Below are positions 1 through 32,433 of a DNA stretch of 32,433 nucleotides, piece by piece (the stretch's first letter is position 1; each line of letters opens with the position of its first letter). The stretch comes from Promethearchaeia archaeon (GTDB taxonomy: Archaea > Asgardarchaeota > Lokiarchaeia > Sigyniarchaeales > SOKP01), in contig JAWOCD010000091.1 of assembly GCA_046483985.1 (NCBI GenBank), positions 1-32,433 on the forward strand, given 5' to 3'. The translations under genes were made by a program, and so were the position numbers. The notes under the pieces were generated by a model. That model ran no database searches. It worked only from the letters and a program-made list of their open reading frames with translations, and was not told where the DNA came from.

Positions 1-6
1 ATATTA

Positions 7-508
7 TTGAAGTCTCCCCGCCCTAAAGGACGGGGATTCCTACGAGTCCACTAAGCGTTAGCTGGTGGGCATATCTTAGGGCTGTGTGTCGTAGAAAACC
101 CGTTCCATTGCTTTAGAAAGGATTCCTCCTTCAAAGAGGGTTGATGCGAAAGGTCAGCAGATGTGAGAAACTTTACCATAATATTAACAGCGGAATTTAA
201 GTCTCTATCCATCTTATGACCACATTCACAACTAATATCACGCTCGGACAAATCAAGTTTCGCTCTTCTTCCACATTTTGCACAAGTCTGTGTAGTATAA
301 GACTCGTCAATTCTTATTACTCTTTTACCTATTTTTTCTGCCTTATAGGGTAAGAATTGGACAAATCTTCCCAATGAACCCGTGTTTTGTAGTGAGTGGT
401 TAAGTGTCAAGGCCATATTTTTAAATAGGTCAAAACCTTAATTTAAGGTTGGAGAACCAACCTATATCATTTAATGTAGTGAACACGCTTTAAGCGTGAG
501 TAGTTCAA
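7..508 (-). mobile_element. Internally deleted IS200/IS605-family (tnpB) element remnant with both subterminal hairpins
   Basis: On the minus strand the 3' end reads GGAATCCCCGTCCTTTAGGGCGGGGAGACTTCAA (GC hairpin then TTCAA, typical of an IS605 right end). The other end has the hairpin CACGCTTTAAGCGTG followed by AGTAGTTCAA (483-508). A TnpB C-terminal fragment lies between them. Confidence 0.75.
51..416 (-). pseudogene. tnpB: TnpB C-terminal fragment (Zn-ribbon plus RuvC-III), N-terminus missing
   Basis: FL-YKAE..G..V..IDESYTTQTCAKCG...CECG..MDRDLNSAVNI motif; only 121 aa, against about 400 aa for a typical TnpB. Confidence 0.9.
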
Positions 509-569
509 GAGATTGTAAGAAAGAGCAAAATAAAAAAAAGTAAAAATTAGAATTTTAAAAAAATTGGAA

Positions 570-3500
570 TTAAAGTTCCAACGGTTGAACCGCATCGTCA
601 CCTAAATCGTAATTTAATTCGGGGTTGTATCCTAATGCTGCAGGTGCCGCCGTATATAATATCAATTCGTTCACCTTGATCCATGCTTCACCACCTAAGA
701 GGGCAGATATAAGAACCTCTGCCGTATCACCAAGTCTTCCTCTTGGAATATGAATGTGAACATCCACCACTACTTCCTGGGGGGTACTGAAATTTTCATA
801 CGAATTGTAATCAAGATTATAGGGCTTGTCGACCGTGAGCTCCATTAAGGGGGTATCAACGTTATCTGTCGCATATAAATTTTTTGCTTGCCAATCTATG
901 TTATCCTCGCTTCCCGTACCCATCCATAGTTCAATAAAGATTTCAGTTAACCAGATTGAAAGCGGAACCGGATTATTCATAGACGCTTGGATATCCACGT
1001 CTATATCGTCTCCAGCAAGAATATCGCCTGCTATAGCAGAAATGGTTTCGCTTGAAGTAAGTTCATCCATGAGGTTCCCCATTAACTTATCAAGATCCAA
1101 AATCATATCAATGGGAAGGGATACGGCAAATTCAAGCCCTTGCTGTTCAACTAAATAATGGGGCCAAAAGCCTTCATCTTCCTCGACGGTTTCTTCATCC
1201 GTGAGTGTCCCGTTTAAACTAGGGACTCCCCAGGCGGGATAACCTCCCGATCCATGCTTTTCCAAATAACGATCACATTTACTCTGGAATTGTGACGGAT
1301 CTCCAATGTTCACCATATCATAAGGAAGATAAATGTCGTATAATTCATAGCCAAATGCCGACACATTCAATAAACCTTGGGCAAGGAAATGAATATTGAA
1401 ATCGCCCGAAGAGATTAATTGAGAGAAAAATTCGTAACTGGCTGGACCTTCAAACATTCGAACATTGAAATTAATCGTCCATCCATCTTCCGGCATTTCT
1501 CCGTTTTCACTTATTCCATTGGGAGGATTCACTCCGCATGTGGCAAGTAAAAGAACGGCTTGGTCGGTTTTTTCTTGGTCCACAACCATATCATTATCCT
1601 TTACCCCATCCATTTCCGTATCATTTTTAACTCCTAAGAGACCATAATCATCATAGTTGTCTTTTACCTCCTGTAAGGAGGGGGCAGTATCATTCCATTC
1701 GAGTTCACTGCGATACTGATCGTAACCTTCCTCTACAACAGGATCATATAAGATGTCATCAATCGACTGCAAATTAACGGATTCATTAATCCAAGTGTAA
1801 CCAAAAGGCATATATTGACAAGCGCTAAACGGATCTTCCATCCAAAGGGAAAGTTTTCCAGAAAGGACCGTGACAGGCAACGTGAGAAGAGCGGTAGTAT
1901 GCAAATTAAGCACGTGAGTTCTGCATCTTCCGCCGAATCCATCTCTATCGTAAAGTAGTGGCCATTTCGTAGGATCTTCAATTCGGTCACCGTCTTGATA
2001 TCGGTTATATTTGGTATAATGGGTTTCAAAATAGGGATTTGGTCTTTTCCGAGACTGAGCCCAATTATCGGCTACTCCCTTAAACCATTCATAACCCTCA
2101 TCTTTTACAAACGTTTCCTTCGGCGTAAATGGACCTTCTCTCCATGAATACTGTTCTTCAAAATCTTCACCACTTTCCCCAGTAAAGTAAGGATCGTCTA
2201 ACGAGCCTGTGTAGTTCGGGATTCCGTTGATCTTATTGTCACGATCCGGATCAAGAGTGTATTCTGGAGCGTTATCGTATTTCGCTTGTCCGTCCCAGCA
2301 TGCAGGCGATCCATCCTCATACTCAGTTTGAGTAGAGTATGCATGCGTTGTGCGGTCGGGGATTCCAGGAAAAGTAATGCCCAGAGTAATTTCGTTGATA
2401 TCGATCGGAATTGACTCTAAGTTCAAAAGGTCACCGAAGAGATCATCGATCCCTTGCGACATCATTAATCGCTCCATCATTTGTTCTCTCGGATGTTGAT
2501 ACGATTGGAGCGGAGTAACAGATTGCCGTAAATATTCTTTCATCGCCAGTCCGCTACTTCCCATTACCAATCCGCTTATTGGTTCGAACAGCGCATTCAA
2601 TTTCGGATTATAAAGGTCCATCTCTATATCCATAGAAAACATCGTGACATTTACTTCACCCGCGATTGCAATTCCGTTGATTAAATCTGCAATTGCCGTA
2701 TCACTTGCATTTTCATCGAGTATTTTAGTAGCTTTATTGAGAAAGGAAACAAGGGGTGCGTAATAGGGATGATATTCATAGTAGTGGTCTGGATATCCAT
2801 CATATTCTTGAACGGGGAAATAAGGACCGCCCAAATCGCTCCAGTATTTTCGTTTATAACGTGTATCCCAAGTTCCGTGTGATTTGTTCAACAGATTCAC
2901 TTCTAATCCCATTCTATTTAGGGTTGGTTTTTGCAATCCAAGTACATTTGTACTGTTAAACCCTCCACCTTCGGTCTTGTTTTTATCAAACTGTTCTGGA
3001 GTAATAACATCTTCTCTTCCTATTTCCGAAAGAGTACCATTATCTAGTTCGAAGACAATATCTTCAGGATCATAGTCCCAGTTTTCTCCCGAGGTCGTGT
3101 TTGCGGGTTCATTATACATAGATGTGTTATACAAATACGGTTTATTTGGATCCCTTTCAAGATCGGGATATTCAGCCCCAGGATAACAACTGTTAAAGAA
3201 AGCTGGGCCGTCAACCAAAGAAACCTCTGCAATAGACGCTTCTTTGGCAACATCATGAATATCATGCCCACCCTCTACGTATAATGCGTCATAGAGACCT
3301 CCGTCGAGCAATTGTAAATTCATTCCATCAATTGACATATTGAACATAGTTTGGAGCCACATACTCAACCCGACCGACATGAGGGGATCTTCATAGTTCA
3401 AGGGACCCACTTCTTGATAATTTCCGAGAGATATATCTGCAATCGAAAATTGCATCACATTCTCCAAAATAGAGTCGGTATTAATATCTTGAGAGACCCG

Positions 3501-6500
3501 TGGACCCATGAGATCCATAAACGGCCCGGAAAATGGATTCAGCGAGCCTAATAGAGACGCGATATCCAGTCCACCGGTTAGTTTTGTTAAGTTGATCGCG
3601 GGCAAATAATCAGATTTGAGCCTTATATCGCAGCCGAAGATATTCAGTTCGGCAGATATGTTAAGAGAGCCCGTCATCGAAAGATCATTCAATAGATTAT
3701 TAATCCATTTCGCAGTCTCTTCATTTTTATGGAAACGAAGAGTTATATTGACTTCTTTGCTTGTACTATGGGTCAAACCTTCGGGACCGTCAGAGATCTC
3801 AATATCTAAAATGGGTTCGGTGCCATTCTCTACAGTTTCATATACAGTTACATTGAATCCTTTGATATCGAGCGACATCATATAATTGATGACTTCTGCG
3901 GATAAAGTAATCGTGCCTATCCCTTCAGTCCCGTTACCAAAGTCTGTTTCTGAAATGTCAAGGATTGAAATCTCTCCCAACTTGAATAGTTCGTCAACGT
4001 TAATCCCTTGTGCCATACGTGGCATAAAACTGGAGGTTCCAGCCCAAAGAGAGACGGGTTCTGGCTCTCCTGTTTCAGCATCGAGCTCAATATCGTAAAT
4101 CATATCATCGATCCCGTCTACAAGTTCTGAACCGTTCAGACCAAGGTCAAAGTCCTCCATTTTAAAGTCGATGGCTAAATCGGGCATATAAATGCCCGAG
4201 AGATTCAGATTCGTCGTTCCAGTTGCTCTCAGATCGACCGTATTTGTAATAGTATCGTTTTCGAAAAATTCTTCCATAAAATCGTGAATGAATGTACAGA
4301 GGGCCTTCGTCTCATAAATCGTAAGGGATATTGCGATATCTTCACGTTTTCCGCCTTTCACATCAAAATATTCATCAACCTGGATACCCACCATATCTTG
4401 CCATTCCCCATCTTTATCTTTACTCTGTAGTCGCAGATCTGTGTTGCCTAACCCGAGTGAGATGAATAATTCTTCGATATAGAAATCATTTAATGAAATG
4501 GTAAAGGTTGTTGATTCCCCTTGAATTACATCCACATCTAAGCCCAATTCAAATTCCATCTCAGAACCGAGTAAATCACCGAATAAACCACCAACCAAAT
4601 CATTAATTAATCCATTTAGGAGATCACTGATTGGATCACCATCTTCATCCTCCTCTTCTTCTTGTGAACTTGTGGGATATTGCTGAAGTTTTGGACTGCT
4701 CCCTAATAATGTGAACAATGCGGGCATAGGATTCATTCCCATGAGCATTGAAATGGGAGTATATGAAACACTCGTTTGGGTTGCATTATCATCTCCGCCA
4801 GTATCGGTAAGTCCTCCGATTAACCCCGGTACCAATTCTTCCAACAAGTCCATTAACATAGACTCAAGATCCATCTCAAGGGGGAGTGCTGCATCAAAAG
4901 CTCCCCACGTATAATTTTCTTGAAAGAGCTGGAGTTCGTCAAACGAAGCAACGAGTATTCCATCCAATGTAAAGTTTGAAATTAAAGTCTTTAAGAATTC
5001 CGCAGCGAACGGTTGAATGGTCTTATTTTTGAAAATAGTTATATCAATATTTATGGTTGTGTATGAGTCCATACCGTCAATATATACTTGATCGCTTTCA
5101 TTTCCTGTCAATCCTAAAGTCATAAATGTCTTCCGTACATTATTTATTTCCGTTCCCAATCCGAGCTTCATGCCCTTGAATCCGCAGTAAAAATCCAGCA
5201 TCGTATTGTTTAGACTAATCGGAAGTCCCACGCTCAAGTTAGCATCTGAACCCCATGATTCTTCAATCTGGTCCAGTGTAAAATCGGGAAACTCAATCAT
5301 ATTAATAAAATCGTCTAATAAAGTATCAACACTTTCAGGATTATCAAGATCACTGCTTGGAGAAGGAATCCCCAACATTGCTTTGGATGGACCTTCCGTC
5401 ATTCCTGTGACGAAATGCTTCATCATTCCCATTAATCCGTAATCGGGAGCTAACTTAAGCATGTTATCGGGATCTAATACGCCTTCTTCGGTAACCAGAG
5501 GTGGCAGCACATCCATCGGAATGGAAACATCCTCAATATCTAATCCAAAGATATTAATATCTATGTTTTTAATCTTTATTCCGCAATCTAATTTCCCCAA
5601 ATGGAGTAGATTATAGAGAAAATACCAGCCGGGATAATTTTCGTACGCGGGTCCATTCGTTGTAAAGTTTCCCTTTCCCGCCAGAAAGCTTTCGAGAGAA
5701 TAATTGTTGTCTGCTGAGGCATCCCAGTCTATTCGAGAGGATGGATGTTCTTTCTCATCATTAATATCATCTTTAAATATTGTTAAATTCATCCCGAATA
5801 CTGAAGGCGGACTATCTGCGCCGCCGAGATATATTTCATTTGTTTTCGTTGTAAATAATTTAGCAATAGGAGCATTGTAATTATCTGCCCAATTTTCATC
5901 TTCTTTTATTGATTGAGCATCCTCGTATTCTTTCTGATCATTTACCATTAGCTGAACATCCATATCGGACATATTAATCGGACCTAATTTAATCCCACCA
6001 AGGTCTTCTGGGCTCACGAAATCACCTAAACCCATGATGGCACCTAATCCAAAATTAAATTGTGTCTTATTTTCGGACATAGCAAAACTCACATTCATAG
6101 GTCCTGAATCTTCTTCAGATTGAGATAGGCGGGGTAATAAAGACTTTCTTTTGGCATTAGTGTAAGGATCGAGTTCGATTTTTTCGTTTTCCATGGTTTT
6201 AGGCTGTTCTGGTGAAGAGTCAAGCGTATCTTCCATGCTTAATCCTCCTAATAATTCCTCTATATCTAACATCCCGGTAATTGCATCTCTAATGAGAGGT
6301 TCAATGTCTAATTCAACGGGTGGCAAGAATTCGGTATTGACTTGCATGCCGTTGTACGTAAGTGACTGGATATTCAAACTAAGTTCCAGGTCGGAAAGGA
6401 GGTTTGATAACCATTCACCCCCCGCTTCTTTCTCTAACTTCAAAGTCAGAAAAATGGTTTTTGTATCGTAGGGAGCAACGCTTATTTCGTCGTTGTTATA

Positions 6501-7079
6501 TGCTTTTCCTACAAAATTTCCTGCATCGTCATAGAGTTCCATCTCAAAACTTCCCACTTGAGCAGGTAGAAAAGAAGGGTTACGAGCGGGAAAGGAAATC
6601 ATAAGATTTCCCGGACCTTTATCTTCAAGATATTCAAGTCCAAAATCACTGAAATTCATTTCTAACCCCATAACAGAGAGGGTCGTAATGAAGAAAAGTG
6701 GGGCGCTCATAATAACCAACCATATTAGAATGGCGGCTTTCCTTTTTTTAGAGAGGCCTTTCGCCTCTTCGACCTTTTCTTTTACCCGCTTCTGAACTCT
6801 TGCTAATCGCTTCTGGGAAACTTTTTTATCCGTTTTTTTCTTGTATTTACGGGTAATCTTTACTTCTTCCTCTTCGTCCTTTTTGTAGAGCTTTCGAGCA
6901 CCGCGTTTCCGTTTTATGGTACGGCTTTTCTCTGGTTTATCTTCCTCATCAATAGAATCTTGAAGATTTTTTCGAACGTCTCTAAGTTTTTTCAAAACAT
7001 CCTCGTCTTTCTCCGTATCATCTTTTTTATATAGTTTCGGTCTTTTACGTTTTTTTTTTTCATTATTTTCATCAGACAT
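570..7079 (-). CDS. Giant type II membrane protein: charged cytoplasmic N-terminus, one TM helix, then tandem LEA_2/WHy-like extracellular modules
   Basis: 2169-aa ORF. K/R/E-rich residues 1-113, then a hydrophobic helix (AAILIWLVIMSAPLFFITTLSVMGL), then the LEA_2-like signature NPSFLPAQVGSFEMELYD..VGKA..ISVAPYDTKTIFLTL. The rest is acidic with many N-x-S/T sequons and recurring helix plus beta-hairpin motifs. Confidence 0.8.
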   Translation of the reverse strand: MSDENNEKKKRKRPKLYKKDDTEKDEDVLKKLRDVRKNLQDSIDEEDKPEKSRTIKRKRGARKLYKKDEEEEVKITRKYKKKTDKKVSQKRLARVQKRVKEKVEEAKGLSKKRKAAILIWLVIMSAPLFFITTLSVMGLEMNFSDFGLEYLEDKGPGNLMISFPARNPSFLPAQVGSFEMELYDDAGNFVGKAYNNDEISVAPYDTKTIFLTLKLEKEAGGEWLSNLLSDLELSLNIQSLTYNGMQVNTEFLPPVELDIEPLIRDAITGMLDIEELLGGLSMEDTLDSSPEQPKTMENEKIELDPYTNAKRKSLLPRLSQSEEDSGPMNVSFAMSENKTQFNFGLGAIMGLGDFVSPEDLGGIKLGPINMSDMDVQLMVNDQKEYEDAQSIKEDENWADNYNAPIAKLFTTKTNEIYLGGADSPPSVFGMNLTIFKDDINDEKEHPSSRIDWDASADNNYSLESFLAGKGNFTTNGPAYENYPGWYFLYNLLHLGKLDCGIKIKNIDINIFGLDIEDVSIPMDVLPPLVTEEGVLDPDNMLKLAPDYGLMGMMKHFVTGMTEGPSKAMLGIPSPSSDLDNPESVDTLLDDFINMIEFPDFTLDQIEESWGSDANLSVGLPISLNNTMLDFYCGFKGMKLGLGTEINNVRKTFMTLGLTGNESDQVYIDGMDSYTTINIDITIFKNKTIQPFAAEFLKTLISNFTLDGILVASFDELQLFQENYTWGAFDAALPLEMDLESMLMDLLEELVPGLIGGLTDTGGDDNATQTSVSYTPISMLMGMNPMPALFTLLGSSPKLQQYPTSSQEEEEDEDGDPISDLLNGLINDLVGGLFGDLLGSEMEFELGLDVDVIQGESTTFTISLNDFYIEELFISLGLGNTDLRLQSKDKDGEWQDMVGIQVDEYFDVKGGKREDIAISLTIYETKALCTFIHDFMEEFFENDTITNTVDLRATGTTNLNLSGIYMPDLAIDFKMEDFDLGLNGSELVDGIDDMIYDIELDAETGEPEPVSLWAGTSSFMPRMAQGINVDELFKLGEISILDISETDFGNGTEGIGTITLSAEVINYMMSLDIKGFNVTVYETVENGTEPILDIEISDGPEGLTHSTSKEVNITLRFHKNEETAKWINNLLNDLSMTGSLNISAELNIFGCDIRLKSDYLPAINLTKLTGGLDIASLLGSLNPFSGPFMDLMGPRVSQDINTDSILENVMQFSIADISLGNYQEVGPLNYEDPLMSVGLSMWLQTMFNMSIDGMNLQLLDGGLYDALYVEGGHDIHDVAKEASIAEVSLVDGPAFFNSCYPGAEYPDLERDPNKPYLYNTSMYNEPANTTSGENWDYDPEDIVFELDNGTLSEIGREDVITPEQFDKNKTEGGGFNSTNVLGLQKPTLNRMGLEVNLLNKSHGTWDTRYKRKYWSDLGGPYFPVQEYDGYPDHYYEYHPYYAPLVSFLNKATKILDENASDTAIADLINGIAIAGEVNVTMFSMDIEMDLYNPKLNALFEPISGLVMGSSGLAMKEYLRQSVTPLQSYQHPREQMMERLMMSQGIDDLFGDLLNLESIPIDINEITLGITFPGIPDRTTHAYSTQTEYEDGSPACWDGQAKYDNAPEYTLDPDRDNKINGIPNYTGSLDDPYFTGESGEDFEEQYSWREGPFTPKETFVKDEGYEWFKGVADNWAQSRKRPNPYFETHYTKYNRYQDGDRIEDPTKWPLLYDRDGFGGRCRTHVLNLHTTALLTLPVTVLSGKLSLWMEDPFSACQYMPFGYTWINESVNLQSIDDILYDPVVEEGYDQYRSELEWNDTAPSLQEVKDNYDDYGLLGVKNDTEMDGVKDNDMVVDQEKTDQAVLLLATCGVNPPNGISENGEMPEDGWTINFNVRMFEGPASYEFFSQLISSGDFNIHFLAQGLLNVSAFGYELYDIYLPYDMVNIGDPSQFQSKCDRYLEKHGSGGYPAWGVPSLNGTLTDEETVEEDEGFWPHYLVEQQGLEFAVSLPIDMILDLDKLMGNLMDELTSSETISAIAGDILAGDDIDVDIQASMNNPVPLSIWLTEIFIELWMGTGSEDNIDWQAKNLYATDNVDTPLMELTVDKPYNLDYNSYENFSTPQEVVVDVHIHIPRGRLGDTAEVLISALLGGEAWIKVNELILYTAAPAALGYNPELNYDLGDDAVQPLEL

Positions 7080-7292
7080 AATTAAAACATCGATTTTTTT
7101 ATTAAAAATAGGATTAAAATTTATTGTTTGCTTAAAAAATTCCTAGGTATAATATTATTTAGACTAGTATATAAACCATTATTGTCAAGGATGATTGTGA
7201 ATGTTTTTTGGAAGAAATAAAATATGTCAAGATATTTTGACATGTTTTGGAGGGAACTTTTGTTCTAGAGATCTTGTCCAGCCATAAGGGAT

Positions 7293-8309
7293 TCATTGAC
7301 TTTTTTGTTTTTGGGTTTCCAATTTTAATTTATCATCTTTCACTTGTTGTAAAAAAAGATTGGGAATTATCTCCTCTTCCACAAGTTTTTCAAGGGTTTC
7401 AATGATTTCCTCATCATTCCATTGACCTCTGATCCCGCCTTCTGTCTGCTCTTTCAATTCTTTAAAAGAAAAAGAGTCAGAGACACTTCGCTTTTTGATA
7501 TATCTAATAATTCTAAATATCTTGGAGTGAATTCGTAAAATACAGTGAATCTGTCGTATTAAATCCTCCTTTTCCGCTCTAATCTCCTTCCAGTACTGCA
7601 GATCCTCGGAAAACTCTCCTTGGTATGTTGGATACTGGTTAATCTTTTTATTAACCAGTTCACGGATTTCTTCTTCTAAAATGTCATTCAAGTTTGAGAA
7701 ATTATGAATCTTTTCGACCATCTCCTCTTGTCGGTTATGTGCTTCCTCGTAATCTAAGGATAAAGCCTCAGATGATAATTCCGTATATCTCTGGTTCATA
7801 TCTTCGATCTTTTTATTTATTTTTTCTCGTAATCTATCCCGAATTGAGTCAATCTTCTCTTTCTCTTCAATTTTTGTCTTTTTGACCTTATTTATTTGGT
7901 CTTTCAACTCTTCAGCACAAGTTCTTACATGTTCGGAAGAATCCTTACAAAATTCAACAAATAAGGGAAGGGTTTGTGTAATAAGAGATAATTTTGGTTT
8001 ACTCAATACAAGATTGCCTAATATATAGACCGCAAACTCCTTTACATGATCATCCTGTTCATTTTTCAGAAGATCCATGAAAAATTCTATGATCTCTATA
8101 AAAAAAGGATCGAATTGAGCTATTTTCTCCAAAACAAAACATAAGGAAACTCTGGTCTTCGAATTTAAAGTGGTATCTCTAATAAAATTAAAGACGGTTT
8201 TCAATTTATTCTTTATTCCGCTTACATCCATTCGTTTAAGAGCATTATTTAGATCCCTAATACAATCTACAATCTCTTGAGACCAGAATTTCTGAATTTT
8301 AAGTTTCAT
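7293..8309 (-). CDS. HEAT/ARM-repeat protein with coiled coil and probable C-terminal winged helix
   Basis: HEAT-like motifs LLKNEQDDHVKEFAVYILGNL and FCKDSSEHVRTCAEE; E/K-rich heptad region; C-terminal SFSFKELKEQ...DEEIIETLEKLVEEEII. Confidence 0.7.
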   Translation of the reverse strand: MKLKIQKFWSQEIVDCIRDLNNALKRMDVSGIKNKLKTVFNFIRDTTLNSKTRVSLCFVLEKIAQFDPFFIEIIEFFMDLLKNEQDDHVKEFAVYILGNLVLSKPKLSLITQTLPLFVEFCKDSSEHVRTCAEELKDQINKVKKTKIEEKEKIDSIRDRLREKINKKIEDMNQRYTELSSEALSLDYEEAHNRQEEMVEKIHNFSNLNDILEEEIRELVNKKINQYPTYQGEFSEDLQYWKEIRAEKEDLIRQIHCILRIHSKIFRIIRYIKKRSVSDSFSFKELKEQTEGGIRGQWNDEEIIETLEKLVEEEIIPNLFLQQVKDDKLKLETQKQKSQ

Positions 8310-8355
8310 CTTCTTAATTTCATTAAATCCTTCTTCTACACATAATTAGTAGAGA

Positions 8356-9153
8356 TTAAAAAATTAAATCTTTGTAATTGTAATAAAATTGAAAGAATCG
8401 ATTTGTCGTAAGGGAGATTATTATTAAATGGGCAAATAAATTTAAGAGAAAAAATACCCATATATCTTTTATTGAAATTAGGAAATCCGTTGTTGTGGAT
8501 CCTTCTTGAAAGAGAAAAATAAATATATCTTGGGAGAACAAGAGCAAAATACCAAATGAACTTATGATTTCCAGGGCCGCGAATAACATAACCTTTTTAT
8601 CTCCTTCATAAAATCCAATAGCGAGCATAGCTATAAAAAGAAGAAACGCGATAAAAAGGAAAAGGGCAGAAAGGTCAAGCCACATCGAATAACTACTTGC
8701 ACTAATAAGATAATTCCCATTTGAAGTTTCCCAAAAAAGAAAGCGGAGTAAATTTCCCAAAGAGAGGAGGGGGAGAATAAACGTAATTAAAGAAAGTATG
8801 AAATACCCGTTTATTGTGGTAAAGTGAGTGAATTTTAACTGCTCTAAAAATTCTTCCTTCTCTATAGCGGAAAGTAGATTTTTTAGTTCCTTTTGAATTT
8901 TTGATGGTATTTTTTTAGAAAGAAATTGAATATCCAGAGAAGAGGTAAATTTTTTATTATCAATAGATCCGAGTAATGTATCAATTGATTTTTTTCCTTT
9001 TTCGAGTTTTTCTAAACTACTTTGGGGTCCGTTCCACAAGTATATGGTCTTATCCTCTTTATCCAAGAGAGCAACTAAATCGTGATATAATACGTTTTCC
9101 TCTTCGATCCAATTATTATTCTGCTCTTGAAAGATAAAAGATTTCATTTTCAT
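8356..9153 (-). CDS. Gelsolin-like domain fused to about 4 C-terminal TM helices
   Basis: N-terminal DLVALLDKEDKTIYLWNGPQSSLEK resembles the gelsolin repeat core (D..iLD....iyvW.G..ss). Four hydrophobic segments follow after residue ~113. Confidence 0.6.
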   Translation of the reverse strand: MKMKSFIFQEQNNNWIEEENVLYHDLVALLDKEDKTIYLWNGPQSSLEKLEKGKKSIDTLLGSIDNKKFTSSLDIQFLSKKIPSKIQKELKNLLSAIEKEEFLEQLKFTHFTTINGYFILSLITFILPLLSLGNLLRFLFWETSNGNYLISASSYSMWLDLSALFLFIAFLLFIAMLAIGFYEGDKKVMLFAALEIISSFGILLLFSQDIFIFLFQEGSTTTDFLISIKDIWVFFLLNLFAHLIIISLTTNRFFQFYYNYKDLIF

Positions 9154-9251
9154 TTTAAAATTTCTTAAATTTAATTTAAGAAAGTAATTTAAGAAAAATA
9201 AGAATTATAAAAATTTATATTTTAAGAATTCCAATCGTATTCCCTTTCAAA

Positions 9252-10157
9252 TTACTGCTTATTCTCAGATACACGCTTTTGGAGCTCAATCCATAAATTA
9301 TCGATGTATTCTTCATAATCCTTAACTTCTTCCTCGGTAATTCCAGAAAATCTTTGTTGCTCGTCCAGGTATTGGTGTATTGGTTTTCGATTCTCTTTCT
9401 TCAAAATCTTTTTGCTTTCTCGGGAAAGATTGAATTTTCCATTAATTACTTCGTAAAGTGGCCAAAAGCCGGTTTGAACCGCCAATTTCCCGATTTTGAT
9501 GGTATCTTTGGGATCAAATCCCCAGCCAGGAGCACATGGAGCAAAAATATGAATATACTTGGTACCATCGATGTCCTTTGCCTTTTGGAATTTTTCGTAT
9601 AAGTCTAAGGGATAGGAAGCACAAGTAGTCGCTACATAAGGAATACCATGCGCTTCCATAATCCGTGGCATATCTTTTTTACGCTGCTTTTTACCTCCAG
9701 GGGTTGTGGTACTATATGCCCCAAGAGGGGTAGAACCGCTTCGTTGCACACCAGTATTCATATAAGCTTCATTATCATAACAAGCATAAATAAGATTGGT
9801 GCCCCGCTCTGCGGCGCCGCTCAACGCTTGTATACCAATATCTGCAGTACCTCCATCACCCGCAAAGGCAACGACAGTTATCTCATCATCAAGATCTTTT
9901 TCTTCCAAAGAGGCAATAATACCCGCCGCGGACGCACCTGTAGTAGCAAAAGGAGTATGTAAAACTGAAATCTTTGTTGAGCAAAAGCCTTGCATTCCGT
10001 GTAGGACTGTCAAACAACTTGCCGGAACTGTGGTAATAGTCTTTGGACCTAATGCCTTAAGCGCCATTCGATATGCCAAGGCCATAGCACATCCTGCACA
10101 AGCCCGTGTTCCGGGATATATTAATTCTTCTTCGCGAACATCCATAACATTTACCAT
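9252..10157 (-). CDS. porB: Pyruvate/2-oxoacid:ferredoxin oxidoreductase beta subunit (TPP-binding)
   Basis: ACAGC, PASCL, GDGG...YDNEAYMNTG TPP motif, APCAPGW. Confidence 0.95.
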   Translation of the reverse strand: MVNVMDVREEELIYPGTRACAGCAMALAYRMALKALGPKTITTVPASCLTVLHGMQGFCSTKISVLHTPFATTGASAAGIIASLEEKDLDDEITVVAFAGDGGTADIGIQALSGAAERGTNLIYACYDNEAYMNTGVQRSGSTPLGAYSTTTPGGKKQRKKDMPRIMEAHGIPYVATTCASYPLDLYEKFQKAKDIDGTKYIHIFAPCAPGWGFDPKDTIKIGKLAVQTGFWPLYEVINGKFNLSRESKKILKKENRKPIHQYLDEQQRFSGITEEEVKDYEEYIDNLWIELQKRVSENKQ

Positions 10158-10158
10158 T

Positions 10159-11403
10159 TTATTTCCCTCCTTTTAGAGAATTTAATTTATCCAATTTTAA
10201 TCCAATAAATTCTGTTTTATCTGTGATCATCCCCGTATTATATTGTTCTTCAAACATTTCAACCCCTCTCATTAAATGATCGTCCTTTATATCTCTTCCT
10301 CCCAGTCCAACGATAAACCCTTTTACTGCGGGTCGCTCTTCTAACGGATATAATGCAGCTTTTAATTCATAGCATAATGTTCCTTCAAACCCGTATCCAA
10401 TATCCCTATCAAAAACTACTACTTTCTCGATGCCCTTGAAGAGTTCTCGTATTTTCTCCTTTGGGAATGGTCTAAATAATCGTAAACTAACCAATCCTAC
10501 TTGAATTCCATTATCCCTCATTTTTTTTATAGCTGAACGGGCTTGGGATGCAACGGACCCCATGGCAAAAATAACAATATCCGCATCCTCAAGCATATAT
10601 GTTTTATAAAATCCGTTCCCATAACTTCTCCCAAATTTGTCAGCAAAATCGTCGTGCACCTCTTTAATCACATCAATAGAATTTTCCAGAGCTTTTTCCA
10701 AGGCATACCGATATTCAAAATAACCAGGGGCTGTGCCTTCTTTTCGGTTTACAACCTTTGGAGTAGTGACCGGATCCACTCCCTTAATATTCGAAATATC
10801 GGATAGATTGATATGATGAGTCAATGGAGGTAAAAATTCATCAATTTCCGTTTGCTTTTCCAATTTTACGGGCATCATGGTATGAGATAAAATATAACCG
10901 TCGTAACCTACAATGGTTGGTAGATAGACTCTGGGATCCTCCGCAATTTTAAATGCTTGTAAATTGGTATCGTAAATTTCTTGATTAGTTTCGCAAAATA
11001 GTTGAATCCACCCAACATCTCTCACAGTAAAGAAATCTTGATGGTCAGTCCAAACAGACCAAGGACCACCCAGAGACCGTGTTGCTAGATTTAGGACGAT
11101 GGGAAGTCGATTACCCGACGCCCAAGGAAGGTTCTCATACATTAATTCTAACCCATGGGACGAGGTTGCAGTAGCGACCCTTGAGCCAGTGGCGCTAGCC
11201 GCACAACACACAGCCATAGCACTATGTTCACTTTCTACAGTCACGAATTTTGCGTCTAACTCTCCTGATGCGATGAAATCGGACACCTTTTCAACAAGCG
11301 GACTTTGGGGAGTAATAGGATAAGCTGACACTACTCTCACTCGAGCGTTCTTTAATGCATGAGCAGCTGCATGGTTACCGGTAAGAATCTTTATCCCTTT
11401 CAT
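10159..11403 (-). CDS. porA: Pyruvate/2-oxoacid:ferredoxin oxidoreductase alpha subunit
   Basis: AYPITPQS, VESEHSA, TATSSHGL, LRLFRPFP, GLGGRD motifs. Confidence 0.95.
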   Translation of the reverse strand: MKGIKILTGNHAAAHALKNARVRVVSAYPITPQSPLVEKVSDFIASGELDAKFVTVESEHSAMAVCCAASATGSRVATATSSHGLELMYENLPWASGNRLPIVLNLATRSLGGPWSVWTDHQDFFTVRDVGWIQLFCETNQEIYDTNLQAFKIAEDPRVYLPTIVGYDGYILSHTMMPVKLEKQTEIDEFLPPLTHHINLSDISNIKGVDPVTTPKVVNRKEGTAPGYFEYRYALEKALENSIDVIKEVHDDFADKFGRSYGNGFYKTYMLEDADIVIFAMGSVASQARSAIKKMRDNGIQVGLVSLRLFRPFPKEKIRELFKGIEKVVVFDRDIGYGFEGTLCYELKAALYPLEERPAVKGFIVGLGGRDIKDDHLMRGVEMFEEQYNTGMITDKTEFIGLKLDKLNSLKGGK

Positions 11404-11426
11404 CTGTTGCTCCTTTTGTGAAACTG

Positions 11427-11732
11427 TTATTTTTCTTCAACCTCTTGCATAGTTATTGCTTCTACTGGACATTCTTCAGCACAAATTCCACAGCCTTTAC
11501 AATATTTTATATCTACCTTAGGAGGAATTGTTCGTGAAATCATTCCTTCGGGGCAATAAAGCCAGCATGTAAAACAAACCATTTTCCCAGATTTAGAAGG
11601 GGTACATTTTTCGGCGTCAATAACAGGCTTCAATTTTGACCATGAGCCAGTCTGACCAGCTTCTCCTTTAATTGGTCTCTGTATGGAAGCTAAAATTTTC
11701 TGATAATCCTTTTTTTCTTGTATATCAGTCAT
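11427..11732 (-). CDS. porD: Pyruvate/2-oxoacid:ferredoxin oxidoreductase delta subunit (2x[4Fe-4S])
   Basis: TGSW..LKPVID..KC...C..CWLYCPE and YCKGCGICAEECP. Confidence 0.93.
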   Translation of the reverse strand: MTDIQEKKDYQKILASIQRPIKGEAGQTGSWSKLKPVIDAEKCTPSKSGKMVCFTCWLYCPEGMISRTIPPKVDIKYCKGCGICAEECPVEAITMQEVEEK

Positions 11733-11800
11733 AACTTTTTCTCACAAATCTCATTAAAACAGCAATTCTTACCAATGTAAAATTTCACAAGGAATAAAAA

Positions 11801-11916
11801 CTTATCACTTATCAAAATAGAAGATTTTCGATATTAGGCTTTTGATATCTAAGAGTTGAAAGCTTATCACTTATCAAAATAGAAGATTTTCGATATTAGG
11901 CTTTTGATATCTAAGA
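11801..11916. repeat. Exact 54-bp direct repeat (11801-11854 and 11863-11916) separated by an 8-bp spacer, GTTGAAAG
   Basis: CTTATCACTTATCAAAATAGAAGATTTTCGATATTAGGCTTTTGATATCTAAGA occurs twice between porG and porD. Confidence 0.95.
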
Positions 11917-11989
11917 ACAGATCGTTAAAATATGGTAATTATTGCGCCCATTGAATATGAATTCCAGACGTTACAAGGTAAAAAATATT

Positions 11990-12577
11990 TTATACCATCT
12001 TTGCTAGATCATACCCTTCATCTATCAATTTGATATTCTTATTGGCCCATTCTCCACTCATTTGCCTTGTTACTACTTTTTTAATATTCTCAATACTAAG
12101 ATCCGGAAGCCCTTTTGCCAATAAGCCTAAAATTGCCGTATTTATCACAGGTTGTCCATCTTTTAGTAATTTCTCTTCCATTGATAACTGATCAATATCC
12201 GCCGTAATGACTTTAATGGTTTTTACAAGATTAAATAAATTTCTAAAATGCGCGGGATTTTTGCTTGAATTAATGATAATGATGCCATTTTCTTTTAAAG
12301 AAGAGGCTATCTCTTCATCCAATACCGATTCGTCGAACACAATAACTATATCTGGATGTCGGATCTCAGAACGATCCCATATTTGTTTATCTCGCGATAA
12401 TTTTGCATATGCTTGAACTGGAGCTCCCCTTCGTTCTGCTCCGAAGGACGGATAGGCATGGACATCCACAAAGTTACCGCTAAGATAGGCTGATTCTGCA
12501 ATTATTTCACAAGCTGTAACGCACCCTTGTCCACCTCTCCCGTGAATTACAATTTGAATGTTCTCATCTTCAGTCAA
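11990..12577 (-). CDS. porG: Pyruvate/2-oxoacid:ferredoxin oxidoreductase gamma subunit
   Basis: IHGRGGQG, PSFGAERRGAPV, PVINTAILG; TTG start; gamma-delta-alpha-beta gene order. Confidence 0.95.
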   Translation of the reverse strand: MTEDENIQIVIHGRGGQGCVTACEIIAESAYLSGNFVDVHAYPSFGAERRGAPVQAYAKLSRDKQIWDRSEIRHPDIVIVFDESVLDEEIASSLKENGIIIINSSKNPAHFRNLFNLVKTIKVITADIDQLSMEEKLLKDGQPVINTAILGLLAKGLPDLSIENIKKVVTRQMSGEWANKNIKLIDEGYDLAKMV

Positions 12578-12783
12578 CTTAAATCCCTCAAAAATTCAGA
12601 TTATTTAATTTATTTTTCTAGATCCTTTTACCTATGAAATACATTACAAGATTAAAAATTTTTGATTAAATTGAAATTAAAAGTAAGAAAAAATATTCAA
12701 AAAGCTCAGCTTTCAAGATCCCTCAATCAGATCCTCCAAAAATATTAATTTAAACAAAAAAAATTGGGAAGAACTTTTACGTA

Positions 12784-13578
12784 TTATGGATATTTTTCAA
12801 AAAGCCCGTTTATAAACTCCTCTAATTCTTGCATTGATAACTTTTTATAGCTTGTCTCCCCACATTCATCTTCTAAGTCATACCAACGCTTTATTAGCTT
12901 ATTATTCATAATGGTAAGACTGGACTTAATCAAAAATGAAAAAGATTCCGAGCGCTTTGTAAACGTTCTGAGAAACTTTTTCGTCTCGATTTCCAATCGT
13001 TCTGGAGGAAATACTCGGGTCGGAAAGTTCATATTTTTTAGCTCTTCTAATCCAAACTCATCTGAGGTTAAGAGGATTCTTTTGGCAAAATTCAACCCAA
13101 ATGATAATAAAGGTAAAATTGTGGCGCCCGTCTGAGGATATATACTTATGGCAATTTCTGGCATACGGAACTTCATTTGATCCAAAGGTTTATCCGCAAA
13201 CATTTTAAGATCGCAAGCCATTATTACTTCCATTCCAAATCCGATGGCGCTTCCTTGCACTTGAGCAATTATCGGTTTTTTCATCAATAACATATATTGA
13301 GTAATTTTTCTCCCAAACTCTCTCATCTTATTCATGTATTCTTCTTGATTTTTCTCTGGCATATTTCGAATGTCGATACCCGCACTAAAGGTTCTATTAC
13401 CTGTACTTTTTACGAGAATACATTTTACTTTTTCACTTTCATCGGCTCTCTTTAGGGCTTGATAAAACTTTTTCATTAGGGTTAAATTAAAAGCATGAGC
13501 AGAATCCGGACGGTTAATAGTTAAATACGCAACCCTTCTTTTTATCTTAAACAATAAAATCTCATTTTTTTCAGACAT
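12784..13578 (-). CDS. Enoyl-CoA hydratase/isomerase (crotonase) family protein
   Basis: LTINRP...AF, FSAGIDI, KPIIAQVQGSAIGFGMEVIMACD, F.MPE. Confidence 0.9.
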   Translation of the reverse strand: MSEKNEILLFKIKRRVAYLTINRPDSAHAFNLTLMKKFYQALKRADESEKVKCILVKSTGNRTFSAGIDIRNMPEKNQEEYMNKMREFGRKITQYMLLMKKPIIAQVQGSAIGFGMEVIMACDLKMFADKPLDQMKFRMPEIAISIYPQTGATILPLLSFGLNFAKRILLTSDEFGLEELKNMNFPTRVFPPERLEIETKKFLRTFTKRSESFSFLIKSSLTIMNNKLIKRWYDLEDECGETSYKKLSMQELEEFINGLFEKYP

Positions 13579-13814
13579 AATTCTTCCACTATTAATCTTT
13601 ATTTCATTTAATTAGAATATTTGAAATTAAATGATGATTTCCTAAAAAAATTTGCTTAGGAACAAAAAAAGAAAATTTATTCTCTAAATCTAAAATGATT
13701 AATTTTGAGTAGAGTTTGATAAAGATAGTGGGCCTATTTGCATACCTTTAGATGTTGCTGTATTCGGAACTGGGGGGATTCTGGGAGAAGATGGCCGAGA
13801 GATGCGAAAATGCG

Positions 13815-13955
13815 GGAATCCCTAATTCCTTTCAAATTTCCGATAAGGATTGTTCCCACTTTATATTGTTTGAGTTTTCTAAACAAATGAGAAAGAATAT
13901 TGTTAAGATAATTACTGAGTTTTCTCTTGCGTTTTAGATAGAGTTTTGAAAAATA
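13815..13955 (-). pseudogene. tnpB: Degenerate internal tnpB fragment (helix plus RuvC-II strand region)
   Basis: My translation of the minus strand gives SKLYLKRKRKLSNYLNNILSHLFRKLKQYKVGTILIGNLKGIRDSR, resembling the TnpB segment 'kly.kr..ki.dylhk....iv......igtivigdlkgir'. No start codon, so it is absent from the ORF track. Confidence 0.65.
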
Positions 13956-13994
13956 TGCTCTGACTCATAGATTAAACAAAGGTATTTTGAGTTC

Positions 13995-15032
13995 TTAAAG
14001 GATGAAATTTTCTTTTTCTTTTTCTATAAATTTTTGACAATGACAATACTGATCCTGTTGAAGAGGAATTTTATGTAATTCTAAGTTTAAAGAATCATAA
14101 ATAAGATACTTTTCCTTGAGAGGATTATAAATTTTACAAATATCATGAATGATCAATTCACTTATAATGGTGCCCGTACTAATCACGGTTGTTCCCAGAT
14201 TAGGAGTAGAATGACTTGTGTCGTCCGTTCTATACCGTAAAAAGGGAAGATGGAGATCAGAATAAAAATCACTGTTAAATATACACCGCAAGCAAGGAGC
14301 TTTTTTGGGGATGTAAGGGAATATATCACCGATAAAATGATTAACTCCCGCCCAATAATAAGGTTTTTGAAGTCTTACGCAAAAATCATTTATGAGATAT
14401 GGGGCTCCATTATAATCTACAGCATTTATAATATAATCTGCCCAAGCTATAATTTTTTCAATGTCTTGGCAATTTTCATTATGTTCTTTGGTATACTTCT
14501 TAAGTATATTTAAATGTCTTGGATAATCGATAAAAATATTAAATGCATCAACTGATATTTCAGGATTTATTTGGAGCATTCGCAATTTAGCCGCCTTTGC
14601 TTTAAACTGACCAATATCCTTCATTTCATATAGTGTTTGACGATTTAAGTTAGAAGTTTCAATAGTATCATAATCTATAATCTTAAAAAGTTCCACACCA
14701 GAATAAATTAATCCTAGGAGTGCATTACTCCCTATACCTCCTAGCCCAAAACAAGCAATCTTGGCATTTTTTATCTTTTTTTGATTGAGCAATTCATTTT
14801 TAATCTGTCTATCCCACCGATTTTTTTCTCGGACGGTTAGAGTTCGATTATCTTGTGCTGGGGTATCTTGATCCCCTGTTTTAGAGAAATCCAACTGTCT
14901 TTTAAATAAATTAATTTTAAGTTTTGCTAATTCTTCTTGCTTCTGATATCTTTGTTCCATTAGTTTTTCCATAATTTTTAATTTAAAATGTTTATTTCTT
15001 TTCAGCTTACTCACCGAATTATATGATCGCAT
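13995..15032 (-). CDS. ThiF/MoeB/E1-like adenylyltransferase
   Basis: RWDRQ, GLGGIG, IDYDTIETSNLNRQ, KA..A, PCLRC and C-terminal CHC Zn ligands. Confidence 0.9.
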   Translation of the reverse strand: MRSYNSVSKLKRNKHFKLKIMEKLMEQRYQKQEELAKLKINLFKRQLDFSKTGDQDTPAQDNRTLTVREKNRWDRQIKNELLNQKKIKNAKIACFGLGGIGSNALLGLIYSGVELFKIIDYDTIETSNLNRQTLYEMKDIGQFKAKAAKLRMLQINPEISVDAFNIFIDYPRHLNILKKYTKEHNENCQDIEKIIAWADYIINAVDYNGAPYLINDFCVRLQKPYYWAGVNHFIGDIFPYIPKKAPCLRCIFNSDFYSDLHLPFLRYRTDDTSHSTPNLGTTVISTGTIISELIIHDICKIYNPLKEKYLIYDSLNLELHKIPLQQDQYCHCQKFIEKEKENFIL

Positions 15033-15208
15033 TCTTATCTTATTTCAAATAAATAGTTTTGTCCTTATTATAAAAGGAATTATTTAAAACCAAAGCATTT
15101 AATCTCCTCCTAATTTTTATCTAATTACTGAATATATAAAGAGAGGTGCAAATTTTAAAAAAAATTTATATTAAACTTGGGAATATTCTTAATTGAAAGA
15201 AAATTAGG

Positions 15209-18200
15209 ATGAAGGATTTAATAAAAAAGTATAATGAAAATAGAATTTCCGCAGAAAATTTATTTTATGAATTTTTAAAACTAATACAAGATAATTTTAA
15301 TCTTACTCTCGTAAACAAAAACATAGATATCATCCTTGGTGAAGAAGATTCTCATGGTTTTAGTAATGAATTAGTGAATTTTGGGGTAAGACGCGAATTT
15401 ACAAGAAGAAAATATTATATTTGGGTAAAGGAATCTCACTTTACCCCCTTTATTTTATTAAAAGAAGCGTATTTATGCTTTTTACCGAATAAATTGAAAA
15501 CCAATCGGATAGTCCATATTATCCTTAACGAAATAATTTACCTGGATTTGAAGAATGAAAAAAATATCGAAGAATATCACAGTACGTTGAGAGAAAAAGT
15601 CATCGATTATGAACTTTTAAACACTCATTTAGACAGAATAGACGAGTTCTTTAAGTTAAAAAAAATTAAAGGGGAAAATCCCCGAGCCTTTTTATTCTCC
15701 TTTTTAGGAAATAATTATCATATCATTGAAAATAATCAATTTAATTTTTTTGAGTTGTTATTTAAAAAATATCTCCTAGAGACTTCGAAAAGACTGAAAA
15801 ATGATGTTTTAATTGAAACTTTACGAATTCTGATTAAAATTTTTCAAAAGAATCTGATTTTTAATTCGCTCAAGGAATATACAGAATTATTTAAAAAATA
15901 TACTGAAAACCAATATATTCAGACAGATTTGTATCAAAAAGAATTCAAAGAAAGCATTCGCTGGATAAGAGATCATAGTTATATAGGTCCATCATACCAA
16001 ATTAACTGGAAACCGATCAAAGGTGAATTATTTTGCTATAGTGTTACGTTTAACCCTAATCTTACTCTTCCCAAAATAACAAAAATATTGGACCATCTTC
16101 TTTTTAATGTTTTCTCAAAAATCGGATTTTCTTCATTCGGTGTTAAATTAGAAGGCTTTTTTGTGATTCCAGAAAAATATGAATCTGATTTAAGGTCATT
16201 ATTTCGATTTTTAAGCGAAAAGAATATCCTTCACAATTATTTCTTTTCAGAAATAAAGGAATTTAGTAATTTCCTTAATCTAAACTATTTTCGAGAATTT
16301 CATAATAAGGATCGAATTCTCAACCCAAATCATGTAAAATACCTAAAGAGTTACGAAACGGGCTTTACTATTCAATATAGGAGGAAAAACGATTACCACT
16401 TCCACCCAGATCTGTTTGATTGGCTTCTTTTTAATCGATTACGGTATTGGTCCGTTACCGGATTTGGATTTAGCCCCAGAGCGGTAACACTTTCCCAAAT
16501 AAAAAAGGATTTGTTTAATCAAATCGGCAGCGAAAAAACATTAATCAAAGAGTTTCATAACGTTGCTAATAAGATTTATCAAAACTCTGATTTAAAGCAG
16601 AAATTAAAAAGATTCATTAAAAATAATACAAAATCTGGCTTCTTTTATATTTTTAATGAAATTAGTAAAATTATTGAAACTCTAGAATCTTTGGAGTGTT
16701 ATTTTTTTGAAAATGAGAATAAAAGAAATATAAGGGAGATACTTAAAGACATCAAAGACATAAATTTCACAGATTCTATAAGTAATAATTTAATAATCAA
16801 AGATGAGAGGATCTTGAAGCTTATTTCAAGATTATTTATACCCCTCTATATTAATGACAGAGATAAGTATGAAAAAAAGAAAAAGGAATATCAATTATTC
16901 TTTGATTTTTTTAAAGCATTAAGAAGTATTAAAATTCTTGATCTTGAAGTTATTTATGATCTTTTAGAAAATCCTGGGTATATTAAAAAAATAGTAAACA
17001 AAAAGACTAAGAAGTTCAAAAAAAGCTATAAAACTAATACAATTGATAAGATTACATCTAAAACAATTAAAAAACGAATTAAAAAGTATGTGACTCGAGA
17101 AAATCCCTTAGCAGTTCCCGCCATGCAAACCACTATAAATACCTCTCATTTTGCTAACTATTTTCTAAGAATAAATATTAAGTCCGTAAATGATAAGGTT
17201 ATTTATGAGCACCTTCAGAAGTTTTTTGCCCGGTTACTTATTTTAAAAGGTGATAAAAAAACATATATAGAAGTTTATTTACCGAATATTACTAATGCTG
17301 AAAAACATTTACTGATTTCTGCATTTCTCCATACCTTTAATGAGAATATAATAAATTTAAACAGATTTCTGCATGATGGCATTTATAAACAGCATTCTTT
17401 AAAAAGGTATTACGACTTTGAAAAAAAAGAATTCTTCTATACAGAAGACTTATTCTCAGAGGTGAGAAGATATATTCTCGAGGTCGCAGATAAGAATGCT
17501 GATCTTAAAGTCAGGGATGGCAATAAAAGTTATTTCCAAAAGTTTTTTTCAAATAGTGTCGATTTTTTCCAAGTCTCGAAGATGGTAAGTAGCCGGATAT
17601 CACATAGTTCTCCAAATTATGATAGTTCCCTTTTAAATGAATTAAAGGAATTTAATCAGGATTTATCTTGCAAAATTCAAAAAGATAACATTCAAGAGAT
17701 AAAAAATAAAACTTTTTTTACTTCTTTCGTGGATAAAATTTCTTATCATCCTAAATATCACCAGTTCGGACTAAGTAAATATTTTCTATATATTCGTCCA
17801 CGAGATATGAATAAGATTGATTATAAACTCTTGTTTAACAATTCCTTTACGAATATTCAGTATCCGGCTTGTATTGATAATAATATTCCCCTGCTATTGT
17901 CATTTCTTTTTCCTTTTAGAACTCCCAATAAAAGTTATTTGAATTTACTATCAAAATCGAGAAATAATATACTTGAATATTGCCTATTCACCCCGAAAAG
18001 ATTCTATAATGTTCTCCATTTTGAATATAATTTAACAAATAAAGGTTGGAATTTAGAGCCCAATTATTTTAAAACATATGTAAATAAAATATTGTTCAAT
18101 AGGAAATTTCAGAGATTAGATCAATTTGTAAAGTATTATGATTTTGATAAAAAAAGTTCAGAAATATATGGAAAACCATCAAAAGCATTTCAATACCTCA

Positions 18201-18799
18201 AAGAATTATATCAATGGGGTGGTTTAGATTTAAAAAGTTATTTAGGTACCCATTTTAAAAGTACTGTCAAGCCTATTAAGTATCTCTTGAAAAGAGATTT
18301 AATCATCCCCTATCTTAAACTTAAAAATTTGGAACTTATAGAAAAACTCTATATTATCCTCCCAAATATTCCAAAGAAAAAATATATGACTACTTTAATT
18401 CAGATTTTTAGTTTTTTTAACGTTGGTCATATCTATGAAATAAAAGGAGAATATTTTATTCATAATAAACCTCAGATTGTAGAACCGTTCCAGTATGGAT
18501 TATTTATAGAATTATATCTTCCTAAAGATGCAAATCTTTCTGATTTTCAAAAAATATTTGTAGATATTTTTCAACTTTTTGATATTGGCCATTTTCTCAT
18601 TCTACCAGATTATGCACCAGGAGAAACCTTAATTAATAGCATCTTCGACGAAGATGATATTCTAGAAAGATATAATCCCTATAGCAATTTAAAATGGAAC
18701 GAAACGGATAAAAAATGGATGAATGTAAAACTCTTTGGGGAAAATCTGACTAAAATATACCCCCCTCTTTATGGCAAAAAGAAAAGATTCACCTCCTAA
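15209..18799 (+). CDS. Large AT-rich hypothetical protein with possible internally repeated HTH/Lrp-RAM-like units
   Basis: 1196-aa open frame. Recurring motifs YQINWKPIKGELFCYSV, YHPKYHQFGLSKYFLYI and PYLKLKNLELIEKLYII. The domain assignment is inference. Confidence 0.65.
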   Translation: MKDLIKKYNENRISAENLFYEFLKLIQDNFNLTLVNKNIDIILGEEDSHGFSNELVNFGVRREFTRRKYYIWVKESHFTPFILLKEAYLCFLPNKLKTNRIVHIILNEIIYLDLKNEKNIEEYHSTLREKVIDYELLNTHLDRIDEFFKLKKIKGENPRAFLFSFLGNNYHIIENNQFNFFELLFKKYLLETSKRLKNDVLIETLRILIKIFQKNLIFNSLKEYTELFKKYTENQYIQTDLYQKEFKESIRWIRDHSYIGPSYQINWKPIKGELFCYSVTFNPNLTLPKITKILDHLLFNVFSKIGFSSFGVKLEGFFVIPEKYESDLRSLFRFLSEKNILHNYFFSEIKEFSNFLNLNYFREFHNKDRILNPNHVKYLKSYETGFTIQYRRKNDYHFHPDLFDWLLFNRLRYWSVTGFGFSPRAVTLSQIKKDLFNQIGSEKTLIKEFHNVANKIYQNSDLKQKLKRFIKNNTKSGFFYIFNEISKIIETLESLECYFFENENKRNIREILKDIKDINFTDSISNNLIIKDERILKLISRLFIPLYINDRDKYEKKKKEYQLFFDFFKALRSIKILDLEVIYDLLENPGYIKKIVNKKTKKFKKSYKTNTIDKITSKTIKKRIKKYVTRENPLAVPAMQTTINTSHFANYFLRINIKSVNDKVIYEHLQKFFARLLILKGDKKTYIEVYLPNITNAEKHLLISAFLHTFNENIINLNRFLHDGIYKQHSLKRYYDFEKKEFFYTEDLFSEVRRYILEVADKNADLKVRDGNKSYFQKFFSNSVDFFQVSKMVSSRISHSSPNYDSSLLNELKEFNQDLSCKIQKDNIQEIKNKTFFTSFVDKISYHPKYHQFGLSKYFLYIRPRDMNKIDYKLLFNNSFTNIQYPACIDNNIPLLLSFLFPFRTPNKSYLNLLSKSRNNILEYCLFTPKRFYNVLHFEYNLTNKGWNLEPNYFKTYVNKILFNRKFQRLDQFVKYYDFDKKSSEIYGKPSKAFQYLKELYQWGGLDLKSYLGTHFKSTVKPIKYLLKRDLIIPYLKLKNLELIEKLYIILPNIPKKKYMTTLIQIFSFFNVGHIYEIKGEYFIHNKPQIVEPFQYGLFIELYLPKDANLSDFQKIFVDIFQLFDIGHFLILPDYAPGETLINSIFDEDDILERYNPYSNLKWNETDKKWMNVKLFGENLTKIYPPLYGKKKRFTS

Positions 18800-18810
18800 C
18801 TTTTTTCGGA

Positions 18811-19370
18811 TTGCAGAAATTAGCCATTAAAACATTCTAATAAATCCACAACTCACTTTCTATGGCAATTCGGTGAGAACCATAAACCATGGTTATCAAC
18901 ATATTCAAACATTAAACTAGATCGATGGTGTCCTGCATGTGCAGAAGAAACAAGTGAAAGAATAGCGAGATTTTTCTTTGAATCTATATTTTGAGCAAAA
19001 TTTCCTAAATCTACTCCTAAGTGGCTCATGAAATTAACAAATCATAGACTAGAACTAGATGGATACAATGAGAAACTGGGTATTGCTTTTGAATTCAATG
19101 GAATTCAACATTATATACCGATTTATGGTCTTAAGAAATTAGAAATTCAACAAAAGTGTGATTACTTAAAAAAATGGGCATGTGAAAAAAAGGGAGTTAT
19201 TTCAATCGTAATTTCCTATGATTTCGACGGGAGAAGAGATTTTGTTGATTATGATAAAATGCAAGATTTTATTATTGAGAAATATGAGAAACAAGCGGAA
19301 AAAAAACTTACCGACCTTCCCTCAATTTGATTATCGAACTCGTGATATCAAAAGATTAGATGAATTTTAA
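18811..19370 (+). pseudogene. Decayed Zn-ribbon plus PD-(D/E)xK (restriction-endonuclease-like) protein
   Basis: Frame upstream of 19028 reads HFLWQFGENHKPWLSTYSNIKLDRWCPACAEETSERIARFFFESIF*AKFPKSTPKWL, then LELDGYNEKLGIAFEFNGIQHY. In-frame TGA at 18992-18994, no intact start, and a probable 3' frameshift. Confidence 0.7.
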
Positions 19371-19492
19371 GAAACTTGTTTATCAACTATAAAAAATTAT
19401 TAAAAAACTAACAATAAGAGTTATTTAATGCACTTTATTGTTATATAGATAATAATTAATTAAGAAGAATAAATATTCATCGATAGCATGCC

Positions 19493-22414
19493 ATGACATA
19501 CATCGAATCCATAGAGGATTGCGATCCTAAAGACCTTACACCCATGATGCGACACTGGTACAGTATAAAAAAGAAAAACTCAGAACATCTTATCGCTTAT
19601 AGAATGGGAGATTTTTATGAATTTTTCTTTGATGACGCAGTAAAGGTTTCCAAACTTTTAGGACTTACCCTCACCAAAAGAAAGACTAGTGATGATTCTT
19701 ATCCGTTAGCCGGAATACCCCATCATGCTGGGAATTACTTAAATAATTTAGTGAAAGCCGGACAAACAGTAGTAATCGTAGAACAACTAGAAGATCCCTC
19801 AAATGTAAAAGGGCGAATTATTAAACGGGGGGTGGTTAGGATATTATCTCCCGGAACTGTAACGGAGGCAGATATGTTAGAGTCTGAAGAAAATAACTAT
19901 ATTGCCTCCTTGGTAAAAAATAGAAAAGGTTATGGGGTAGCTTTTTCCGATATCTCCACAGGTGAATTTGTATGTGCGGAATTTTCTTCTAAAAATCAAG
20001 ACCCTTTAGAAAAACTGCTCAGTATCTTTACCCAATATGATCCAGTTGAATTGATATTACCTGAAGAATTGAAAAAAGATGAAAAACTTTTCATATATTT
20101 AACTGATTTAACCGACGCATTAATAAAAACCTATAAGGATTACGTGTTTACATTTAATGAGGCAAAGGATTTAATCAAAAGACATTTTAATGTATCAAAC
20201 CTTAAGGGATTTGGGCTTGAAGGACATAAGTTGGCAATCGAAGCGTCTGGAGGGCTTCTTGCATTTTTAAAGGAAACGCAGAGAGATGTTATCCCTAATA
20301 TCTTTAAAATTAATCTCATACAAGAAAAAAATATTTTACATTTAGACTATATTACGCAAAGAAATTTAGAACTGACCACCTCCTTACGGGAAAAGGGAAG
20401 GGATGCAACATTATTTTCAATTTTTAATCATACAAATACCCCAATGGGATCCAGATTATTAAAAAAAGTAATCCTCCAACCACTCACGGATATAGACCGC
20501 ATTACTGAGCGTCTAAATATTGTCCAAAAATTTAAAGATGACATTTTTCTCCGGTCTGATCTAAGGGAAGAACTTAACTCGGTAGGTGATTTAGAGCGAT
20601 TTATTAATCGTATAAATTATACAAATAGAACTAATGCCCGAGATCTCCTAAATATTAAAAATTCATTGAAGAATATTCCTAAAATTAAAAATCTCTTAAA
20701 AAAAGCCGAAATTCCCGAGATAAAGAGATTTTTGGATGGGATTAGAGATTTTCACGATATCAAAAAGTTAATTGAAGATTCGATCAAAGAAGATGCTCCC
20801 ACTACCGTGAAGGAGGGAGATATAATAAAGGACGGATATGATTCGGAAGTCGATGATCTTAGAGACACGCTGAATAATGGTAAGACCTATCTTTTAAATT
20901 ATGAAAAAGAGCAAAAAAAGAGGCTTGATTTGAAATCTGGGTTAAAAGTGGGACATAATAATATTTTAGGGTACTATATTCAAATTACAAAAAATACGCT
21001 TAAATCAATTAAGTCATTACCAGAAGAATATATTGAAAGACAGACTCTTAAGAATTCCAAGCGATATACCACGACTAAATTGAAAGAGTTAGAGGATGAT
21101 ATCGTTGCCGCAGAAGAGAAAATCAATGATCTGGAATATGAAGTGTTTAAATCAATTAGGACCGAGGTTCTGGAGAAAACAGAAGGAATTTTAAATACCG
21201 CTCATCATTTGGCTTTTGTAGATGTTTTAGCATGCTTTGCGGAGATTGCCGAAAAAAATAATTACTGCAGACCGCTGATAAATGATAGTAATGAAATAAA
21301 AATTAAAGAAGGGCGACATCCCGTGGTAGAAAAGATTGATCTAAGCGAGCCCTTTATTCCTAATGATTGTTATATAGATAATGAAAAGGAACAAATCCTA
21401 ATTATTACGGGACCTAATATGTCCGGGAAGAGTACCTTTCTACGGCAAGTCGCATTAATCTGTATAATAGCACAGATGGGATGTTATGTCCCCGCAAAAG
21501 CGGCGGAGATCGGCATTATCGATCAGATCTTTACACGAATCGGAGCTTCCGATGATCTGGCAAGAAGATTAAGTACATTTATGATTGAAATGACAGAAAC
21601 CGCCAAGATCCTGAATTATGCCGGAGAAAAAAGTTTAGTGATCATCGATGAATTAGGACGAGGTACCAGCACAAGCGACGGGCAAAGCATCGCAATGGCA
21701 ACCTTAGAAAAGCTGCATGAGCTGAGGGCGAAAACTTTGTTCAGCACCCATTATCACCAGTTAACTGAAATTGATCTCCCGCGTATTAAGAATTATCACC
21801 TCGACATTATCAAAAACAAGGATGGAACCATCAATTTTGTAAGAAAGCTGAAACCAGGAAGTACAGATAAATCTTACGGAATACACGTTGCAAATTTGGC
21901 TGGTATTCCAGAAGATGTCATTATAAGAGCATATGAAATACTGGAACTCATAGATAAGGAAGACCAGTTTAAAGCGGCTGTTCGTTCCAATAATGATCAA
22001 AATAAAAACGGAAAATATCATGATATGTTTATTGAACGAAAAAAAGATCGGCTCAATAATCTCAATCAGCGATTACAAGAAAGAAAGCAAGAATTACAGG
22101 AATATGAGGATACCTTATCCGAAAAAGACAGACTCTTGGATCAGAAAGATTCGAAGTTACAGTCTTTAGAGGAAAAAATTAAAGACATTAAAAATAAGAT
22201 AAAGGATGCGCAAAAAAAACCGAAAAAGAAGAAGAGCAAATATGTTCAAACCAGCTTTTTTAAACCCGTGGTAAAAAAGGAAAAGGTCATGGACGAAAAT
22301 ATCAAAAAAGTAATTCATCTGATAGAAAATCTCGATATAAATTCATTAACTCCTGTGGATGCCATGCAAAAATTAATAGAAATTAGGAAAAAACTCGAAG
22401 ATTTAAATCTTTAA
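19493..22414 (+). CDS. mutS: DNA mismatch repair protein MutS (MutS1)
   Basis: TPMM..., RMGDFYEFF mismatch-binding motif, Walker A GPNMSGKST, STFMIEM, DELGRGTS, SYGIHVA.LAG. Confidence 0.98.
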   Translation: MTYIESIEDCDPKDLTPMMRHWYSIKKKNSEHLIAYRMGDFYEFFFDDAVKVSKLLGLTLTKRKTSDDSYPLAGIPHHAGNYLNNLVKAGQTVVIVEQLEDPSNVKGRIIKRGVVRILSPGTVTEADMLESEENNYIASLVKNRKGYGVAFSDISTGEFVCAEFSSKNQDPLEKLLSIFTQYDPVELILPEELKKDEKLFIYLTDLTDALIKTYKDYVFTFNEAKDLIKRHFNVSNLKGFGLEGHKLAIEASGGLLAFLKETQRDVIPNIFKINLIQEKNILHLDYITQRNLELTTSLREKGRDATLFSIFNHTNTPMGSRLLKKVILQPLTDIDRITERLNIVQKFKDDIFLRSDLREELNSVGDLERFINRINYTNRTNARDLLNIKNSLKNIPKIKNLLKKAEIPEIKRFLDGIRDFHDIKKLIEDSIKEDAPTTVKEGDIIKDGYDSEVDDLRDTLNNGKTYLLNYEKEQKKRLDLKSGLKVGHNNILGYYIQITKNTLKSIKSLPEEYIERQTLKNSKRYTTTKLKELEDDIVAAEEKINDLEYEVFKSIRTEVLEKTEGILNTAHHLAFVDVLACFAEIAEKNNYCRPLINDSNEIKIKEGRHPVVEKIDLSEPFIPNDCYIDNEKEQILIITGPNMSGKSTFLRQVALICIIAQMGCYVPAKAAEIGIIDQIFTRIGASDDLARRLSTFMIEMTETAKILNYAGEKSLVIIDELGRGTSTSDGQSIAMATLEKLHELRAKTLFSTHYHQLTEIDLPRIKNYHLDIIKNKDGTINFVRKLKPGSTDKSYGIHVANLAGIPEDVIIRAYEILELIDKEDQFKAAVRSNNDQNKNGKYHDMFIERKKDRLNNLNQRLQERKQELQEYEDTLSEKDRLLDQKDSKLQSLEEKIKDIKNKIKDAQKKPKKKKSKYVQTSFFKPVVKKEKVMDENIKKVIHLIENLDINSLTPVDAMQKLIEIRKKLEDLNL

Positions 22415-22485
22415 TGAGAAAAATTTTTGTTTTGTGAATTCTTTATGTCAATAACATATTTTTTTCGAAATTTCGTGATAAAAAA

Positions 22486-23388
22486 ATGATTGAGATTAAA
22501 GGAGTAGATAAAGAAAAATGCATAAAATGCTTAAAATGCGTAAAAGCTTGTCCCGTAAATTTATTTCAAAAATCTCCAACTAAAGTCGGCAAAAAACGTC
22601 AGGTCAAGTTTAGTGATTCAGTGGGAATTTGCATTATGTGCGGGCATTGTGTAGCTATCTGCCCGACAGATGCTGTTGTTTATGAAAGTGAAGAACCCTT
22701 TGAGGAATTTGATGGGATAAAAGAACCCTCAAAAATATGTTCTTATGATACTTTCATGCGTTTAACGAGAAGTCGGCGTTCAATTCGACAATACAAGGAT
22801 AAAGAGGTAAAGGAAAAAGATATAGAAGCGGTCTTAACTGCCATGAAATACGCTCCCAGTTCAAGAAATGCGCAAAAATGGCAATATGCAGTTGTTCAAG
22901 ACCAAGAGGTAATTAATCATATGAGACAGGCAACTATTAAGATGTTAAAATTGCTTAAAAAGTTACTAAAGTACGGAAAATATCTGAAATTCCTTCTTCC
23001 AAAAAGATATAAAACAATGATTGAGGATCCAACAAGAGAGCACAGTTTAGATCGACAGTTAGAAGAGTTAGAGAGGGGAGGAGATCATATATTTTATAAC
23101 GCCCCCGTGGTCATTGTGATATATTCTTCAGTTTATGGAAGTGAAATAATGGCCGGAAACGATGCTGGAATTGCATTTTCTCATGGAATGCAAGCAGCTC
23201 AAACGAGAGGATTAGGGACTTGTTGGATAGGATATGCCCAAGAAGCCATAAATAGGACTGATGATTTAAAAGAGGAACTTAATATCGACGAAGAGATGAC
23301 TATCACGGGAGTGATGGTTTTGGGACATCCAGCAGCAGAGTATAGAAAAGTCCCGCCAAGAGAGCCGTTAAAGATTCGATGGATCTAG
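22486..23388 (+). CDS. Nitroreductase family protein with N-terminal 2x[4Fe-4S] ferredoxin
   Basis: CIKCLKCVKACP and CIMCGHCVAICP; RRSIRQY, APSSRNAQKW, GLGTCWIG. Confidence 0.93.
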   Translation: MIEIKGVDKEKCIKCLKCVKACPVNLFQKSPTKVGKKRQVKFSDSVGICIMCGHCVAICPTDAVVYESEEPFEEFDGIKEPSKICSYDTFMRLTRSRRSIRQYKDKEVKEKDIEAVLTAMKYAPSSRNAQKWQYAVVQDQEVINHMRQATIKMLKLLKKLLKYGKYLKFLLPKRYKTMIEDPTREHSLDRQLEELERGGDHIFYNAPVVIVIYSSVYGSEIMAGNDAGIAFSHGMQAAQTRGLGTCWIGYAQEAINRTDDLKEELNIDEEMTITGVMVLGHPAAEYRKVPPREPLKIRWI

Positions 23389-23416
23389 ACCTTAAAAAAA
23401 AAAAATAAAAAATTTT

Positions 23417-24139
23417 TTATTCAACTGGTTTTAAACCATAATACATGAACCAAAAACTCGAGAGGTAAACAATTCTTACCAAGATTACTCCAATTCCAGG
23501 TTGGGTAAATCCTTCAAAGAGTCCAGCGAAACCGTAACTAAAGGCTCCGAGAGCTAAAGCGATAAATTTCTTCTTTAATGTCCCCGTGGTTTTTGTACTT
23601 TTATACAATAACCCGCCCCCGAAAATAAGGATTACAGGGAAAAGCATTAAGGCTAAAAAAATACCAGCCAGTGATGTAACGTTTATATTATAATCCCATA
23701 AGCGAGGGTCAGACTTTTCATAAAAACCCGTATAAAAAGAAGAGTCAGAGAAACTGAAAATTAAGAAATAGAAAATAATCCCCATAATTAAATAAACTAA
23801 GATAAAATATTTAGCCTTCTCCGGAAATAGAATCCGGGCAGCTATATATATTGCAATTACCATCACCAGAGGGAACCAAATATAACTGGATAATGGAGTT
23901 CCTAACTTCTCGAAATTTTGTTCCCTTATTAATAGCCAACCAAAGTCCAATAATACGCCTAAATACATTAGGCCCGCAAACGAGCTAACCAAACCCAGAA
24001 GTTGAAGCATTTTCACATTCTTTTTATGACCTTGATAAATGAAAAATACCCCAAAAATGACGCCAAGGATAACAACTAAGGATCCCGTGATGGCATCAAT
24101 AAGTCCTAATATTGAAAAGTCTAATAATGAATATGCCAT
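23417..24139 (-). CDS. Hypothetical ~7-TM membrane protein
   Basis: 240 aa with about seven hydrophobic segments. Confidence 0.8.
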   Translation of the reverse strand: MAYSLLDFSILGLIDAITGSLVVILGVIFGVFFIYQGHKKNVKMLQLLGLVSSFAGLMYLGVLLDFGWLLIREQNFEKLGTPLSSYIWFPLVMVIAIYIAARILFPEKAKYFILVYLIMGIIFYFLIFSFSDSSFYTGFYEKSDPRLWDYNINVTSLAGIFLALMLFPVILIFGGGLLYKSTKTTGTLKKKFIALALGAFSYGFAGLFEGFTQPGIGVILVRIVYLSSFWFMYYGLKPVE

Positions 24140-24275
24140 TTTATTCAGAATTTCACTTTATTATTAATTTACCAATAATATTTATTATACCTTTTAAACT
24201 TATAAAAGTTGATTATCATATTTTATTTTGAGAAATGTTATTTTAAAGCAATTTAAATGCCAAACGGATAAACCT

Positions 24276-26264
24276 ATGAATTTAGACCGAAGAAAAATTA
24301 AAAAGATAGAAGAATATGAAAAGATTGCGGCCGGTGAAGTCATTGAACGACCGGCAAATGTGGTCAAGGAATTAATTGAAAATAGTATAGATGCCAATGC
24401 TCAAGAGATCCGACTTATCCTTAAAGAAGCGGGAAAGCAGTTAATTCAAGTAATCGATGATGGGGTCGGTATTCCTTCAAATGAAGTGGAATTAGCATTT
24501 GCCCGGCATACCAGTAGTAAAATCAGGAATATAGATGATTTGGAACATTTAAACACCCTCGGATTTCGTGGAGAAGCGCTTGCAAGCATTGCTGCGGTAA
24601 GCAAAGTGGAAATCATCACCAGAACAGCCGAAAAAAAGAATGGAATTCAAATGGTTATTGAGGGGGGAAAAACAAAAAGAAAAGGGGTTATCTCTTGTCC
24701 TGTGGGAACTAATATAAAGGTTAAGAATCTTTTTTATAATCTTCCCGCCAGAAGGAAATTCTTAAAAACTAATTCGACTGAGTTAGGTCATATCTCGGAT
24801 TTTGTACAAAGGTATGCTCTTGCAAACCCAGAAATACATTTTATTTATATGCATAATGATCTGGATATCCTTAACTGTCCTGCTTCAAATGATTTAAAGA
24901 CCACTGTGTTTCATATATATGGAAAAAAAACCGCAAAATATATGGAACCTATTAATTTCTCGGAAGAGCATGGCATATTAAGGGTACATGGTCTTTTGGG
25001 TCATCCGCGGATAGCGAAAAAACGTCGAAGAAGTTCCAGTATCTTTTTAAATAAACGATATATCATCAGTGATCTGCTTTTTAACGCTGTTAAGGAAGCC
25101 TATAAAGGGGCTCTAATGGTCGGGAAATATCCATTCGTGATCCTCTTTTTGGAGCTGGAACCCCAGATTGTCGATTTTAATATCCATCCTAAGAAGTTAA
25201 AGGTACGATTTGAAAACGATCGATTCATTTCAAATAGAATATCCCATGTGATCCGAAATTTTGTGGAGGAAAAATTCATAGAACAAGGAGATGAGTATTT
25301 AGAAACGGAACTCAATCAATACTCGTCAGAAGAGGAGGGCTCCAGAGAAACCGCTCAAAAGGAAAGCATAGAAACTTTAAATGAAAGTGGAAACCCAAGT
25401 TCCTTACCAACACATCATACAGAAAGAGAAGGATCTAAACTCGATGCCGAAGGAATCGCACAGAGAAAAGATTTTGGTGAAGCACATATCACGACAAGGG
25501 AAGGAGCAAGAGATGAGACAAAGCAAGCTGAAAAAGGACTTAAACTCGAGAAAAAGGTGCAACTTCACCTCACAGATCATCTGGAAGATAAATCCTTAGA
25601 GGAAATTTCGGATAAAGAAACTTATCTTAGAAATAAATATCTCCAATTCGAGAGCTTCCCACGGCTCAGGCTTATTTCCTCCACCGGACAACTCTCTAAT
25701 AAGAGATATATTGTCCTGGAGGGAATAAACCAAGACGGAGAAGAGGGACTTTATTTACTCGATCAACACGCTGCTTCTGAACGTATTAACAAGGAATTCT
25801 TTTACCGGCAATTAGAATCCTCAAAAAAACAAAGACAAACATTAATATCTCCGGTTAAAATTCAACTAAGCCCCCGTAACACTTTCTTTTTGCAAGAAAA
25901 TATGGATGAAATCAAAAAGTTGGGGTTCGATTTGGAGCATTTCGGAGGGAATACATTTATATTGCGAGGATTTCCTACCATTTATGGGAAAGTGCTTGAT
26001 GAAACGGTTATCAGAGAAATCATCGAGGACCTTACCGAGATTGGAAAGGATCAAACCTTTTCCGAAGTGGAGGAGGAGATTATTAATTATCTTGCATGCC
26101 ATCGGAGTATCCGAGGGGGGGATGATCTCTCCCTTAAAGATATTCGAAGGTTACTCATCCGATTAGCAAAATGTAAGGATTCTTACCATTGCGCTCACGG
26201 ACGACCCACCTTACGCTTTTTCTCCTTTAAGGAAATAGACAAACTATTTAAGCGAACGGGGTAA
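24276..26264 (+). CDS. mutL: DNA mismatch repair endonuclease MutL
   Basis: IAAGEVIERPANVVKELIENSIDA, GFRGEALASI, DQHAASERINKE endonuclease motif, ACHRS, CAHGRP. Start placed at ATG 24276 rather than TTG 24228. Confidence 0.97.
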   Translation: MNLDRRKIKKIEEYEKIAAGEVIERPANVVKELIENSIDANAQEIRLILKEAGKQLIQVIDDGVGIPSNEVELAFARHTSSKIRNIDDLEHLNTLGFRGEALASIAAVSKVEIITRTAEKKNGIQMVIEGGKTKRKGVISCPVGTNIKVKNLFYNLPARRKFLKTNSTELGHISDFVQRYALANPEIHFIYMHNDLDILNCPASNDLKTTVFHIYGKKTAKYMEPINFSEEHGILRVHGLLGHPRIAKKRRRSSSIFLNKRYIISDLLFNAVKEAYKGALMVGKYPFVILFLELEPQIVDFNIHPKKLKVRFENDRFISNRISHVIRNFVEEKFIEQGDEYLETELNQYSSEEEGSRETAQKESIETLNESGNPSSLPTHHTEREGSKLDAEGIAQRKDFGEAHITTREGARDETKQAEKGLKLEKKVQLHLTDHLEDKSLEEISDKETYLRNKYLQFESFPRLRLISSTGQLSNKRYIVLEGINQDGEEGLYLLDQHAASERINKEFFYRQLESSKKQRQTLISPVKIQLSPRNTFFLQENMDEIKKLGFDLEHFGGNTFILRGFPTIYGKVLDETVIREIIEDLTEIGKDQTFSEVEEEIINYLACHRSIRGGDDLSLKDIRRLLIRLAKCKDSYHCAHGRPTLRFFSFKEIDKLFKRTG

Positions 26265-26360
26265 CGCCTATATTTAAAGATTAAAAAAAGTTAAAAAAAG
26301 AAAATATTTACATGGTAAAGCCCAAATTATTCTCTTGCAGTATGTCTAACTGGGACCTTC

Positions 26361-26630
26361 TTACGCCTTGGAAAAGGCAATAGCTTCAATTCCTTGAATG
26401 CCGTCTACTCCTTCGAAAAACCCTTCAACCTTATCCGTCCCCCCCCATTCTTCGGGATACCTGACTCTTACTCGTGCTTTTTCAAGCCCGAAGGCGACCG
26501 GCATGATCTCATATTTCTCAATCTTACACGCGTCTGGTAAAGTCTTTTCCAATTTTTGAACCAATGATTCAAAATCAGCGTCTGTATCTTCTGGAATGAC
26601 ATCAATTAATGCTATGTGGTAATCTCCCAT
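26361..26630 (-). CDS. ef1b: Archaeal translation elongation factor 1-beta
   Basis: 89 aa; V.PE..D.D...L, PVAFGL, GGTDKVE....V.GI. Confidence 0.92.
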   Translation of the reverse strand: MGDYHIALIDVIPEDTDADFESLVQKLEKTLPDACKIEKYEIMPVAFGLEKARVRVRYPEEWGGTDKVEGFFEGVDGIQGIEAIAFSKA

Positions 26631-26743
26631 CTTAATATGACCTTTTGTGTTTTTACTATATATTTGATAATTATTACTAATTTTAATCTTTTTTGAAAAG
26701 AAAGCAACACAAAATTAAAATAATTAAAATCTTTCTTATATAT

Positions 26744-26920
26744 ATGTCTTTGTTAAAGAAACAGACTTGTAGCGGATGTGGTCGCGTCATTACCCCAGTT
26801 GAAGATGCAGTAAACTTCCCTTGCCCGGAGTGTGGAGACGTAATGATTTGGCGATGCGAGCGCTGTAGGGATATGGGCAAGAGTTATACATGTTTAAAGT
26901 GTGATTTTGTTGGGCCTTAG
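26744..26920 (+). CDS. Small Zn-ribbon protein (COG2888/DUF1610, HVO_2753-like)
   Basis: CSGCG..ITPVEDAVNFPCPECG..IWRCERCR....YTC.KCDFVGP. Start placed at ATG 26744. Confidence 0.9.
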   Translation: MSLLKKQTCSGCGRVITPVEDAVNFPCPECGDVMIWRCERCRDMGKSYTCLKCDFVGP

Positions 26921-27580
26921 ACTTTCTATTTGAAAGAGGGCGGTCTTCCTTTCATATCGACTGAAATCTTGGTCTCGACATCGGTGTATCCCCTGTATTC
27001 CTTGCAGAGGGGGGATAAATGTGATCTGGTCGGAACGGGAAATAACTAGCTATCAAATATTATGAATTTATTCTTTACATCAATCTTTAAATTAATTATT
27101 TTATTAAATGCATCATAAACCATTCGATAGGCCTAACGGACGGTGTTTTATCGCATGATAAATCCCACCCAAAGGTTTCTTCTTCTTATCCATAGTCAAT
27201 ATTGATTATTATTTATCTTTGTTCAGTTGGTCTAATAGAGTTTGAAAGACGTCAACTTGTGGGATGGTCTGAAAGAGAAGCTTTCTCATTTAGTAGGATT
27301 TTAAACTAATCCTTAGTCCATAAATCGCATGCAAATCTTTATCAAGCTTTTCCAATTACTTTTTTAAATCATTTTTTCAGATCAGTCTTACTAAATTAAA
27401 AATTTAAATTCAAAATAAATAATAGTAATATTATACAATAAAGGTTTTATTAGAATTAATAAATTCTAAGTATATGTCATAATTGTATAATTGTAAGACT
27501 CAAATTATCAAATCAATTAATATTTAAGAATAAGGTGAAGAGAGACGCCAAAAAATAAAGTCAAGAAATATTTTAATCTA

Positions 27581-28072
27581 GTGGAATGCTGGGCTTGGTG
27601 TGATATATGTCATGATATGGTTGCATTGAGAGTAGATAAGGAGGAGATCATAAATGGGCTTCAGACAGGCATATATACCAAGGAATATAAACATAAGAAC
27701 CCACACCCCGATGAGGAAGATCCCGATGACAACAGCGGCGAAGAGCATACAATTTATGTCTATATTAACGATCAGTTTGATATTACTGGCGTAAAATCAT
27801 TCTTCGGAGATGCACCGAGTTCGGAAGAAGTAGAAAAAGGTGCCACCGGAGAAGAGGTTCGAATCCCAATCGTTGTAAAGGAAATCCCTGAAATGAGTGT
27901 GCATTTAGGCATGTTGACTCCAGAAGAATACAAAGTTCTGAAAATCTGTGACGGGATGAATACTATTGAGCAAGTTGCTGATATCGCCGAAAAAAACGTG
28001 GAAGATATTGTACAAATGATGGACAAGCTTCGGGACAAAGGGCTCGTCAAAGTTATTAAAAGAAAGAAATAA
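27581..28072 (+). CDS. Hypothetical protein with N-terminal Cys/His metal site and C-terminal winged helix (start may be ACG at 27545)
   Basis: CDIC..H motif; LTPEEYKVLKICDGMNTIEQVADIAEK...MMDKLRDKGLV is HTH-like. Confidence 0.75.
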   Translation: MECWAWCDICHDMVALRVDKEEIINGLQTGIYTKEYKHKNPHPDEEDPDDNSGEEHTIYVYINDQFDITGVKSFFGDAPSSEEVEKGATGEEVRIPIVVKEIPEMSVHLGMLTPEEYKVLKICDGMNTIEQVADIAEKNVEDIVQMMDKLRDKGLVKVIKRKK

Positions 28073-28194
28073 CTTCTTTTGTCTATTTATATTTTTATTA
28101 AAGTTATTAACCCTCTTTATAAAATGTGATCTCTCTTTTTGATGAATCTTTTTTTTGATGACACGGTTATGTTAAAGAATAATGTGGTGGTAAA

Positions 28195-28882
28195 TTATGC
28201 TGTTTTCTCTTGAATAATAGTTTTCCCTTTCTCCAGTCCAAGGTGGAGCGCTTTTATGTTGAGATCTACGTCTCGAAGCCATTCTTTAATAACTTCTTCA
28301 TAATGTTCAATTTCTATGAACGGTAATTTTCCAGTTGCGATTGCAAACCCCAGCATGATGATGTTTACTTGCTGATTCTTATTAAATTCATCTAACGCAA
28401 TATCAGTCGCATTCATAAAATAGACCTCATCGGTATAACCCTTCAAAGTGCTTTCAATTTTCTCTAAGGAGGGATATTCCTCTAAATTAGCGCTGATCAT
28501 AACTCCAGGAATCGTTCGAGAGTTTACCACAAACGTAGTTTTTTCCGAGGCGAAAATGCCGCGACGCAGCGCCTCTGAGGGTTCAAAACAAATATAAAGA
28601 TCCGCGTCACCATAACAGATTAAGGGAGATTGTAGATTTTTTCTAGGATCCGAGAAAGGGTCTCTTTGATACCGAGTATGACTGGTAATGGCTCCCTCGC
28701 GTTGAGCAAGCCCGTGCATTAAGCGCTCATGCTTTAAATAAGCATTAAGATTCGCTTCCAAGGATTGTCTCAACGCTACTTTTTTGGGCAGCAAACTCGA
28801 TTAATCGTTTTAAGGTTATCACTCCTTGTCCCGCAGTTCCAGCAATAACAATATTAATAATATCTGTTTCTTTAAAGCCCAT
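28195..28882 (-). CDS. iorB: Indolepyruvate:ferredoxin oxidoreductase beta subunit, split into exon 1 (28882-28751) and exon 2 (28719-28195); 218 aa when joined
   Basis: Exon 1 gives MGFKETDIINIVIAGTAGQGVITLKRLIEFAAQKSSVETILGSE. Exon 2 gives MHGLAQREGAITSHTRY...ADL..FEPSEALR...NIIMLG. Joined, they form the IorB motifs G..GQG and SE-x-HG-x-AQR-x-G. The gene lies downstream of iorA. Confidence 0.92.
28720..28750 (-). other. Putative 31-nt bulge-helix-bulge (BHB) mRNA intron in iorB
   Basis: mRNA: GGA-AGCG-AA^U-CUUAAUGCUU-AUUUA-AAGCAUGAG-CGCU-UA^A-UGCAC. A 4-bp helix AGCG/CGCU is flanked by 3-nt bulges AAU and UAA. Cuts after the second nucleotide of each bulge restore GAA|AUG (E|M). Confidence 0.85.
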
Positions 28883-29174
28883 ATATTTAACAATATTTCT
28901 TTCTATTAAAAATTTTCAATTTTAGGTCTCAAACTATAAACTGAATAATTTTAGCTAACTTATAACCACTTCTTAGAGAATAATGGTTTATAAGTGCCTC
29001 TAATTCATTTTTTGAAATTGGAAATTTAATTCCAGTCTCTCTGATATGTAACTTGCTTTGTCGGTAAATTCTTATCATAATCTTCCAAAGCTCGTTAAAT
29101 AAACCCGCTCCTAAAGATAAGTAATAACCATTAATTTCTCCTTTTTCCCTATGAGCCTTTTTAGAAAATAGAGG

Positions 29175-31136
29175 CTATATCTCTCGAAAAGGGACTGCTT
29201 GGTCAAGAGCGTTAATGGTAGATTTATGAATTGCGGAATTTGGACAAGCTTCGTAACAGACCCCACATCTGACGCACCTATCTTGATCGATTTTCATTGT
29301 TTCTTCCCCGTCCACGACGGTTCGCCTGATAGCCGGACAGCTCAGAATGCGAGCACATTCATAACACATCTGGCATCCAGATATGTAATAAATATTCTCT
29401 TGAACCTTTTTTTCTTGTTCCATCAATTTCCGTTTCTGAGACATCCTCCACCGGTGGGCTTGGAGCGCACATTCTCTCTTTATAATTATTACCTTTAATC
29501 CCTTTTTACTTAACGCTTGATCAATCATCTTGGTTAAGTTTCGTGGATTATAGGAATCACCCACCCGTAACCAAGGGACTCCGATTGCCTTGCAAATCTT
29601 TTCGATAGAAAATCCTTTTTCAGTTAAATGGCGGAGTACATCGTCTTGATGACCCGTCATCGCGGTCCAAGAATTCTGGAAGATAATCAACAAAACATTA
29701 GAATCGTATCCTACCGCTTCTGCTAAGGGAGGGATCCCCGTATGAAAAAACGTAGAATCTCCGATCATCGCCAAGATTTTCTGATCGGCCTTTTCCGACA
29801 TTCCAATCGCGGCGCTTATCCCTCCGGACATGCAGATCACTAAATCACTGCATTCTTGCGGGGGAAAAAAGGACATAACATAGCACCCGATATCTCCGCA
29901 AACTACCGTATTTTCTAACCGGTTCGTCGCCTTTAAAATGGAATAGAGTGTTGCGCGTTCGGGACAGCCGGCACAGAAGGTCGGAAATCTGCTGGGAATA
30001 ATATCCTCATAGGAATCAAAATAGTCAATAGCTTGCATCATTTCTTTATTTGGCGGTTTATTGAATATTTTTGCCAAATTTTCTGCAACGAGTCCTGTCG
30101 AATATTCGTTATATTTTGGAAAATATTCTTGCCCGAGTATTTCAATATCAAGGTTATGATCTTGGGCAATTTCGGCTACCTTCACCTCCAAAAATGGTTC
30201 CAGTTCTTCTATGATGATTACCCGTTTCAAGTTTTCTAAAAATCCGATGATTTCACCTTCATTCAAGGGATATATCATCCCCAGTTTTAAAATGGGTACA
30301 TCCTCTAACTCTAATTGATTTAATGCTTCCATAGTATATCCAAAAGGCATACCACTGGTAATTATTCCCGTTTTATTCGTTCCTTCATACACTTTATTAA
30401 TATTTAGATTGGGAATCTCCTCGCTAAGTCTATCGATTCTCTCATATAATCGTTTATGGTTATTTATGGCATGCGGGGGAAGACTGTTGAATTTAGGAAT
30501 ATTCCTTTCAAATTCCCCATGCGGCTTTCCTTTTTGGAGAGGTTCCAAATTAACAAAACCCCTCGAATGTGCACTTCTAGTGGTAGTCCTTATCTCCATG
30601 ACGAGATCATGTTTCTCCGAAAGTTCAAATGCCAGTTTGGTGAAATCCTTACATTCTTGAGGAGTATGGGGTTCTAAACAAGGAAGATGGAGCATCCATG
30701 TATAAAAGCGATCATTCTGTTCTTGATGGGAGCCTAAACTTCCAGGATCTCCTCCCACTAAAATGACCATAGCGCCCGGATTAGGTCCATTTAATGCGAT
30801 AACGCTAAGCGGATCACTTGCAACATTTAACCCCACATGTTTCATAGGATTAAAACTTCTCACTCCTGTCCATGCCGCTCCAGCAGAAGCAGACGTTGCG
30901 ACCGCTTCATTTACCGCCCATTGATGGGTTAAATATTTTTTTAATTCTGGTTTCTGGTCCAATACTTGGTGGAAATATTCGCCAATATCAGAAGTGGGCG
31001 TGCCAGGATATTGTGAAACATAGGATACCCCAGATTCTAATGCACCTCTCACCACCGCTTCATTTCCAAGCATTAAAACTTTTCCTTCTTCTCGTATAAA
31101 TCGAGTATCTTTCTTTGGCAAATTTCTCACTATCAC
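29175..31136 (-). CDS. iorA: Indolepyruvate:ferredoxin oxidoreductase alpha subunit
   Basis: LMLGNEAVVRG, YPGTPTS, MKHVGLNVASD, FCAGCP, GDIGCY, IGDSTFFHTG, and two C-terminal ferredoxin motifs. Confidence 0.96.
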   Translation of the reverse strand: MIVRNLPKKDTRFIREEGKVLMLGNEAVVRGALESGVSYVSQYPGTPTSDIGEYFHQVLDQKPELKKYLTHQWAVNEAVATSASAGAAWTGVRSFNPMKHVGLNVASDPLSVIALNGPNPGAMVILVGGDPGSLGSHQEQNDRFYTWMLHLPCLEPHTPQECKDFTKLAFELSEKHDLVMEIRTTTRSAHSRGFVNLEPLQKGKPHGEFERNIPKFNSLPPHAINNHKRLYERIDRLSEEIPNLNINKVYEGTNKTGIITSGMPFGYTMEALNQLELEDVPILKLGMIYPLNEGEIIGFLENLKRVIIIEELEPFLEVKVAEIAQDHNLDIEILGQEYFPKYNEYSTGLVAENLAKIFNKPPNKEMMQAIDYFDSYEDIIPSRFPTFCAGCPERATLYSILKATNRLENTVVCGDIGCYVMSFFPPQECSDLVICMSGGISAAIGMSEKADQKILAMIGDSTFFHTGIPPLAEAVGYDSNVLLIIFQNSWTAMTGHQDDVLRHLTEKGFSIEKICKAIGVPWLRVGDSYNPRNLTKMIDQALSKKGLKVIIIKRECALQAHRWRMSQKRKLMEQEKKVQENIYYISGCQMCYECARILSCPAIRRTVVDGEETMKIDQDRCVRCGVCYEACPNSAIHKSTINALDQAVPFREI

Positions 31137-31445
31137 TTGCTAATTTGTATTGATTAAAGAACATTTATTTCTTTCAATATTGAAAAAAATTAATATAATT
31201 TGAAATTAAGGATTGTATTTTTTATTTTTGTTTGATGAAATAAAGCCAGTTCCTTAAAATCTTCAACATTAAAGTGATGCCGAGCCCAATTTTATGAATA
31301 AAAAGCATTCTTGATCTGTATTATTGGTCATTTCCATATGGATGAAACTCTAAATTAGTGAAGAAAAAGCTAAGGTATTGGGTTCTGAAGGATGATTGAA
31401 AATAAGGATAAGGTTAATAATATATAATCCAATATCGTAATAGAT

Positions 31446-32063
31446 ATGACCTCTTTTATCAGTCACGCGGGAATAGGGTTGCTCTGTGGGGAATTGATTT
31501 TACGGACAATTAGCGATAAGAATCATTTCAGAAAGGAAAAGCGTCCTTTATTTTGGTGGGCGGGATCTCTTGGTGGTTTACTTCCAGATCTTGATGTCAT
31601 CCCAGCAATAATTACCAGTGAGCATTATTATGCTTATCATCATATTTATACACACACCTTCTTAGCATTAGGGTTTATTGCGTTGATATTAATAGCCAGC
31701 AAGTTCAATTCGTTTTTCCTCGCCTTCTCTGTTGGTTATGGGGTTCATTTATTCACCGATTTCATAGATAACTCCATCTCTCCGTTAGGGCCTTTTGTTC
31801 CCGAAATTCAATGGGGGTTAATTGCGGGGTGGTCCAAAATCCCTGGTGGTGGATGGGAATCTGAATTCTGGCTCCAACCAGGTTATACGTTTGATAATGA
31901 TCTTTGGAGCATCTTCATGAAGAACGGCTGGGGGATGGACTTCGGAATTGAATTCTTAACTTACTATGATATAGCGATTATGATGATAAGCATCCCCTTG
32001 ATTGTGGGCATGATCTACTTGACCATTAAGAAATTTTTTCCCTACAAAAGGAATTCCTCTTGA
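31446..32063 (+). CDS. YdjM/DUF457-like membrane-bound metal-dependent hydrolase
   Basis: SH, LLPDLD, HH.YTHT and HLFTD motifs with hydrophobic segments. Confidence 0.85.
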   Translation: MTSFISHAGIGLLCGELILRTISDKNHFRKEKRPLFWWAGSLGGLLPDLDVIPAIITSEHYYAYHHIYTHTFLALGFIALILIASKFNSFFLAFSVGYGVHLFTDFIDNSISPLGPFVPEIQWGLIAGWSKIPGGGWESEFWLQPGYTFDNDLWSIFMKNGWGMDFGIEFLTYYDIAIMMISIPLIVGMIYLTIKKFFPYKRNSS

Positions 32064-32217
32064 TAATCTCCCGTTCTTTCAATAATTTCTAAAAAAACCT
32101 TTTTACCTTTTTATTTTTCTCCTTTCTCTCTCCTAATTCAGAAAATTAATCGTATGAAAGATTTAATAATTTTTGAATTCTTTTTATATTTAACTCAGTA
32201 AATAGTGCATAGGAAAA

Positions 32218-32433
32218 ATGAATCTATTCTTCTTACCCGTGCCGTTGTTTTGCTTCATTTTAGCCTTATTTATGTATTTACATTTATACAGGACATGGAG
32301 CTCCGAGGAAAAGGACAAATGGCAAAAATTTAATGAATTCATATATGCCACTCTAACCATGATTTTTGGAATTATATATCCATTTATTTTGTGGAAATTA
32401 GGACAGAAATATGAGGGCATCTTCTTTGAAAGC
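32218..32433 (+). CDS. Membrane protein, 5' part only (runs off the window edge)
   Basis: ATG at 32218 preceded by AGGA. The frame MNLFFLPVPLFCFILALFMYLHLYRTW...IYATLTMIFGIIYPFILWKLG stays open to the window end and has two TM-like segments. Confidence 0.7.
   Translation, partial: MNLFFLPVPLFCFILALFMYLHLYRTWSSEEKDKWQKFNEFIYATLTMIFGIIYPFILWKLGQKYEGIFFES

What the first reader, a model, noticed from the sequence alone, without database searches (positions are those of the whole stretch)
28711..28765. Canonical BHB mRNA intron splitting iorB: candidate protein-coding-gene splicing in a probable Asgard archaeon
Seen in sequence: iorB starts at ATG 28882 and reads ...ILGSE, then S and an in-frame UAA. 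The rest of the protein (MHGLAQREG...) resumes in a different frame 31 nt after the Glu codon. The mRNA here folds into a strict BHB: central 4-bp helix AGCG (28756-53) / CGCU (28725-22), 3-nt bulges AAU (28752-50) and UAA (28721-19), an intron hairpin CUU(A)AUGCUU/AAGCAUGAG closing an AUUUA loop, and an imperfect exon-exon stem UCCUUGGA/UGCACGGG. Established: archaeal tRNA-splicing endonuclease (EndA) cuts between the second and third nucleotide of each bulge, and RtcB ligates the exons. BHB introns are typical of tRNA/rRNA and are known in mRNA mainly from crenarchaeal cbf5. Applying that rule removes exactly 28750-28720 and gives GGA AGC GAA|AUG CAC GGG, restoring the conserved SE-x-HG-x-AQR motif and a 218-aa IorB. 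The structure-predicted and protein-predicted junctions agree to the nucleotide. Inference: EndA-dependent mRNA splicing is required to express a core amino-acid-fermentation enzyme. It could be a regulatory checkpoint and one of a wider, unannotated set of such introns.
Basis: partly seen in the sequence, partly recalled or inferred. Interest (0 to 1): 0.95.

Follow-up and report, generated by a model that had tools for sequence, protein, structure and literature searches.

The report
tRNA-type intron splitting Asgard iorB
A 31-base insert shaped like an archaeal tRNA intron interrupts an oxidoreductase gene (iorB) of an Asgard archaeon. Comparison with relatives indicates it is cut out of the mRNA by the tRNA-splicing enzymes, a kind of splicing published so far for hardly any archaeal protein gene.

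Summary
iorB (minus strand) reads 44 codons (28882-28751), then a 31-nt insert (28750-28720), then 174 codons in another frame (28719-28198).

[quoted passage not shown] Cutting after the second base of each bulge gives GSE|MHGLAQRE, the uninterrupted sequence of all 36 distinct intron-less orthologues.
- **Conservation:** 18 other distinct Asgard iorB copies carry a 30/31-nt insert at the same site. 93% of pair cells are paired, 10 pairs show compensatory changes, and an exon base covaries with an intron base (U-A 12, C-G 6).
- **Selection:** exon 1 stays under purifying selection (pN/pS 0.14), and intron-bearing genes fix the synonymous codons the helix needs.
- **Machinery and spread:** the genome encodes EndA and two RtcB. 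I confirmed three more such inserts, in EF-2, a UDP-sugar dehydrogenase and an AMP-phosphorylase-like gene.

I read it as a real EndA/RtcB-spliced mRNA intron (confidence 0.85). A regulatory role has no support.

This scan has already reported such introns on other Asgard DNA, including iorB. The papers I could search confirm such coding-sequence splicing only for crenarchaeal cbf5.

The parts
28751..28882 (-). iorB exon 1, 44 codons (Met ... ILGSE); holds the AGTAGQG glycine-rich motif
   Evidence: Translation. Conserved in all 20 intron-bearing orthologues, pN/pS 0.145. Matches the N-terminus of full-length homologues.
28720..28750 (-). 31-nt BHB intron: third base of bulge 1, a 9-bp hairpin with one bulged A and an AUUUA loop, the 3' strand of the central helix (CGCU), and the first two bases of bulge 2
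   Evidence: Single copy in the genome. Absent at exactly this point in 36 distinct orthologues.
28195..28719 (-). iorB exon 2, 174 codons plus stop (MHGLAQREG...)
   Evidence: Pfam POR PF01558, profile positions 29-173 of 173. NCBIfam IOR_beta positions 36-188 of 189.
28711..28765 (-). Whole BHB motif (h-B-H-B-h') including the exon-exon outer stem UCCUUGGA/UGCACGGG
   Evidence: MFE fold. Pair counts on 18 sequences: 93.3% paired against 19-48% for slid controls.
28753..28756 (-). 5' strand of the central 4-bp helix (AGCG, in exon 1; overlaps the Ser codon)
   Evidence: The third base of the Ser codon (C/U) covaries with the intron base (G/A): U-A 12, C-G 6, none unpaired. All 20 intron-bearing genes keep GGR-AGY-GAA, against 11 of 30 intron-less genes.
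28722..28725 (-). 3' strand of the central helix (CGCU, in the intron)
28750..28752 (-). Bulge 1 (AAU); predicted 5' cut between 28751 and 28750
   Evidence: Unpaired in the MFE. The rule 'cut between second and third bulge base' is stated for cbf5 in PMC2738675.
28719..28721 (-). Bulge 2 (UAA); predicted 3' cut between 28720 and 28719
   Evidence: The junction equals that of intron-less orthologues.
29175..31136 (-). iorA-like alpha subunit (653 aa), upstream on the same strand; not interrupted
   Evidence: Pfam POR_N + TPP_enzyme_C + 4Fe-4S. NCBIfam IOR_alpha 547.8 bits, below the 650.9 cut-off.

Best explanation
The 31 nt at 28750-28720 are an archaeal bulge-helix-bulge intron inside the iorB coding sequence.

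Proposed mechanism: in the iorB transcript, the exon bases AGCG pair with CGCU at the 3' end of the insert. Each splice site is then presented in a 3-nt bulge, on either side of that 4-bp helix. The cell's tRNA-splicing endonuclease (EndA, contig C32) cuts after the second base of each bulge. An RtcB ligase (two genes) joins ...GGA AGC GAA to AUG CAC GGG.... The result is an mRNA for a 218-aa IorB (POR gamma-type subunit) that works with the IorA encoded upstream. The intron is probably released as a small circle.

Shown: the anatomy, the exact agreement of the junction with intron-less orthologues, conservation with covariation, selection on both exons, and the presence of the enzymes.

Inferred: cleavage, ligation and constitutive removal.

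The intron was most likely gained once near the base of this Asgard family's iorB and lost precisely several times. I see it as a tolerated passenger of the same process that fills this genome's tRNA genes and some other protein genes with ~30-nt introns, not as a dedicated regulator.
For: 1. Anatomy: the MFE fold contains the 4-bp helix, both 3-nt bulges and the intron hairpin.
2. Junction: removing 28750-28720 gives GSE|MHGLAQRE. All 36 distinct intron-less orthologues read exactly this without interruption, as do 80 full-length database homologues with this Met at position ~45.
3. Recurrence: 18 distinct 30/31-nt inserts sit at the identical site in other Asgard MAGs from NCBI, JGI, ENA and Logan. 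This rules out an assembly artefact.
4. Covariation: 93.3% of pair cells are paired (shuffles 82.1 +/- 1.2, 0 of 500 reach it; slid registers 19-48%). 10 of 19 pairs have compensatory changes. The exon/intron pair at columns 15-45 is U-A 12, C-G 6, none broken. RNAalifold finds the same helices independently.
5. Nearest relative: L104 (91% aa identity) differs at 5 of 31 intron bases. My reading of the sequence is that all five are in a loop or bulge or keep pairing.
6. Selection: exon 1 pN/pS is 0.145 and exon 2 is 0.20 among intron-bearing genes.
7. Codon constraint: intron-bearing genes all keep GGR-AGY-GAA (20/20), against 11/30 intron-less genes of the same clade (Fisher p = 2.5e-6, not corrected for relatedness).
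8. Machinery: EndA (TIGR00324, 112.9 bits against a 59.6 cut-off) and two RtcB genes. Published work assigns Asgard archaea a broad-specificity (alpha-beta)2 EndA with the L1 loop (PMC5829648).
9. Same device elsewhere in this genome: EF-2 (AHID|HGKTT), a UDP-sugar dehydrogenase (GMGY|VGIP) and an AMP-phosphorylase-like gene (DKHS|TGGV, junction inside a codon). In each, exon 2 starts at Pfam profile position 11-14.
Against: - No RNA-level observation. No spliced form of an intron-bearing lineage turned up among database proteins or cluster members, or among JGI contigs for the 14 of 18 junction contexts that the search pattern covered; this genome's own junction was not among them.
- Total folding energy of the region is not exceptional (z = -0.3).
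- The outer exon-exon helix has two mismatches.
- In 3 of 18 orthologous inserts (L008, L032, L039) the central helix has only 2-3 standard pairs, so those would need a relaxed-motif enzyme or may splice poorly.
- Only one EndA-type gene was detected by Pfam. The beta subunit expected for a broad-specificity enzyme was not found with these models.
Confidence: 0.85

Rival explanations
1. Split gene. The insert is an intercistronic spacer; a 45-aa peptide and a 174-aa protein are translated separately and assemble without RNA splicing. The hairpin would serve mRNA stability or translational coupling.
For: Every one of the 18 inserts has an in-frame stop soon after exon 1, by my reading of the sequences. 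Exon 2 begins with ATG. Gene callers in public databases call exon 2 alone (41 of 120 best hits).
Against: - The ATG codes a Met that is equally conserved in intron-less genes, so it is not a new start.
- I see no Shine-Dalgarno-like purine run in the insert.
- A spacer would not need a 4-bp helix with exon bases, 3-nt bulges in exact register, or exon/intron covariation. It would not freeze synonymous exon codons.
- The same kind of insert elsewhere in this genome is followed by CAT or GTT, or lies inside a codon (EF-2, dehydrogenase, AMP phosphorylase). Separate translation is impossible there.
Confidence: 0.05
2. Conditional splicing. The intron is real, but its removal is rate-limiting and used as a switch on IorB production.
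For: None direct. The cbf5 authors proposed a negative regulatory role for their intron (PMC2738675). In Haloferax, removal of a 5' UTR BHB intron seems to matter for expression (PMC7714728).
Against: - About two thirds of orthologues in the same family do without the intron, and both states occur within GTDB genera g3, g5 and g6. That fits a dispensable element.
- Similar inserts sit in unrelated housekeeping genes.
- No sequence conservation beyond what the structure needs.
Confidence: 0.1
3. Decaying or inactive gene. The insert disrupts iorB and is not removed; the locus is a pseudogene, or only exon 2 is used.
For: The frame is broken. The public annotation of this contig gives a 188-aa product with a spurious N-terminus (P0123).
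Against: Exon 1 has been kept intact under purifying selection in 20 diverged lineages (pN/pS 0.145 at pS 0.60). No other lesions were found. Exon 1 holds the glycine-rich motif of the POR domain, which Pfam places before position 29.
Confidence: 0.03
4. Translational bypass. The ribosome hops over the 31 nt, as in phage T4 gene 60.
For: A stop codon and a hairpin lie right after the break, as in gene 60 (from my own knowledge of that system).
Against: There are no matching take-off and landing codons: GAA before the gap, UUA then AUG after it. The conserved features are those of a BHB, not of a bypass element.
Confidence: 0.01

Closest known systems
BHB intron in the cbf5 (pseudouridine synthase) pre-mRNA of Crenarchaeota (Watanabe 2002; Yokobori 2009, PMC2738675)
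   Same: A short BHB intron inside a coding sequence. Cut sites lie between the second and third bulge bases and agree with the protein-predicted border. Presence is patchy among relatives, implying gain and precise loss. The host enzyme is a hetero-oligomeric, broad-specificity EndA.
   Different: Different gene (iorB) and different phylum (Asgard/Promethearchaeota). Most cbf5 motifs are described as unconventional BHBs, whereas this one is canonical apart from two outer-stem mismatches. cbf5 splicing has cDNA and in vitro support; this intron has none yet. The cbf5 paper says no other archaeal gene had confirmed pre-mRNA splicing, whereas here several genes in one genome carry such inserts.
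Non-canonical BHB introns of archaeal tRNA genes, including the heavily interrupted Asgard tRNA genes (preprint 10.64898/2026.10.13.758758; Marck and Grosjean 2003)
   Same: Same motif and same presumed enzymes. The ~30-nt size matches the first-stage notes on this genome's tRNA introns. [quoted passage not shown]
   Different: The host RNA is an mRNA, so the exon half of the motif must also encode protein; here it fixes the Gly-Ser-Glu codon choice. The preprint does not mention mRNA at all (0 occurrences).
BHB intron in the 5' UTR of Haloferax volcanii HVO_1309 (Schwarz 2020, PMC7714728)
   Same: An mRNA substrate of the archaeal splicing endonuclease, shown by circRNA-seq and in vitro cleavage.
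   Different: It lies in the untranslated leader (46 nt), does not interrupt the reading frame, and the host is a euryarchaeon with a different EndA type.
Unconventional cytoplasmic splicing of HAC1/XBP1 mRNA in eukaryotes (IRE1 cut, RtcB or Trl1 ligation)
   Same: Protein-only, spliceosome-independent removal of a short intron from a coding sequence; a frame change upon splicing; RtcB-type ligation in metazoa.
   Different: The nuclease is IRE1, which recognises two stem-loops, not a BHB cut by EndA. It is a stress-regulated switch. No homology of the introns is implied. The details of this comparison come from my own knowledge; abstracts of papers on the system were listed.

Membership tests
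Archaeal BHB (splicing-endonuclease) intron | [quoted passage not shown] | tested here: met
   AGCG/CGCU with AAU and UAA unpaired in the MFE fold. The helix is fully paired in 15 of 18 orthologous inserts and has 2-3 pairs in L008, L032 and L039.
Archaeal BHB (splicing-endonuclease) intron | Flanking helices: outer (exon-exon, h) and inner (intron, h') | tested here: met
   Inner hairpin of 9 bp with one bulged A. Outer stem has 6 of 8 pairs. Across sequences, inner helix cells are 90.7% paired and outer helix cells 98.1%.
Archaeal BHB (splicing-endonuclease) intron | Cutting after the second base of each bulge yields the functional, uninterrupted product | tested here: met
   The junction equals the contiguous GSE-MHGLAQRE of 36 distinct intron-less orthologues. 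The rule itself is taken from PMC2738675.
Archaeal BHB (splicing-endonuclease) intron | Structure maintained in evolution by compensatory changes | tested here: met
   10 pairs with double changes. Covariation score 0.467 against 0.255 +/- 0.018 for shuffles, and at most 0.204 for slid registers.
Archaeal BHB (splicing-endonuclease) intron | Host encodes EndA and an RtcB-type ligase | tested here: met
   EndA at C32:38299-38793. RtcB on C37 and C66. A beta subunit was not detected with Pfam models.
Archaeal BHB (splicing-endonuclease) intron | Spliced RNA, excised or circular intron, or cleavage by EndA actually observed | not testable with these tools
Indirect look-ups found no spliced form.
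IorB / POR gamma-type domain (PF01558) | Match to the POR domain, split across the two exons in order | tested here: met
   Exon 2 matches profile positions 29-173 of 173, E = 3.6e-17. Exon 1 aligns to the first 44 residues of full-length homologues.
IorB / POR gamma-type domain (PF01558) | Equivalog-level assignment as indolepyruvate oxidoreductase beta subunit | tested here: inconclusive
   Best NCBIfam models are all IOR beta, but at 86-88 bits against cut-offs of 206-238. Only exon 2 could be scored. The neighbouring IorA scores 547.8 against 650.9.

The most novel reading that the evidence does not exclude
Routine, obligatory splicing of protein-coding mRNAs by the tRNA endonuclease/ligase pair is a general trait of this Asgard lineage, and its introns turn over quickly. 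In this genome iorB, EF-2, a sugar dehydrogenase and an AMP-phosphorylase-like gene carry such introns, and first-stage notes list more. For iorB the tree needs about 8 state changes within one family. At least some of these introns, possibly iorB's, may be spliced conditionally and so gate expression. That would be a prokaryotic precedent, in the closest relatives of eukaryotes, for genes that depend on intron removal.
Probability: 0.15. Interest if true: 0.9.

Novelty: new member of a known kind. Interest (0 to 1): 0.74.

Why it matters
The mechanism, a BHB intron removed by EndA and RtcB, is textbook for archaeal tRNA and rRNA. In the papers I could search it is confirmed inside a coding sequence only for crenarchaeal cbf5 (PMC2738675; PMC7714728 repeats this in 2020).

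This work adds a second, unrelated gene, in the Asgard archaea. The comparative evidence is unusually clean: the junction is exact, an exon base covaries with an intron base, and synonymous codons are constrained. Several other genes in the same genome carry the same kind of insert.

- **Annotation:** public annotations miscall these genes. The deposited product here is 188 aa with a false N-terminus, and about a third of the closest database homologues are exon-2-only calls. Metabolic reconstructions of Asgard MAGs may therefore score such genes as truncated or missing.
- **Evolution:** frequent gain and precise loss of mRNA introns in the sister group of eukaryotes gives a concrete system for asking how cells come to tolerate interrupted protein genes.

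Tried and rejected
   - Substitute 1: I looked for near-identical full-length (spliced) and truncated protein pairs among 120 homologues. None reached 95% identity.
   - Substitute 2: I listed the members of 10 clusters of truncated calls. All were truncated.
   - Substitute 3: I scanned JGI metagenome contigs for the spliced junction, with a pattern covering 14 of the 18 intron-bearing exon contexts and not this genome's own. The 3 hits all belong to a lineage that genuinely lacks the intron (L073-L076).
2. Strict genome-wide BHB scan. It returned iorB alone, and I nearly concluded that the genome has no other case.
   - Other high-ranking candidates were false: PurB and a PfkB kinase are intact ORFs.
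   - A C30 candidate reads through a ferredoxin Cys motif.
   - After the first-stage notes on this genome, I relaxed the outer-helix rule. The scan then recovered EF-2, the dehydrogenase and the AMP phosphorylase.
   - A looser pair-count scan gave 1,347 mostly spurious candidates and was dropped.
4. Mobile-element idea: the insert has no other copy in the genome, and the four introns share no sequence.
5. ARAGORN and Rfam found no RNA gene in the window.
6. The argument 'EF-2 is single-copy, so splicing must work' was dropped, because a 34%-identical paralogue exists on C59.
7. Literature: six searches found no paper describing BHB introns in Asgard protein-coding genes. The library lacks most subscription journals, so this is not proof of absence.

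Full report
**1. The observation**

On the minus strand an ORF starts at ATG 28882 and reads 44 codons ending ILGSE, then Ser and TAA. The rest of the protein, starting MHGLAQREG, is open from 28719 to the stop at 28197-28195 in a different frame. It matches the Pfam POR domain from profile position 29 to 173 of 173. The missing first 28 positions therefore correspond to the upstream piece.

- AGCG (28756-53) paired with CGCU (28725-22);
- AAU (28752-50) and UAA (28721-19) unpaired;
- a 9-bp intron hairpin with one bulged A and an AUUUA loop;
- an exon-exon stem with 6 of 8 pairs.

The order h-H-B-h'...h'-H'-B-h is the topology of a tRNA-type BHB. The cut rule (between the second and third bulge base) is the one used and verified for cbf5 (PMC2738675). 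Applied here it removes 28750-28720 (31 nt) and joins GAA to AUG.

**2. Is it more than chance?**

The overall folding energy is ordinary (z = -0.3); the register is not.
- Only 0.12% of shuffled inserts give a 4-bp helix with the fixed exon bases plus three inner pairs at this exact position.
- I scanned the whole 4.06-Mb genome for canonical BHBs whose removal fuses two open frames of at least 40 codons with coding-like flanks. Of 221 candidates, iorB was the only one whose BHB is the MFE structure (-13.7 kcal/mol). The next best BHB-constrained fold was -2.9 kcal/mol, against an MFE of -6.4 for that site.

**3. Comparative evidence**

Searching 40 related genomes and the GTDB species collection with exon 2 gave 76 orthologous loci, 56 of them distinct. 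The relatives are Asgard MAGs labelled Promethearchaeota.

In 36 distinct orthologues the two pieces are contiguous and read GSE-MHGLAQRE (a few have A, T, Q, D, H or S at single positions). There is no extra base at the predicted junction.

In 20 distinct genes (18 distinct insert-plus-flank sequences) there is a 30- or 31-nt insert at precisely that point. These come from independent assemblies in NCBI, JGI, ENA and Logan, and 41 of the 120 best database homologues are gene calls that begin exactly at MHGLAQREG. An assembly artefact is therefore excluded.

On the 18-sequence alignment A1, the BHB structure gave these counts:

| Measure | Result |
|---|---|
| Pair cells paired | 93.3% |
| Column shuffles | 82.1 +/- 1.2, 0 of 500 as high |
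| Registers slid by 1-3 columns | 19-48% |
| Pairs with compensatory double changes | 10 of 19 |

The most telling pair joins the third base of the exon's Ser codon to the second base of the intron's helix strand: U-A in 12 sequences, C-G in 6, never broken. RNAalifold, run without my structure, predicts the same helices.

The closest relative found (L104, 91% protein identity) differs at 5 of the 31 intron bases. By my reading, all five are in a loop or bulge or keep pairing; one of them moves the bulged base within the stem.

**4. The gene is alive**

- Among intron-bearing genes, exon 1 has pS 0.60 and pN 0.086 (pN/pS 0.145). Exon 2 has pN/pS 0.20. Exon 1 is therefore still read as protein in the frame that only splicing connects to exon 2.
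- The intron constrains the exon. All 20 intron-bearing genes use GGR-AGY-GAA for Gly-Ser-Glu. Only 11 of 30 intron-less genes of the same clade do; the others use TCN Ser, Ala, Thr or GAG (Fisher p = 2.5e-6, not corrected for relatedness). This is expected if AGYG must pair with the intron and AA must sit in the bulge.

**5. History**

On an ML tree of the joined protein, all intron-bearing rows fall in the clade of GTDB family f1 (50 rows, support 98/96). No member of families f2-f4 has the insert.

Within that clade the state changes about 8 times (7-9 in bootstrap trees). Well-supported branches force at least 2 changes, and shuffled labels need 16.6 on average. Both states occur within GTDB genera g3, g5 and g6.

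The inserts share position, length and stem-loop layout, so one gain followed by several exact losses is the simplest reading; repeated gains are not excluded. Exact loss is what replacement by a copy of spliced mRNA would produce, as discussed for cbf5.

**6. Machinery**

- The genome has one EndA-type gene: a 200-aa product carrying both Pfam domains, scoring 112.9 bits on TIGR00324 against a cut-off of 59.6.
- It has two RtcB genes.
- Kaneta et al. 2018 report that Asgard archaea have an (alpha-beta)2 EndA with the L1 loop, which gives broad substrate range (PMC5829648). I did not find a beta subunit with Pfam models.

**7. Not alone in this genome**

My strict scan had suggested that iorB was unique. 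First-stage notes on other pieces of this genome listed further candidates. I therefore rescanned with an energy criterion for the intron hairpin and a free outer helix. Three clear cases emerged, each with a 30-nt AT-rich hairpin insert and a 4-bp helix in register:

| Gene | Position | Restored motif |
|---|---|---|
| EF-2 | C115:48041 | AHID\|HGKTT |
| UDP-glucose/GDP-mannose dehydrogenase family gene | C45:48365 | GMGY\|VGIP |
| AMP-phosphorylase-like gene | C32:149458, minus strand | DKHS\|TGGV, junction inside a codon |

In each, exon 2 starts at position 11-14 of the relevant Pfam profile. These junctions cannot be rescued by separate translation of the two halves. This argues against the split-gene reading for iorB too.

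The four introns share no sequence, and the iorB insert is single-copy. ARAGORN finds only 22 tRNA genes in a genome that is 97% complete. That fits the heavily interrupted tRNA genes described for Asgard archaea.

**8. What is not shown**

No RNA was examined.
- Three indirect look-ups for spliced forms found nothing.

Cleavage, ligation and the fate of the intron are therefore inferred. Nothing supports a regulatory role. The patchy distribution, and the occurrence of similar inserts in unrelated housekeeping genes, suggest a tolerated element.

The name iorB rests on the best-matching NCBIfam models (all IOR beta, all below the equivalog cut-offs) and on the adjacent IorA-like gene.

**9. 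Comparison with what is known**

The closest precedent is the cbf5 intron of Crenarchaeota. It has the same motif, the same cut rule and the same patchy distribution.
- The 2009 cbf5 paper states that splicing of no other archaeal pre-mRNA had been confirmed, though others were predicted.
- The 2020 Haloferax study still cites cbf5 as the only other example and adds a 5' UTR intron.
- A 2026 preprint on Asgard tRNA introns does not mention mRNA.
- Six full-text searches found no description of BHB introns in Asgard protein genes.

This scan has already reported the same phenomenon on other Asgard DNA, including iorB in another genome; some of those notes report support from RNA-derived contigs. 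Those are unchecked AI notes, and I used them only as leads.

**10. Verdict**

- It is a new member of a known kind: a BHB intron in an mRNA.
- Confidence is 0.85 that it is a real intron spliced by EndA and RtcB.

Noticed in passing
G000 contig C115:48042-48071 (locus L097:243-272): A 30-nt BHB-type insert splits the EF-2 P-loop (AHID|HGKTT). Exon 2 starts at GTP_EFTU profile position 14 of 188. A 34%-identical EF-2 paralogue without this break lies on C59.
   Followed up: partly
G000 contig C45:48366-48395 (locus L098:217-246): A 30-nt BHB-type insert splits the NAD-binding loop (GMGY|VGIP) of a UDP-glucose/GDP-mannose dehydrogenase family gene. Exon 2 starts at profile position 11 of 187.
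   Followed up: partly
G000 contig C32:149428-149457, minus strand (locus L099): A 30-nt BHB-type insert splits DKHS|TGGV of an AMP/thymidine-phosphorylase-like gene. The junction lies inside a codon (phase 2).
   Followed up: partly
whole genome G000: ARAGORN detects only 22 tRNA genes in a 97%-complete genome, several with doubtful introns. This suggests that most tRNA genes are hidden by multiple non-canonical introns.
   Followed up: no
window 28195-28794, minus strand: The public annotation of this contig gives iorB as a 188-aa product (P0123) that starts inside or upstream of the intron in the wrong frame. About a third of the closest database homologues are exon-2-only calls.
   Followed up: yes
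alignment A1, columns 5 and 58 (window 28764 and 28711): Two exon bases covary with each other across the intron: the second base of the Val/Ala codon and the third base of a Gly codon (U-A 11, C-G 5). This may be structural or merely clade-linked.
   Followed up: no
loci L032:1453-1514 and L039:1453-1514: In these two related inserts the central helix keeps only 2 of 4 standard pairs (AGUG against CAAA), although the intron hairpin is perfect. They are either relaxed-motif substrates or impaired introns.
   Followed up: no
G000 contigs C37:24400-25707 and C66:103302-104609: There are two full-length RtcB genes in one genome.
   Followed up: no
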